A DNA stretch of 16,674 nucleotides from a virus (taxonomy: Duplodnaviria; Heunggongvirae; Uroviricota; Caudoviricetes). The translations under genes were made by a program, and so were the position numbers. Positions within the stretch are counted from its first letter, which is position 1. Every line of letters starts with the position of its first letter. The stretch is from the IMG/VR virus record IMGVR_UViG_2778261169_000001, positions 1 to 16,674 of that record. One strand, written 5' to 3'. The notes under the pieces were generated by a model, which was not told where the DNA came from, made no database searches, and saw nothing but the letters and a program-made list of their open reading frames with translations. Positions 1-16,674 of the stretch are shown here, piece by piece.

Positions 1-1029
1 GCCGTCAACGATATAACCACTGGTTTTCAGCTCGCGGAATTTGGCATTGATACCGGAAACGATGTCGCGAATGAGGGTCGGGGTAATGGGTTTATCCATC
101 GCCCACGCGTGCGCCTCCGCCATCGTGTCGGCCAGTACCTGCGCGGTGCGGGTGTAGTTCTCAAACAGGAAAAGCGGATCATCCGAGCAGGTACGGTTTC
201 CCCAAAACTTGAAACCATCATTGCGGATAAGCGTGGTGACACCGGCCTGATTCAGCAGGTTGGCGTCGGTCGCCGGTTCCTGCAAATCCCACGATACTGA
301 GGCACTGACGCCGGTCACACCGTTAACGCCAACGTTAGACAGGGTTTTATGCCAGCCGACCGTCTGGTCGATTTTGGCACGCAGGCCGAGCGCGCGCGCC
401 GTCGCCCAGGCTGTCGCAGTCGCGTTCGCCGTGGTGTCCCATGCCAGAAAATCAGGGAAGATGACCATCAGCTCACGCTGGCTGAAATTCTCGCGGTAGT
501 CGATGGCCTCGGAAATGGTTTTACAGCCCCATGCGCTGACATAGCCAAAGGCGCGCAGGCTCTGACAGGTGGACGCGAGTGCGGTCGCCACCTCCTGTGA
601 ATCCAGCCCCGGCACGCCGAGAATCCGTGGCTTAACGCCGGTGACGGTTTTCGCCGTCAGCAGGGCTTTCAGCCCGGTATATTTGCCGTTTTCGTCGGTG
701 GTGCCGATGATATTAGAAATGGTCTGTTTGTGCGCCGCCTCGGGGTTCTCCGGATCTTCAATACCTTCGGCCACACGCACGGCCACGATGACCGGCTTGC
801 ACTGGTCAGCGATAGCCTGCAGGGACGCCGACAGCGAGCCCTGTTTACCGGCCTTACCGATAGCGCTCTGCACGTTCGTAATGAGCACCGGCTCATTGAG
901 GAGAAATGTTTTTTCGTCAGCATCGCTGGCCGTGCAGACCATGCCGATGATGGCCGTCGAAACGGTGGAAATGGTGCGCACGCCATCGTTAATCTCGATG
1001 ACCTGCACGCCGTGATGATAGTCACTCAT
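1..1029 (-). CDS. FI: Tail sheath protein (P2 gpFI-like), N-terminal 343 codons; gene continues past the window start
   Basis: Minus-strand frame is open from ATG at 1029-1027 to position 1. Translation begins MSDYHHGVQVIEINDGVRT and the last codons read LADTMAEAHAWAMDKPITPTLIRDIVSGINAKFRELKTSGYIVDG, both matching my recollection of P2 FI. GGAG lies 7 nt upstream of the ATG. Not in the ORF track because it runs off the window. Confidence 0.85.
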   Translation of the reverse strand, partial: MSDYHHGVQVIEINDGVRTISTVSTAIIGMVCTASDADEKTFLLNEPVLITNVQSAIGKAGKQGSLSASLQAIADQCKPVIVAVRVAEGIEDPENPEAAHKQTISNIIGTTDENGKYTGLKALLTAKTVTGVKPRILGVPGLDSQEVATALASTCQSLRAFGYVSAWGCKTISEAIDYRENFSQRELMVIFPDFLAWDTTANATATAWATARALGLRAKIDQTVGWHKTLSNVGVNGVTGVSASVSWDLQEPATDANLLNQAGVTTLIRNDGFKFWGNRTCSDDPLFLFENYTRTAQVLADTMAEAHAWAMDKPITPTLIRDIVSGINAKFRELKTSGYIVDG

Positions 1030-1121
1030 CCGTTTAACTCCGTGGTTAAGGGGTGAGTGATATTTTCTGTTGTGTGGCGGGTGCGGGCTATTTGTCAGGG
1101 TTGGCTAAGGTCTGACACAAC

Positions 1122-1154
1122 GACGGGAAAGGAAAAGGCGGGCAACTGCCCGCC
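1122..1154 (-). terminator. Candidate rho-independent terminator downstream of G (end of the H-G transcription unit)
   Basis: GGCGGGC (1137-1143), loop AACT, GCCCGCC (1148-1154) form a 7-bp GC stem. On the minus strand it is followed by TTTTCCTTTCCC and sits about 10 nt after the G stop codon (1167-1165). Confidence 0.5.
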
Positions 1155-1164
1155 AGATGTCGGA

Positions 1165-1743
1165 TCAGACTGGCAGCGGCGGCCATTCAATATCCGGAGC
1201 ATCCTCCGGCTGGATGCGGCTCAGTAAAACACGGTATTTTTTCCATGCAATGAGGTGCGTTTTTTCATCGTCGGTTGCCATCTCCAGATCAACGGAGTCC
1301 TGTAATGTCGCAACCGCAGTATTGGCCTGTTTAAGAAGCCTGTTTTTGTTGTTTTTCGCAGCCTCTGTCAATGCATTACGTGCAGCATCAGCATCATCAA
1401 CCCATGTTTTACCATCCCATTTCTGCCACGGGTTTTCCGGCACAACCGGTGTTGTTCCTGCCGGATACTGACCCGGCTCGGTTATCTCCCTCTCATGACC
1501 TGTTTCGGTGTCATAGACAACCTCACCCCGGTGGTCTTCAGTGATAGCCCAGCAACCATTTTCAGTGTCATAAACCGGAATAAATCCGTCTCGGGTTTCC
1601 GGGGGCTTTTCACTGGTGCAGCAGGCGGGCAATCCGGTAAATGCCGGTATCAGGGCGTCACCTTTTCCAATAAATTCACAGGTGTCTGCACGAAAGTTAT
1701 ACACAGTGATAGTCCGGCTTTCTCCGGTCATTTTAAACGTCAT
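1165..1743 (-). CDS. G: Tail fibre assembly chaperone (P2 gpG-like)
   Basis: 192-aa ORF immediately downstream of the tail fibre gene; its ATG (1743-1741) overlaps the H stop codon (1745-1743). Position and size fit P2 G; the C-terminal half resembles Tfa-type chaperones. Confidence 0.8.
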   Translation of the reverse strand: MTFKMTGESRTITVYNFRADTCEFIGKGDALIPAFTGLPACCTSEKPPETRDGFIPVYDTENGCWAITEDHRGEVVYDTETGHEREITEPGQYPAGTTPVVPENPWQKWDGKTWVDDADAARNALTEAAKNNKNRLLKQANTAVATLQDSVDLEMATDDEKTHLIAWKKYRVLLSRIQPEDAPDIEWPPLPV

Positions 1744-3428
1744 TATGCGAGTCTCACGATATAGTTAAATGCGATGTTTTTGATGGTGTTTTCTGCATTA
1801 CCCGACGCGGCGATCGTAATGGTGTGACCGTGTGCGCCAATAGCAACGGAGTGCGAGTGTGCGCCAATCCCGACATTATGATTGTGGGCACCAATCGCCA
1901 CGGTATGCGCGTGATTACCTGCAGTTGATGTTGTTTTCGTTCCCGTCGCTATTTCGTTACCGTCGGCGGCCTGTCCCCCGGCCTGATCTCCCCGGTGTAC
2001 GGTAAAAGTGTGCGCATGGTTGCCGGTTGCATTAGTGGTTTTTGTCCCGTAGTCAAAGGTCGTGGTGGTTTTCGTTCCGTGGTCAAAAGCACTGGTGGTT
2101 TTCGTCCCTAAATCGGTGCTCGATGCGCTGGCACCGTGGGCGTGCGATTTAATGCCGTCCTGCTCCTGAGACAAAATAGCGCGCCCACTTGCGGGTTTAC
2201 CTTTGATTGTCCAGCCCCGCATATCAGGAATAACACCCGATGGGTACACCACAGCAAGCAGCGGATACGCGGCTTTATCAAAAGTTTGTCCCTGCATGAC
2301 GGCATAGCCAGCAGGAACACTGTCAGACGGCCACGCAACGGGAGCGCCTACCGGAAAAACATCATCAGGCGTCCACGGTGTCCATGCGCCTGTTGAATAC
2401 TGACTGCGCGAGTAGCTCCGGGAGCTGTTATAAACCCGGTATACCTGAGTCACTCCGGCATTTTTATAAATGACCAGCGTCCCGGCGTTATTTTCAGGGT
2501 AATGTCTGGCGGCTGAGGTATTAGAATTCGCTGGCTGAAAGTAAATACCCGGCGTTTTAAGGGTGTCTAAATCCTCCGTTACCAGCCCAATAGCCTGGTC
2601 GTCGAAAATATCCTGCGAGGTAACACTGGTGTCAGCATTCAGGGAGTGTCCGTTAATTTTGCGCGAGGAAGGAACGCGGCCATCAGCATTATCATTCGCC
2701 GCTTTCACCGCTTTTGGCGTTGCGGCGAGCGTCTCAGACACGCTGTCGATGGCGCTACTGAGCTGAACAATCCCTTTCTGCGCCGTGGTCGCATCCTGAG
2801 CCGAGTATTTACCTTTCGCAAGGTCATACGCCGCCTTAACCGCTTTCGGTGTCGCGGCGAGCGCCTCAGACGTGCTGTCGGTCGCACTGCTTAACTGCGT
2901 GAACCCTTTTTCTTTCAGCGTGGCGTCAGGATGGCGGCGGGACTGCTCATGCTCTGCGAGTTTGTCGTCGACATAATCCTGCGTCGCCATCACCAGCGTG
3001 GTATCGATGGACAACTCGACCGTGTCGATATCACTCACCATGATCACCATACGCAGCGTCTGCGCACGACCTGATCCTTCCGCCAGCTCGGGTTTGTAGC
3101 TTTCGGCCATATTGCCGACCGCAATCAGCGTGCCGGTGTCATCGTAAAGCCCCATTTCACGCAGCCAGAAACCGCCGGTCTCCGGGGGGATCACCAGCTC
3201 CGCCACGACATAATTTTTATGTTTTTTGTCCTGGCTGATTTTGTTCAGGACATGACGCCAGACCTCATTGACGAGTTTTGTCTGGCTGGCGTCCGGTTCG
3301 GGCAGTTTTCCGCCGCCGTCCCCGACGGCCATCACAGCAAAATTGACTTTCTTCCCGTTCGGGAGCGTCGCCGCCGCCAGTTTTTCCGCACCGGCTCGGG
3401 TGATAACGGTTTTATATTTCACTGTCAT
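1743..3428 (-). CDS. H: Tail fibre protein (P2 gpH-like N-terminus, divergent repeat-rich C-terminus)
   Basis: 561-aa ORF. N-terminal ~200 aa ([27 protein letters not shown]..., [25 protein letters not shown]) and the duplicated LSSA[15 protein letters not shown] module match P2 H as I recall it. The C-terminus has a tail-collar-like segment ([38 protein letters not shown]...DMRGW) followed by GTKTT and GAH-x-H-x repeats. Confidence 0.9.
1826..1912 (-). repeat. Three imperfect tandem 27-bp repeats encoding (V/A)-(A/G)-IGAH-x-H-x units at the tail fibre C-terminus
   Basis: Plus-strand units gtgtgcgccaatagcaacggagtgcga / gtgtgcgccaatcccgacattatgatt / gtgggcaccaatcgccacggtatgcgc, translating on the minus strand to AIGAHNHNV / GIGAHSHSV / AIGAHGHTI. 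Coordinates approximate. Confidence 0.7.
2700..2915 (-). repeat. Two ~75-bp direct repeats (about 80% identical by eye, ~135-140 bp apart) inside the tail fibre gene
   Basis: caccgcttttggcgttgcggcgagcgtctcagacacgctgtcgatggcgctactgagctgaacaatccctttctg (from ~2706) versus aaccgctttcggtgtcgcggcgagcgcctcagacgtgctgtcggtcgcactgcttaactgcgtgaaccctttttc (from ~2838). They encode the duplicated [26 protein letters not shown] / [26 protein letters not shown] modules. Confidence 0.8.
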
Positions 3429-3439
3429 TGTGTTCTCAC

Positions 3440-3970
3440 TTATCCGGGGTAAACCGTGATGATGTCGCCGTCCCAGGTCAGGGCTCCGGTGAAGAGATAA
3501 CCCGGTATGTCCTGGATAATATTCAGGCCAATAAGATGGCGGCTGGCTGGCTTTGCATCGGCAATCAGCCTTTCCATTTCGTAATACATTTCCTCGGTGA
3601 TACCGGTCTCCAGCACGCCGATATCAAGGCGAAACGTGCCCGGGGGGTCGTTCGTCTCCCACCACTCCGTCACGTTAATCAGATACCCGAGCGGCTCGAC
3701 CACACGACGCACCGCACCTATCGTCCCTTTATGCGCATGGATAAACCACGTGCTGCGGATAACCTCGCGTTTGGTTTCTTCCGGCCAGCTCTCATCCCAG
3801 CGATCAACCGAAAACGCCCAGGCCAGCCACGGCAGCAGATTCGCGGGGCAGTTGTCAGGGTTCCATAGACGACGCAGCGGGACGGGCGTATTTTCGATAT
3901 CCGCGCAGGCGCGCGCCGCCGCCACCTCAAGCGGCGACGAGCCCACCGGCAGCAGACGGGTATCACTCAT
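3440..3970 (-). CDS. I: Baseplate protein (P2 gpI-like)
   Basis: 176-aa ORF, same length as P2 I, in the conserved V-W-J-I-H order; its start overlaps the J 3' end by 8 nt. Confidence 0.85.
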
Positions 3971-4871
3971 CGTTGCCCCCGATGTTTACGCTGTAAGCAG
4001 TGCAATATGACGCCTGTGTCTCATTGAGTACGATGTCAGCGACCGGCGCGACAAGTTCGACACGCTGCACCCCCTCGACGTAAAGCGCGGCATAGATGGC
4101 AGACTTGCGGATATCGCGCCCGAGCCGGTGCTGCGCGTTGATATAAGCCTGCAGCTTCGCTTTTGCCGCACTGAGCACCGGCTCGCTTTCGGGGCCGGGA
4201 TAAAGATAAAGCGCGGCATCGATGGTGTAGTCGACAATGACCGCCGACTGCACGGTCACGCGGTCAGCAACCGGCCTCACATCCTCATCGTTGAGAGCAT
4301 TACGCACCACGGCGAGCAGTTCCCCGGATGCCGCGCCGTTATTCTCCCGGGACAGTACCGACACGGTCACGCAGGCAGGCTGCGGGCTGATAACAGAAAT
4401 ATCGGCGACCCGCCCGTCAGCACTGCGGCCATGAAACTGATACGCACCGGTCGACCCGGCCACGCTCATTCCCTCAAAAGCCTGTTGAATTCGCAGACGG
4501 TAATCGGTGTCCGATTCCATGACGGCAGGCGTTGGCGGCAGCGTGGTCTCATCAGCAGGCGTAATAACGAGACGCTCAACATTGTAATTTGCGCCGAGGT
4601 TATCAAGGTCATGACCGGCAGCGTAAGCCAGCATCACCGCCCGTGCCGACTCATTCACCCGCTGACGCCAGATAATCTCCCGATAAGCATTTTCCTGCAA
4701 CAGCTTCACAATCGGCTCAGATTCAAGCGTCAGCGTACGCGCTACCGCGTCCTGTTGCTCTTCGGGATAGAGTGAGACGAGCGTCACCTTTCGCTCTGTC
4801 AGGATGGTTTCATAATCCAACTCTTCCACAACATCAGGTGCGGCGAGCTGGCTCAGGTCAACAATAGCCAT
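3963..4871 (-). CDS. J: Baseplate assembly protein J (P2 gpJ-like)
   Basis: 302-aa ORF, same size as P2 J; begins MAIVDLSQL and sits between W and I as in P2. Confidence 0.88.
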   Translation of the reverse strand: MAIVDLSQLAAPDVVEELDYETILTERKVTLVSLYPEEQQDAVARTLTLESEPIVKLLQENAYREIIWRQRVNESARAVMLAYAAGHDLDNLGANYNVERLVITPADETTLPPTPAVMESDTDYRLRIQQAFEGMSVAGSTGAYQFHGRSADGRVADISVISPQPACVTVSVLSRENNGAASGELLAVVRNALNDEDVRPVADRVTVQSAVIVDYTIDAALYLYPGPESEPVLSAAKAKLQAYINAQHRLGRDIRKSAIYAALYVEGVQRVELVAPVADIVLNETQASYCTAYSVNIGGNDE

Positions 4872-4876
4872 AACGT

Positions 4877-5227
4877 TTAACTCAGTGGAAGGGTGATAGA
4901 AAAAGGCTGGCCTGATGCCGAACGCGTGCCGGTCATATCGACGTACATCGCGCCGTCATCCTCTCCGCGTTCAACGGTGATGGTCGACAAACTGACGCGC
5001 GGTTCCCACCTCTGGATCGCGGAGTAGCACGCGGCCATAATCTGCAGACGCAGCGCCGGGGTCTGCGGCTGGTCAATCAGTGCAGACAACAGCGAGCCAT
5101 ATTCGCGGCGCATGACGCGCGAGCCCACTGGCGTGACCAGAATGTCGCGCACGCTTTGCCTGATGTGCTCAACTTCAGAAATACTGAGGCCGGTCTGGCT
5201 GTTCATTCCCAGATAACGCACCGTCAT
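4877..5227 (-). CDS. W: Baseplate protein W (P2 gpW-like, GPW/gp25 family)
   Basis: Start trimmed from the 171-aa track ORF to the internal ATG at 5227-5225 (MTVRYLGMNSQTGLSISEVEHIRQSVRDIL...), giving ~116 aa as for P2 W. This ATG overlaps the V stop codon (ATGA). Confidence 0.8.
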   Translation of the reverse strand: MTVRYLGMNSQTGLSISEVEHIRQSVRDILVTPVGSRVMRREYGSLLSALIDQPQTPALRLQIMAACYSAIQRWEPRVSLSTITVERGEDDGAMYVDMTGTRSASGQPFSITLPLS

Positions 5228-5865
5228 TTGACCCCCTTCGTCCAGTTTCCGCCCGGCTCCACGCCACCATGATCGTGGGCATCGACCTGCACGCCGTTTG
5301 AGGTAAATTTCCCTTCGGTGTGCTCGATGTTCCCCGACATCGTCCCGCCTTTTTTCACCTCGAGCGTGCCGGTGATGAGCTTGTTGGTACACACCACCTC
5401 GGGAGTATCGAGGGTAATGCGGGTTTCGGCTTTCACTAGCACCACCGGCACGATGGCGGTAATGGACTCCGACGCGGTAACGTCGGCGGTTTTAATACCG
5501 GATACGGTGAGCGCCCCGTTTTCGGGTTCGTACTCGATAACCGCCCCGTCAGGAAAAGTGACGTGAAACGCATCGGACGAGGCCGACGGCGCAGGATGGT
5601 CATCAGAGAAAATGCCGGGCAGCACAAAGGCTGTGTCCAGCTCGCCACCAATGGCAAGAATGAGCACCTGCTCGCCAACAGAAGGAGCCCACCACACCCG
5701 CGAGCGGCCGGCGCGGCAGGTCAGCCAGTTAAGCCAGGTGGTTTGCATCCCGCCGGTCTGTACACGACAAAGCCCCTCGACGGGGTCGACGTCGGTCACA
5801 ATGCCGGTGCGGATAAGGTTGCGGATCGCCCGAGCGATTTCCTGTAAAGAATTTAAATTATTCAT
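5224..5865 (-). CDS. V: Baseplate spike/assembly protein V (P2 gpV-like)
   Basis: Start set at ATG 5865-5863 (MNNLNSLQEIARAIRNLIRTGIVTDVD...), which aligns with the P2 V N-terminus and gives ~213 aa (P2 V is 211). The longer track ORF from 5964 would add 33 residues drawn from the AT-rich island. Confidence 0.85.
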   Translation of the reverse strand: MNNLNSLQEIARAIRNLIRTGIVTDVDPVEGLCRVQTGGMQTTWLNWLTCRAGRSRVWWAPSVGEQVLILAIGGELDTAFVLPGIFSDDHPAPSASSDAFHVTFPDGAVIEYEPENGALTVSGIKTADVTASESITAIVPVVLVKAETRITLDTPEVVCTNKLITGTLEVKKGGTMSGNIEHTEGKFTSNGVQVDAHDHGGVEPGGNWTKGVK

Positions 5866-6128
5866 GTGGAAAGGATGCCGACTGGAAAGGCTAGTGGCAA
5901 TCAAGTGGAGTTTTATGGGAGATGAAACAACAATTATCAGCTTTAAAATATCAGTATAATTCATCCCATTAGATTAATGAGAGCCACATAAAGGATTTAT
6001 CAAATAGCAAAACTTAGAAATGAAATAAATCTCATAGACATTTCATCATGATATAAAATTATTTTCCGAACCCTTACCAAAGCAGATATGGGGCTAAATT
6101 ATCAAACAGCCCCACGAATATTAAAACA

Positions 6129-6707
6129 TTATTTTCCACAAACCATATTATCTATCGCAGCCATATAGGATACAAACAGATCTACATAACCACTTACGTC
6201 AGTGAGACTAATATCATTTGCATTGTCGTTATGATGAATAATGTTATTTCTCTTTACAACCACTGCATTCACAACATCCTTATTCGCATTAAATTCCGCC
6301 GAATTCAAAAGATTAACACCCAAATAAGAAAATGCCTTAATCGTCTTGTAAGGATTACCAGACAGGCTATCCGACACCTCACTTTTCTCAACCTTTAAAT
6401 CAGCATCTATATATTTCAACTCCTTATCTTTAACATCTTTTTTGACTCGCCAAAGCAAAAAATTGTGTGGCAAGCAGGCTGCTTTGAGCCTGCGATTGAT
6501 GGTATCGCAGTGCCATGTTGCAACCTCAGTCAAATACGACTCTAAATAAGTGCAGAGTGTAATAAGATACGATTTAACAAAAAAATTAATGTTCTTATTG
6601 AAGAATTCATTTTCCTCAAGGATAGCCTGTTGCTCCGTCTCCTTAATAATTTCTTTTAAGGATAAAAATAATGAACGATATCCATCATAGTATTCAGTAT
6701 TTTCCAT
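6129..6707 (-). CDS. Hypothetical protein with C-terminal R-x4-H motif (possible HEPN-type RNase), second gene of the island pair
   Basis: 192 aa from ATG 6707-6705 (the track starts 3 nt upstream at a TTG). AAGGAAG lies 6 nt upstream; the start overlaps the upstream gene's 3' end by 14 nt. Motif VVKRNNIIHHND at residues 151-162 is encoded at ~6231-6251. AT-rich codon usage. Confidence 0.6.
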   Translation of the reverse strand: MENTEYYDGYRSLFLSLKEIIKETEQQAILEENEFFNKNINFFVKSYLITLCTYLESYLTEVATWHCDTINRRLKAACLPHNFLLWRVKKDVKDKELKYIDADLKVEKSEVSDSLSGNPYKTIKAFSYLGVNLLNSAEFNANKDVVNAVVVKRNNIIHHNDNANDISLTDVSGYVDLFVSYMAAIDNMVCGK

Positions 6708-7743
6708 CAATAACTTCCTTAAGAAGTGCCACCCAACTAGCCCTACGCTTCATCACCGAACTCTTATTCTGTAGCCCACCTGATAAAGTTTTTTTGAACT
6801 CAGCACTTGAACAAAGAGTAAACCAAGCATTCCGTATTTGTTCGGACTTTTCATTTACAATATCATCATTTAACTTGCCAATTGTAGGCATTAAAATGTC
6901 ATAATGAACTAACCCTTTACGTTTTCTCCTAACTGTAGGGTTTGTAAATACATCTTCACCAAATATTTTTTCACACTTAGATAATGATGTTTTGAATCTC
7001 TCCCTCATAATATTCAGTTCATCATCTTTTAAGTCTGAAAATTTTTCCATATGATCATCCAAGAATTCTTTCAAGGAGCTATCAAAGTAATCAAAAAAGT
7101 TATCTTCATAAAATGCAAAAAAACGCAAAACTTGTTCGTCTGGCTCACGACTATCTCTTTTTACTGTAGTTGTTTCCGCCAAACCAAAATTTTTAATGGC
7201 ATCAATATTACCTAACTCTTCTAATAATTCATCAAACCCTCCCGGATATAACGCATGTCTTATTTCTTGATCAGAAAGTTTAACTGCCCCCTGATTGAGT
7301 CTAGAAAATATCTCTCTTATTAATTTTTTGGGATTTTCTTTTCTTAGAACAATGCATCTTATTGTTGTCGACTCTAACTCTGAACGTAGAGATCCTAATT
7401 CAGAAAACTTTTTCCCTTCAAGCTCTTTAAATGTAGTCATTCCCTCCAAAGCGAACTCGTCATCAAAAAATTTCTGTATTGTGGTTAATCGCTGAACACC
7501 ATCAATTACAATATGATTGCCGCTATCATCTTCTGCAAAGTAACAAGATGGAAGAGGAATACGCATTAAACAAGATTCAATGAATTTTGAAGATCGCAGC
7601 CATCCGTCCTGATCCCATTTGTACTTTCTTTGAAAGTCTGGATTCAGTTTTAGTTTGATGGGATTGGACTTCATCCTAGAACATAAAGTCTCAAATGGAT
7701 AATCTATGGGGAATAAATTCAATGTTTTATCATCGTTAGACAT
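6694..7743 (-). CDS. DUF262 (ParB-like/GmrSD N-terminal domain) protein, no recognisable nuclease domain
   Basis: 349 aa; ATG 7743-7741 with AAGGA 7 nt upstream. DUF262 hallmarks: NPDFQRKYKW (aa 35-44), IVIDGVQRLTT (DGQQR-type motif, aa 78-88, DNA ~7489-7503) and IFSRLNQGAVKLSDQEIRHALY (F-x-R-x-N...G...L...E, aa 145-166). The C-terminal ~170 aa is helical with no HNH/DUF1524-like His-Me motif that I can see. Confidence 0.75.
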   Translation of the reverse strand: MSNDDKTLNLFPIDYPFETLCSRMKSNPIKLKLNPDFQRKYKWDQDGWLRSSKFIESCLMRIPLPSCYFAEDDSGNHIVIDGVQRLTTIQKFFDDEFALEGMTTFKELEGKKFSELGSLRSELESTTIRCIVLRKENPKKLIREIFSRLNQGAVKLSDQEIRHALYPGGFDELLEELGNIDAIKNFGLAETTTVKRDSREPDEQVLRFFAFYEDNFFDYFDSSLKEFLDDHMEKFSDLKDDELNIMRERFKTSLSKCEKIFGEDVFTNPTVRRKRKGLVHYDILMPTIGKLNDDIVNEKSEQIRNAWFTLCSSAEFKKTLSGGLQNKSSVMKRRASWVALLKEVIDGKY

Positions 7744-7800
7744 GCTTCAATCCTTGTAAGTAAAAGCTTAAAAAATCAACGAGGTAGCAGACAACAACAA

Positions 7801-7829
7801 TATTTACCATTTTTTATGATTAAGGTCAA
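7801..7829 (-). promoter_or_regulatory. Candidate sigma70 promoter for the island genes
   Basis: On the minus strand: TTGACC (7829-7824), 17-nt spacer, TGgTAAATA extended -10 (7809-7801). Lies in the 135-bp S-to-island intergenic region, about 55 nt upstream of the DUF262 ATG. Confidence 0.3.
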
Positions 7830-7878
7830 AAGGTCGGTAAGCTAGGATTCGTCTTATGAGACTTGCAACCGTAAATAG

Positions 7879-8325
7879 TCAATTTAGATGTTCAATAACC
7901 AATTTTTCAATCAACAAATTGTCTCCAAAGTCAACACCAAGCAACTGCCGTTCTGGGTATTGCACGTCCTGAGCATGTGGGTTTGGCCGGTCTTTAAGTC
8001 CGAGCTGATGAATCTGAGCAATACGTTGCACCTTGCCGGTAAACTCGACCACCGCTGCATCATCGCGGCCTCTGGCTTTCATGTAGCGGTTCGTTCGCAA
8101 CTTCTGAAACATCGTCCGCTTAATACGCCCTTTCTTCGCTCTGAGCGGCTGGCGTTTTCGCGCCTGATACGGCGTGCCATCAGGCGCTTTTTGCTGTTTG
8201 ATGCGTTGCTGTTGCGATCTGCGCAGTTGCTTTGCTATTTCAGCGGCCAGCTTACGCCGACCCGCCGGTGATATTGCCGCAATCAACCCCGCAAGTTTGT
8301 CATCAAAAGGCTTAAATTCATTCAT
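7879..8325 (-). CDS. S: Tail completion protein S (P2 gpS-like)
   Basis: 148-aa ORF (P2 S is 150 aa) directly downstream of R with an 8-nt overlap; ATG at 8325-8323; basic N-terminal half typical of gpS. Confidence 0.85.
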   Translation of the reverse strand: MNEFKPFDDKLAGLIAAISPAGRRKLAAEIAKQLRRSQQQRIKQQKAPDGTPYQARKRQPLRAKKGRIKRTMFQKLRTNRYMKARGRDDAAVVEFTGKVQRIAQIHQLGLKDRPNPHAQDVQYPERQLLGVDFGDNLLIEKLVIEHLN

Positions 8326-8785
8326 CCCACTTACTCACCAGCTCGCCATTGATATACAGCTCAGTCGGTCGCGTGACAGGCTCAGGTAATGGCGGTTCAG
8401 GCGCATAGCTGACGTGTAACGCGCCGTTTTCATCTCTGACGAGGGTGCGCTCGGTGAGTTGCAGGCTGATACTGATATCCACATTATCACCGTCGTTTAA
8501 ATCCATCTGGAATCGATAGCCCTTTTTGCGCCCCTCATCCAGCGTGCAGATATCCGGCTGGTTCTCACGCAGCCACACCGCCACCGGCACGAAAATCAGG
8601 TCAGGGTCGCCCACAAAATCGCAGACAATCACATTCAGGGTGTAATTCTTTTCATGAGACAGCGAGTCTGCGAGACGCGCATCGATATTCCCCTCATCGG
8701 CAAAGATGCGCATCATCTCGGGGTTATTCAGGATCTGAGGGACGGCGTCATTCAGCGCTTTGCGCAGGCTTTTCATTTTCTGCAT
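8318..8785 (-). CDS. R: Tail completion protein R (P2 gpR-like)
   Basis: Start trimmed to ATG 8785-8783 (MQKMKSLRKALNDAVPQILNNPEMMRIF...), giving ~155 aa as for P2 R; the ATG at 8776 is an alternative. C-terminus ...EPVTRPTELYINGELVSKWDE matches my recollection of P2 R. Confidence 0.8.
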   Translation of the reverse strand: MQKMKSLRKALNDAVPQILNNPEMMRIFADEGNIDARLADSLSHEKNYTLNVIVCDFVGDPDLIFVPVAVWLRENQPDICTLDEGRKKGYRFQMDLNDGDNVDISISLQLTERTLVRDENGALHVSYAPEPPLPEPVTRPTELYINGELVSKWDE

Positions 8786-9038
8786 CGATTTTATCCTGAC
8801 AGTCTTTGATGGTTTCGACCTTAATTGCACAGGCGGTGAGCGCGTGCTCAAGCCTCCGAATATCGGCACTCAGATCACCGTTATTGACGGGGTCGCTTCC
8901 CGGCATCGGGCAGAGACTCACCTTCGGGCAGGCGTTGTAAACAACGGGCGGCGGAGGCGCAGCCCGTTCGGATGTGCAACCGACGCACAGCATCAGGCAG
9001 CTTATCGCTGTACCAGCGGCGTAACGTCTCGTTTTCAT
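8748..9038 (-). CDS. lysC: Outer-membrane spanin lipoprotein (Rz1/LysC-like o-spanin)
   Basis: 96-aa ORF in a different frame, overlapping the 3' part of Rz and the 5' end of R. N-terminus MKTRRYAAGTAISCLMLCVGC has a signal peptide and lipobox-like CVGC; followed by Pro-rich APPPPVVYNACPKVSLCPMPGSDP. Confidence 0.75.
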   Translation of the reverse strand: MKTRRYAAGTAISCLMLCVGCTSERAAPPPPVVYNACPKVSLCPMPGSDPVNNGDLSADIRRLEHALTACAIKVETIKDCQDKIDAENEKPAQSAE

Positions 9039-9306
9039 TCATCAACCTCGTTATGGTTTCTTCCCGCTTTACCGCCTGCTCACCGGCAACGGCCAGCTCA
9101 TCACCGAGCCTGACCTGCGCATCCTCATTCGCACTTGCGATTCGCTGCGATACGGCAAGCTGATTTTTCAGCATGCCAATCGTCGTCTTTTGCTCGCTGG
9201 CAACGCGGCTCGCTTTCTCAAAAGACCGGGATAAGTTCACGTTATCGTGGCGCAGCCACAGCACCATGGCGAGCAACCCTGCCAGCAGAATCATCAGCAC
9301 TTTCAT
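8881..9306 (-). CDS. lysB: Inner-membrane spanin (Rz/LysB-like i-spanin)
   Basis: 141 aa; N-terminal transmembrane segment MKVLMILLAGLLAMVLWL followed by a charged, coiled-coil-like periplasmic region. Its ATG overlaps the endolysin stop (ATGA) and it contains the Rz1 frame. Confidence 0.8.
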   Translation of the reverse strand: MKVLMILLAGLLAMVLWLRHDNVNLSRSFEKASRVASEQKTTIGMLKNQLAVSQRIASANEDAQVRLGDELAVAGEQAVKREETITRLMNENETLRRWYSDKLPDAVRRLHIRTGCASAARCLQRLPEGESLPDAGKRPRQ

Positions 9307-9812
9307 TGCATCCCCTTTACGCAGTAAGCCCGCTCCCGCGCACGGCGGTTCTCCAGCCCTTTATTTTTTGTGCCGTTGACATACACCCAGCGGGTGAGCT
9401 GGTCGCATGCCTGCCACCACTGGTGACGCTTGATATAAGAGACCAGAGTCGACCGACAGGCCGCACCGGTTCCGACGTTAAACGCAAAACTGACCAGCGA
9501 GTTATAGACGCGCGGTGGCATATCCACCGGCACACAGACCGCGAGCCGTTGCTCGACGTTGAGCACATCGGCAATGAGATTCTCCGCCGCGCGCTGTTCG
9601 GTAATATCCCCTTTCGGGACCACCCCGGCAGTGTGGCCGATGCCCGACGTCCACACTCCCGCGCTGCACTGGTAAGGTGTCAGGCGACATCCTTCGAGGT
9701 CGGCAATCAGTGCCAGCCCCTCGGGCGAGGTGTTAAGCAGACGAAAATCAGGCACCAGTGCCGCCAGCGCCAGCACGGCGGCCACACTGCAGCGTTTAAT
9801 GATTGAGCTCAC
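9303..9812 (-). CDS. SAR endolysin, T4-lysozyme-like (GH24) fold, phage 21 R21 / P1 Lyz type
   Basis: Recalled similarity to phage 21 R: FNVGTGAACRSTL, ACDQLTRWVYVNG and RRARERAYC blocks. The N-terminus has a hydrophobic Ala/Leu-rich SAR segment (SVAAVLALAALV). Start uncertain: I prefer GTG 9812-9810 (AGGGGG 6 nt upstream); the track uses TTG at 9836. Confidence 0.85.
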   Translation of the reverse strand: MSSIIKRCSVAAVLALAALVPDFRLLNTSPEGLALIADLEGCRLTPYQCSAGVWTSGIGHTAGVVPKGDITEQRAAENLIADVLNVEQRLAVCVPVDMPPRVYNSLVSFAFNVGTGAACRSTLVSYIKRHQWWQACDQLTRWVYVNGTKNKGLENRRARERAYCVKGMQ

Positions 9813-10017
9813 GGGCAGCCCCCTTATCGGGTCCAAGTGAGGTCAGGTAGCGGTAGGTTTTACGCTTAAACCAGTAATTCGTCAGCGCGGTAAAAATGGC
9901 GCAGGCACTCCCCACATAGAGCGCCAGCTTTTCGGGGGACATAGCCCCGAAATACGCCAGCCCCACGGCCAGCCAGTAAGCGAAAAACGTCGTGATTTTT
10001 TCCACACTCAGTCCCAT
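9796..10017 (-). CDS. Holin, class II / pinholin-like (two predicted TMDs)
   Basis: 73 aa with two hydrophobic segments (ITTFFAYWLAVGLAYFGAM and LALYVGSACAIFTALTNYWF) and a basic C-terminal tail; directly upstream of and overlapping the SAR endolysin; ATG at 10017-10015. Confidence 0.7.
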   Translation of the reverse strand: MGLSVEKITTFFAYWLAVGLAYFGAMSPEKLALYVGSACAIFTALTNYWFKRKTYRYLTSLGPDKGAARELNH

Positions 10018-10211
10018 AAATTCACCGTTTCAGTTTTCGGGGCGCTGTCGGTTTCGGGCAGTTCTATTGTCGTGCCGTGCGGCAGAATAACGCCCAGCTC
10101 CGACAGCCCCGGATTCGCCCACAGCACCGTTTCAACGACGCCCTCAGTGCGCCCGTAATACCGGGCGCAAATCGCATCGAGGGTGTCACCCTGCATCGCC
10201 CGGACCTTCAT
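10008..10211 (-). CDS. X: LysM-domain tail protein X (P2 gpX-like)
   Basis: Start trimmed to ATG 10211 (MKVRAMQGDTLDAICARYYG..., ~67 aa as in P2 X), which overlaps the L stop codon. The sequence reads as a LysM-like motif. Confidence 0.8.
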   Translation of the reverse strand: MKVRAMQGDTLDAICARYYGRTEGVVETVLWANPGLSELGVILPHGTTIELPETDSAPKTETVNLWD

Positions 10212-10717
10212 CAGATTTGACCGACAATACAGCGCGGCTTGTCCTGAATACGCGCCACAGACCAGCGCATATCCCGCCACAGTTCATCGATAACCGCCTC
10301 AGTGCTTTCCGCTTTACGGTCGCCTTTCGCCGTCGCATCGATGCCGCGATAACGCTCAAACAGCGTGGCGCTGGTCATGGCGCAGACGGCGCGGAAATAG
10401 TGAAAACAGCGCACGCTTTCGCCATCGATATCATCGGCAGGCACATCAGCCAGCGTGTCATGCCCTGCGGCCATCTGCTCAACCCGCCACAGAGCAAGCT
10501 CCGCATTGGTTTCAGCCATACCGGCTTTAATCGCATCATTCAGGCGCAGCGCGGAAACGGTCTGCTCCAGACGCATCAGCTCACGCACACGCTTCGGATC
10601 CACATCAGGAAAAAAGAAGGTGTTTTTTATTACAGGTTCACTCACGCCCGGTGGCGGAATGACCACGCCCGGCACGTCCTGCGGCTCTTTTTTTGGCTCA
10701 ATAATCACTGTCGTCAT
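10211..10717 (-). CDS. L: Head completion/stabilisation protein L (P2 gpL-like)
   Basis: 168 aa (P2 L is 169), ATG at 10717-10715, located between M and X as in P2. Confidence 0.85.
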   Translation of the reverse strand: MTTVIIEPKKEPQDVPGVVIPPPGVSEPVIKNTFFFPDVDPKRVRELMRLEQTVSALRLNDAIKAGMAETNAELALWRVEQMAAGHDTLADVPADDIDGESVRCFHYFRAVCAMTSATLFERYRGIDATAKGDRKAESTEAVIDELWRDMRWSVARIQDKPRCIVGQI

Positions 10718-10816
10718 GACAACCTCGGGTAATGGGTGGGCGGTGGACGCCGGTCGCAGTCAGGGCAATCAATGCCCGCATTGACCGGCGTGCCGCCCGG
10801 CTCGGGGAGCGCTCTG

Positions 10817-11572
10817 TTAACCTGCGGCTTTTGCCGCTTTCGGGGGACGCCCGCGCCGTGCCGCCGGTTTAGCGGCAGGTTTGCGCGTGCGCGGTTTATT
10901 CTGTTTGGGTGCAGGTTCTGCTTTGGGTTTCAGCGCGCGCTCGAGCTGTTCAATATCCTTTTTCACACCGATAGCCCGCTCTAACTGGATCGCACGCTGC
11001 AGGTGCGTCAGCGCGTCAGTCAGACGGCCAGCCTCACGCAGCACGTAGCCGGTAATTTTGTGCAGCTTCGCGCGCACGATATCCGGCATGTCTGCCCGTT
11101 CGGTCAGTGCGATGGTGTCGAGCAGGAGCGGCAGCCCGACAGGCTGTTTCGCATCGAGCAGGCGCTGCGCTGACAGGGCGACCTCTTCGGCCAGCAAATA
11201 CGGCGTGGTGCGCCGGTGGCCGCCGGTCGGCATGGTCAGGCCATAGGTCATCGCATAGCGGGCAATCTCCAGCGCACCGGCGATGTCATCCGCATCGAGA
11301 CGCCACAGCATGACGGTCATGACAATGTCATCCTGCGCCCCTTTACCGGAGCTGAGAACGCCACCCACCCACGGCAGATAAAACGGCAACAGCTCGCGCT
11401 TTTTGTCTGCCTTGCGCTCGTTGGAGCGGATTTGTTTTAACGTGCGACAGTCTGCGGCCAGCTTGACGAGCATCTGCTCATAGGCAGTTGCATTACGCAG
11501 CGGAGCAGCAGCCCGCCGCGCAGTTTCAGAGGCCGAGACCCGCATCATGTGACGCGCTGCGGGACTCGTCAT
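10817..11572 (-). CDS. M: Terminase small (endonuclease) subunit M (P2 gpM-like)
   Basis: 251 aa; N-terminus MTSPAARHMMRVSA...PLRNATAYEQMLVKLAAD and the basic C-terminal tail match my recollection of P2 M. Confidence 0.88.
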   Translation of the reverse strand: MTSPAARHMMRVSASETARRAAAPLRNATAYEQMLVKLAADCRTLKQIRSNERKADKKRELLPFYLPWVGGVLSSGKGAQDDIVMTVMLWRLDADDIAGALEIARYAMTYGLTMPTGGHRRTTPYLLAEEVALSAQRLLDAKQPVGLPLLLDTIALTERADMPDIVRAKLHKITGYVLREAGRLTDALTHLQRAIQLERAIGVKKDIEQLERALKPKAEPAPKQNKPRTRKPAAKPAARRGRPPKAAKAAG

Positions 11573-11575
11573 GGC

Positions 11576-12643
11576 TTACTCTCCGCTTTCCGGTGCGGCA
11601 GGTGCGGTGAAGTCACCTAAATTGATGTTCTCAATCAGGCAACCGGCCGCGTAAGCCTCGATCACATAGTCAATATTCATTGACTCGTAGTTTTCGATAC
11701 GGTCTTTTTTCGGCTCTTCAATGATGGCGCGGCGGTGTGCGTCATCCATGAAGTAAATCGACAGGTTATCGAGACGCGTCACCATCAGGGCATTCGCCGG
11801 GAAGTACGGCACACGCACGGCGGGGAGGTTGCCGATCCGCTTCTGGCTGATGATGATGTCAGCGGCCAGCGTTTCGCTGTTTTCCTGCGTCTTGTTGACC
11901 AGCGGGAAATATTTATCCGCCATCAGCTTACGGCCAGTGATAACGACGAGCTCCGGGTCATCCTGATAAATCTCATCAATCAGGTTGGTGGTCGCATCCA
12001 TGACCAGCGCATCGAGGTTTTCATAGTCACCATTTTTACCCACGCGGATCACATCGGAAATAACCTTGCCGTCTTCGTCGGTGATTTTTGACATCACGCG
12101 CGCTGCAGCTTCATTGCGGTACTTCTGCAGCCAGCCCACCGCCACATCCTGCAGCATCGGATTGTTTTTACGGCTGGAGGTCGCCGCACGGGTGATACCG
12201 TTGAAACCGGCCATAATGAAATCGAGCGACTGGCGCTTGATAATCGCGTCACGGATACGGGTCTGAAAGTCCTGGAATCGCGCCCACAGGTCGAGCTGTT
12301 TGTAACGGATGTGGAAATCGAAGTTGATTTGCGCGCATTCGTATTTGTTGGATTCGAGCGCGGTAAAATCAGCGGTCTTACGTTCATCATCAGCGGCAGT
12401 ATCGGTGGTGCTGGCAATCGTACCGTTGACGCCCACCCCGACTTTTTCGCCTTTCAGCTCGTCGACCGGCACGATATTCACTTTGGTCAGAAACGCGGAT
12501 GACGCCTGCAGAGTGGTCATCAGGGTTTGCGTCACGGACGGCTCGACGGTGAATTTCTTTGCCACATCGTCGGTGTCGACGCCGTTCAGTTCCGCCACGC
12601 GGGACAGGTAAGCATTAAATTTAAAGCGGGTATCTTTACGCAT
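11576..12643 (-). CDS. N: Major capsid protein N (P2 gpN-like)
   Basis: Start trimmed to ATG 12643-12641 (MRKDTRFKFNAYLSRVAELNG...), preceded by AGGA and matching the P2 N N-terminus. The track's longer ORF from 12673 has no RBS. Confidence 0.9.
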   Translation of the reverse strand: MRKDTRFKFNAYLSRVAELNGVDTDDVAKKFTVEPSVTQTLMTTLQASSAFLTKVNIVPVDELKGEKVGVGVNGTIASTTDTAADDERKTADFTALESNKYECAQINFDFHIRYKQLDLWARFQDFQTRIRDAIIKRQSLDFIMAGFNGITRAATSSRKNNPMLQDVAVGWLQKYRNEAAARVMSKITDEDGKVISDVIRVGKNGDYENLDALVMDATTNLIDEIYQDDPELVVITGRKLMADKYFPLVNKTQENSETLAADIIISQKRIGNLPAVRVPYFPANALMVTRLDNLSIYFMDDAHRRAIIEEPKKDRIENYESMNIDYVIEAYAAGCLIENINLGDFTAPAAPESGE

Positions 12644-12703
12644 TGTTATTCCTGTTTCTCTAAAAAGGGGCATCAGGCCGGGTGACGCGCACCCGGCGGG
12701 TTA

Positions 12704-13558
12704 TCAGCAGTTGGTCAGCAGCTCGTCGCCCATTCCGCCTTTCGACTTCTCGCGGCGCGGCTGGCGATGGCTTTCGGTGTTATCGAGGGAACTTTTCAGC
12801 GTGGTAAACGCCTGCGCGTTTTCTTCGGTCTGGCGGGTCACATCCTGCTTAAACTGCGCAAATGCGGTTTCGAGTTCGGTTAAACGTTTTTCGCTATTGC
12901 TCAGGCTGGTCTGCACCTGCTCAGTGACTGTAGTGACCGCCTCATGCACATCTGCCAGACGCCCGTCATCGCTCGCCTGCTTGCGGCTGAAAATGGCTTT
13001 GACCTTGTCGGTCAGGCTGTTGAGGACAGTATCGGGGACGTCCTCGAATTCCAGCTCAGCCAGCGTGGCAACGGAAAACAGGTCGTCAGGGTGAGCTTTT
13101 TTACCGGCCAACGGGTTCTGGGTCGCACGGCTGCAGAATTCGAGGTATTCGGTGCCGAGGCTTGCCGGGTCATCGGTCACCGCCAGGCCAACGAGATAAC
13201 ATTTGCCGCTGTTGGCGAAGTTAGGGCGGATCTCCATCGAGGTGTAAACTTTCTGACCGCTGCGCACCATGCTGACCAGTTCGTCCAGCGGTGCGATTTT
13301 GCCAAACAGCGCCTTTTTGCCATTCAGGGCAGAGTCATCGCTGATGATTTCCGCTTTCACTTCGGTCACGTCGCCATAACGTTTGAGCACACTGTCGGGC
13401 AGAATGCCGCGCAGGTGTTCGAGGTTGATGCGGCAACCGTAGACGCGCGGGTCGAAGGAATCCGCCATTTCCTGAATGTCATCACCGCTGATGACACGGC
13501 CATCGCAGGTGTCACCCTCGACGCCGATGCGAAACCATTTAGAAACTTTCTTTGCCAT
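12704..13558 (-). CDS. O: Capsid scaffolding protein O (P2 gpO-like)
   Basis: 284 aa; MAKKVSKWFRIGVEGDTCDGRVISGDDIQEMADSFDPRVYGCRINLEHLRG closely matches the P2 O N-terminus as I recall it. Confidence 0.9.
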   Translation of the reverse strand: MAKKVSKWFRIGVEGDTCDGRVISGDDIQEMADSFDPRVYGCRINLEHLRGILPDSVLKRYGDVTEVKAEIISDDSALNGKKALFGKIAPLDELVSMVRSGQKVYTSMEIRPNFANSGKCYLVGLAVTDDPASLGTEYLEFCSRATQNPLAGKKAHPDDLFSVATLAELEFEDVPDTVLNSLTDKVKAIFSRKQASDDGRLADVHEAVTTVTEQVQTSLSNSEKRLTELETAFAQFKQDVTRQTEENAQAFTTLKSSLDNTESHRQPRREKSKGGMGDELLTNC

Positions 13559-13724
13559 TGTTCAGGTGTCCTGATATTGGGTTTTCGGTTCGGGGGTAGT
13601 TTCCCGACTCCGCCCCGCATCAGCCACCGCTTGCGGAAGTGCAACCCCTGACACAACAGGGGGTTAGCGATAATGCCCGGCTATTTCCTTAGCCTTGCCC
13701 CGTATTCACCAGTACGAGGCAACC
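13559..13724. promoter_or_regulatory. Divergent intergenic region between O and P (expected site of the P2-type divergent late promoters)
   Basis: 166-bp gap between divergently transcribed O and P; contains an inverted repeat AACCCCTG-N6-CAGGGG (13643-13662). No perfect TGT-N12-ACA activator-site dyad found. Confidence 0.4.
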
Positions 13725-15494
13725 ATGACCATTTCGACTGACCTCTCCCTTTTGCATGACCCGCGACGACAGGCGCGGCTGTTGTTCTGGCAGGGATTTT
13801 CCGTACCACAAATCGCCGACACACTGCAGGTAAAGCGCCCGACCGTGCAGAGCTGGAAACAGCGCGACGGGTGGGAGGAAACCGCCCCGCTTAATCGCGT
13901 GGAAACGACGCTCGAGGCGCGCCTGATCCAGCTTTATGCAAAGCCTGACCTGACGCCGCATGACTTCAAGGTCGCTGATTTTCTGTCACGCCAGATGGAG
14001 CGATTCGCACGCATCAACCGCTACGGCCAGACCGGTAATGAAGTGGATTTAAACCCCAACATTGCGAGCCGCAATAAAGGGGATCGCAAAAAGCCGAAAC
14101 GCAATTATTTCAGCGACGAGGCCATCGAAAAGCTGGAAGAGATTTTCTTCGATCAGTCCTTTGAGTATCAGCTCAACTGGCACAAGGCCGGTATCGCGCA
14201 CCGTATTCGCCACATCCTCAAATCACGCCAGATTGGCGCGACGTTCTACTTTGCGCGTGAGTCCCTCCTGCGTGCGCTTAAGACCGGGCAAAACCAGATA
14301 TTTTTGTCAGCCAGTAAGACGCAGGCTTACGTGTTCCGAAAGTACATCATCGCCTTTGCGCGCATGGTCGACGTCGACCTGTCAGGAGACCCGATTGTCA
14401 TCGGCAACAACGGCGCAGAGCTGATTTTTCTCGGGACAAACTCAAACACTGCGCAGAGCCATAACGGCGACCTGTATGTCGATGAAATCTTCTGGATCCC
14501 CAACTTTCAGAAGCTGCGCAAAGTCGCCTCGGGGATGGCGTCGCAGTCCCACCTGCGCACCACCTACTTTTCAACACCCTCAACGCTGGCACATGGCGCG
14601 TATCCGTTCTGGTCAGGTGAACTGTTTAACCGGGGACGCAGCAACGCGAGCGAGCGCGTCGACATCGATATCAGCCACAAAGCGCTCGCCGGTGGCGTGC
14701 TGTGCCCGGACGGCCAGTGGCGGCAGATTGTCACCATCGAGGACGCACTCGCCGGGGGATGCACCCTGTTTAATCTGGATCAGCTGAAACAGGAAAACAG
14801 CGCCGACGATTTTCGCAACCTCTTCATGTGCGAGTTTGTTGACGATAAAGCGTCGGTATTCCCGTTCGAGGAGCTACAGCGCTGCATGGTCGATGCGATG
14901 GAAGAATGGGAGGACTTTGCGCCGTTCTCTGACCGTCCGTTTAACTGGCGCCCGGTCTGGATTGGCTATGACCCGTCGCACACCGGCGACAGCGCTGGCT
15001 GTGCGGTACTGGCTCCACCACTGGTTCCCGGTGGCAAGTTCCGCATCCTTGAGCGTCACCAGTGGAAAGGGATGGATTTTGCGACACAGGCCGAGGCTAT
15101 CCGCGAGCTGACCGGGAAATATTGCGTCGAGTACATCGGCATCGATGCGACCGGCATCGGCCAGGGGGTTTACCAGCTCGTGCGCTCCTTCTTCCCGGCG
15201 GCGCGTGCCATTCGCTACACGCCGGAAATGAAAACTGCGATGGTGCTGAAAGCGAAAGACACCATCCGTCGCGGATGTCTGGAATATGACGCCGGTGCGA
15301 CCGACATCACACAGTCATTTATGGCTATCCGTAAAACCATGACCAGCAGCGGGCGCAGCTCCACCTATGAGGCCAGCCGCAGCGAAGAGGCCAGCCACGC
15401 GGATATTGCGTGGGCGACCATGCACGCCCTGTTAAACGAACCGCTTTCCGCCGGTAGCGGCATGCAATCAACCTCAATTCTGGATATTAACTAA
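13725..15494 (+). CDS. P: Terminase large (ATPase) subunit P (P2 gpP-like)
   Basis: Start set at ATG 13725 (GAGG 6 nt upstream), giving 589 aa (P2 P is 590). The track ORF starts 30 nt upstream at a TTG. The stop TAA is 1 nt before the Q ATG. Confidence 0.9.
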   Translation: MTISTDLSLLHDPRRQARLLFWQGFSVPQIADTLQVKRPTVQSWKQRDGWEETAPLNRVETTLEARLIQLYAKPDLTPHDFKVADFLSRQMERFARINRYGQTGNEVDLNPNIASRNKGDRKKPKRNYFSDEAIEKLEEIFFDQSFEYQLNWHKAGIAHRIRHILKSRQIGATFYFARESLLRALKTGQNQIFLSASKTQAYVFRKYIIAFARMVDVDLSGDPIVIGNNGAELIFLGTNSNTAQSHNGDLYVDEIFWIPNFQKLRKVASGMASQSHLRTTYFSTPSTLAHGAYPFWSGELFNRGRSNASERVDIDISHKALAGGVLCPDGQWRQIVTIEDALAGGCTLFNLDQLKQENSADDFRNLFMCEFVDDKASVFPFEELQRCMVDAMEEWEDFAPFSDRPFNWRPVWIGYDPSHTGDSAGCAVLAPPLVPGGKFRILERHQWKGMDFATQAEAIRELTGKYCVEYIGIDATGIGQGVYQLVRSFFPAARAIRYTPEMKTAMVLKAKDTIRRGCLEYDAGATDITQSFMAIRKTMTSSGRSSTYEASRSEEASHADIAWATMHALLNEPLSAGSGMQSTSILDIN

Positions 15495-15495
15495 G

Positions 15496-16503
15496 ATGAA
15501 AAAACGACAGAAGAAACCCGCCAACATGACCGCCAGCACACCGCAAAAAATGGAGGCGTTCACCTTTGGTGTGCCTTCCCCGGTTCTGGATCGCCGCGAC
15601 ATTCTCGACTACGTAGAGTGTATCAATAACGGGAAATGGTACGAGCCGCCGGTCAACTTCTCGGGGCTGGCAAAAAGCCTGCGCGCCTCCGTTCATCACA
15701 GCTCGCCGATTTACGTGAAACGTAACATTCTGGCGAGCACCTACATTCCGCACCCGTTGCTGTCACGTCAGGACTTCAGCCGCCTGGTGCTCGATTATCT
15801 GGTCTTTGCCAACGGCTATCTTGAGAAGCGCATGAGCGTCACCGGCCAGCTCTTAAAACTGGAAACCTCACCGGCTAAATACACCCGCCGGGGTGTCGAA
15901 GATGGCGTTTACTGGTACGTGTCGAACTACACCCAGCCGCACCCGTTCGCACCCGATTCCGTTTTCCATCTGCTTGAGCCCGATATCAATCAGGAGTTGT
16001 ACGGGATGCCGGAATACCTGAGCGCACTTAATTCTGCCTGGCTGAATGAGTCCGCTACGCTGTTTCGCCGCAAGTATTACCAGAACGGCGCGCACGCGGG
16101 GTACATCATGTACGTCACCGACGCCGCGCAAAGCAGTACCGACGTCGAGTCGCTCCGCAACGCGATGCGTGACTCGAAAGGACTCGGGAATTTCAAAAAC
16201 TTGTTTTTCTACGCGCCCAACGGCAAACCGGATGGCATCAAGATTGTGCCGTTGAGTGAAGTCGCCACGAAAGATGATTTTTTCAATATCAAAAAGGTTA
16301 GTGCAGAAGATTTGTTGAGTGCTCATAGGGTACCACCACAAATGATGGGAATTATGCCTAACAATGTTGGCGGTTTTGGTGATGTTGTAAAAGCTGCACA
16401 AGTGTTTGTCCGAAATGAGTTAACTCCTTTACAGGAACGGTTCAAAGAACTAAACAACTGGTTAGAAATGGAAGTTATAAGATTTAAAAAATATTCACTT
16501 TGA
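15496..16503 (+). CDS. Q: Portal protein Q (P2 gpQ-like)
   Basis: 335 aa (P2 Q is 344), immediately downstream of P on the same strand, the P2 arrangement. The last ~80 codons are markedly AT-rich. Confidence 0.88.
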   Translation: MKKRQKKPANMTASTPQKMEAFTFGVPSPVLDRRDILDYVECINNGKWYEPPVNFSGLAKSLRASVHHSSPIYVKRNILASTYIPHPLLSRQDFSRLVLDYLVFANGYLEKRMSVTGQLLKLETSPAKYTRRGVEDGVYWYVSNYTQPHPFAPDSVFHLLEPDINQELYGMPEYLSALNSAWLNESATLFRRKYYQNGAHAGYIMYVTDAAQSSTDVESLRNAMRDSKGLGNFKNLFFYAPNGKPDGIKIVPLSEVATKDDFFNIKKVSAEDLLSAHRVPPQMMGIMPNNVGGFGDVVKAAQVFVRNELTPLQERFKELNNWLEMEVIRFKKYSL

Positions 16504-16570
16504 TTTTCAAAATAAACATCTCAACATTATATTCAGCCCTGTAACTCAAGAACCACAGATAAATAAATAT

Positions 16571-16595
16571 CCTCCGGCATAGCCGGAGGTTTTTC
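16571..16595 (+). terminator. Rho-independent terminator downstream of Q
   Basis: Perfect hairpin CCTCCGGC-ATA-GCCGGAGG (16571-16589) followed by TTTTT (16590-16594), about 68 nt after the Q stop. Confidence 0.75.
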
Positions 16596-16674
16596 AAATG
16601 CGCCTATAAGGCTCTCTTACCAGCCGCGCCCTAACAGGCGCACACGATCTGACATTTGCATCCAACTTCGTTAC

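What the first reader, a model, noticed from the sequence alone, without database searches (positions are those of the whole stretch)
1743..2560. Tail fibre C-terminus: tail-collar-like segment followed by His-rich GAH-x-H-x and GTKTT repeats
The N-terminal third is P2 H-like, but the C-terminal receptor-binding part is built from short degenerate repeats: about three 30-nt GTKTT units and three 27-nt (A/G)IGAH-x-H-x units ([27 protein letters not shown]). Paired histidines of this H-x-H type coordinate metal ions in the T4 long-tail-fibre tip and related fibres. This marks a mosaic fibre likely to have a different host range from P2 and a slippage-prone repeat tract.
Basis: partly seen in the sequence, partly recalled or inferred. 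Interest (0 to 1): 0.5.

Follow-up and report, generated by a model that had tools for sequence, protein, structure and literature searches.

The report
T4-type fibre tip on P2-like prophage
The histidine-rich repeats are the needle of a T4 gp37-type receptor-binding tip grafted onto a P2-type tail fibre of an E. coli prophage: a real feature, but an ordinary member of a well-described family of shuffled host-recognition modules.

Summary
The finding lies in a minus-strand gene (1743-3428, 561 aa) of a P2-like E. coli prophage.

The protein has three modules:
- aa 1-253 are 75% identical to P2 gpH.
- aa 254-355 are a separate knob-like module.
- aa 356-561 (window 1746-2363) are a direct homologue of the T4 gp37 receptor-binding tip (PDB 2XGF; E 1e-73, 60% identity). 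This part comprises collar, needle with HxH motifs, variable head and the [11 protein letters not shown] end.

There are six HxH motifs, not three. All 12 histidines are invariant in 60 homologues, and they align with six of T4's seven iron-binding sites.

The next gene (1165-1743) is a Tfa/gp38-type chaperone. Its start codon overlaps the fibre's stop codon (TAATG).

The "slippage-prone" reading fails. The DNA units are only 56-70% identical, and all 36 E. coli genomes that carry this tip have it at the same length.

Across the family, repeat number does vary, from 4 to 8 HxH, but only in a coupled way. Each extra 10-aa unit on the outgoing strand goes with one extra 9-aa HxH unit on the returning strand (171 of 175 tips).

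The family is already published, including in P2-like phages. Interest is low.

The parts
1743..3428 (-). Tail fibre gene (gpH position), 561 aa, made of three modules.
   Evidence: ORF list and translation. Pfam Phage_tail_fib, 2x Phage_fiber_2 and Collar. phrog_295 tail fiber, E 5e-224. RefSeq annotates it as WP_029392299.1 'phage tail protein'.
2670..3428 (-). Module 1, aa 1-253. P2 gpH-type N-terminal part that attaches to the baseplate, plus two Phage_fiber_2 shaft repeats.
   Evidence: 75% identity to P2 H aa 1-253, E 8e-128, with no similarity beyond. Pfam PF12571 at aa 1-151 and PF03406 x2. An 86-nt direct repeat at 2692-2777 / 2824-2909, 77% identical, underlies the two fibre repeats.
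2364..2669 (-). Module 2, aa 254-355. Knob-like shaft domain, unrelated to P2 H and to T4 gp37.
   Evidence: No Pfam hit. Weak match to the R2 pyocin fibre knob 6CT8/6CL6, E 0.003. 64-68% identical to fibres of the P2-like phages Chuche and STYP1, and 39-66% over part of its length to Aeromonas and Cronobacter phage fibres, some annotated as long-tail-fibre distal subunits.
1746..2363 (-). Module 3, aa 356-561. T4 gp37-type receptor-binding tip: collar, needle and head.
   Evidence: PDB phmmer hit to 2XGF, E 1.3e-73. BLASTP 60% to T4 gp37 813-1026, 73% to P1-like phage JL22 Stf 799-1006, and 70% to the Peduoviridae ESSI2_ev239 fibre 320-524. All three alignments start at query aa 353-358.
2205..2348 (-). 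Tail collar domain, aa 361-408.
   Evidence: Pfam PF07484, E 2.1e-9. Aligned with T4 gp37 residues ~817-863.
2136..2144 (-). HxH site 1 (H429/H431), at the collar-proximal end of the outgoing needle strand. Equivalent to T4 H883/H885.
   Evidence: Alignments. Invariant in alignment A1.
2025..2114 (-). Three 10-aa units, D-x-GTKTT-x-x-(F/T), at aa 439-468. They form the outgoing needle strand opposite the returning HxH units.
   Evidence: TRF period 30. The repeat finder family D2. Unit table. Conserved in homologues.
2010..2018 (-). HxH site 2 (H471/H473), next to the head. Equivalent to T4 H929/H931.
   Evidence: Alanine substitution of T4 H929 or H931 abolishes plaque formation, and H929 is described as an iron ligand (PMC6957217).
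1914..2009 (-). Head, the presumed receptor-contacting region, aa 474-505. Hypervariable among homologues. Contains the fourth GTKTT.
   Evidence: The consensus line is nearly empty here while the flanks are conserved. The head spacing ranges from 33 to 70 aa across the family. T4 residues important for function (N937, G940, S947, Y949) align with R479, Q482, D489 and N491.
1812..1919 (-). Four 9-aa units, G-x-H-x-H-x-(V/I)-x-I, at aa 504-539. They carry HxH sites 3-6 (H506/508, H515/517, H524/526, H533/535) on the returning needle strand. The first two residues overlap the head part.
   Evidence: Unit table. Aligned to T4 H966/968, H980/982, H989/991 and H998/1000. Invariant in A1.
1746..1811 (-). 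Conserved C-terminal segment, aa 540-561 ([22 protein letters not shown]).
   Evidence: Near-identical in T4, JL22, ESSI2 and the aligned homologues.
1165..1743 (-). Tail fibre assembly chaperone (Tfa / T4 gp38 type), 192 aa. Its ATG shares one base with the fibre's TAA stop (TAATG).
   Evidence: Pfam Caudo_TAP, E 4.6e-36. phrog_105. 25% identity to T4 gp38 over 177 aa (E 2.8e-15), 47% to JL22 Tfa, 63% to the ESSI2 protein. Only the last 65 aa resemble P2 G. The overlap is read from the sequence and from the ORF ends.
1137..1154 (-). Terminator-like hairpin (7 G-C pairs, then TTTTCCTTTC), 11 nt after the chaperone's stop codon.

Best explanation
The region encodes the distal, host-recognising end of the tail fibre of a P2-like E. 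coli prophage. That end is a T4 gp37-type 'collar-needle-head' tip joined to a P2 gpH-type attachment and shaft.

By homology with the crystallised T4 tip, three chains are expected to trimerise as follows:
- Each chain leaves the collar (aa 361-408) and runs out along the needle. This outgoing strand carries HxH site 1, three 10-aa GTKTT units and HxH site 2.
- The chain then forms the variable head (aa 474-505), which would contact the receptor.
- It runs back along the needle as four 9-aa G-x-H-x-H units and ends in the conserved [11 protein letters not shown] segment near the collar.
- Each HxH from the three chains would give six histidines that coordinate one metal ion (Fe2+ in T4) on the fibre axis. 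That makes six ions here, against seven in T4.

On this reading the 'repeats' are stacked structural layers of the needle. They are not a mutable tract.

The downstream gene encodes a Tfa/gp38-type chaperone. It is probably translationally coupled to the fibre gene (TAATG overlap) and is needed to fold the trimer. The tip and chaperone travel together as a cassette among T-even, lambdoid, P1-like and P2-like phages.

Shown here: the homology, the conservation, the module boundaries and the gene order.
Inferred: trimer formation, metal binding, dependence on the chaperone, and that the head sets receptor specificity. The receptor itself is unknown.
For: Homology and anatomy:
- PDB sequence search: aa 357-561 against 2XGF (T4 gp37 tip), E 1.3e-73. 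BLASTP gives 60% identity over 215 columns.
- Pfam Collar at aa 361-408.
- HxH positions are 429, 471 / 506, 515, 524, 533 here and 883, 915, 929 / 966, 980, 989, 998 in T4. All 12 histidines are invariant in a 60-sequence alignment.
- The head is hypervariable while both needle strands are conserved.

Layer rule:
- In 171 of 175 unique tips, a first HxH spacing of 32+10k goes with 2+k terminal 9-aa spacings.

Chaperone:
- The downstream gene is Caudo_TAP and is homologous to T4 gp38 (E 2.8e-15).
- The one-base stop/start overlap inferred from the gene coordinates is also present in JL22 (stf ends and tfa starts at L003 4115) and ESSI2_ev239 (L004 3615).

Spread of the cassette:
- tblastn finds the tip in 451 phage records, including T-even gp37, lambdoid Stf and P2-like phages such as SEN1.
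- 1,635 representative proteins match at E <= 1e-3.

Literature:
- Seven iron atoms lie along the T4 needle. Alanine substitution of H929 or H931 abolishes plaque formation (PMC6957217).
- gp37 folding requires gp38 (PMC3004832).
- A T4/lambda RBP family with adjacent gp38-like chaperones has been described, including the Citrobacter prophage PhiNP and Salmonella phage SEN5 (PMC9659904).
- Ur-lambda Stf and T4 gp37 both bind OmpC (PMC12617516).

Fold search: Foldseek of the (poor) model against the PDB returns only 2XGF, E 1.5e-10.
Against: - No direct structural support was obtained. The AlphaFold2 monomer model is poor (mean pLDDT 57, pTM 0.21). Its superposition on 2XGF has TM 0.32 and rmsd 15.7 A, so that hit is driven mainly by sequence.
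- Trimerisation and metal content cannot be tested with these tools.
- One of the seven T4 iron sites (H915/H917) is absent here.
- The head residues shown to matter in T4 are mostly different here. The T4 and lambda receptor, OmpC, therefore cannot be transferred to this fibre.
- Family members with known receptors use different ones: LPS Glc-II, OmpC, OmpF (PMC9659904).
- No gp57A-like general chaperone was looked for.
Confidence: 0.9

Rival explanations
1. The repeats form a slippage-prone (contingency-type) tract. The number of 27- or 30-nt units would change frequently and so vary the fibre and its host range.
For: Tandem units do exist. The number of units differs between distant family members, from 4 to 8 HxH.
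Against: - The DNA units are only 56-70% identical. In-register exact runs are 3-9 nt for the 27-nt units and at most 13 nt for the 30-nt units.
- All 36 complete E. coli genomes with a tip at least 99% identical carry it over the full 618 bases of the query.
- Unit number changes only in matched pairs on the two needle strands, about 190 nt apart. Simple local slippage would not produce that.
- A single-strand change would be expected to put the antiparallel needle out of register (inference).
Confidence: 0.03
2. The tip is a T4 gp12-type short-tail-fibre end: a collar plus a zinc-binding receptor domain that binds the LPS core. On this reading it is not a gp37-type needle.
For: The collar domain is shared with gp12-type fibres. 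A solved 'Short tail fiber' (9CUY) matches aa 357-464 with E 8e-6. Similarity between T4 gp37 814-860 and the gp12 collar is documented (PMC3004832).
Against: The short-tail-fibre match covers only the collar and a little beyond, and it is 68 orders of magnitude weaker than the gp37 match. The gp37 match runs to the last residue and includes every HxH unit.
Confidence: 0.02
3. The tip is a conserved mechanical or structural fibre end. Host specificity would then be set elsewhere, for example by the Tfa protein staying bound to the tip, or by another fibre.
For: - Tfa-type proteins of Ur-lambda and Mu are reported in mature virions (PMC9608196).
- The BASEL study suggests a more mechanical role for gp37-like tips that are highly conserved within one genus (PMC11990801).
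- The N-terminal ~125 aa of the chaperone vary with the tip rather than with the P2 backbone.
Against: - The head between the two needle strands is the most variable part of the family, while the needle is conserved. That is the pattern expected for a receptor-contacting surface.
- In T4 the tip residues were mapped as receptor-interacting (PMC6957217).
- No second fibre gene lies between baseplate gene I and the sheath gene in this window.
Confidence: 0.08

Closest known systems
Bacteriophage T4 gp37 long-tail-fibre receptor-binding tip (PDB 2XGF, residues 785-1026) with its chaperone gp38
   Same: - Same order of parts: collar, outgoing strand with HxH and GTK units, head, returning strand with 9-aa HxH units, and an identical [11 protein letters not shown] end.
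- 60% identity over the whole tip.
- A homologous chaperone gene lies immediately downstream.
   Different: - Six HxH sites instead of seven. The T4 H915/H917 site and the matching 5-aa insert (SSAGD) on the returning strand are absent, and a third GTKTT unit is present.
- The head sequence is different.
- The tip is carried on a 561-aa P2-type fibre rather than the 1026-aa T4 distal half-fibre.
- The chaperone is only 25% identical.
Side tail fibre Stf plus Tfa of Ur-lambda and lambdoid or P1-like phages (e.g. Escherichia phage JL22 stf/tfa)
   Same: - JL22 Stf has the same 6-HxH layout (spacings 42; 34; 9, 9, 9), three GTKTT units and 73% identity.
- Its Tfa is 47% identical to the chaperone here, with the same stop/start overlap by coordinates.
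   Different: - The N-terminal attachment and shaft are unrelated apart from the Phage_fiber_2 repeats.
- The head sequence differs.
- Lambda Stf is an accessory fibre on a siphovirus. Here the fibre occupies the single gpH position of a P2-type myovirus.
The 'T4- and lambda-based receptor binding protein family' of Magaziner & Salmond 2022 (PMC9659904). Members include Citrobacter rodentium prophage PhiNP ORF6/ORF5 and Salmonella phage SEN5. A related case is the fibre of Burkholderia phage E094, gp23/gp24 (PMC8174754).
   Same: A temperate-phage tail fibre ending in a ~215-aa gp37-like tip, followed by a gp38/Tfa-like assembly gene. Divergence is centred on the receptor-specificity region.
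   Different: This allele has not been characterised. Its closest listed relatives are 79% identical in the tip. Its receptor is unknown, whereas PhiNP uses LPS Glc-II.
Bacteriophage P2 gpH / gpG
   Same: - The first 253 aa are 75% identical.
- Same gene order J-I-H-G-FI.
- The C-terminal 65 aa of the chaperone are 38% identical.
   Different: Everything distal to aa 253 of the fibre, and the first ~125 aa of the chaperone, are unrelated to P2. P2 binds LPS (PMC9594776).

Membership tests
T4 gp37-type receptor-binding tip (2XGF; T4/lambda RBP family) | Significant sequence homology over the whole tip, from the collar to the C-terminus. | tested here: met
   phmmer against PDB: aa 357-561 against 2XGF residues 28-242 of the chain, E 1.3e-73. 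BLASTP 130/215 identical.
T4 gp37-type receptor-binding tip (2XGF; T4/lambda RBP family) | A phage tail collar domain immediately before the needle. | tested here: met
   Pfam PF07484 at aa 361-408, 37.7 bits against a cut-off of 24.
T4 gp37-type receptor-binding tip (2XGF; T4/lambda RBP family) | HxH motifs on both the outgoing and the returning needle strands, at the positions of the T4 iron ligands. | tested here: met
   Six of the seven T4 sites are conserved in register. The H915/H917 site is absent. All 12 histidines are invariant in 60 homologues.
T4 gp37-type receptor-binding tip (2XGF; T4/lambda RBP family) | A variable head between the two needle strands, and a conserved C-terminal segment. 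| tested here: met
T4 gp37-type receptor-binding tip (2XGF; T4/lambda RBP family) | An adjacent gp38/Tfa-type assembly chaperone gene. | tested here: met
   Caudo_TAP, E 4.6e-36. Homology to T4 gp38, E 2.8e-15.
T4 gp37-type receptor-binding tip (2XGF; T4/lambda RBP family) | A homotrimeric six-stranded needle with octahedrally coordinated Fe2+ on the axis. | not testable with these tools
   Only a monomer could be predicted, and the model is poor: pLDDT 57, pTM 0.21. Foldseek finds 2XGF, but with TM 0.32. Multimer prediction or experiment is needed.
T4 gp37-type receptor-binding tip (2XGF; T4/lambda RBP family) | Binds a defined outer-membrane receptor (OmpC, OmpF or LPS) through the head. | not testable with these tools
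   The head residues differ from T4. Receptors differ among characterised members.
P2 gpH tail fibre | The gpH N-terminal domain, in the J-I-H-G gene order. | tested here: met
   75% identity over aa 1-253. Pfam PF12571. Tail_P2_I and Baseplate_J lie upstream.
P2 gpH tail fibre | The P2 gpH distal (receptor-binding) half, and a P2 gpG-type chaperone over its full length. | tested here: not met
   No similarity to P2 H after aa 253. Only the last 65 aa of the chaperone resemble P2 G.
Slippage or contingency repeat tract | Near-identical tandem DNA units. | tested here: not met
   Units are 56-70% identical, with a longest in-register exact run of 13 nt.
Slippage or contingency repeat tract | Length polymorphism among otherwise near-identical copies. 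| tested here: not met
   All 36 genomes with at least 99% identity match the full 618 bases of the query.
T4 gp12-type short tail fibre tip | Homology beyond the collar into the receptor-binding domain. | tested here: not met
   The 9CUY short tail fibre matches only aa 357-464, E 8e-6.
T2/S16-type fibre capped by a gp38 adhesin | The downstream gene encodes a glycine-rich adhesin that stays on the fibre tip, rather than a chaperone. | tested here: not met
   The downstream protein is Caudo_TAP and aligns with the T4 gp38 chaperone. The T4 record notes that the gp38 adhesin of the T2 subfamily is unrelated.

The most novel reading that the evidence does not exclude
The needle of this family may be built from discrete 'layers', and its length may evolve only by adding or removing a whole layer.

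- One layer is a 10-aa GTKTT-type unit on the outgoing strand together with a 9-aa GxHxH unit (one metal site) on the returning strand. The two changes lie about 190 nt apart.
- This gives classes with 4 to 8 metal sites. The window's fibre belongs to the 6-site class.
- The T4-type variants add a further distal '14/14' layer.

If this rule is real and undescribed, it gives a simple grammar for engineering fibre reach, for example through O-antigen or capsule. It also raises the question of how the paired changes arise.
Probability: 0.3. Interest if true: 0.35.

Novelty: new member of a known kind. Interest (0 to 1): 0.15.

Why it matters
It matters only modestly.

- It identifies the host-recognition module of a P2-like prophage found in 36 of 5,426 complete E. 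coli genomes. The matching strains listed come mainly from humans, including several named NDM3 to NDM6. RefSeq labels the protein only 'phage tail protein'.
- The tip and chaperone form a known portable cassette that is used in host-range engineering. This natural P2-gpH::gp37-tip fusion gives workable junction points, at about aa 253 and about aa 356, for engineered P2-based particles.
- The coupled-layer rule is a small structural-evolution observation. It could guide the design of shorter or longer needles.
- Nothing here challenges current understanding.

Tried and rejected
1. megablast of 1743-2560 against the phage collection found no match. Protein-level tblastn was needed.

2. AlphaFold2 of the 206-aa tip with a 60-sequence alignment gave a poor monomer model (pLDDT 57, pTM 0.21). 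This is expected for an intertwined trimer. The model was used only for one Foldseek run, which returned 2XGF alone with TM 0.32. I draw no structural conclusions from it.

3. The Bartual et al. 2010 structure paper is not held, and neither is the Tfa paper PMC7811200. The domain description of 2XGF therefore rests on secondary citations and on my own recollection.

4. The slippage hypothesis was tested at DNA level and in the E. coli genome collection, and rejected.

5. Mu/P1 S-type tip: Mu S matches only the Phage_fiber_2 repeat at aa 199-256. It is not the tip.

6. gp12-type tip: rejected, because the match covers the collar only.

7. The search for homologous proteins did not return the identical 561-aa protein, although it is in RefSeq. 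The best hit was 79% identical. No reason was found, and it does not affect the conclusions.

8. GC profile: the tip has 53-55% GC, against 55-58% in the P2-like N-terminal part and about 60% in gene J. The difference is too small to use as evidence of transfer.
Full report
**Where the finding lies.** The window is the late region of a P2-like prophage. On the minus strand the genes run Baseplate_J (3963-4871), Tail_P2_I (3440-3970), a 561-aa fibre gene (1743-3428), a 192-aa Caudo_TAP gene (1165-1743) and then the sheath gene. The fibre and chaperone stretch (1165-3428) is 100% identical to the chromosome of E. coli WCHEC005784 and other complete E. coli genomes; 30 records match at 99% or more. 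There it is annotated 'phage tail protein | tail fiber assembly protein', inside a P2-type prophage next to yegQ. The closest sequenced phage over the whole window is Enterobacter phage ENT4 (84.7%), followed by the PSP3/SEN1 group.

- The translation contains GTKTT four times (aa 441, 451, 461, 496) and H-x-H six times (aa 429, 471, 506, 515, 524, 533).
- The three 10-aa units are [20 protein letters not shown] and [10 protein letters not shown].
- At DNA level the 30-nt period is detected (TRF, 2035-2108, 81% matches; three copies). The 27-nt period is too degenerate to be detected.
- Shuffling the 206-aa tip gives a mean of 0.88 HxH. Only 6 of 100,000 shuffles reach six, and only 209 of 100,000 contain even one GTKTT.
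- Pfam confirms a tail collar domain at aa 361-408.

**What it is.** A sequence search of the PDB settles the question. Residues 357-561 match the crystallised receptor-binding tip of T4 gp37 (2XGF) with E 1.3e-73, and the alignment runs to the last residue. BLASTP gives 60% identity to gp37 813-1026. The same segment is 73% identical to the end of the Stf side fibre of P1-like phage JL22 and 70% identical to the fibre of the Peduoviridae phage ESSI2_ev239. In all three comparisons the similarity begins abruptly at query aa 353-358.

Upstream, aa 1-253 are 75% identical to P2 gpH, and nothing beyond resembles P2. The 100 residues in between have no Pfam family and a weak resemblance to the knob of R2 pyocin fibres (E 0.003). 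They recur at 64-68% identity in the P2-like phages Chuche and STYP1, and more distantly in fibres of Aeromonas and Cronobacter phages.

The fibre is therefore a three-module mosaic, and the repeat-bearing part is module 3, window 1746-2363.

**Anatomy of the tip.** T4 has seven HxH motifs, at 883, 915 and 929 on the outgoing strand and at 966, 980, 989 and 998 on the returning strand. The window protein has six, at 429 and 471 outgoing and at 506, 515, 524 and 533 returning. The literature describes seven iron atoms along the T4 needle. H929 from the three chains coordinates one of them, and alanine substitution of H929 or H931 abolishes plaque formation (PMC6957217). HxH motifs coordinate Fe2+ upon trimerisation (PMC8174754).

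Compared with T4, the window protein differs in two matched places. It lacks the H915/H917 site, which is replaced by a third GTKTT unit, and it lacks the 5-aa insert on the returning strand. In a 60-sequence alignment all 12 histidines are invariant.

The segment between HxH 2 and HxH 3 (aa 474-505) corresponds to the T4 head. It has almost no consensus among 91 unique tips, whereas both needle strands and the C-terminal [11 protein letters not shown] are conserved. T4 residues whose substitution abolishes infectivity (N937, G940, S947, Y949) align with R479, Q482, D489 and N491. The structural glycines G938, G942 and G943 are kept. The receptor therefore cannot be inferred from T4.

**The repeats are structural layers.** I compared HxH spacings in 175 unique complete tips, taken from the 120 closest proteins and from 150 representatives of a family with 1,635 members at E <= 1e-3. 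The distance from the first HxH to the next is 22, 32, 42 or 52 residues. It goes with 1, 2, 3 or 4 terminal 9-residue spacings respectively in 171 of 175 tips. The four exceptions are trivial: one His-to-Tyr change, one lost HxH and two one-residue deletions.

So each extra 10-aa unit on the outgoing strand is matched by one extra 9-aa HxH unit on the returning strand. This is what an antiparallel needle requires. T4-type tips add a further distal pair of 14-residue spacings. Classes with 4 to 8 HxH exist, and the window protein is in the 6-HxH class (42; 35; 9, 9, 9). That class is the most common in this sample, which is biased towards relatives of the query. The geometric reading (7-9 residues between successive metal sites) is my inference from the spacings, not a measured structure.

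**Slippage.**
- The 27-nt units are 56-70% identical, with in-register exact runs of 3-9 nt. The 30-nt units are 63-70% identical, with a longest run of 13 nt.
- In 5,426 complete E. coli genomes, 36 carry a tip at least 99% identical, and each matches the full 618 bases of the query. The next class is below 90% identity.
- Repeat number changes only across deep divergence, and only as paired changes about 190 nt apart.

**The chaperone.**
- The downstream 192-aa protein is Caudo_TAP (E 4.6e-36). It is 25% identical to T4 gp38 over 177 residues (E 2.8e-15), 47% to JL22 Tfa and 63% to the ESSI2 protein. It resembles P2 gpG only in its last 65 residues.
- Its ATG shares one base with the fibre's TAA (TAATG). 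By their annotated coordinates, the same one-base overlap occurs in JL22 and ESSI2_ev239.
- A strong terminator-like hairpin follows at 1154-1137.
- gp38 is required for trimerisation of gp37 (PMC3004832). Tfa-type proteins of Ur-lambda and Mu are reported in mature virions, whereas T4 gp38 is not incorporated (PMC9608196).

**Structure prediction.** Only a monomer could be predicted, and the model is poor (pLDDT 57, pTM 0.21). Foldseek against the PDB returns 2XGF as the sole hit (E 1.5e-10), but with TM 0.32 and rmsd 15.7 A. I treat this as uninformative. The assignment rests on sequence homology.

**Comparison with what is known.**
- The module is widespread. It occurs in 451 phage records, including T-even gp37, lambdoid and P1-like Stf, and P2-like phages such as SEN1 and ESSI2_ev239.
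- It has been described as a 'T4- and lambda-based RBP family' of more than 200 members with adjacent gp38-like chaperones. Members include the Citrobacter prophage PhiNP and Salmonella phage SEN5, and the family uses different receptors: LPS Glc-II, OmpC, OmpF (PMC9659904).
- Ur-lambda Stf and T4 gp37 both fit OmpC (PMC12617516).
- A Burkholderia phage fibre with seven HxH and a downstream Tfa-like protein is also described (PMC8174754).
- Truncated gp37-like tips were noted in the BASEL collection (PMC11990801).

The window's fibre meets every sequence-level criterion of this family. It fails the criteria for a full P2 gpH, a gp12-type tip, a gp38-adhesin system and a slippage tract.

**Verdict.**
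It is wrong about slippage.
- The feature is an uncharacterised allele of a well-known, horizontally shuffled tip-plus-chaperone cassette.
- The coupled-layer rule is the only mildly new point. I could not establish whether it has been stated before.
- Interest is low (0.15).

Noticed in passing
window 6129-7743, minus strand: Two overlapping cargo genes that are not P2 genes lie between the P2-type virion-morphogenesis and baseplate V genes. One is a 349-aa DUF262/GmrSD_N protein that matches PADLOC NsnA (E 6.6e-80) and PD-T4-2_A (E 9.5e-43). The other is a 193-aa HEPN_RiboL-PSP protein (Pfam E 1e-17, no PADLOC hit). They are probably a two-gene anti-phage defence system in a P2 hotspot.
   Followed up: partly
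L001 31435-34106 (E. coli WCHEC005784, just beyond the window's portal gene): A DUF3696 protein and a hypothetical protein follow the portal gene at the prophage end. They may be a second cargo or defence locus.
   Followed up: no
L001 7809-9178: In that genome an IS150 (IS3-family) element sits at the prophage edge, next to the small DNA-binding regulator gene that lies beside the late control D gene.
   Followed up: no
window 2364-2669, minus strand (aa 254-355): A third mosaic module lies between the P2 H-like part and the T4-like tip. It is knob-like and weakly similar to R2 pyocin fibre knobs (E 0.003). It is shared at 64-68% identity with the P2-like phages Chuche and STYP1, and at 39-66% over part of its length with Aeromonas and Cronobacter phage fibres.
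   Followed up: partly
window 2692-2777 and 2824-2909: An 86-nt direct repeat, 77% identical and spaced 132 nt apart, encodes the two Pfam Phage_fiber_2 repeats of the shaft. Solved Mu S fibres match this stretch (aa 199-256).
   Followed up: yes
window 1741-1745 and 1137-1154: The fibre's stop codon and the chaperone's start codon overlap (TAATG). By annotated coordinates the same overlap occurs in JL22 and ESSI2_ev239. A hairpin with 7 G-C pairs and a T-rich tail follows the chaperone gene.
   Followed up: yes
family-wide (proteins P0001-P0267); window aa 429-535: There is a coupled indel rule in gp37-type needles. A first HxH spacing of 32+10k residues goes with 2+k terminal 9-residue HxH spacings in 171 of 175 unique tips. 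Classes with 4 to 8 HxH exist.
   Followed up: yes
window 1986-1994, minus strand (aa 479-481): The head contains the tripeptide RGD (VHRGDQ). The closest homologues have YQGD or YRGD at this position. It is variably present and probably there by chance.
   Followed up: no
(database behaviour): The large protein search did not return the identical 561-aa protein, although it is present in about 30 RefSeq E. coli genomes. The best hit was 79% identical, and all listed hits were 360 aa or shorter.
   Followed up: no

Follow-up and report, generated by a model that had tools for sequence, protein, structure and literature searches.

Why does a P2-like prophage of Escherichia coli carry, between its tail completion gene S and its gene V, some two kilobases of AT-rich DNA with two coupled genes, and what might those genes do? 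We examined this locus in a window of 16,674 nucleotides (the whole stretch of DNA analyzed, IMG/VR record IMGVR_UViG_2778261169_000001), whose coordinates are used throughout. In our judgment the segment is likely to be an acquired, self-contained two-gene anti-phage cassette of the DUF262 plus RiboL-PSP-HEPN kind, for which PD-T4-2 is the prototype, and a role in defence or superinfection exclusion is the best-supported reading of the gene pair, here called A and B. The features of the locus are as follows.

5224..5865, minus strand: gene V of the phage, for baseplate assembly or the spike, which opens the following late operon (phrog_6142, 5.5e-36; phrog_11; RefSeq annotation)
5905..5932, minus strand: conserved backbone element TGTTGTTTCATCTCCCATAAAACTCCAC, abutting the left cargo limit at the position of the annotated pV activator-binding site of P2
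5933..7936, no strand assigned: exchanged low-GC cargo segment, ~2.0 kb, at the S/V (orf30) junction of a P2-like E. coli prophage
6088..6115, minus strand: candidate terminator hairpin, 14 nt past the B stop, 9-bp stem and 10-nt loop
6129..6707, minus strand: gene B, RiboL-PSP-family HEPN protein, 192 aa from the ATG, proposed RNase effector
6694..7743, minus strand: gene A, stand-alone DUF262 (ParB-like NTPase) protein, 349 aa, helical C-terminal domain, proposed sensor
7801..7829, minus strand: candidate promoter upstream of A, TTGACC, 17-nt spacer, TGgTAAATA (extended -10), read from the sequence
7879..8325, minus strand: phage gene S, tail completion (phrog_26, 1.8e-46; RefSeq annotation)

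Exchanged cargo at the S/V junction

The initial annotation had described an AT-rich segment of ~2 kb between S and V, and both the composition and the size were upheld. GC content is 0.34 across the segment, compared with ~0.58 on the side of V, W, and J and 0.52 on the side of S and R, and the flanking genes were confirmed by PHROGs and RefSeq. The limits given earlier, 5866-7878, did not stand. The window and four related E. coli P2-like prophages cease to be homologous at 5932/5933 and align again from 7937, and the cargo limits are therefore placed at about 5933-7936. The left limit coincides with the putative pV activator site and the right limit falls within the final 19 codons of S, meaning that the cargo takes in 7879-7936, the last ~19 codons of S, and leaves out the 67-nt V leader with its promoter. 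The S protein of the window is 77-88% identical overall to those of the relatives, diverging after residue ~130.

In the alignment of the five prophages, conservation begins exactly at element 5905..5932 and runs through to the start codon of V. The P2 record annotates a pV activator-binding site 42-69 nt upstream of V, starting aTGTTGT, and we infer a putative pV activator site in the window from its position and the shared TGTTGT start only. The exact TGT-N12-ACA late-promoter dyad is absent upstream of V in the window.

A survey of the S-V junction in related prophages, which had been proposed as a check, found four different, non-homologous cargoes in the four relatives within an otherwise syntenic late region. 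One is a Tin homologue (PADLOC Tin, 2.1e-88) and the remaining relatives hold three different genes of unknown kind. The orf30 region is one of three variable regions in P2-like phages (PMC3091744), and in P2 itself the cargo likewise sits between S and the pV activator site. There, orf30 consists of one gene, oppositely oriented and without a PADLOC match, whereas the window holds a co-oriented two-gene cassette. The S/V junction is a cargo hotspot, and the P2 annotation, the published variable region, and the other cargo in the relatives all agree with the earlier placement of the segment at this site.

No direct repeats and no att-like or IS-like ends were found flanking the cargo, and it is simpler to suppose that the cargo is exchanged by homologous recombination within the flanks that are conserved. 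A foreign origin of the segment was confirmed, and it is likely to have been acquired horizontally. The prophage also holds a DUF3696/AAA_15 ATPase gene and a gene for a 370-aa partner at the replication-endonuclease/portal hotspot, ~9.5 kb away.

The DUF262 and HEPN proteins and their control elements

The start of B overlaps the end of A by 14 nt, with both genes on the minus strand and co-oriented with the late genes, as the earlier description of two coupled genes in late-gene orientation (349 and 192 aa) had it. The domain assignments made at that time also held. For A, the sole Pfam match is PF03235 (GmrSD_N/DUF262, 4.1e-23), and all three DUF262 motifs (QRxxxW, DGxQR, and FxxxN) are invariant in a 35-sequence alignment of the A family, the DGVQR motif occupying residues 81-85. 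In the structural model the DUF262 half is mediocre (pLDDT 50-65) and the helical C-terminal domain, residues ~170-345, reaches pLDDT 85-95; DNA binding by this domain is a proposal. The best PADLOC match of A is NsnA (6.6e-80, 267.2 bits, 333 of 385 profile positions). PD-T4-2_A is also matched (9.5e-43, 144.6 bits, profile positions 45-354 of 363), and HEC-06, Orf5, and REase_II give marginal matches (about 1e-3) that do not extend beyond the DUF262 N-terminus.

B matches PF18735 (HEPN_RiboL-PSP, 9.8e-18), and its R153-x4-H158 site is invariant in a 35-sequence family alignment. Its nearest structural matches are HepT-type HEPN toxins of HEPN-MNT pairs (5yep_B, 7ae2_A, and 8xdj_A). The PADLOC check suggested by the initial annotation placed A, as above, but not B, which matched no model at E<=1, PD-T4-2_B included. 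At the same threshold the search was also empty for three B orthologues and for the HEPN partners of two other Peduoviridae pairs, and eight outlying representatives of the B family had no PADLOC match either. A tblastn search with B against phage genomes gave no match, NCBIfam held nothing for A or B, and PDB sequence-profile searches with both families were empty. RefSeq names the products 'DUF262 domain-containing protein' (A) and 'HEPN domain-containing protein' (B). A structural role in the virion was rejected, in that no structural family was matched and copies of the cassette are also found in non-phage DNA.

In GmrSD, BrxU, and SspE, DUF262 serves as the NTPase module that senses modification (PMC10952713; PMC12065111), and A weakly matches BrxU, SspE, and a DndI-type DUF262 protein in structure. 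PD-T4-2, moreover, was selected on T4, whose DNA carries glucosylated hydroxymethylcytosine (PMC9519451). Such points would suit a system resembling type IV restriction, in which A recognizes modified phage DNA (hydroxymethyl or glucosyl-hydroxymethyl cytosine), the final target is DNA, and the HEPN protein is an accessory or a DNA-directed nuclease. GmrSD, BrxU, and SspE are, however, DUF262-DUF1524 enzymes, and Pfam found no DUF1524/HNH nuclease domain in A or B, for which reason a GmrSD-type restriction enzyme was rejected. B instead has the R-x4-H site and the fold of HEPN ribonucleases, and the characterized HEPN enzymes cut RNA. Because the effector would be a separate HEPN protein, the expected target is RNA rather than DNA, and we regard a DNA-targeting system as improbable. 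Sensing of modified DNA as the trigger is compatible with the defence cassette that we favor, since this alternative departs from it only in the DNA target.

Both ends of the cassette carry candidate control elements. In comparisons of the window with L099, a diverged metagenomic P2-like phage, and with a non-phage Pantoea island (L008/L009), no part of the region upstream of A is better conserved than the promoter-like block. A sigma-70 consensus scan found nothing above chance and did not call it. The hairpin past B folds at -17.3 kcal/mol (z -1.65, alone not significant), its U-tail is weak, and a terminator consensus scan likewise did not call it and found nothing above chance. The hairpin is kept in L099, and the Pantoea copy retains it with compensatory changes on both arms (GGGGCT/AGCCCC to GGGCCA/TGGCCC), so that both elements accompany the cassette into the non-phage island. 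Because they are conserved across contexts we keep the block and the hairpin, as candidates only. The cassette is probably transcribed from a promoter of its own to its own terminator, in which case it would be expressed in a lysogen.

Pairing, distribution and conservation

Full-length B lies directly downstream of A, on the same strand, in 72 of 80 species-level genomes with an A homologue. In the other eight, B is partial (four genomes), the contig is too short (three), or B is absent (one, where A itself is truncated). Other neighbor families each occur in at most 6 of the 80 loci, and no third conserved gene was found within 3 kb of the pair in these loci, which indicates that the pair needs no ATPase. 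The higher the identity of A to its window copy, the higher that of B tends to be (Spearman 0.91, n=38), and the A-then-B pairing is obligate.

A is 50-69% identical across many bacterial phyla, from Enterobacteria to Bacteroidota and Cyanobacteria, and in one archaeal assembly. As judged from these comparisons, the window copy belongs to a separate, strongly conserved clade of A-B pairs, and purifying selection on the family has been strong across very wide evolutionary distances. Such conservation is unusually high for a defence sensor and counts against the defence reading. The pair is found in unrelated mobile contexts, for example integrase islands beside toxin-antitoxin and McrBC-like genes, and other Peduoviridae hold distantly related DUF262 and HEPN pairs at other hotspots.

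The tight pairing raises the alternative of a toxin-antitoxin or addiction module, in which B, a HEPN RNase with constitutive toxicity, would be restrained by A as antitoxin, either through binding or through nucleotide-dependent modification. The module would mainly serve to stabilize the prophage or island rather than to sense phage, and any protection from phage would arise incidentally when the antitoxin is lost. In structure B comes closest to the HEPN toxins noted above, A and B overlap and always travel together, the pair in Geoalkalibacter sits among toxin-antitoxin genes, and proteins of the ParB/sulfiredoxin fold are capable of nucleotide-dependent chemistry (PMC12065111). However, A does not belong to the MNT nucleotidyltransferases and far exceeds the usual antitoxin in size, and its three NTPase motifs and second, helical domain, all invariant, are more in keeping with a sensor than with a plug. 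PD-T4-2, the relative that has been validated, came to light as a system of defence against phage. Strain 5CRE51 is viable although an ISKpn26 insertion separates A from the sequence upstream and deletes its initial codons, leaving B intact; this evidence is weak because A may still be expressed. A canonical HEPN-MNT pair was rejected on the ground that A has no nucleotidyltransferase match and is a DUF262 protein, and an addiction module of the broader kind seems to us unlikely.

Within E. coli, the cassette is present in 30 of 5,426 complete genomes, always at 99% identity or higher, and nucleotide searches for near and distant copies in E. coli genomes found none beyond these. The 30 near-identical copies suggest one recent acquisition that is spreading with few lineages. 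IS elements lie within or beside the cassette in three strains. This pattern, together with the very low GC content of 34%, could also be expected of a passenger without current function in E. coli, that is, a recent AT-rich transfer that is neutral and silenced, for example by H-NS. Against this, nearly all E. coli copies have both reading frames intact and without differences, every catalytic motif is retained, and purifying selection acts on the family at large, which together make a functionless passenger very improbable. The carriers include human isolates whose names refer to NDM and ESBL.

Relation to known systems and proposed action

The initial annotation knew of no named system that joins a small HEPN protein to a stand-alone DUF262 protein, but one exists. 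PD-T4-2, from E. coli ECOR65 (QOYX01000002:338141-339964, protein RCO39066.1 and an unnamed partner), was described by Vassallo et al. in 2022 as 'DUF262, HEPN', with HHpred assigning its A protein to PF03235 (99.7%) and its B protein to PF18735 HEPN_RiboL-PSP (PMC9519451). Its protection against T4 was demonstrated from a plasmid and also in the native strain, ECOR65, on which T4 plaques again once the system is deleted (PMC9519451). The operon link itself had been listed in 2013 by Anantharaman et al. as 'Ribo L-PSP-HEPN ... operon with ParB' (PMC3710099).

We compared the window pair with PD-T4-2 through PADLOC profiles and domain assignments. Both systems consist of two adjacent co-oriented genes, a stand-alone DUF262 protein (~345 aa) without DUF1524 first and a small PF18735 HEPN protein second, and both lie in E. 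coli accessory DNA. Both B proteins are RiboL-PSP-type HEPN proteins, the site of the window B conforming to the R-x4-6-H pattern expected of this component, and the window A matches PD-T4-2_A over nearly its full length. In contrast, the window B fails the PD-T4-2_B profile, the window A scores higher on NsnA than on PD-T4-2_A, and PD-T4-2B is shorter, at about 165-170 aa from its ORF span and HHpred ranges versus 192 aa. Because B has no PADLOC match and A does better on NsnA, the cassette is not a close relative of PD-T4-2. By these profiles, the window pair is outside the strict PD-T4-2 sequence family and shares its architecture.

The NsnA match directs attention to Menshen (NsnABC; Millman 2022; Li et al. 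2025, PMC12065111). NsnA is, like A, a ParB-DUF262 protein with QRxxxW, DGxQR, and FxxxN motifs followed by a helical C-terminal domain, termed ParBDB in Menshen, and the sensor role proposed for it is the one we propose for A (PMC12065111). The cassette differs in having a HEPN partner in place of the NsnB ATPase and of NsnC (an inactive PIN domain with a nuclease or toxin). Menshen was rejected for the pair, given that the gene downstream of A encodes the 192-aa HEPN protein, the cargo has no ATPase, and no third gene is conserved in the 80 loci. A variant of this idea is a split system, in which the NsnA-like A works with the ATPase and 370-aa partner ~9.5 kb away as NsnB-like and accompanying components. 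Among PADLOC profiles the ATPase matches NsnB best (5.2e-55), with a further match to PDC-M55A, and its partner weakly matches PDC-M55B. The NsnB match, however, covers only the C-terminal half of the ATPase, which the PARIS AriA profile covers end to end. The two loci also occupy independent cargo hotspots, whereas the genes are adjacent in described Menshen systems (PMC12065111), and we give a split system almost no credence.

The HEPN fold and R-x4-H site are shared with HEPN-MNT pairs and with the single-protein HEPN defences DARNA/PD-T7-3, ApeA, and AbiD/F. In HEPN-MNT pairs the partner is an MNT protein rather than a DUF262 protein, and in DARNA/PD-T7-3, ApeA, and AbiD/F the sensing domain is fused at the C-terminus, whereas in the window it would be a separate polypeptide. 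DARNA is a HEPN defence RNase that is switched on by a phage nucleic-acid cue and then cuts tRNA (bioRxiv 10.64898/2026.02.22.705581).

In the literature searched we found no published mechanism for PD-T4-2 or Menshen, and neither has a detectable solved structure. Because no mechanism of PD-T4-2 is published in that literature, the sensor-to-effector logic of the following proposal is borrowed from GmrSD, from SspE, and from what has been proposed for Menshen. As cargo, the cassette lies after the last gene of one P2 late operon (...R-S) and before the pV promoter that serves the following one. A, with its ParB-like NTPase and a helical domain proposed to bind DNA, would sense the DNA or the replication state of an invading phage. 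B, a HEPN ribonuclease with a canonical R-x4-H site, would be the effector and would be kept inactive until switched on by A, whereupon it would cut RNA, stop translation, and so block the superinfecting phage. We infer the sensor and effector roles, the RNA target, the trigger, the choice between abortive infection and direct immunity, and expression in the lysogen.

A further and more tentative possibility, which we consider doubtful, is that the A-B clade is more than a diverged PD-T4-2 and represents a minimal sensor-effector system in its own right, very widely distributed, in which the ParB-like switch A directly licenses the HEPN RNase B without an ATPase transducer. The conservation of A would then mean that it responds to an invariant cue (a DNA structure, a modification, or a nucleotide) and not to a fast-evolving phage protein. 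If true, the pair would offer a simple model of how DUF262 proteins pass from DNA sensing to effector activation, including in Menshen and PD-T4-2.

The DUF262 and HEPN kind of system (PD-T4-2), the operon link between ParB and RiboL-PSP-HEPN proteins, and the RefSeq domain names are already known. What is plausibly new here is a candidate defence member from a separate clade. PADLOC v2 profiles would not call this locus because A goes to NsnA without NsnB or NsnC and B matches nothing. If the pair is protective, a large cross-phylum clade of DUF262 and HEPN pairs would be flagged, and inventories built on those profiles would under-count it.

Two P2 defence hotspots were described by Vassallo et al. 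in 2022, the replication-endonuclease/portal site (also Rousset et al. 2022) and the Z/fun site (PMC9519451). If the cassette protects its host, the S/V (orf30) junction would join the P2 hotspots holding defence genes, which is supported by the Tin homologue that a related prophage holds at the same junction. Its presence in NDM- and ESBL-named human isolates could matter for phage-therapy host range. Finally, a two-protein system leading from DUF262 to HEPN would be a compact entry to how stand-alone DUF262 sensors work.

A low-GC cassette at the S-V junction

The window is the late region of a P2-like prophage. An E. coli copy with identical sequence is annotated in RefSeq with the late order tail fibre, I, J, W, V, cargo, S, R, lysis genes, X, L, M, N, O, P and Q, and the identities of S, R, V, W and J were borne out by PHROGs. 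GC content falls to 0.34 in the cargo, from 0.58 on its V-W-J flank and 0.52 on its S-R flank. The low-GC two-gene island proposed in the initial annotation is confirmed, and its flanking genes (S and V) and protein lengths were correct. Gene B starts 14 nt upstream of the gene A stop:

6694-7743, minus strand: gene A, 349 aa, co-oriented with the late genes
6129-6707, minus strand: gene B, 192 aa counted from the ATG, co-oriented with the late genes

Boundaries were set by comparison with four related E. coli P2-like prophages (flanks 84-92% identical). Homology to these relatives ends at 5932/5933 and returns at 7937, so that the earlier placement at 5866-7878 had the right location but not the right extent. 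The left breakpoint lies 67 nt upstream of the V start codon, exactly at the element TGTTGTTTCA..., the position occupied in P2's own record by the activator-binding site of the late promoter pV (42-69 nt upstream of V, starting aTGTTGT). The right breakpoint is inside S, and the last ~19 S codons (7879-7936) are thus part of the exchanged low-GC segment. The S proteins of the relatives differ from residue ~130 onward; because the end of S varies with the cargo at both the DNA and the protein level, each cargo comes with its own C-terminus of S. These breakpoints place the cargo between the end of one late operon and the next operon's promoter, and its ends showed no terminal repeats. In strains 2024CK-00535 and 148, an IS903B element (locus L104, 984-1952) sits at approximately window 5900-5930, between B and V in the pV promoter/leader; A and B are intact, and the insertion probably cripples the V-W-J-I-H-G tail operon of that prophage.

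A survey of the S-V junction in related prophages, suggested earlier as a check, found alternative cargo in all four relatives, different in each:

L012 2474-3187, opposite strand: Tin homologue, 237 aa, E. coli GPT24-02 prophage (PADLOC Tin, 2.1e-88)
L013 2358-3554: 398-aa protein
L014 6074-7060: 328-aa protein
L015 6042-7673: 543-aa protein

Tin is a known P2 anti-T-even gene, and in P2 itself tin is at the other genome end (TO region), unlike this homologue. Neither PADLOC nor Pfam (above the family cut-off) gave a match for the 398-, 328- and 543-aa proteins, whose genes are candidates for uncharacterised prophage-borne functions. At the S-V site P2 itself carries orf30, which runs on the opposite strand and is marked nonessential in its annotation. 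The orf30, TO and Z/fun sites are the three places of horizontally acquired genes in P2-like phages (PMC3091744; PMC6823313).

Conserved features of the gene pair

The DUF262 and HEPN assignments originally made by eye are supported by Pfam. The sole match for protein A was PF03235 (GmrSD_N/DUF262, 4.1e-23), and protein B matched PF18735 (HEPN_RiboL-PSP, 9.8e-18). The three DUF262 motifs, as defined in PMC12065111, are all invariant in a 35-sequence alignment of A: QRxxxW (Q38 R39 ... W43), DGxQR (D81 G82 V83 Q84 R85) and FxxxN (F146 ... N150). Residues ~170-345 form a confident helical domain in the predicted structure, matching the position of the "ParBDB" domain proposed for NsnA of the Menshen defence system. 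The structure model of B is also confident (pLDDT 91.9), and its KRNNIIHHND stretch, which holds R153-x4-H158, is invariant. Motif positions reported previously (DGVQR at 81-85 in A, R153/H158 in B) were accurate. Profile searches detected no solved relatives of either family.

Upstream of A, a candidate promoter block (TTGACC-17 nt-TGgTAAATA, 7829-7801) is the best-conserved intergenic part when the window is compared with a non-phage Pantoea island and a diverged phage copy. A hairpin after B (6115-6088) is also conserved, with both arms altered in Pantoea, and its stability alone is unremarkable (z -1.65). Consensus scanners called neither element, and both are therefore candidates only. 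That the cassette is a silent passenger is a minor alternative. No terminator-like site was found between S and A, so read-through from the late operon may also occur in lytic growth.

Relation to named defence systems

The pairing had been described as not belonging to a named system, which proved wrong. PD-T4-2 of E. coli ECOR65 was entered as "DUF262, HEPN", with HHpred matches to PF03235 (A, 99.7%) and PF18735 HEPN_RiboL-PSP (B, 97.8%); it protects against T4 under its native promoter, and its deletion from ECOR65 restored T4 plaquing (PMC9519451). Both domains are tabulated under PD-T4-2 in a review (PMC10952713), and a "Ribo L-PSP-HEPN ... operon with ParB" was recorded by Anantharaman et al. 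in 2013 (PMC3710099). The architecture is thus already known, named and validated. The window pair shares the PF03235 and PF18735 domains with PD-T4-2, but protein A scored higher against the PADLOC profile for NsnA (6.6e-80) than for PD-T4-2_A (9.5e-43), while B matched no PADLOC profile and its orthologues likewise fail PD-T4-2_B. Judged by these profiles, the pair is not a close copy of PD-T4-2. By its architecture, we assign the S/V cassette as a new putative member of the DUF262 + RiboL-PSP-HEPN defence pairs, of which PD-T4-2 is the prototype. The literature searched gave no mechanism for PD-T4-2 or Menshen.

HEPN-MNT was rejected, as the partner of B is not a nucleotidyltransferase. DUF1524 is absent from protein A by Pfam, which excludes GmrSD, BrxU and SspE; a DNA-targeting, type IV-like mechanism is a minor alternative. 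Menshen was rejected because neither the NsnB ATPase nor NsnC follows A. A second cargo of the same prophage lies immediately beyond the portal gene, at P2's classic replication-endonuclease/portal hotspot (window 16200-16674, GC 0.38; locus L105, 12088-14759); of its second gene, the window includes no more than the final ~76 nt. It encodes a 518-aa AAA_15/DUF3696 ATPase and then a 370-aa protein with no Pfam match and a weak match to PDC-M55B. The ATPase best matches NsnB in PADLOC (5.2e-55, over its C-terminal half), and also PDC-M55A, HEC-03B and, at full length, PARIS AriA. Cooperation of A and B with this ATPase is a minor alternative, and the presence of NsnB-like and NsnA-like proteins in one prophage is probably a coincidence.

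More distant DUF262+HEPN pairs occupy other hotspots in other Peduoviridae (A-type proteins ~30% identical to A), with HEPN partners of the MAE_28990 or RiboL-PSP families that matched no PADLOC model:

L010 140-2015: phage P2_4B2 gp44/gp43, adjoining the replication gene
L011 2887-4790: Klebsiella phage ST16-OXA48phi5.4 gp38/gp39, between tail genes

Proposed roles and distribution

In GmrSD and SspE, DUF262 senses phage DNA in a nucleotide-dependent manner and a nuclease is activated; a sensor role has been proposed for NsnA; and the HEPN defence RNase DARNA cleaves tRNA when activated by a phage nucleic-acid cue. Beyond the domains, motifs, pairing and context observed here, we infer roles, trigger, target and outcome by analogy with these systems; most likely, A would be a sensor and B an RNase effector released or activated upon infection. 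The main alternative is a toxin-antitoxin pair with A as the antitoxin. In strain 5CRE51, ISKpn26 (locus L106, 1794-2800; approximately window 7720-7745) lies at the 5' end of gene A, removing its first codons and cutting it off from its upstream region with B intact, which bears weakly on the toxicity of B alone.

As for the proposed defence pair, 2136 word-indexed homologues of A have 349-350 aa, with ~65% identity in Pseudomonas, Halomonas, Aeromonas, Burkholderia, Stenotrophomonas and Geoalkalibacter. Scanning one genome per species gave 80 A loci (50-69% identity). Besides one Methanococcoides assembly, they come from Gamma-, Beta- and Alphaproteobacteria, Desulfobacterota, Cyanobacteria, Bacteroidota, Verrucomicrobiota, Planctomycetota, Nitrospira, Chloroflexota and Cloacimonadota; conservation at this level over so wide a range is unusual for a defence component. 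The putative archaeal carrier is a single assembly, Methanococcoides seepicolus (L096; other survey loci L017-L095). Full-length B, detected with an HMM, was directly downstream of A on the same strand in 72 of the 80; in the remaining eight it was partial (4), on too short a contig (3) or absent beside a truncated A (1). Every other flanking family was limited to 6 loci at most. Sequence identity to the window copies rises and falls together for A and B (Spearman 0.91, n=38), and B belongs to a small family with sharp limits (152 representatives at E<=1e-3 among 1.84 billion).

Contexts of the pair include integrase islands, toxin-antitoxin or McrBC-like neighbours and P2-like phages. Two metagenomic P2-like contigs hold it at the same S-V junction (A 94%, B 89%) in diverged backbones (S 77%, V 87%). 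The island occurs in 30 of 5426 complete E. coli genomes, every copy at least 99% identical, with no diverged copies among them. In P. aeruginosa assembly L002, B (7034-7621) is present by tblastn, but the gene caller overlooked it and predicted a short ORF on the other strand instead, so surveys that rely on annotation may give too low a count of the pair. The PADLOC v2 profiles miss B, and the clade is therefore likely under-counted; this, together with its extreme conservation and very wide phylogenetic spread, sets it above a routine member of these defence pairs.

Follow-up and report, generated by a model that had tools for sequence, protein, structure and literature searches.

A predicted HEPN ribonuclease and its ParB-like DUF262 partner form a probable PD-T4-2-like module in the orf30 slot of a P2-like prophage

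[quoted passage not shown] One member family, RiboL-PSP-HEPN, was described in 2013 as having a conserved R-x4-6-H and as occurring 'in operon with ParB' (Anantharaman et al. 2013, PMC3710099). A functional screen has since yielded PD-T4-2 from E. coli ECOR65, a system labelled 'DUF262, HEPN' (Vassallo 2022, PMC9519451). PD-T4-2 protects E. coli against T4 when carried on a plasmid, and its deletion from native ECOR65 sensitises the strain; its HEPN component, PD-T4-2B, was assigned to PF18735 via HHpred, and an H127A mutant was built, with the mutated residues stated to be essential (PMC9519451). The residue in question, H127, is the histidine of R122-N-A-A-A-H127. On the DUF262 side, three motifs have been defined (QRxxxW, DGxQR and FxxxN), and RNase effectors have also been predicted for Menshen, a system with a DUF262-type sensor (PMC12065111).

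The window analysed here, a 16,674-nucleotide stretch of DNA, is the late region of a P2-like prophage, and carries portal, terminase, capsid, lysis, tail completion, baseplate and tail fibre genes (gene names follow those given by RefSeq to L001, an E. coli locus of 100% identity). Among these late genes, and on the (-) strand, lie a gene for a 349-aa ParB-like DUF262 protein (6694–7743), which is NsnA/PD-T4-2A-like and has no nuclease domain, and a gene for a 192-aa HEPN protein (6129–6707), the same as RefSeq WP_029392305.1. By fold, family and motif conservation, the product of the latter is a predicted stand-alone HEPN ribonuclease of the RiboL-PSP family.

Residues 17–190 of the HEPN protein map to positions 3–190 of the 191 in Pfam PF18735 (HEPN_RiboL-PSP) by hmmscan, with a score of 65.2 bits (E=9.8e-18; the curated gathering threshold is 28.4 bits). 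A total of 145 relatives were found among 5.8 billion proteins, and PF18735 is present in all 120 of those among the matches listed. An HMM search of 1.84 billion cluster representatives returned only 153 members of the clade, every one of them a stand-alone protein of ~190–215 aa or a fragment thereof; judged by these searches, the clade is compact and discrete. PHROGs holds no family for the HEPN protein, and NCBIfam no model for either it or the DUF262 protein.

The AF2 model of the HEPN protein (pLDDT 92.3, pTM 0.87) consists of four helices, at residues 5–29, 40–77, 137–159 and 168–190, with an insert between helices 2 and 3. R153-N154-x3-H158 terminates helix 137–159 and is followed by the loop to helix 4, with a polar residue directly after the arginine. 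An earlier, sequence-only reading of this DNA had described a helical protein whose motif occupies the C-terminal part, the usual HEPN location; the predicted all-helical structure bears this out, and puts the motif where HEPN proteins canonically have it, at the end of helix 3. A Foldseek search against the PDB gave nothing significant (best E ~1, to HepT and Csm6), and the nearest solved folds are the HepT toxins 5yep, 7ae2 and 8xdj. Searching all PDB sequences with the profile of the HEPN alignment produced zero matches, i.e., no close relative with a solved structure.

The predicted catalytic motif, R153-N-N-I-I-H158, is encoded at 6234–6251 (-) and forms the C-terminal end of core helix 3 (137–159). 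Translation of 6129–6707 (-), which includes ...VVKRNNIIHHND..., places the R153 codon at 6251–6249 and the H158 codon at 6236–6234; these codons fall inside the interval of ~6231–6251 that the sequence-only reading had given. R-x4-6-H occurs once in the protein. In composition-matched shuffles of the HEPN protein (n=20,000), R-x4-6-H arises in 26%, R-x4-H in 9.7% and R-N-x3-H in 0.9%. Because shuffles yield R-x4-H in 9.7% of cases, the bare motif is weak evidence on its own and is not significant; it is conservation in homologues that argues for its being real. In an alignment of 40 HEPN sequences, with identity down to 44%, R153, N154, H158, H159, N160 and D161 are invariant. R-x4-H is located in the C-terminal half of 193 of the 199 homologues that are 150 aa or longer, and the remaining six are truncated or frameshifted. 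The assignment of the motif to the R-N-x-x-x-H variant of the HEPN signature had been made from the letters of a single sequence, and had been tied to the motif being kept in homologues; the invariance of R153, N154 and H158, and the retention of R-x4-H in 193/199 homologues, agree with it on both points.

A second conserved constellation lies in helix 2, where the codons for K45 to E56 (6540–6575, (-) strand) specify invariant K45, C52 and E56 (K-x6-C-x3-E) in the same 40-sequence alignment. E56, invariant and located in helix 40–77, is a candidate for the acidic residue that helix 2 contributes to HEPN active sites.

The HEPN gene is closely joined to the gene upstream of it. At the junction (6694–6720, (-) strand), an AAGGAAG Shine-Dalgarno sequence (6720–6714) sits 6 nt ahead of the HEPN ATG (6707–6705), which precedes the DUF262 stop codon (6696–6694), giving the 14-nt overlap with a separate ribosome-binding site that had been recognised earlier. 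The overlap suggests translational coupling of HEPN to the DUF262 gene. An overlap of 8–23 nt is found in all 13 orthologous loci in which the start codon could be aligned. Moreover, in 22/22 loci, drawn from species-representative genomes, the HEPN gene is directly preceded by a DUF262 orthologue with 54–69% identity to that of the window (one of these orthologues is interrupted by a contig end, and another is split). These loci come from Gamma- and Betaproteobacteria, Cyanobacteria, Planctomycetota, Verrucomicrobiota, Bacteroidota and Desulfobacterota, and an all-against-all comparison of the ORFs that flank the pair in the 22 loci detected no third conserved gene. The identities of the two proteins to their counterparts in the window correlate (r=0.87), with DUF262 the more conserved (mean identity 61%, versus 46% for HEPN). 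On these comparisons, DUF262 and HEPN form an obligate, self-contained and horizontally mobile two-gene unit. The earlier proposal of a HEPN effector with DUF262 as its sensor or regulator is in keeping with the 22/22 synteny and with the DUF262 plus HEPN make-up of PD-T4-2. One P. aeruginosa locus (L030) is seemingly without the HEPN gene; its DNA is identical to that of a second locus (L031), and the gene is merely uncalled.

Scans for a promoter or terminator belonging to the island itself gave counts at or below the shuffled expectation. A GGGGCT-N12-AGCCCC inverted repeat is present at 6090–6113 (-), 16 nt past the HEPN stop codon, and is followed by ATATCTGCTTT. This hairpin could be a weak terminator of the module; the scan rejected it as a terminator, its loop being too long and its T-run too short.

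The 349-aa partner belongs to DUF262/GmrSD_N (PF03235, E=4e-23), its sole Pfam match. It contains motif I, QRxxxW, as Q38-R-K-Y-K-W43 (7615–7632), motif II, DGxQR, as D81-G-V-Q-R85 (7489–7503), which is the predicted NTP-binding centre, and motif III, FxxxN, as F146-S-R-L-N150 (7294–7308), all on the (-) strand; the three are invariant in 21 and in 35 orthologues. The best PADLOC match is NsnA (6.6e-80; residues 15–345 on positions 51–383 of the 385 in the model), and PD-T4-2_A is matched at 9.5e-43 (model positions 45–354 of 363). Since both matches are near full length, the protein is taken to consist of a ParB-DUF262 domain plus a helical ParBDB-type domain, and to have no nuclease domain. 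We predict that it is a DNA- and NTP-dependent sensor-regulator.

Two further observations concern this partner. Its N-terminal ~165 residues are almost invariant across the orthologous loci (L002–L023). In one of these, from a Candidatus Competibacter MAG (L015, 3543–6014), the DUF262 gene is split into ORFs of 213 and 541 aa: the 213-aa ORF has the DUF262 domain, while the 541-aa ORF consists of ~375 initial residues with no Pfam match and ~160 final residues that match the C-terminal domain. The split could reflect an insertion or a domain replacement.

How does the pair compare with PD-T4-2? The reference PD-T4-2 operon was located in complete E. coli genomes through its published 50-nt lambda-red primer, and is present in 17 of 5,426, versus 30 with the DUF262-HEPN island. 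The likenesses are extensive. Both systems are co-oriented adjacent pairs in which a DUF262/ParB-like gene precedes a small stand-alone HEPN gene (PF18735). Homology of the A proteins extends along their whole length, with 28% identity across 322 aa (BLASTP E=4e-30). Both B proteins have R-N-x3-H together with the helix-2 K-x6-C-x3-E; in the PD-T4-2B family the invariant residues are K32, C39 and E43, spaced as are K45, C52 and E56. Lastly, both systems are cargo of P2/P4-type mobile-element hotspots. The slots themselves differ, with P2 orf30 occupied here and P4 psu-int by PD-T4-2. In E. coli 2009C-3133, for example, PD-T4-2 (L024, 8001–9603) adjoins ssrA and is carried by a P4-like satellite, in its psu-int hotspot.

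The differences concentrate in the HEPN proteins. The one described here has 192 aa, as opposed to 167 aa in PD-T4-2B, and carries a longer insert between helices 2 and 3 (E-to-R spacing of 97 versus 79 residues). Against PF18735 it scores 65 bits and PD-T4-2B 31 bits, and both pass. Compared directly, the two align by BLASTP at E=0.01, and their family profiles align by hhalign at E=0.003 with a probability of 10%, in each case over helix 2 only. None of the three PADLOC PD-T4-2_B models matches the window's HEPN protein at E<=1, whereas reference PD-T4-2B matches the three at 8e-64 to 1e-32. The profile-profile match being weak and local, we do not claim sequence-level homology to PD-T4-2B past the shared Pfam family and motif constellation, and the HEPN partner belongs to a separate clade from PD-T4-2B. 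Because the B proteins are so distant, functional transfer from PD-T4-2 rests on the architecture and the shared Pfam family. On these grounds, the module is probably PD-T4-2-like in architecture and mechanism, and falls outside PADLOC's own definition of that system. RNase activity and toxicity of the HEPN protein, like a defence role for the module, are predictions.

Several other described systems share parts of this arrangement. As in the RiboL-PSP-HEPN family at large, nearly the whole Pfam model is covered, R-x4-H is kept and the ParB operon association applies; the endoribonuclease L-PSP domain after which the family is named is not fused to these proteins. Menshen (NsnABC) has the same NsnA-type sensor architecture of ParB-DUF262 plus ParBDB. 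However, the genes for the NsnB ABC-ATPase and the NsnC inPIN effector are absent here, where HEPN and then V lie downstream. PD-T4-2A itself matches PADLOC NsnA (1.6e-58), so the NsnA model is generic for such sensors. With NsnB and NsnC missing, and PD-T4-2A matching NsnA as well, an assignment to Menshen was rejected.

GmrSD, BrxU and SspE likewise have an N-terminal DUF262 domain with QRxxxW, DGxQR and FxxxN, and BrxU is the best structural match of the 349-aa protein. They differ in that the DUF1524 His-Me nuclease is lacking here and the effector is a separate predicted HEPN RNase, so that RNA, not DNA, is the predicted target. A GmrSD-type enzyme was rejected, since Pfam detects PF03235 alone in the 349-aa protein, and PF18735 in its partner. 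The HEPN protein also departs from HepT-MntA, in that its partner is no nucleotidyltransferase, sequence identity is 9–14% and ~60 residues are inserted between helices 2 and 3; a HEPN-MNT toxin–antitoxin (TA) pair was rejected on finding DUF262 as the neighbour and no nucleotidyltransferase Pfam match. Finally, a type III TA or AbiF-like system was rejected: the region 5800–8000 matches no Rfam family and lacks meaningful tandem repeats, and the repeats found there, considered as a possible RNA antitoxin, are at chance level only.

The pair occupies a low-GC (~34–37%) cargo segment of ~2 kb (5939–7936), delimited by the GC profile and by homology breakpoints, in surroundings of about 52–62% GC. 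Upstream lies the homologue of P2 gene S (virion morphogenesis/tail completion; 7879–8325, (-) strand) and downstream that of P2 gene V (baseplate assembly protein V; 5224–5865, (-) strand), both named after the RefSeq annotation. Homology to sister prophages with other cargo stops at 5933/5938 and restarts at 7937, in the 3' end of S, so the cargo replaces everything from the pV promoter region to the last ~19 codons of gene S; as homology restarts only at 7937, those last ~19 codons were exchanged along with the cargo. In P2, the S–V interval contains the O-operon terminator, the non-essential orf30 and the pV activator site (P2 map), and it is one of three regions of P2-like phages long known for horizontally acquired genes (PMC3091744, PMC6823313). 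The swapped end of S includes a promoter-like TTGAAA-18-TAAATT (7910–7881) and a 16-nt tandem repeat (7891–7920), neither of which is statistically supported.

The 30 of 5,426 complete E. coli genomes that carry the island have the RefSeq label 'HEPN domain-containing protein' for its smaller product. They are among 52 complete E. coli genomes that share the S/R and V flanks; in 29 of the 30 the island is at least 99% identical, and the other 22 of the 52 contain unrelated cargo of several sizes. Two of these alternative cargos are a 328-aa hypothetical protein encoded on the late-gene strand (L028, 1074–2060) and a 543-aa hypothetical protein encoded on the opposite strand (L029, 1042–2673). 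No Pfam or PADLOC match was obtained for either of them or for P2 orf30. In 2022, two defence hotspots of P2 were described, and the orf30 slot is neither of them.

The island is itself a site of insertion in a few strains. IS5-family insertions occur within it in 3/30 genomes (among them L026, NZ_CP157243.1, and L027, NZ_CP021175.1). In two of them IS903B separates V from the HEPN gene, at the pV promoter region. Strain 5CRE51 has ISKpn26 at the 5' end of its DUF262 gene, whose annotated length is 1029 nt instead of 1050 nt; this insertion possibly silences the module.

The same module is found on other elements. A Pantoea agglomerans P2-like prophage carries it in the classical hotspot 1, which is bounded by replication gene A and the portal gene (L036, 6001–7624). 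The two Pantoea proteins show 85% and 73% amino-acid identity to those of the window, and nucleotide identity (74.7%) extends only over window positions 6162–7756, i.e., the two genes without their flanks. In Stenotrophomonas the module adjoins an integrated filamentous phage, and in P. aeruginosa it lies beside small phage-like genes. A compact module that moves between cargo slots of different mobile elements is the pattern of anti-phage systems (PMC9519451).

Our preferred explanation, to which we assign a probability of roughly 70%, is that a stand-alone HEPN RNase (R153/N154/H158 plus E56) is coupled to the DUF262 protein as a PD-T4-2-type mobile defence module in the orf30 slot. In a lysogen, the DUF262 protein would keep the HEPN protein inactive. 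Upon infection by another phage, the NTP-dependent ParB-like domain of DUF262 would sense the phage DNA, possibly as modified or foreign, and license the HEPN protein to cleave tRNA, mRNA or rRNA; the active enzyme would probably be a dimer with a composite site. Cleavage would be metal-independent and leave a 2',3'-cyclic phosphate; translation would then halt, and the superinfecting phage would be blocked. We infer from the comparisons above the sensor role of DUF262, its interaction with HEPN, the RNA target and the outcome, be it abortive infection or direct immunity.

Three other explanations appear less likely than this one. HEPN proteins often serve as toxins of TA systems, and the pair could be mainly an addiction module, in which HEPN is the toxin and DUF262 a proteic antitoxin that together stabilise the prophage or island. 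The HepT toxins being the closest solved folds, the overlapping and strictly co-inherited genes, and the movement of the pair between mobile elements would all suit such a role. A 349-aa partner with three invariant NTPase/DNA-sensing motifs is, however, unlike a simple antitoxin, particularly as it is more conserved than the would-be toxin (61% versus 46%); nor is it the MNT nucleotidyltransferase that defines HEPN-MNT pairs, and the architecturally equivalent PD-T4-2 gives protection from phage. We therefore regard a mainly addictive function as unlikely, while noting that TA behaviour and defence are not mutually exclusive and can coexist. Still less probable is a reversal of roles, in which DUF262 is the true effector (a type IV-like nuclease/NTPase that acts on modified phage DNA) and HEPN a non-catalytic subunit that binds nucleic acid or regulates. 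The protein lacks a DUF1524/HNH or other nuclease domain, has PF03235 as its only Pfam domain and ends at 349 aa; that R, N and H of the HEPN motif never vary speaks for a catalytic HEPN protein, and it is the HEPN histidine that PD-T4-2 needs for protection.

The position of the module, between two late operons and in the same orientation as S and V, also raises the idea that it serves the lytic cycle of the prophage itself, through host takeover or RNA turnover in late expression; no terminator was detected after S, and hence read-through from the O operon is possible. Against this stand the copies outside P2 late operons (between gpA and portal in Pantoea, and in chromosomal and filamentous-phage contexts), the sister prophages that carry unrelated cargo instead, which makes the module dispensable for the phage, and a tblastn search in which the HEPN protein had no match in 50,697 sequenced phage records. 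Of the three, we consider a role in the lytic cycle the most improbable.

Beyond the PD-T4-2-type defence module that we favour, a bolder and distinctly tentative reading, which we would not bet on, is that the clade differs in function from PD-T4-2 as a 'type II' relative, having a trigger and an RNA target of its own, that the orf30 slot is a third defence hotspot of P2-like phages, and that the alternative cargos are new anti-phage genes.

Much of what is reported here was already known: RefSeq applies the label 'HEPN domain-containing', the family and its ParB association date from 2013, and the architecture was validated as defence in 2022. The sequence-only reading was right in its inference, and the outcome is sound annotation rather than discovery, which leaves current concepts unchanged. 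What is new, modestly, is a deep and widespread sister clade that goes undetected by the PADLOC v2.0.0 models tested, and its carriage in the orf30 slot, where further unknown cargo sits.

In practical terms, a moron found in 30/5,426 complete E. coli genomes can now be given a confident label as a predicted HEPN RNase effector with a ParB-like sensor, and PADLOC v2.0.0 can be seen to have no B-component model for a PD-T4-2-like clade that spans at least seven phyla. The compactness of the clade, its strongly conserved motifs and the high-confidence HEPN model make it a reasonable second model system for DUF262-RNase switching. In addition, the presence of several alternative cargos in the S–V (orf30) slot offers a cheap search ground for more defence genes; if the 'type II' reading were true, the 328-aa and 543-aa cargos would be new anti-phage genes.

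Follow-up and report, generated by a model that had tools for sequence, protein, structure and literature searches.

What does a phage-borne DUF262 protein act through, and to what end, if it carries no nuclease of its own? The locus that raises this question lies in the window, i.e. the whole 16,674-nucleotide stretch of viral DNA analysed here, which corresponds to the late region of a P2-like (PSP3/Eganvirus-like) prophage. Gene A occupies exactly positions 6694-7743 and is read from the minus strand, the plus-strand translation of this interval showing stops throughout. Its open reading frame (ORF) and translation, together with matches in Pfam (PF03235), PADLOC and PHROGs, define a 349-aa DUF262 protein (protein A) in which a ParB-like NTPase domain precedes a helical domain at the C-terminus. 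A preliminary description had reported the three hallmark motifs of DUF262 proteins in this gene, and they are indeed all present: the minus-strand translation contains DFQRKYKW at residues 36-43, IDGVQRLTT at residues 80-88 and FSRLNQGAVKLSDQE at residues 146-160, within which QRKYKW (38-43), DGVQR (81-85) and FSRLN (146-150) represent motifs I, II and III. The motifs are invariant across 46 homologs of protein A and were found in 79 of the 80 homologs retrieved from genomes. The ParB-DUF262 domain itself (Pfam envelope: residues 21-166; 7246-7683, minus strand) matches PF03235, currently named GmrSD_N and formerly DUF262, with an E-value of 4.1e-23 and 83 bits for a cutoff of 33.2, which is far beyond chance. 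As judged from these residues, the ParB-like NTP-binding module is intact.

The same description held that no nuclease domain is fused to this module and proposed a domain search with the PF03235 and DUF1524 models; PF03235 was found and DUF1524 was not. At E≤1, the Pfam scan of the whole protein returned nothing besides PF03235, and the scan of the C-terminal 179 residues alone gave a best E-value of 0.16, which is spurious. The C-terminal all-helical domain (residues ~200-345; 6709-7146, minus strand) displays no nuclease motif. In the AF2 model, built on 46 homologs, residues ~200-349 form seven helices with pLDDT values mostly of 85-96, and the beta-beta-alpha element sought in this region is absent. 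The N-terminal half was modelled with low confidence (pLDDT <50), probably because of the low diversity of the alignment, and a Foldseek search of the PDB with this model, half of which is thus below 50, gave nothing significant (BrxU at rank 15, E=3.7). Profile searches of the PDB by sequence provided no meaningful match for protein A or for its partner, protein B, and neither protein has a family in NCBIfam. PHROGs assigns protein A to a family of "unknown function" (phrog_2598, 6e-66). The length of 349 aa, described as shorter than that of GmrSD-type enzymes, is exact and conserved: 2104 homologs were retrieved at E≤1e-5, and nearly all of the 120 listed have 349-350 aa. Therefore, gene A is not a truncation, and a truncated GmrSD can be rejected.

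Gene B (6129-6707, minus strand) encodes a 192-aa HEPN protein of the RiboL-PSP family, the predicted RNase effector. It matches PF18735 (HEPN_RiboL-PSP) over its full length (E=9.8e-18) and shows both the Rx4-6H motif and the all-alpha fold of the HEPN superfamily. Its catalytic signature, R153-N154-N-I-I-H158-H159 (Rx4H; 6231-6251, minus strand), is part of a K-R153-N154-x-I-I-H158-H159-N-D signature that is invariant in 45 homologs, and the AF2 model is all-helical with a pLDDT of 91.7. HEPN domains are mostly RNases that serve as defence effectors (PMC3710099). On sequence and predicted fold, the predicted effector is a HEPN ribonuclease and not a DUF1524/HNH DNase. Protein B has no match in PHROGs and none among PADLOC models at E≤1.

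The stop codon of gene A and the ATG of gene B overlap by 14 nt (6694-6707, minus strand) and an AAGGA Shine-Dalgarno sequence lies within gene A, which implies translational coupling. To describe the neighborhood in other organisms, one genome per species was retained, giving 80 loci that encode relatives of protein A with 50-69% identity. They span Proteobacteria, Cyanobacteria, Bacteroidota, Verrucomicrobiota, Planctomycetota, Chloroflexota, Alicyclobacillus and the archaeon Methanococcoides. A HEPN homolog lies directly downstream, on the same strand, in 76 loci; the four others are three contigs ending at the DUF262 gene and one locus with a truncated DUF262 gene, so that the partner is present in all 76 assessable loci having an intact DUF262 gene. 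An R[NSDQ]x3-5H motif is found in 74 of these 76 HEPN genes. Among 75 measurable junctions, 59 are overlaps of 1-23 nt and 15 are spacings of 0-20 nt (74 of 75 overlapping or at most 20 nt apart). Identities of the two proteins to their window copies are correlated across homologous loci (Spearman 0.71), with a median identity of 37% for HEPN vs 57% for DUF262, indicating that the HEPN protein evolves faster. A conserved third gene (methyltransferase, ATPase, NsnB/NsnC) was sought in the 80 loci and none was found, the largest cluster of neighbors being present in eight loci, at inconsistent positions, and resembling generic ABC ATPases. Synteny, gene overlap and correlated divergence point to a functional dependence between A and B, which would form a self-contained, co-inherited and probably translationally coupled module. 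The preliminary description had suggested a split architecture with the effector supplied by the downstream gene. This proposal is supported by the synteny (76 of 80 loci) and the overlap, with the correction that the pair is not a GmrSD divided in two, its partner being an RNase-type HEPN and not a DUF1524 His-Me DNase.

It can also be observed that protein A is at least 50% identical among E. coli, Cyanobacteria, Bacteroidota, Alicyclobacillus (a Firmicute) and the methanogenic archaeon Methanococcoides. For a mobile gene of defence type, such a degree of conservation is unusually high and implies wide horizontal transfer under strong constraint.

In the window, all neighbors of the pair are phage structural genes. 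It is inserted between gpS (7879-8325, minus strand; Pfam Phage_tail_S, 6.8e-36, and annotation), which is involved in tail completion and virion morphogenesis and ends the upstream late operon, and gpV (5224-5865, minus strand; Pfam Phage_base_V and Phage_spike, and annotation), which encodes the baseplate spike and is the first gene of the next one. Homology to PSP3, as well as to two further E. coli prophages, is lost at 5932/5933 and at 7936/7937, which delimits a variable low-GC cassette, or moron, at the S-V junction (5933-7936). This 2.0-kb cassette has a GC content of 34% vs 56% elsewhere in the window, and the GC3 of its two genes is 0.28 and 0.36 vs 0.70 for gpV. In PSP3, S and V are just 68 nt apart. 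One of the breaks falls ~58 nt inside gpS (7879-7936, 3' end), so that the final ~19 codons of this gene come with the AT-rich swapped cassette and are not part of the conserved backbone. The insertion site corresponds to orf30, a classical moron region; three such regions are known from P2-like phages (PMC6823313). Close relatives are located at the edge of a prophage and, in Pantoea, next to McrBC-like genes and a CdiA-type RNase/immunity pair. The cassette is thus foreign in origin, mobile and found in a defence-type context.

Both intergenic regions that flank the pair are AT-rich. The upstream one (7744-7878, minus strand, 135 nt) is the presumed site of a promoter of the cassette's own, with a TTGACC-17 nt-TAAATA arrangement, preceded by TG, recognized by eye; a scan for consensus promoters and terminators retrieved promoter-like sites no more often than expected from shuffled sequences, and nothing above that expectation. 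The downstream one (5866-6128, minus strand, 263 nt) includes, after gene B, a stem-loop with a 9-bp stem (6088-6115) whose stability is not significant (-17.3 kcal/mol, z=-1.2). Its gpV-proximal 67 nt are conserved phage sequence, homology to related prophages resuming around 5932, and presumably include the late promoter of the V operon. An AbiF-style RNA antitoxin was also sought in the island, where there is neither a tandem repeat array nor an Rfam match.

Taken together, these data lead us to consider that the pair probably serves in anti-phage defence as a self-contained module of the PD-T4-2 type, which the P2-like prophage carries as a moron, with protein A as sensor-switch and protein B as HEPN RNase. 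This proposal is based on the domain identities, the integrity of the motifs, the gene overlap, the strict synteny across phyla, the foreign cassette and the prophage or defence-island context; from these we infer that the two proteins assemble, what the trigger and the RNA target would be, and that the pair would protect against phages. The ParB-like DUF262 NTPase of protein A is fused to a helical domain that is probably DNA-binding, and proteins A and B would be translated together and would probably assemble in a complex. In the lysogen, protein A would act as a sensor and an NTP-driven switch: on contact with DNA from a superinfecting phage, which may be modified or in the course of replication, it would change state and unleash the HEPN RNase, which would cleave cellular and/or phage RNA. 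Translation would then stop and the incoming phage would fail to propagate, through abortive infection or growth arrest. This sequence of events is proposed by analogy with SspE, GmrSD and other HEPN systems. In SspE and GmrSD, DUF262 recognizes a feature of the DNA and switches on the attached nuclease through its NTPase activity, and the helical domain that follows DUF262 (ParBDB) has been implicated in DNA binding (PMC12065111, PMC10952713).

The closest described system is PD-T4-2 from E. coli ECOR65 (RCO39066.1 and its unannotated partner; QOYX01000002, 338334-339873), listed as "DUF262, HEPN", whose A and B proteins have PF03235 and PF18735 HEPN_RiboL-PSP, respectively, as top HHpred matches (Vassallo et al. 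2022). Deletion of PD-T4-2 in its native strain restored T4 plaquing (Vassallo et al. 2022). Like PD-T4-2, the window pair consists of two adjacent and co-oriented genes in one operon, encodes a DUF262 protein of ~350 aa devoid of DUF1524 and a small RiboL-PSP-type HEPN protein, and is found in E. coli; its total size is 1615 bp vs 1540 bp for PD-T4-2. The PADLOC model PD-T4-2_A matches protein A over model positions 45-354 of 363 (9.5e-43). However, this match reaches just 145 bits and is outscored by that of NsnA, which covers the full length (267 bits), indicating that the relationship to PD-T4-2 is distant. Furthermore, the window HEPN has no match at E≤1 among the PADLOC models used, as is also the case for the HEPN partners of three other phage-borne pairs, and is not recognizable as PD-T4-2_B on this basis. 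The likeness to PD-T4-2 is therefore one of architecture, of HHpred listing and of the PD-T4-2_A model, the ECOR65 proteins being compared by their description, and the window pair belongs either to the PD-T4-2 family proper or to a sister family. The PADLOC models used would probably miss the pair as a system; the top-scoring model for protein A is NsnA, and there is none for protein B. No mechanistic study of PD-T4-2 was found in the searchable literature. The same gene association was already mentioned in a table of Anantharaman et al. 2013 ("Ribo L-PSP-HEPN ... operon with ParB", with a conserved Rx4-6H motif; PMC3710099), as a comparative-genomics note in which ParB was taken as a nuclease and no mechanism or phenotype was given.

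Some of these features could also fit a toxin-antitoxin (TA) or addiction module, in which the HEPN RNase would be a toxin neutralized by the DUF262 protein and would stabilize the prophage or island, any anti-phage effect being secondary. The layout of two overlapping genes with the putative neutralizer upstream, the spread of the module on mobile elements and the predicted structure of protein B, whose closest structural matches are the HEPN toxins of HEPN-MNT TA systems, are all consistent with this hypothesis. However, the upstream protein is not a small labile antitoxin or an MNT but a 349-aa, enzyme-like protein with invariant NTP-binding motifs, and the tested system of equal domain architecture, PD-T4-2, was isolated and validated as a phage defence. 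We therefore consider a TA module unlikely, bearing in mind that TA and defence roles are not mutually exclusive. As for HEPN-MNT systems of type II/VII themselves, they were rejected, as there is no adjacent minimal nucleotidyltransferase antitoxin and the sole partner is the DUF262 protein.

Another hypothesis is that protein A is itself the nuclease, i.e. a restriction-like DNase acting on invading DNA, with the HEPN protein as a back-up suicide RNase or as a regulator. Anantharaman et al. 2013 refer to a "ParB nuclease" and include ParB-like folds in their list of endoDNase domains from R-M systems (PMC3710099), and a PADLOC model of type II REase weakly matches protein A (E=7e-4). However, in GmrSD, BrxU and SspE, DUF262 is the NTPase/sensor and DNA cleavage resides in DUF1524 (PMC12065111, PMC10952713), whereas the Pfam scans of protein A reveal neither a nuclease domain nor a nuclease motif. 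The strict conservation of the HEPN catalytic motif also argues for an active RNase. This second hypothesis thus appears quite improbable.

GmrSD, BrxU and SspE share with protein A an N-terminal DUF262 domain carrying the three motifs, but they are single polypeptides (557-594 residues in PDB matches) ending with a DUF1524 His-Me DNase, whereas the window pair has no DUF1524 and a separate RNase-type partner instead of a fused nuclease. NsnA of the Menshen system (NsnABC; Millman 2022; Li et al. 2025) has the same layout as protein A, with a ParB-DUF262 domain and a helical ParBDB domain (PMC12065111), to which the C-terminal helical domain of protein A is probably equivalent. Residues 15-345 of protein A align with positions 51-383 of the 385 of the NsnA model (E=6.6e-80). 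However, the effector of Menshen is the inPIN-nuclease NsnC, the Menshen paper never mentions HEPN, and both NsnB, an ABC-type ATPase (AAA_15 + DUF3696), and NsnC (inactive PIN + nuclease effector) are absent from the window and from the 80 loci, so that membership in Menshen was rejected. The idea that protein A is a mere remnant, either an orphan NsnA without its former partners NsnB and NsnC or else a GmrSD-type enzyme that was truncated, could be drawn from its top PADLOC match and from its size, far below that of BrxU, SspE or DndI (557-594 residues in PDB matches), but it is refuted by the synteny survey (HEPN partner in every assessable locus; no conserved ABC-ATPase or third gene) and the length data, in addition to a window neighborhood made of phage structural genes, and is extremely improbable.

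Two other candidates were discarded: Dazbog, for which no model appears among the PADLOC matches of proteins A and B at E≤1, and DARNA (preprint), which is a different, single-protein HEPN system.

Distant DUF262+HEPN pairs were also found at cargo sites of three temperate phages: Peduovirus P24B2, a Klebsiella Peduoviridae phage and a Vibrio phage. None is closer to PD-T4-2_A than protein A of the window, and their HEPN partners likewise have no match in PADLOC. The pair of P24B2 (L082 140-3041), located by the replication gene, encodes a 381-aa DUF262 protein with 30% identity to protein A and, after it, a HEPN_MAE_28990 protein; a DNA methyltransferase is found in the vicinity. This arrangement agrees with the association "MAE_28990: operon with ParB nuclease and DNA methylase" reported in 2013 (PMC3710099). 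The hhalign comparison of the window HEPN profile with the P24B2 HEPN detected no relationship. In PD-lambda-5, ParB-like and HEPN domains are fused in one protein (Vassallo et al. 2022), which implies a functional coupling of these domains. PD-lambda-5 (a ParB/HEPN fusion with a methyltransferase) and the P24B2 pair thus resemble the window pair in coupling a ParB-like domain to HEPN at a cargo site of a P2-like prophage, but they differ from it by their HEPN subfamilies, by a fused or longer protein A and by a DNA methyltransferase, which is absent in the window.

Several additional observations concern the cassette and its insertion site. An identical cassette is present in 30 of 5426 complete E. 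coli genomes, including strains named NDM3-6, several "strain 167", WCHEC005784 and AR_0137. Judging from the strain names only, the carriers may belong to one or a few carbapenemase-associated clinical lineages, the distribution being probably clonal and not widespread. Three of these 30 genomes carry an IS5-family element (IS903B or ISKpn26) in the interval separating the HEPN gene from gpV. At the one such locus inspected (L086 784-1752, equivalent to ~5870-6128 of the window), both cassette genes are intact, and gpV has probably been cut off from its late promoter by the element. In two other E. coli P2-like prophages, the S-V site is occupied by unrelated single hypothetical genes on the opposite strand, encoding 237 aa (L084 1274-1987) and 398 aa (L085 1158-2354). 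They have no significant match in Pfam and are candidates for unrecognized cargo or defence genes at the orf30 site. In Pantoea (L092 4267-5246 and 8311-13050), the copy of the pair is flanked on one side by genes for a bacterial RNase A-like toxin and a CdiI_2 immunity protein, of CdiA type, and on the other by a large AAA_5 + PDDEXK_7 (McrBC-like) pair, with an adjoining integrase fragment; this locus resembles a small island devoted to defence or conflict. The prophage carries nothing in its Z/fun defence hotspot, where a gap of ~135 nt separates the tail sheath and tail-fibre assembly genes (~1030-1164 of the window). The window stops short of the portal-adjacent hotspot, where RefSeq annotates a hypothetical protein of ~370 aa (L001 19650 onward).

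The type of system described here is not a new one, since PD-T4-2 has already been described and experimentally validated as a defence. Its study nevertheless bears on several points. It shows that P2-like phages can host a cassette of defence type at their S-V (orf30) moron site; the recent hotspot studies highlighted two other P2 loci, namely old/tin by the portal gene (Rousset 2022, Vassallo 2022) and Z/fun (Vassallo 2022). Moreover, DUF262 is well understood solely when fused to a DUF1524 DNase, as in GmrSD, BrxU and SspE, and the present pair poses the question of how it controls a separate RNase. The family is small (349 + 192 aa), self-contained, strongly conserved and present in sequenced clinical E. 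coli lineages, which makes it a convenient model for the control of an RNase by DUF262. More tentatively, the pair might represent a distinct and unusually conserved DUF262-HEPN defence family in which the ParB-like NTPase would detect infection through a DNA cue and hold a separate HEPN RNase under its direct control. If so, it would be a minimal DNA-sensing, RNA-cleaving immune switch and would show how PD-T4-2-like systems work.

Follow-up and report, generated by a model that had tools for sequence, protein, structure and literature searches.

A mobile DUF262–HEPN cassette between two late operons of a 186-like Escherichia coli prophage probably carries its own promoter

Is a two-gene island that interrupts the late genes of an Escherichia coli prophage expressed by the host while the phage is repressed, or is it transcribed only when late transcripts reach it during lytic growth? 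The locus studied here lies in a 16,674-nt stretch of DNA (hereafter the window), which represents the late region of a 186/PSP3-like prophage (P2 family, Peduoviridae). Its genes are arranged on the minus strand in the order lysis genes, R, S, a DUF262/GmrSD_N gene, a RiboL-PSP HEPN gene, V, W, J, I, H and G, and its backbone is ∼73% identical to phages 186, PSP3 and their relatives. The island and its flanks are carried at ≥99% identity (almost all 100%) by 30 of 5426 complete E. coli genomes, always in the chromosome, and many of the carriers are strains labelled 167 or NDM. The GC content over positions ∼5900–7900 is 0.32–0.37, against 0.53–0.62 in both flanks, so that the composition of the island is distinct from that of the backbone. 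Only 69 nt separate the homologues of S and V in phage 186; in the window, backbone homology ends at the S stop codon (7881–7879) and, by comparison with sister prophages, restarts at 5933. The island is inserted between genes that are adjacent in related phages. The features discussed below are listed in Table 1; an Rfam search of 5700–8100 gave only a sub-threshold chance match.

Table 1. Features of the island and its flanks in window coordinates, listed in the direction of transcription
Feature	Position	Strand	Remarks
Gene R	8869–8318	−	
Gene S (virion morphogenesis/tail completion; last gene of the upstream late operon)	7879–8325	−	Pfam Phage_tail_S, E 6.8e-36; RefSeq annotation of an identical prophage
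Alternative promoter-like site TTGAAA-N18-TAAATT, in the last codons (3′ end) of S	7881–7910	−	10.9 bits, top score in the window
AT-rich island	∼7878–5934	−	
Interval from S stop to conserved block, 47 nt	7832–7878	−	Fold −7 kcal/mol, z −0.28
Conserved 33-nt promoter-like block TTTTGACCTTAATCATAAAAAATGGTAAATATT	7799–7831	−	Holds the −35 element, the TG and three overlapping −10 candidates
−35 element TTGACC	7829–7824	−	5/6 consensus matches
17-nt spacer TTAATCATAAAAAATGG	between 7824 and 7806	−	
Extended −10 TG	7809–7808	−	G at 7807, hexamer from 7806
−10 candidate TAAATA	7806–7801	−	17-nt spacer; 3/6 consensus matches, no T at −7
−10 candidate AAATAT	7805–7800	−	18-nt spacer
−10 candidate AATATT	7804–7799	−	19-nt spacer
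Predicted transcription start	∼7792–7795	−	Deduced from the −10 registers
Short unstructured leader	7744–7791	−	Fold −4.1 kcal/mol, z +1.56
Shine–Dalgarno AAGGA	7755–7751	−	
DUF262/GmrSD_N (ParB-like NTPase) gene, 349 aa	6694–7743	−	Pfam PF03235, E 4.1e-23
HEPN (RiboL-PSP) gene, 192 aa	6129–6707	−	Pfam PF18735, E 1e-17; RefSeq coordinates
Terminator-like hairpin GUGGGGCUG-loop-UAGCCCCAU after the HEPN stop	6088–6115	−	9-bp GC-rich stem, weak U tract
Backbone restart and V-operon late promoter region, TTGTTGTTTCAT...GGCATCCTTTCCAC	5866–5933	−	Sister-prophage homology from TTGTTGT
Gene V (baseplate spike; opens the next late operon)	5224–5865	−	Pfam Phage_base_V and Phage_spike; RefSeq start

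With a 14-nt overlap between the HEPN gene and the DUF262 stop codon, the pair constitutes an operon, and this overlap suggests that their translation is coupled. The HEPN product is likely an RNase. The cargo was compared with two known defence systems. PD-T4-2 consists of a DUF262 protein and a HEPN protein of family PF18735 (PMC10952713; PMC9519451, Table S1); it protected E. coli K-12 when cloned under its native promoter with ≤193 bp of flanking DNA (Vassallo et al. 2022, PMC9519451), and its deletion in the native strain ECOR65 restored plating of T4 (PMC9519451). The cassette resembles PD-T4-2 in its two-gene operon, a DUF262 gene followed by a gene whose product matches PF18735 (RiboL-PSP HEPN), and its first protein matches the PADLOC model PD-T4-2_A almost end to end (E 9.5e-43, model positions 45–354 of 363). 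It differs in that this protein scores better against Menshen NsnA (6.6e-80) and in that the second protein is matched by no PADLOC model, even at E 10. PD-T4-2 is related to the cassette only distantly, but it shows by analogy that uninfected cells express a system of DUF262 plus HEPN architecture. Menshen (NsnABC) consists of NsnA followed by the ABC-ATPase NsnB and the effector NsnC (PMC12065111). The S–V interval contains just two genes, of which the second encodes a HEPN protein; we rejected an assignment to Menshen because the NsnB and NsnC genes are absent. In one of the 30 carriers (E. coli 5CRE51, L047), ISKpn26 (IS5 family) interrupts the DUF262 gene at about codon 22 (window 7675–7679), which makes this strain a natural cassette knockout.

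The gap from the S stop codon to the DUF262 ATG (7743) spans exactly 135 nt (7744–7878) and contains, on the coding (minus) strand, TTGACC and TAAATA separated by 17 nt that end in TGG, the motif that a preliminary description of this DNA had reported. That description had further called the elements a near-consensus −35 and an extended −10, which holds for the −35 hexamer (5/6, placed at 17 nt, within the usual 16–18 nt) and for the TG at −15/−14, one base 5′ of the −10 hexamer. It does not hold for the hexamer itself, because TAAATA, read in the TGn register, matches the consensus at three of six positions and does not combine A at −11 with T at −7. T at −7 is a highly conserved position of the −10 element, and the 3/6 match without it is why the site is missing from the list returned by a consensus scan. 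The site therefore resembles extended −10 sigma70 promoters in having (i) TG one base upstream of a hexamer with T at −12 and A at −11, (ii) a 5/6 −35 element and (iii) 17-nt spacing, but differs from them in that TAAAnn lacks the −7 T in all 11 homologues described below. Textbook extended −10 promoters keep the −7 T and usually have a poor −35. The start listed in Table 1 was predicted by applying the rule of 6–8 nt after the −10 element to the sequence. Two other readings were rejected on inspection of the sequence: a sigma54 promoter at TGGTAAATATTGT, for which both the GG/GC spacing and the conservation fail, and a promoter on the opposite strand of the block, where no pair of hexamers occurs at a usable spacing.

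Judged on this sequence by itself, the motif does not exceed what chance would give. The consensus scan found 11 promoter sites in the window, with 12.2 expected. In a position-weight scan (Harley–Reynolds-type frequencies, penalties on spacer length and a bonus for TG) the motif scored 8.9 bits and ranked 12th in the window, most of the better sites also lying within the AT-rich island. Its score was reached by 26% of 3000 dinucleotide-preserving shuffles of the 135-nt gap (one strand), and 45 of 200 shuffled windows contained one or more copies of the pattern TTGAC-N15-TGNTAAA, which was defined post hoc. These figures, together with the missing −7 T and the lack of a recognizable terminator between S and the island, are what one would expect if the motif were a chance look-alike in AT-rich DNA and the island were transcribed only by lytic read-through from the O...R–S operon, silent in the lysogen. 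Only when further copies of the cassette are compared does the motif rise above chance. Between 5866 and 7878, seven promoter-like sites of at least 8.8 bits lie on the antisense strand and two on the coding strand; such an antisense excess is typical of AT-rich foreign DNA, in which matches of this kind are cheap.

The comparison set consisted of DUF262 homologues at 83–94% protein identity, together with the contigs that carry them. Scans of encoding contigs, metagenomes and viruses supplied the close copies; a contig scan of genomes gave distant relatives only. More distant homologues (55–77% protein identity; L005–L010 and L024–L031) had upstream regions that could not be aligned and shared no motif, and were uninformative; a protein search of the phage collection found homologues of ≤34% identity only, which gave no help on the promoter. 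The HEPN gene directly follows the DUF262 gene in every copy and overlaps its stop codon in all but L038, in which the two genes are separated by 56 nt. The pair occurs in at least seven unrelated upstream contexts: the S–V slot (the window and, in a diverged P2-like phage hereafter called the L022 group, L022, L036 and L037); an HP1-like tail-fibre cluster, where the cassette is preceded by 946 nt free of genes and then by a gene on the opposite strand (L011, L012); portal and terminase fragments (L013); the A/portal (tin–old) hotspot of a Pantoea P2-like prophage (L014, L015); an integrase fragment (L017, L018), a HicAB-like pair (L023) or a serine recombinase (L030), each of them on the opposite strand; a primase and a glycoside hydrolase (L038); and others (L039, L040).

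A 33-nt block, TTTTGAC...TGnTAAAnnnT, is present in 11 of 12 lineages, with the consensus TTTTGA...t...CAT.a.AA.tg.taAA...T over the 11 copies. Alignments across contexts show similarity from the ATG up to TTTTGAC and nothing shared further upstream. The mean cross-context pairwise identity is 0.72 in the block and 0.69 in the Shine–Dalgarno block (CAAGGA), compared with 0.31–0.37 in the rest of the leader, 0.27 in the 33–40 nt upstream of the block and 0.40–0.42 at fourfold-degenerate sites of the DUF262 gene; the block exceeds the fourfold sites in 50 of 50 cross-context pairs. Even between the window and L022, which occupy the same slot, the block is 0.91 identical, the fourfold sites 0.68 and the upstream sequence 0.53; the interval between the S stop codon and the block is common to the window and the L022 group only, at ∼53% identity. 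TTGA is invariant; 8 of 11 copies retain TTGAC in full, and all 11 have TGn next to TAAA, including L011, where a 1-nt insertion in the spacer shifts both together. In 9 of the 11 homologues the block is the best or second-best sigma70-like site within 200 nt upstream. The one lineage without the 33-nt block is that of L041–L043 (84% protein identity), whose upstream region is entirely different; its promoter appears to have been replaced or lost. These three copies adjoin a lambda-type integrase and excisionase, with gene starts at 3001, 419 and 485, respectively.

We interpret the block, from these alignments, as the 5′ limit of a mobile cassette and as a sequence under purifying selection. 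In four copies (L011, L017, L023 and L030) the upstream neighbour lies on the opposite strand and the block is the sole shared upstream sequence; read-through from that neighbour cannot express the pair, which argues that it needs a promoter of its own. The chance look-alike with lytic read-through is therefore very improbable: it would leave unexplained a block identity of 0.72 against 0.40 at neutral sites, the coincidence of the block with the homology boundary in at least seven unrelated contexts and the four contexts without a co-oriented upstream gene. A defence system expressed only late in the lytic cycle of its own phage would also seem to bring little benefit.

The opposite end of the cassette is marked as well. 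A GC-rich hairpin lies 10–50 nt after the HEPN stop in every copy with available downstream sequence (the contig of L023 ends 14 nt after the stop), and it is followed by canonical T runs in L011, L013 and L030. In the window, the 76-nt stretch containing this hairpin folds at −17.3 kcal/mol with a z of only −1.65, so that the fold is not exceptional.

Which part of the block acts as the −10 element is less clear. Read in the TGn register, all 11 copies have A, G or C at −7 and none has T, which leaves both the −10 register and the strength of the promoter uncertain. The alternative AAnnnT register (7804–7799 in the window) has an invariant A at −11 and T at −7, and requires a 19-nt spacer. 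Two points remain awkward for a plain sigma70 promoter, namely that a −7 T missing in all homologues would be unusual and that the invariant CAT in the spacer would not be accounted for. Both are among the observations that would be expected if the block were mainly an operator (e.g. for autoregulation by the DUF262 protein) or a recombination or boundary sequence, with the promoter elsewhere or overlapping: TGnTAAA with variable −8 and −7 positions is unlike the usual conservation of a −10 element, the block coincides with the homology breakpoint, and L013 contains a perfect ATCAT-N5-ATGAT dyad. This dyad, however, is imperfect in most copies, the invariant positions fit a −35 element (TTGA) and either TG/T−12/A−11 or A−11/T−7 at promoter spacing, and no other shared upstream sequence could serve as the promoter. 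We thus regard a mainly operator or boundary role as unlikely, while an operator that overlaps the promoter would be compatible with a self-contained promoter unit. Invariant TGnTAAA without a −7 T, combined with the invariant spacer CAT, suggests that the block may also hold an operator. A non-canonical or regulated promoter–operator, for example one set by DUF262 autorepression or by infection, is a speculative and rather unlikely variant; if true, it would keep the amount of a HEPN RNase that is potentially toxic under control, and the block would be a portable regulatory unit that moves along with the cassette.

A stronger-looking site lies nearby. TTGAAA-N18-TAAATT, inside the 3′ end of S and 52 nt upstream of the conserved block, has the highest score in the window (10.9 against 8.9 bits) and a T at −7, and the L022 group retains it as TTGAAA-N18-TACATT. 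It could be a second island promoter, or simply AT-rich coding sequence. That it is the main promoter of the island seems quite unlikely, because its conservation is confounded by its position in a coding sequence and because it is absent from all copies outside the S–V slot, which keep the block at 7831–7799. Both sites could nevertheless be active.

We then considered whether the promoter candidate could belong to the late transcription programme of the phage. The preliminary description had placed the island inside the late operon, and this proved wrong: the cassette lies between the end of the O...R–S operon and the late promoter of the V operon. In the P2 record the corresponding order is S, a putative O-operon terminator, orf30 (antisense), the pV activator-binding site and V. 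In the window, TGTTGT (5932–5927) is located 67 nt before the V ATG; the distance is 68 nt in P2, whose annotated pV activator-binding site includes this motif. The late-promoter dyad TGT-N12-ACA is absent from both intergenic regions, the S–DUF262 gap included. As the annotated P2 pV site is itself not an exact N12 fit, we located the V late promoter by homology and distance. In P2 and 186, the activator dyad is centred ∼55 nt upstream of the start and is conserved among late promoters. The block resembles the Ogr-dependent late promoters of P2 and the B-dependent ones of 186 in lying among the late genes of a P2-family phage, but differs from them in having a good −35 element and no conserved sequence upstream of it: the gap contains no dyad and the sequences upstream of the −35 are unrelated among copies (0.27). 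The late-promoter-like element proper (TTGTTGT..., 5933–5866) lies downstream of the island. With nothing conserved upstream of the −35 and no activator dyad, the promoter is predicted to need no late activator from the phage and to work in the lysogen, where host RNA polymerase should transcribe the pair.

The island occupies the same position as P2 orf30, after S and before the pV activator-binding site. In P2 a putative terminator directly follows S and orf30 is antisense, whereas the cargo here is co-oriented with the late genes and folding of the 47 nt between S and the block revealed no terminator. Late read-through into the cassette is therefore likely, alongside autonomous transcription; late transcripts that end at S in P2 would probably continue into the cassette here.

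The S–V junction holds other cargo as well. Sister E. coli prophages have S and V genes 85–90% identical to those of the window, carry unrelated cargo (sense in L044; antisense in L045 and L046) and share homology with the window only from TTGTTGTTTCAT (5933) to V. Further cargo is found in this slot in Enterobacter phage ENT4 and Klebsiella phage ST147-VIM1phi7.1. The cargo loci are L044 917–2647, L045 944–2106, L046 923–3097, L003 1126–2457, L004 1092–2703 and L019 1369–2308; the cargo proteins are of 328, 237, 543, 354 and 347 aa, plus P2 orf30, in either orientation. That the cargo of sister prophages and of P2 can point either way suggests that genes in this slot are generally self-expressed, and that the S–V junction behaves as a third cargo hotspot of the P2 family. 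The other two are tin/old between A and Q, and Z/fun in the tail genes. Two defence-hotspot papers (PMC9122126, PMC9519451) centre on the A/Q and Z/fun loci, and PMC13586616 mentions hotspots within tail genes in general terms only; the S–V junction receives little attention in these papers. The cassette also occurs in one of the established loci, as a Pantoea agglomerans P2-like prophage carries it together with the promoter block in the A/portal (tin–old) hotspot (L014, 5001–6624), which suggests that the unit moves between hotspots within one phage family.

Taken together, the evidence favours a self-contained, sigma70-driven moron that acts in the lysogen as a PD-T4-2-like system, a reading to which we assign a probability of roughly 70%. 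The term moron denotes an autonomous promoter–gene–terminator unit flanked by conserved genes of the phage (a concept of Hendrix/Juhala; review by Cumby et al. 2012, cited through PMC9122126). The island agrees with this in lying between genes that are adjacent in 186 and in having a distinct composition, a promoter-like block of its own and a terminator-like hairpin, and its cargo would benefit the lysogen rather than virion production. The putative cassette of block, leader, two genes and hairpin thus has a textbook moron layout. It differs from known morons in nothing essential; for the island, promoter activity and lysogenic expression are what we infer. According to this model, host E-sigma70 would start at ∼7792–7795, transcribe both genes and stop, perhaps incompletely, at the 3′ hairpin, giving modest constitutive transcription by host RNA polymerase in the repressed lysogen, where the DUF262–HEPN pair would provide PD-T4-2-like protection against phages. 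In lytic growth, its expression would probably be raised further by late transcripts that run through S. The weak −10 element suggests low constitutive expression, a level that would fit a HEPN nuclease with potential toxicity. In E. coli, H-NS typically binds foreign DNA that is rich in AT, and it could silence the island promoter.

The autonomous sigma70 promoter proposed in the preliminary description is thus well supported on comparative grounds, by the conserved block at the 5′ edge and the copies with opposite-strand neighbours, while the register and strength of its −10 element stay uncertain. The cassette is probably switched on in the dormant prophage. The block provides a concrete promoter candidate for an uncharacterised PD-T4-2-like cassette in prophages of clinically relevant E. 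coli. Furthermore, in Escherichia, Pantoea and metagenomes the cassette appears to move as a complete expression unit between hotspots of prophages and other mobile contexts, and the S–V (orf30) slot of 186-like prophages is documented here as a site for cargo. The arrangement, a defence moron that brings its own promoter, is well known, and the established picture of morons and defence hotspots is confirmed rather than extended.

Two minor observations concern the V operon. First, GGCATCCTTTCCAC directly abuts the V ATG (5866–5933, minus strand) and has no obvious Shine–Dalgarno sequence, and the P2 record places the transcription start of the V operon on the V start codon itself. This hints that the V mRNA may be leaderless or nearly so in this phage family. 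Second, in E. coli 2024CK-00535 and strain 148 (L048) an IS903B copy lies directly before the V start codon, with the window sequence 5866–5874 present on both sides of the element. It separates V from its late promoter, and these prophages are therefore probably defective.

Follow-up and report, generated by a model that had tools for sequence, protein, structure and literature searches.

Four genes on the minus strand of the window, as we call the whole 16,674-nucleotide stretch of viral DNA analysed here, very probably constitute the late-operon lysis module of an E. coli prophage that resembles phage 186 (Eganvirus type, P2 family). They encode a small class II holin, a GH24 lysozyme whose N-terminus is SAR-type, and the spanins LysB and LysC. 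We assign a probability of about 0.85 jointly to this identification and to the whole of the lysis mechanism proposed below. The open reading frame listing places every feature of the cassette on the minus strand, and the sequence and family matches indicate that the four lysis genes are intact and overlap tightly. The gene order and positions agree with those in the original prediction, which described a compact cassette with overlapped spanins. The cassette is ordinary for phage 186/P2-type prophages of E. coli, because public genomes already contain annotated copies identical to it. Over a 2-kb region, chromosomal prophages in 29 complete E. coli genomes were at least 99% identical, and identity was 100% in all ten matches listed for this region against complete E. 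coli genomes.

The upstream boundary of the module is the gene for tail protein X (10008-10211, 67 aa; PF05489, E 1.7e-27), in whose last codons the holin ATG is located, so that the two genes share 10 nt. The holin gene runs from this ATG at 10017 to a TAA ending at 9796 and encodes 73 aa. It overlaps the lysozyme gene (9303-9812, 169 aa) by 17 nt, and the TGA of the lysozyme gene and the ATG of lysB (8881-9306, 141 aa) overlap as ATGA. LysC (8748-9038, 96 aa) starts inside lysB, in the +1 frame relative to it, and shares 158 nt with it (8881-9038). As had been predicted for the Rz1 and Rz genes, lysC then runs past the lysB stop and overlaps the start of the tail completion gene R (8318-8785, 155 aa; PF06891), the downstream boundary, by 38 nt (8748-8785). 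The accompanying claim that three genes share sequence over approximately 8748-9038 did not stand. There are two separate pairwise overlaps, with 8786-8880 belonging to lysC alone, and lysB and R have no bases in common. Together, lysB, lysC and R occupy all three frames of the minus strand, and they are not chance ORFs, because their family scores are strong. For gene R, the GTG at 8869 that opens the long ORF was dropped in favor of the ATG at 8785; in the long ORF, the Pfam GpR match does not begin until residue 29, the position of this ATG, and PGAP also starts R there. Two antisense ORFs, 9135-9806(+) and 8760-9113(+), had no Pfam match and were taken as spurious. A scan for terminators and promoters found sites no commoner than in shuffled sequence.

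The ATGA junction leaves no space between the lysozyme gene and lysB for a lysA-like ORF (~140 aa), and none was found there, as the original prediction had stated. In P2, lysA is non-essential and affects the timing of lysis. The gene is present in P2 and in Escherichia phage Midge, where the homologue is annotated as a putative antiholin, and is absent in 186 and the YpM phages. The prediction had presented the missing lysA and the overlap of lysC with R as noteworthy, and both proved to be standard; 186 lacks lysA as well, and the 38-nt overlap is shared by P2 and 186.

The lysozyme ORF spans 9303-9836 when read from a TTG codon, and its likely start is the GTG at 9812, which gives the 169-aa protein. 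A Shine-Dalgarno sequence, AAGGGGG, is located six nt upstream of this GTG, 169 aa is the length of 95 of the 120 close homologues, and PGAP calls the same start; the TTG at 9836 was rejected on these three grounds. The protein matched PF00959 (GH24 / T4-type) with 126.4 bits, against a gathering threshold of 22.3 (E 1e-36). GH24 enzymes carry the triad Glu-x8-Asp/Cys-x5-Thr (PMC3556154). In the catalytic and regulatory motif of this lysozyme, EGCRLTPYQCSAGVWT (9648-9695), the triad reads Glu40-x8-Cys49-x5-Thr55, where Glu/Asp/Thr had been expected. Glu40, Cys49 and Thr55 are invariant in 121 sequences (the lysozyme and its 120 close homologues); Cys42 is kept in 120 of the 121, and Cys8 in 113 of the 114 homologues that cover its position. 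The best PDB match was P1 Lyz (1XJT, 1.2e-22), with phage 21 R21 (3HDE) at 2.1e-20. The catalytic domain is about equally close to P1 Lyz (32%) and to R21 (36%).

The N-terminal segment of the lysozyme (9750-9812), (M)SSIIKR-CSVAAVLALAALVP, consists of a basic n-region followed by 14 uncharged residues and includes Cys8. Its 13-residue core, CSVAAVLALAALV, is 46% Gly/Ala/Ser/Thr, and its hydrophobicity is weak. Transmembrane domain (TMD) and signal calls were based on hydropathy and the -3/-1 rules, and by these rules no usable signal-peptidase I site was found in the lysozyme N-terminus. The SAR-type, hydrophobic N-terminus that had been predicted for the endolysin, with no plausible site for this peptidase, was therefore upheld.

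In P1 Lyz (PDB 1XJT/1XJU), Cys13, Cys44 and Cys51 are the cysteines of the disulfide-isomerisation chemistry. The present lysozyme appears to be a SAR-type enzyme that follows this regulatory pattern and not that of phage 21 R, because it has Cys49 in the triad, Cys42 close by and the conserved Cys8 in its N-terminal hydrophobic segment. Until P1 Lyz is activated, a disulfide sequesters its triad cysteine (PMC3556154). In the 1XJT alignment, which begins at Cys13 of P1 Lyz, the E-G-C-x6-C-x5-T of the lysozyme shares columns with the 'EGC...C...T' of P1 Lyz. Both proteins have the GH24 fold and an N-terminal SAR segment with a cysteine. They are only 32% identical, P1 Lyz has an insertion of about 12 residues, and two of the other four cysteines fall outside the aligned columns. 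Unlike in P1 Lyz, the SAR cysteine of the lysozyme opens the hydrophobic stretch. With 14 residues, versus ~20 in P1 Lyz, this uncharged stretch is shorter than TMDs usually are and has the typical length of a signal-peptide h-region.

Two other readings of the lysozyme were weighed. Regulation like that of phage 21 R, in which the SAR segment refolds into the catalytic domain and disulfides play no role, would agree with the nearly equal PDB match to 3HDE and with a catalytic-domain identity that is slightly higher for R21 (36%). The triad position held by Asp44 in R21 is occupied by Cys49 here, and both Cys42 and the Cys8 of the SAR segment are conserved. Cys42 and Cys49 alone are no proof of disulfide regulation, because 29 soluble GH24 representatives also have E-x-C...C. 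Among 150 diverse representatives, those counted as SAR-like had 13 or more consecutive uncharged residues near the N-terminus; a cysteine lies within this stretch in 29/29 SAR-like proteins with a complete E-x-C...C...T motif, whereas it was found in 0/6 of the Asp type. With the triad Asp replaced by Cys and the P1-type trio of cysteines conserved, we rejected phage 21 R-type regulation as very unlikely, and the description of the endolysin as phage 21 R-like gave way to the P1 Lyz pattern of Cys8, Cys42 and Cys49, in line with the best PDB match. A cleavable Sec signal peptide, with the enzyme secreted rather than tethered to the membrane, is extremely improbable. It would account for an h-region-like stretch of only 13-14 residues after a basic n-region, and SignalP called a signal peptide in the related HP1 Lys (PMC7312051). 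Nevertheless, the candidate -3/-1 sites after residues 12, 15 and 17 are inside the hydrophobic core, and the remaining one is 12 residues past the core, within the catalytic domain. Cleavage would also cost the enzyme its conserved Cys8, and a lysozyme secreted constitutively in active form would kill the cell when late-gene expression had barely begun. A tethered, P1 Lyz-like enzyme is thus the reading that we retain.

The predicted two-TMD architecture of the 73-aa holin was borne out by two uncharged stretches of TMD length, residues 8-28 and 31-50 (21 and 20 residues), with Glu-Lys between them. The C-terminus is basic, with six Lys and Arg versus two Asp and Glu in the last 25 residues. 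The protein matched the PHROG 20 holin family (E 2.9e-20). Its Pfam scores were below the gathering thresholds for both the phage 21 S pinholin family (PF04971, 18.0 bits against 26) and the HP1 holin family (PF16080, 19.6 bits against 28.8). When the profile of the holin family was compared with phage 21 S21-71 by hhalign, the probability was 80% (E 1.4e-5), and 39% of residues were identical across 49 aligned columns that covered both TMDs; the S21-71 sequence was checked and gave a 100% match in phage 21. Thus, the holin is likely to be a remote homologue of the phage 21 pinholin. It also has the structural features of a pinholin, i.e. small size, two putative TMDs, a basic C-terminus and a gene that adjoins that of a SAR lysozyme. 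We consider the label "pinholin" plausible and go no further, because its basis is the remote homology to S21 together with the context, with no family match above threshold. Homologues with 58-67% identity are found in equally spaced cassettes, and public labels for the holin are often "hypothetical" or "primosomal protein". Some close homologues have a precomputed PF16080 hit, and their NCBI name is 'HP1 family phage holin'. Membership in the HP1 holin family was rejected, as the PF16080 score is below gathering and neither pairwise nor profile comparison detected similarity to HP1 Hol (BLASTP E 1.1; hhalign probability 0.3%).

The holin might instead be a canonical class II holin that forms large holes, with membrane depolarisation freeing the SAR lysozyme regardless, just as P1 Lyz is freed with the holin LydA. 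We regard this as unlikely, although several observations are in its favor. TMD1 of the holin (43% Gly/Ala/Ser/Thr) has a clearly higher hydrophobicity than its S21 counterpart, which exits the membrane (mean Kyte-Doolittle value of 1.22 versus 0.52), both Pfam pinholin-family matches are sub-threshold, and P1 has its SAR endolysin alongside both ordinary holins and a pinholin (PMC9025707). On the other hand, the profile homology to S21 extends through both TMDs and includes a conserved T-x2-T-N ... basic tail, the protein has only 73 aa, and a SAR lysozyme is tightly coupled to the holin in every relative examined. Furthermore, according to published work (PMC9239132), the majority of phages that have a SAR endolysin also have a pinholin. 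Small, S21-like holes are the more probable reading.

The family matches and the arrangement of the genes identify LysB and LysC as a P2-type overlapped two-component spanin pair; P2 is the type example of the 'overlapped' spanin class (PMC6139136). LysB, the Rz-like i-spanin, scored 126.4 bits with TIGR03495 (cutoff 92.75), matches PHROG 89, has the predicted N-terminal TMD MKVLMILLAGLLAMVLWL and is 53-67% identical to the LysB proteins of P2, 186, Midge and YpM. LysC, the Rz1-like o-spanin, scored 118.8 bits with NF038368 (cutoff 27) and also matches PF23793. It is a predicted lipoprotein, with the signal MKTRRYAAGTAISCLMLCVG ahead of Cys21 (MKTRR, a hydrophobic stretch and then CVG|C21). 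The lipobox CVGC is non-consensus at -3, and C21 is invariant in P2, 186, Midge and YpM, as are C14, C18 and the 96-aa ORF itself. The lipoprotein signal is lost in the 81-aa LysC that PGAP calls and in the 52-aa o-spanin calls in Midge and YpM, and these starts were rejected.

In the mechanism that we propose, Sec would export the lysozyme, and its uncleaved SAR segment would tether it to the inner membrane. The tethered enzyme would be inactive because a disulfide to Cys42 ties up the catalytic Cys49, the arrangement of P1 Lyz. The holin would accumulate and trigger, probably making small S21-like pinholes, and so depolarise the membrane. The SAR segment would then exit the bilayer, allowing the thiol of Cys8 to attack the Cys42-Cys49 disulfide, and the freed Cys49 would permit the lysozyme to degrade murein. 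Finally, a LysB-LysC complex across the periplasm would disrupt the outer membrane. We infer these steps (export, tethering, release by depolarisation and the disulfide switch) from sequence.

In phage 186 (Eganvirus), the lysis region contains orf24 (holin), P (endolysin), homologues of LysB and LysC, and N, the homologue of R. Similar to the cassette, it follows X and lacks lysA, its endolysin stop abuts the LysB start, and its 96-aa LysC has a 38-nt overlap with the R homologue; P2 has the identical LysC/R overlap. LysB, LysC and R are homologous between the two, with ~72% nucleotide identity. In contrast, the holin of 186 (98 aa) is of the P2 Y type and its endolysin is soluble and of the P2 K type, whereas the cassette has the 73-aa class II holin and the SAR-type GH24 lysozyme. 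The homology to 186 ends at 10054 and begins again precisely where lysB starts, at 9306; by this comparison, the holin and lysozyme pair is a swapped mosaic module relative to 186. The Yersinia vB_YpM_* phages (Eganvirus) and Klebsiella RCIP0057 match the window colinearly for ~2 kb at 76%, and these phages, Escherichia Midge, Erwinia EtG and Enterobacter ENT4 have the same holin, lysozyme and spanin families. Distant metagenomic relatives also carry the compact cassette. In Midge, the genes are annotated as 'holin class II', 'SAR endolysin (similar to P1 lysozyme)', i-spanin and o-spanin. An extra ~430-465 bp, absent from the window, separates the lysozyme gene from lysB in Midge and probably in EtG and ENT4. 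In Midge this stretch is the lysA-like 'putative antiholin' gene, and the EtG and ENT4 matches span ~2.4 kb in two pieces.

Two further systems have a comparable layout. In the late operon of HP1, a P2-like phage of Haemophilus, a small holin gene overlaps that of a P1-Lyz-like SAR lysozyme, and a LysB-like gene follows; the function of hol and lys as pinholin and SAR endolysin was demonstrated experimentally (PMC7312051). HP1 Lys is 30% identical to the lysozyme and has both the EGC...C motif and the SAR-segment cysteine, while HP1 Hol is not detectably similar to the holin. The HP1 cassette follows the tail tube gene, and that of the window follows X. Phage 21 shares the gene order of holin, SAR lysozyme and spanins, but R21, itself related to the GH24 enzymes, has the triad Asp and no Cys-based control where the lysozyme has Cys49, and the spanins of the window are of the overlapped P2 type, unlike those of phage 21.

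Beyond correct annotation, the significance of the cassette is slight. A common 186-like prophage of E. coli has a P1-Lyz-type lysozyme and an S21-related small holin in place of the Y/K pair of P2 and 186, a routine mosaic exchange of lysis modules. In practice, what it offers is corrected starts and names, in particular GTG 9812 for the lysozyme and a LysC length of 96 aa instead of 81 or 52.

An in-frame GTG at 10005, codon 5 of the holin gene, is a possible second start. It aligns with the start of S21-68, around which the S-M-D-K-I-S-T of phage 21 is matched by S-M-E-K-I-T-T in the holin. That the gene carries a dual start homologous to S21-71/68, with ATG as codon 1 and either GTG or ATG as codon 5, seems to us quite doubtful. 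The presence of Met5 in most holin homologues hints at such a start, as does the origin of the codon-1 ATG from an X leucine codon, TTA or the rare CTA, before TGG. Against it, position 5 is Leu or Thr in some homologues, and conservation of M-G-L may merely reflect the overlapping C-terminus of X. If the dual start were real, the holin gene would make its own antiholin with the extension MGLS, which is uncharged, in contrast to the positively charged MKS of S21-71. This could explain how cassettes that lack lysA manage without a separate antiholin, and the antiholin mechanism would be independent of an added N-terminal positive charge.

The genes of the region are all encoded on the minus strand and follow the P2 and 186 late-operon order: L, X, holin, lysozyme, LysB, LysC, R, S. 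The holin gene runs from ATG 10017 to TAA 9796 and encodes 73 aa, with its start codon inside the final codons of tail gene X (…TTA TGG GAC TGA). The lysozyme gene (169 aa) starts at GTG 9812 and stops by 9303, LysB, the Rz-like i-spanin, extends from ATG 9306 to 8881, and LysC, the Rz1-like o-spanin, occupies the +1 frame from ATG 9038 to 8748. The lysozyme TGA and the LysB ATG overlap as ATGA at 9306-9303, leaving no room for lysA, while LysC shares 158 nt with LysB and continues past the LysB stop to overlap R by 38 nt. Coordinates, order and overlaps agreed with the original prediction, apart from its statement that three genes share sequence: across 8748-10017, LysB and R share no sequence, and at no base do three genes coincide. 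For R, ATG 8785 is the most likely start: it is where the Pfam match to GpR sets in, it gives the 155-aa length of the P2 protein, and it is also chosen by PGAP. The lysozyme ORF is open as far as TTG 9836; this candidate start was outweighed by GTG 9812, which has AAGGGGG upstream at a 6-nt spacing, is kept in phages Midge and vB_YpM (YpM), yields the 169 aa found in 95/120 close homologues, and is also called by RefSeq/PGAP.

The cassette genes are real. The lysozyme matched PF00959 (E 1e-36), LysB matched TIGR03495 (126 bits; cutoff 92.75), LysC matched NF038368 (119 bits; cutoff 27) as well as PF23793, and the holin matched PHROG 20 "holin" (E 2.9e-20). The flanking genes R and X belong to PF06891 and PF05489, respectively. 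No family match was found for the long antisense ORFs of the region. The gene classes and order that had been proposed were upheld; the proposed subtype of regulation and one catalytic residue were wrong.

The solved structures nearest to the lysozyme are those of P1 Lyz (1XJT, 1.2e-22, 32% identity) and phage 21 R (R21; 3HDE, 2.1e-20, 36% identity). Because both are among its best relatives, with similar identities, describing the catalytic domain as R21-like is fair at the family level. The motif itself is instead of the P1 Lyz type: E40-G-C42-R-L-T-P-Y-Q-C49-S-A-G-V-W-T55 (Glu-x8-Cys-x5-Thr) matches AEGCRRDPYMCPAGVWT of P1 Lyz column for column, whereas R21 has Asp in place of Cys49. The expected Glu/Asp/Thr triad is therefore Glu40/Cys49/Thr55, and these residues are invariant across 120 close homologues. 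Cys42 is kept in 120/121 lysozyme sequences; of 114 homologues covering the Cys8 position, 113 have this Cys. The N-terminus, MSSIIKR-C8-SVAAVLALAALVP-D, fits the predicted SAR segment: its n-region is basic and is followed by an uncharged stretch of 14 residues. Gly, Ala, Ser and Thr make up 46% of the 13-residue hydrophobic core, and candidate signal-peptidase -3/-1 sites occur only within the core or 12 residues past it, inside the catalytic domain.

In a diverse sample of 150 representatives of 50%-identity clusters, proteins with an N-terminal run of 13 or more uncharged residues had a Cys within that run in 29/29 cases of the E-x-C…C…T type and 0/6 of the Asp type; the 29 are not all independent, some being fragments of one subfamily, and correspond to ~10 distinct SAR sequences. 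The two catalytic-region Cys also occur in 29 soluble representatives. Judged from these comparisons, the mark of the regulated type is the Cys trio, not the catalytic-region pair. P1 Lyz likewise has a Cys in its N-terminal stretch, the 1XJT alignment starting at Cys13, and the isomerisation scheme attributed to Xu et al. 2005 reportedly involves Cys13-Cys44 and Cys44-Cys51. By analogy, the tethered window lysozyme would be locked by a Cys42-Cys49 disulfide, which Cys8 would resolve after release; Cys8, placed where the segment borders the cytoplasm, would be shielded from periplasmic oxidation until then. In P1 Lyz, the triad Cys is kept in a disulfide until activation (PMC3556154), and the SAR domain is modified via the Dsb system (PMC9239132).

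As predicted, the 73-aa holin has two putative TMDs, uncharged stretches at residues 8-28 and 31-50 with Glu-Lys between them. Its C-terminus is basic (6 K+R vs 2 D+E in the last 25 residues), and its predicted topology is class II. From this topology and a profile match to phage 21 S21-71, we consider a pinholin the likeliest reading, with a probability of roughly 0.65-0.7. A profile of 17 full-length homologues matched S21-71 (query 100% identical to phage 21) with 80% probability, E 1.4e-5 and 39% identity over 49 columns, from S-M-E-K-I-T-T (S21, S-M-D-K-I-S-T) through both TMDs to L-T-N-Y-W-F-K-R (S21, L-T-N-L-Y-F-K-I). The reading is tempered by Pfam holin matches below threshold (HP1 holin family, 19.6 vs 28.8 bits; phage 21 S family, 18 vs 26) and by a TMD1 more hydrophobic than that of S21 (mean Kyte-Doolittle 1.22 vs 0.52). 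No likeness of the holin to HP1 Hol itself was found. Within 10005-10017, which spans the starts of codons 1 and 5, the codon-1 ATG is formed by a Leu codon of X together with TGG; the Leu codon is TTA here, whereas Midge and YpM use the rare CTA. Codon 5 lines up with the S21-68 start; it is GTG here, ATG in most homologues, and Leu or Thr in some. Codons 1 and 5 are a possible dual-start motif, aligned with the S21-71/68 starts and carrying an uncharged MGLS extension, whereas S21-71 is an antiholin by virtue of positive charge.

Records of this holin family in NCBI and UniRef are widely mis-named 'primosomal protein' (homologues P0121, P0127, P0141, P0149), and the identical RefSeq prophage labels the holin 'hypothetical protein'. 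Certain genomes of E. coli, Citrobacter and Enterobacter encode in-frame fusions joining its first ~57 residues to the C-terminus of S, of LysB or of another sequence (homologues P0149, P0150, P0171, P0165). These derive from the prophage by deletion and lack both lysozyme and spanins, which fits decay or domestication of the prophage.

Identity to the P2, 186, Midge and YpM counterparts is 53-67% for LysB, which carries a TMD at its N-terminus, and 65-69% for LysC, in which Cys14, Cys18 and Cys21 are invariant within "CLMLC(V/A)GC-T". The LysC signal (MKTRR, a hydrophobic stretch, then CVG-C21) fits the lipobox consensus except at position -3. Lipoboxes that deviate from the consensus have been described in spanins, and P2 is the type example of the "overlapped" spanin architecture (PMC6139136). 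Annotated o-spanin starts vary, from 81 aa beginning at Met16 in PGAP to 52 aa in Midge and vB_YpM (compared: window 8748-9038; comparison loci L004 4308-4553 and L001 1686-1844; Midge locus L002 2117-2275). P2, 186, Midge and YpM all retain the 96-aa ORF with its MK..-hydrophobic-CVGC signal; the shorter starts would remove the lipoprotein signal and are probably wrong.

P2 carries lysA between K and lysB, and its lysC (96 aa) shares 146 nt with lysB and 38 nt with R. In phage 186, which lacks lysA, the endolysin gene adjoins that of the LysB homologue, and the LysC counterpart (96 aa) shares 38 nt with the R homologue, just as in the window. Thus, the missing lysA and the overlaps, which had been singled out as notable, are not unusual; they are standard in 186-like phages. 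In contrast to the window, Midge has an extra 430-465 bp between lysozyme and LysB, a lysA-like "putative antiholin"; EtG and ENT4 probably do as well, since their matches are split in two and cover ~2.4 kb. In genomes without lysA, LysB starts with an ATGAAA (window 9295-9306) that coincides with the ATGAAA starting Midge lysA (L002 1289-1300; also compared, L002 1702-1760), so that lysA presence or absence looks like a clean indel re-using the start codon and the ATGA overlap with the lysozyme stop. Nucleotide homology to 186 ends at 10054, within X, and resumes exactly at 9306, the LysB start codon; on this alignment, holin and lysozyme are an exchanged mosaic module of ~750 bp (9307-10054).

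Of 5,426 complete E. coli genomes, 29 contain chromosomal prophages with at least 99% identity to the 2-kb region, and 227 have some match; identity was 100% in all 10 E. coli matches listed (e.g. WCHEC005784, AR_0137). Closest to the whole window is Enterobacter phage ENT4 (85%), followed by 186/PSP3-like Salmonella phages (~77%). Over the lysis region, several Yersinia pestis phages assigned to Eganvirus and Klebsiella phage RCIP0057 are colinear with the window at 76%. Cassettes of 58-67%-identical holin homologues in unrelated assemblies have spacing identical to the window's (X 67 aa, holin 73, lysozyme 169, LysB 141, R 155, S 149). The existing annotation of Midge names a class II holin, a P1-like SAR endolysin, an i-spanin and an o-spanin. 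In HP1, hol deletion blocks lysis, beta-galactosidase leakage is absent, lys alone lyses E. coli, and lysis is sensitive to azide (PMC7312051); HP1 Lys has the EGC…C motif and a Cys within the SAR segment, as in the window. Given the Midge annotation and the HP1 precedent, the cassette belongs to known families, has a known arrangement, and has already been sequenced and for the most part annotated.

Elsewhere in the window, a low-GC insert (32-36% vs 52-60% for the phage) lies in 5900-7800, where it separates the S homologue from the V homologue at the site that orf30 holds in P2. Its minus-strand genes (6694-7743 and 6129-6710) encode a DUF262/GmrSD_N protein (PADLOC NsnA 6.6e-80, PD-T4-2_A 9.5e-43) and a HEPN RiboL-PSP protein, and it is probably anti-phage defence cargo. 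At this site, relatives have V straight after S or another cargo gene (DUF4238).

What the first reader, a model, noticed from the sequence alone, without database searches (positions are those of the whole stretch)
16265..16674. Abrupt shift to AT-rich sequence inside the 3' end of the portal gene
Up to about 16265 Q has the GC-rich codon usage of the rest of the phage. The last ~80 codons and the downstream region, including the terminator, are AT-rich while the reading frame continues. This looks like a homologous-recombination breakpoint that swapped in the portal C-terminus and adjacent region from a lower-GC relative. In a P2-type prophage the cos site and the old/tin accessory locus lie just beyond, so the neighbouring region outside the window may be foreign cargo.
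Basis: seen in the sequence. Interest (0 to 1): 0.45.

Follow-up and report, generated by a model that had tools for sequence, protein, structure and literature searches.

The report
Defence-cassette recombination junction inside portal gene
The AT-rich end of this P2-like prophage's portal gene is real: it is the left edge of a swappable, foreign gene cassette at the already known defence hotspot next to the phage's cos site, so this is a clean example of a known process, not a new kind of element.

Summary
In the portal gene gpQ (15496-16503, +), third-codon-position GC falls from 0.71 to 0.26 over the last ~68 codons while GC1/GC2 and the reading frame stay unchanged (z = -5.7 against backbone genes).

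Comparison with E. coli prophages shows a true mosaic:
- The tail and the AT-rich cargo that follows it in relatives (a DUF3696/AAA_15 ATPase plus a 370-aa protein) are 98-100% identical across backbones whose gpQ 5' parts are only 86-93% identical.
- The closest backbones, A15 and KV7, carry other cargo and tails only 62-64% identical.
- Breakpoints scatter over 16224-16361, most at 16287-16304, which fits homologous crossover rather than a fixed site.
- In relatives the AT-rich block ends just before the cos core.

Across about 110-120 P2-like loci, an AT-rich portal tail goes with cargo inserted between gpQ and cos, and tail identity tracks cargo identity.

- 16265-16298 is a family-wide conserved AT-rich motif, so the foreign DNA starts at about 16299.
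- The "terminator" and the last 114 bases belong to an inserted IS200C.
- The cargo lies before cos, not beyond it.

No low-GC donor was found. The hotspot and this cargo arrangement are already catalogued (Rousset 2022).

The parts
13695..15494 (+). Terminase large subunit (gpP homologue). It sits upstream in the same transcription direction as the portal and serves here as backbone context.
   Evidence: Pfam Terminase_6N, Terminase_6C and Terminase_5. GC3 is 0.71. Annotated as a terminase ATPase subunit in the 100%-identical E. coli prophage.
15496..16503 (+). Portal gene (gpQ homologue, 335 aa), intact but chimeric.
   Evidence: Pfam Phage_portal PF04860, residues 85-323. One open frame. 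Identical in at least 29 complete E. coli genomes.
15496..16224 (+). Native, backbone-type part of the portal gene (GC3 about 0.7).
   Evidence: 91-93% identical to A15, KV7 and GPT24, and 86% to EC11. Its GC3 matches the other late genes.
16225..16304 (+). Crossover zone. This stretch is conserved in all relatives and includes the family-wide AT-rich motif at 16267-16296 (KDDFFNIKK). Four of the five distinct pairwise breakpoints (six comparisons; E66 coincides with A15) fall here.
   Evidence: Max-chi-square breakpoints: GPT24 at 16224, EC11/UTAK6 at 16287, A15 and E66 at 16298, KV7 at 16304, all with permutation p <= 0.008. Alignment; family conservation and GC.
16299..16503 (+). Foreign AT-rich portal tail (codons 269-335, GC3 0.26). 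It is part of the exchangeable cassette.
   Evidence: 98-100% identical among prophages carrying the DUF3696 cargo, whatever their backbone, and 62-64% identical to the tails of other relatives. Synonymous sites are saturated against GC-type tails and dN is 0.23. Its GC3 equals that of the cargo genes, 0.25-0.27.
16504..16560 (+). AT-rich 3' intergenic remnant of the cassette, shared with relatives. It is cut off from the rest of the cassette by the IS.
   Evidence: 100% identical to L005 up to 16560-16562. GC is 0.32.
16561..16674 (-). Right end of an inserted IS200C (IS200/IS605 family), with its subterminal hairpin at 16571-16589. The stop codon of tnpA (- strand) is at 16671-16673, and the gene itself lies beyond the window.
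   Evidence: 100% identical to IS copies in phage Lambda_ev058 and in 2141 E. coli records, annotated as IS200C tnpA. The adjacent 152-aa ORF in the Lambda_ev058 copy is Pfam Y1_Tnp. The junction maps to 16561-16563. Hairpin found. None of the 253 other loci fetched by then has the IS at this site.

Best explanation
The composition shift marks the left boundary of a horizontally exchanged cassette at the known gpQ-cos-gpA variable (defence) hotspot of P2-like phages. The exchange unit has three parts: the last ~68 codons of the portal gene, a short intergenic region, and, in relatives lacking the IS, a 2.7-kb AT-rich two-gene cargo (a DUF3696/AAA_15 ABC-type ATPase plus a 370-aa partner, convergent with gpQ). 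That cargo runs up to a few bases before the cos core. The cassette entered this backbone through a homologous crossover in the conserved stretch of gpQ at about 16225-16304. The other end of the exchange is the cos site, which is the physical left end of the packaged genome. One crossover in gpQ together with compatible cohesive ends, or a second crossover in the cos core, is therefore enough to swap the cargo. The tail still encodes a conserved, in-frame portal C-terminus, so the chimeric portal is presumably functional. The tail's synonymous sites have the same composition as the cargo, which suggests that tail and cargo spent a long time together in a lower-GC P2-like phage. Later, an IS200C inserted 58-60 bp after the portal stop. 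Shown here: the composition shift, the mosaicism, the breakpoints, the cos boundary, the family-wide linkage of tail with cargo, and the IS. Inferred: the recombination pathway, the role of the cos ends, the low-GC donor, and the defence function of the cargo.
For: GC3 drops from 0.71 to 0.26 with GC1/GC2 constant. The tail plus cargo is 97-100% identical between L005 and EC11/UTAK6, while the flanks are 78-95% identical. Tail dS is 0.05 against 0.82 for the 5' part with EC11, whereas the tail is saturated against A15, whose 5' dS is only 0.32. The identity matrices for the 5' part and the tail are incongruent. Breakpoints are significant and scattered. Each relative carries different cargo at the same place: DUF262, a retron-like RT plus nuclease, a kinase plus phosphatase, or a P-loop NTPase. 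Sequence shared by all relatives starts exactly at the cos core GCGCGCAATGCT..CCCCGCC.CGCC, so the sequence specific to each cargo type ends just before it. Tail GC3 equals cargo GC3. Among 122 loci, no portal with gpQ-cos < 400 bp shows a GC3 drop > 0.2, against 30 of 95 with cargo on the gpQ side (p = 1e-11). At matched 5' identity, pairs with the same cargo have tail identity 0.96-0.98, against 0.78-0.82 for different cargo. DNA beyond cos is often unrelated even when the gpQ-side cargo is 98-99% identical. Rousset et al. 2022 (PMC9122126) describe the hotspot and speculate about cos ends plus one homologous crossover, and their supplement lists this very cargo.
Against: No donor phage with a low-GC portal throughout and a closely matching tail was found in GTDB species representatives, IMG/VR or JGI metagenomes; the next best tails are only about 76% identical at nucleotide level. 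The window ends inside the IS, so whether the cargo and cos are present in this genome is unknown. KV7 and E66 carry gpQ-side cargo but GC-type tails (GC3 about 0.6), so a junction inside gpQ need not produce an AT-rich tail. The surveyed loci were retrieved by similarity to this tail and are not phylogenetically independent, so the p-values overstate the support. The recombination pathway (host RecA, phage-encoded, or cos-end-driven) is untested.
Confidence: 0.85

Rival explanations
1. The AT-rich 3' end is an ancestral, vertically inherited feature of this phage lineage's portal gene.
For: Several related E. coli prophages of similar GC (GPT24, EC11, UTAK6) carry the same tail. The first 34 bases of the AT-rich run are indeed a family-wide conserved motif.
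Against: The nearest backbones, A15 and KV7 (91-93% in the 5' part), have tails only 62-64% identical with GC3 0.6-0.7. The more distant EC11 (86%) shares the tail at 99%. Tail dS is 0.05 against 5' dS 0.82.
Confidence: 0.03
2. The AT-richness arose in place, through local mutation bias or through selection acting on the DNA next to AT-rich cargo (for example spreading of H-NS-type silencing, or slow-codon selection at the gene's 3' end), rather than by import from a low-GC donor.
For: No donor was found. A moderate GC3 drop recurs in many independent tail alleles next to gpQ-side cargo, which could reflect a common local pressure.
Against: It does not explain near-identity of tail plus cargo across diverged backbones. 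The shift is abrupt, within about 30 bases, and not a gradient. dN of 0.23 shows the tail protein itself is a deeply diverged allele, not the local allele with altered synonymous sites.
Confidence: 0.07
3. The cargo was inserted by a site-specific or illegitimate mechanism (integrase-like, transposon-like or IS-mediated), and the portal tail was dragged along or duplicated in the process.
For: An IS200C lies directly next to the AT-rich segment in this window. Older work on P2-like coliphages invoked site-specific recombination for other variable loci (the title of Nilsson et al. 2004, cited; the paper was not read).
Against: At least 29 E. coli genomes have the same tail and cargo without the IS, and none of the 253 other loci fetched by then has the IS there. 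Breakpoints differ between pairs (16224, 16287, 16298, 16304, 16361) and lie in ordinary conserved coding sequence. No recombinase or transposase is annotated among the cargo genes of the loci inspected. IS200-family elements do not mobilise flanking DNA (general knowledge).
Confidence: 0.05

Closest known systems
The gpQ-cos-gpA ('old/tin') defence hotspot of P2-like phages (Rousset et al. 2022, PMC9122126; Moura de Sousa et al. 2026, PMC13586616; Odegrip et al. 2006, not read)
   Same: The position is the same, directly downstream of the portal gene and next to cos. Close relatives carry different AT-rich two-gene cargoes there. This exact cargo (WP_000906719 plus an AAA_15/AAA_21 ATPase) is listed in Rousset's supplementary table. 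Rousset's speculated mechanism of cos ends plus one homologous crossover matches the boundaries seen here.
   Different: The passages retrieved from those papers by term searches treat gpQ as a fixed flank; I did not read the papers in full. Here the exchange boundary lies about 200 bp inside the portal ORF, so the portal C-terminus is part of the swapped unit. The cargo lies on the gpQ side of cos, whereas P2 old/tin lie on the gpA side, and the two sides assort independently.
Mosaic junctions within genes of tailed phages (modular evolution by homologous recombination at conserved segments, as described for lambdoid phages)
   Same: There is an abrupt change in similarity and composition inside an intact ORF. 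The histories on the two sides are incongruent. Crossover points lie in a conserved stretch.
   Different: One end of the exchanged module is defined by the genome's physical end (cos), not by a second stretch of ordinary homology.
IS200C (IS200/IS605 family)
   Same: The last 114 bases of the window are 100% identical to IS200C ends, including the subterminal hairpin.
   Different: Only the end of the element lies in the window. Insertions in P2 hotspots are reported to be almost nonexistent (PMC13586616), and no relative has this one.

Membership tests
P2-like phage gpQ-cos-gpA defence hotspot | The locus lies in a P2-like (Peduoviridae) late region, directly downstream of the portal gene gpQ, which follows the terminase gene gpP. 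| tested here: met
   Pfam portal and terminase domains. Synteny with 186, PSP3 and E. coli P2-like prophages.
P2-like phage gpQ-cos-gpA defence hotspot | Closely related phages carry different, unrelated gene sets at this position. | tested here: met
   Cargoes seen: DUF3696 ATPase plus 370-aa protein; DUF262 plus a hypothetical protein; RT plus ATP-dependent nuclease; Ser/Thr kinase plus PP2C; P-loop NTPase plus a hypothetical protein; or none.
P2-like phage gpQ-cos-gpA defence hotspot | The variable region is adjacent to the cos site. | tested here: met
   In relatives the cargo ends 0-5 nt before the cos core. This cannot be tested in the window itself, which ends in the IS before cos.
P2-like phage gpQ-cos-gpA defence hotspot | The cargo confers anti-phage defence. 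| not testable with these tools
   There are only profile hits: NsnB 5e-55, PDC-M55A 6.5e-46 and AriA 2e-31 for the ATPase, and PDC-M55B 2e-4 for the partner. The cargo is not inside the window.
Homologous-recombination mosaic junction | The two sides of the junction have significantly different divergence and incongruent relationships. | tested here: met
   Max-chi-square p <= 0.008 for every pair tested. The identity matrices are and the dS contrast.
Homologous-recombination mosaic junction | Crossover points vary between events and lie in sequence conserved between the partners. | tested here: met
   Breakpoints at 16224, 16287, 16298, 16304 and 16361, within a stretch that is nearly identical in all relatives.
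Homologous-recombination mosaic junction | A donor lineage carrying the imported segment in its native context can be identified. | tested here: not met
   Apart from copies of the same allele, the best tails are about 76% identical at nucleotide level (85-88% at amino-acid level). No portal is low-GC throughout and also has a matching tail.
IS200/IS605-family insertion sequence (IS200C) | The terminal sequence with its subterminal hairpin is identical to known copies, next to a Y1 transposase gene. | tested here: met
   100% identity over 114 bases to copies annotated as IS200C tnpA. Hairpin. The neighbouring ORF in a reference copy is Pfam Y1_Tnp. The tnpA gene itself lies beyond the window end.
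   The hairpin lies inside the IS. Relatives have a different hairpin, CACAGCCC-N8-GGGCTGTG, at L005 10074-10098, which in this genome would lie beyond the IS.

The most novel reading that the evidence does not exclude
In P2-like phages the last ~70 codons of the portal gene are a regular part of the mobile defence cassette. The gpQ-side sub-hotspot is the physical left end of the virion DNA, so a single homologous crossover inside gpQ, together with universally compatible cos ends, swaps cargo between co-resident phages. This would explain why the hotspot sits at cos. It would also mean that defence turnover keeps reshuffling the portal C-terminus, with possible consequences for terminase docking, for exploitation by P4, or for recognition by portal-sensing immune systems.
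Probability: 0.3. Interest if true: 0.55.

Novelty: new member of a known kind. Interest (0 to 1): 0.3.

Why it matters
The mechanism that drives the very fast cargo turnover at the P2/P4 cos-proximal hotspots is an acknowledged open point. Rousset 2022 only speculates about it, and Moura de Sousa 2026 lists alternatives. This locus, together with the small survey done here, gives concrete boundaries for the exchange unit: scattered crossovers within the last ~280 bp of gpQ on one side, and the cos core on the other. That makes the 'cos end plus one homologous crossover' idea directly testable. It also warns that gpQ is not a neutral flank: its C-terminus is co-transferred. The element itself is an ordinary instance of a known hotspot, and its cargo arrangement is already catalogued.

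Tried and rejected
- **Donor search.** I searched with the 68-aa tail in GTDB species genomes, IMG/VR and JGI metagenomes (analysed). Only identical alleles or tails about 76% identical at nucleotide level turned up. Portals from Providencia and Arsenophonus are low-GC throughout, but their tails are only 66-72% identical at amino-acid level.
- **Cargo partner in phage records.** A tblastn search with the 370-aa partner found only a 27%-identical Pseudomonas phage OLD-like nuclease, which gives no clue to origin.
- **Rfam.** Scanning the whole window returned no family.
- **Solved structures.** A PDB sequence search with the portal found no relative, so I could not assign the tail to a portal domain. 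I did not run structure prediction because it would not change the verdict.
- **Prior literature.** Odegrip 2006, which might describe the borders of the variable locus, is not held in the library.
- **Second AT-rich island (about 5966-7878).** I checked whether it also invades its flanking core genes. The low GC3 at the start of the mechanical 'V' ORF is upstream non-coding sequence, and gene S shows only a mild drop, so there is no clear parallel.
- **The 16571-16594 hairpin as the portal terminator.** Rejected, because it lies inside IS200C.
- **IS-mediated import of the AT-rich DNA.** Rejected, because relatives have the same tail and cargo without the IS.

Full report
**What the window is.** The window is the late region of a P2/186-like (Peduoviridae) prophage. 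On the - strand it runs from the tail sheath gene through the tail fibre, baseplate, lysis and head genes. On the + strand it continues with the terminase large subunit (13695-15494) and the portal gene gpQ (15496-16503). Window 6496-16560 is 100% identical to a prophage of E. coli WCHEC005784 (NZ_CP028578.2, locus L005). The same portal region (window 15496-16560) occurs at 100% identity in at least 29, and at >=99.9% in 34, complete E. coli genomes.

**Checking the observation.** The shift is real.
- GC is 0.553 over 15496-16264 and 0.348 over 16265-16560.
- Inside the ORF only the third codon position changes: GC3 goes from 0.71 to 0.26, GC1 and GC2 stay constant, and the frame stays open.
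- The tail value lies 5.7 standard deviations below 3041 equally long windows in the backbone genes, whose minimum is 0.44. Fisher's exact test gives p = 5e-11.

First, 16265-16298 (KDDFFNIKK) is AT-rich in the whole family, with mean GC 0.33 in 200 portals, and is nearly invariant in relatives. It is therefore native sequence. Second, 16561-16674 is the end of an IS200C element:
- It is 100% identical to IS200C copies.
- Its junction maps to 16561-16563.
- The tnpA stop codon sits at 16671-16673 on the - strand, by comparison with the Lambda_ev058 copy, whose neighbouring ORF is Pfam Y1_Tnp.
- The hairpin plus T-run at 16571-16594 lies inside it.

Relatives without the IS have a different hairpin between gpQ and the convergent cargo gene.

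**What lies beyond gpQ in relatives.** In L005 the AT-rich block (GC about 0.33) runs from inside gpQ for about 3.0 kb. It contains two - strand genes, a 370-aa protein and a 518-aa AAA_15/AAA_21/DUF3696 ATPase. It stops a few bases before the cos core GCGCGCAATGCTTACCCCGCCTCGCC. In 186, PSP3 and cargo-less prophages, gpQ and cos are only about 170 bp apart.

Other close relatives hold different cargo in the same place:
- DUF262 plus a hypothetical protein (S42)
- a Ser/Thr kinase plus PP2C (KV7)
- a P-loop NTPase plus a hypothetical protein (E66)

A15 instead has its cargo, an RT plus nuclease, on the other side of cos. This is the gpQ-gpA hotspot of Rousset et al. 2022 and Moura de Sousa et al. 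2026. The WP_000906719 plus AAA_15/AAA_21 arrangement is listed in Rousset's supplement. PADLOC profiles place the ATPase near NsnB, PDC-M55A and AriA, and the partner weakly near PDC-M55B. Its function is untested.

**Evidence for mosaicism.** In gpQ codons 10-250 the E. coli relatives form two subclades:
- window, GPT24, A15 and KV7, 91-93% identical to each other
- EC11, UTAK6, S42 and E66, about 86% identical to the window

In codons 269-335 the grouping changes. Window, GPT24, EC11 and UTAK6 are 98-100% identical, and all four carry the DUF3696 cargo. A15, KV7, E66 and 186 are only 62-64% identical to the window.

Synonymous divergence tells the same story. Against EC11 it is 0.82 in the 5' part and 0.05 in the tail. 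Against A15 it is 0.32 in the 5' part but saturated in the tail, with dN 0.23, which exceeds the 5' dN between the window and 186 (0.094). Between L005 and EC11, identity is 78-92% in the gpQ 5' part, 97-100% from the tail through the cargo, and 87-95% beyond cos.

Max-chi-square breakpoints fall at 16224 (GPT24), 16287 (EC11 and UTAK6), 16298 (A15 and E66), 16304 (KV7) and 16361 (S42), all significant by permutation. Scattered crossover points within conserved coding sequence argue for homologous rather than site-specific exchange.

**The cos boundary.** In every phage with gpQ-side cargo, sequence shared with the other phages starts exactly at the cos core. In several independent pairs the gpQ-side cargo is 98-99% identical while the 600 bases beyond cos are unrelated. 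The two sides of cos therefore assort independently. After cos cleavage the gpQ-side cassette is the physical left end of the packaged genome. This fits Rousset's speculation that cohesive ends provide one recombination end and a homologous crossover provides the other. That part remains inference.

**Generalisation.** I retrieved portals from GTDB genomes, IMG/VR and metagenomes. Of these, 122 non-redundant portals had an identifiable cos core downstream.
- The 27 with gpQ-cos < 400 bp show no GC3 drop in the tail (mean -0.01; none above 0.2).
- The 95 with cargo between gpQ and cos show a mean drop of 0.14, and 30 exceed 0.2 (Mann-Whitney p = 1e-11).
- At matched 5' identity, pairs sharing cargo have tail identity 0.96-0.98, against 0.78-0.82 for pairs with different cargo.

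The sample is biased towards tails resembling the query, and the loci are not independent. I treat this as supportive evidence, not proof.

**Origin of the AT-richness.** Tail GC3 (0.26) equals the GC3 of the two cargo genes (0.27 and 0.25). This suggests long co-residence of tail and cargo in a lower-GC P2-like phage. No such donor was found, because the next best tails are only about 76% identical at nucleotide level. The direction and source of the transfer therefore remain inferred.

**Verdict.** The feature is a well-resolved instance of cassette exchange at an already described hotspot. What appears to go beyond the passages I retrieved from those papers is that the exchange unit reaches about 200 bp into the portal ORF and ends at the cos core. 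Interest is modest.

Noticed in passing
window 6129-7743 (- strand); AT-rich island about 5966-7878: There is a second AT-rich island (GC about 0.34) between the baseplate gene V and the virion morphogenesis gene S, which is where orf30 lies in P2 (position recalled from memory, not checked). It encodes a HEPN_RiboL-PSP protein (193 aa) and a DUF262/GmrSD_N protein (349 aa). The latter matches PADLOC NsnA (6.6e-80) and PD-T4-2_A (9.5e-43). This looks like a probable two-gene defence cargo.
   Followed up: partly
window 16561-16674: An IS200C has inserted 58-60 bp downstream of the portal stop, inside the defence hotspot. No relative has it there, and the literature reports transposable elements as almost nonexistent in P2 hotspots. 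On the + strand, its end hairpin plus T5 run looks like a terminator for the portal transcript.
   Followed up: partly
L010 (E. coli S42) portal tail, aligned to window 16299-16503: The S42 tail is itself mosaic. It is close to the window's AT allele up to about 16361 and then switches to a different AT-rich allele (GC3 0.39) linked to a DUF262 cargo. This suggests nested crossovers within the tail.
   Followed up: partly
L002 and L003 (PSP3, 186) 2226-2972, compared with window 15494-15496: 186 and PSP3 have an extra 747-bp ORF between the terminase gene and the portal gene, annotated as similar to Orf12. This phage lacks it: here the terminase stop and the portal start are 1 base apart.
   Followed up: no
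L005, L007, L008 and L009 cos cores (for example L005 12840-12865): The 19-nt cohesive-end region differs by 1-3 bases among close relatives (GCTTACCCC, GCTATCCCC or GCTTTCCCC, and CGCCTCGCC or CGCCACGCC), even where the adjacent cargo is 98% identical.
   Followed up: no
window 7879-8325 (- strand), gene S: Gene S has a lower overall GC3 (0.51) than the other late genes (0.59-0.71). The lowest values are at both of its ends, including the end that abuts the second AT-rich island.
   Followed up: partly
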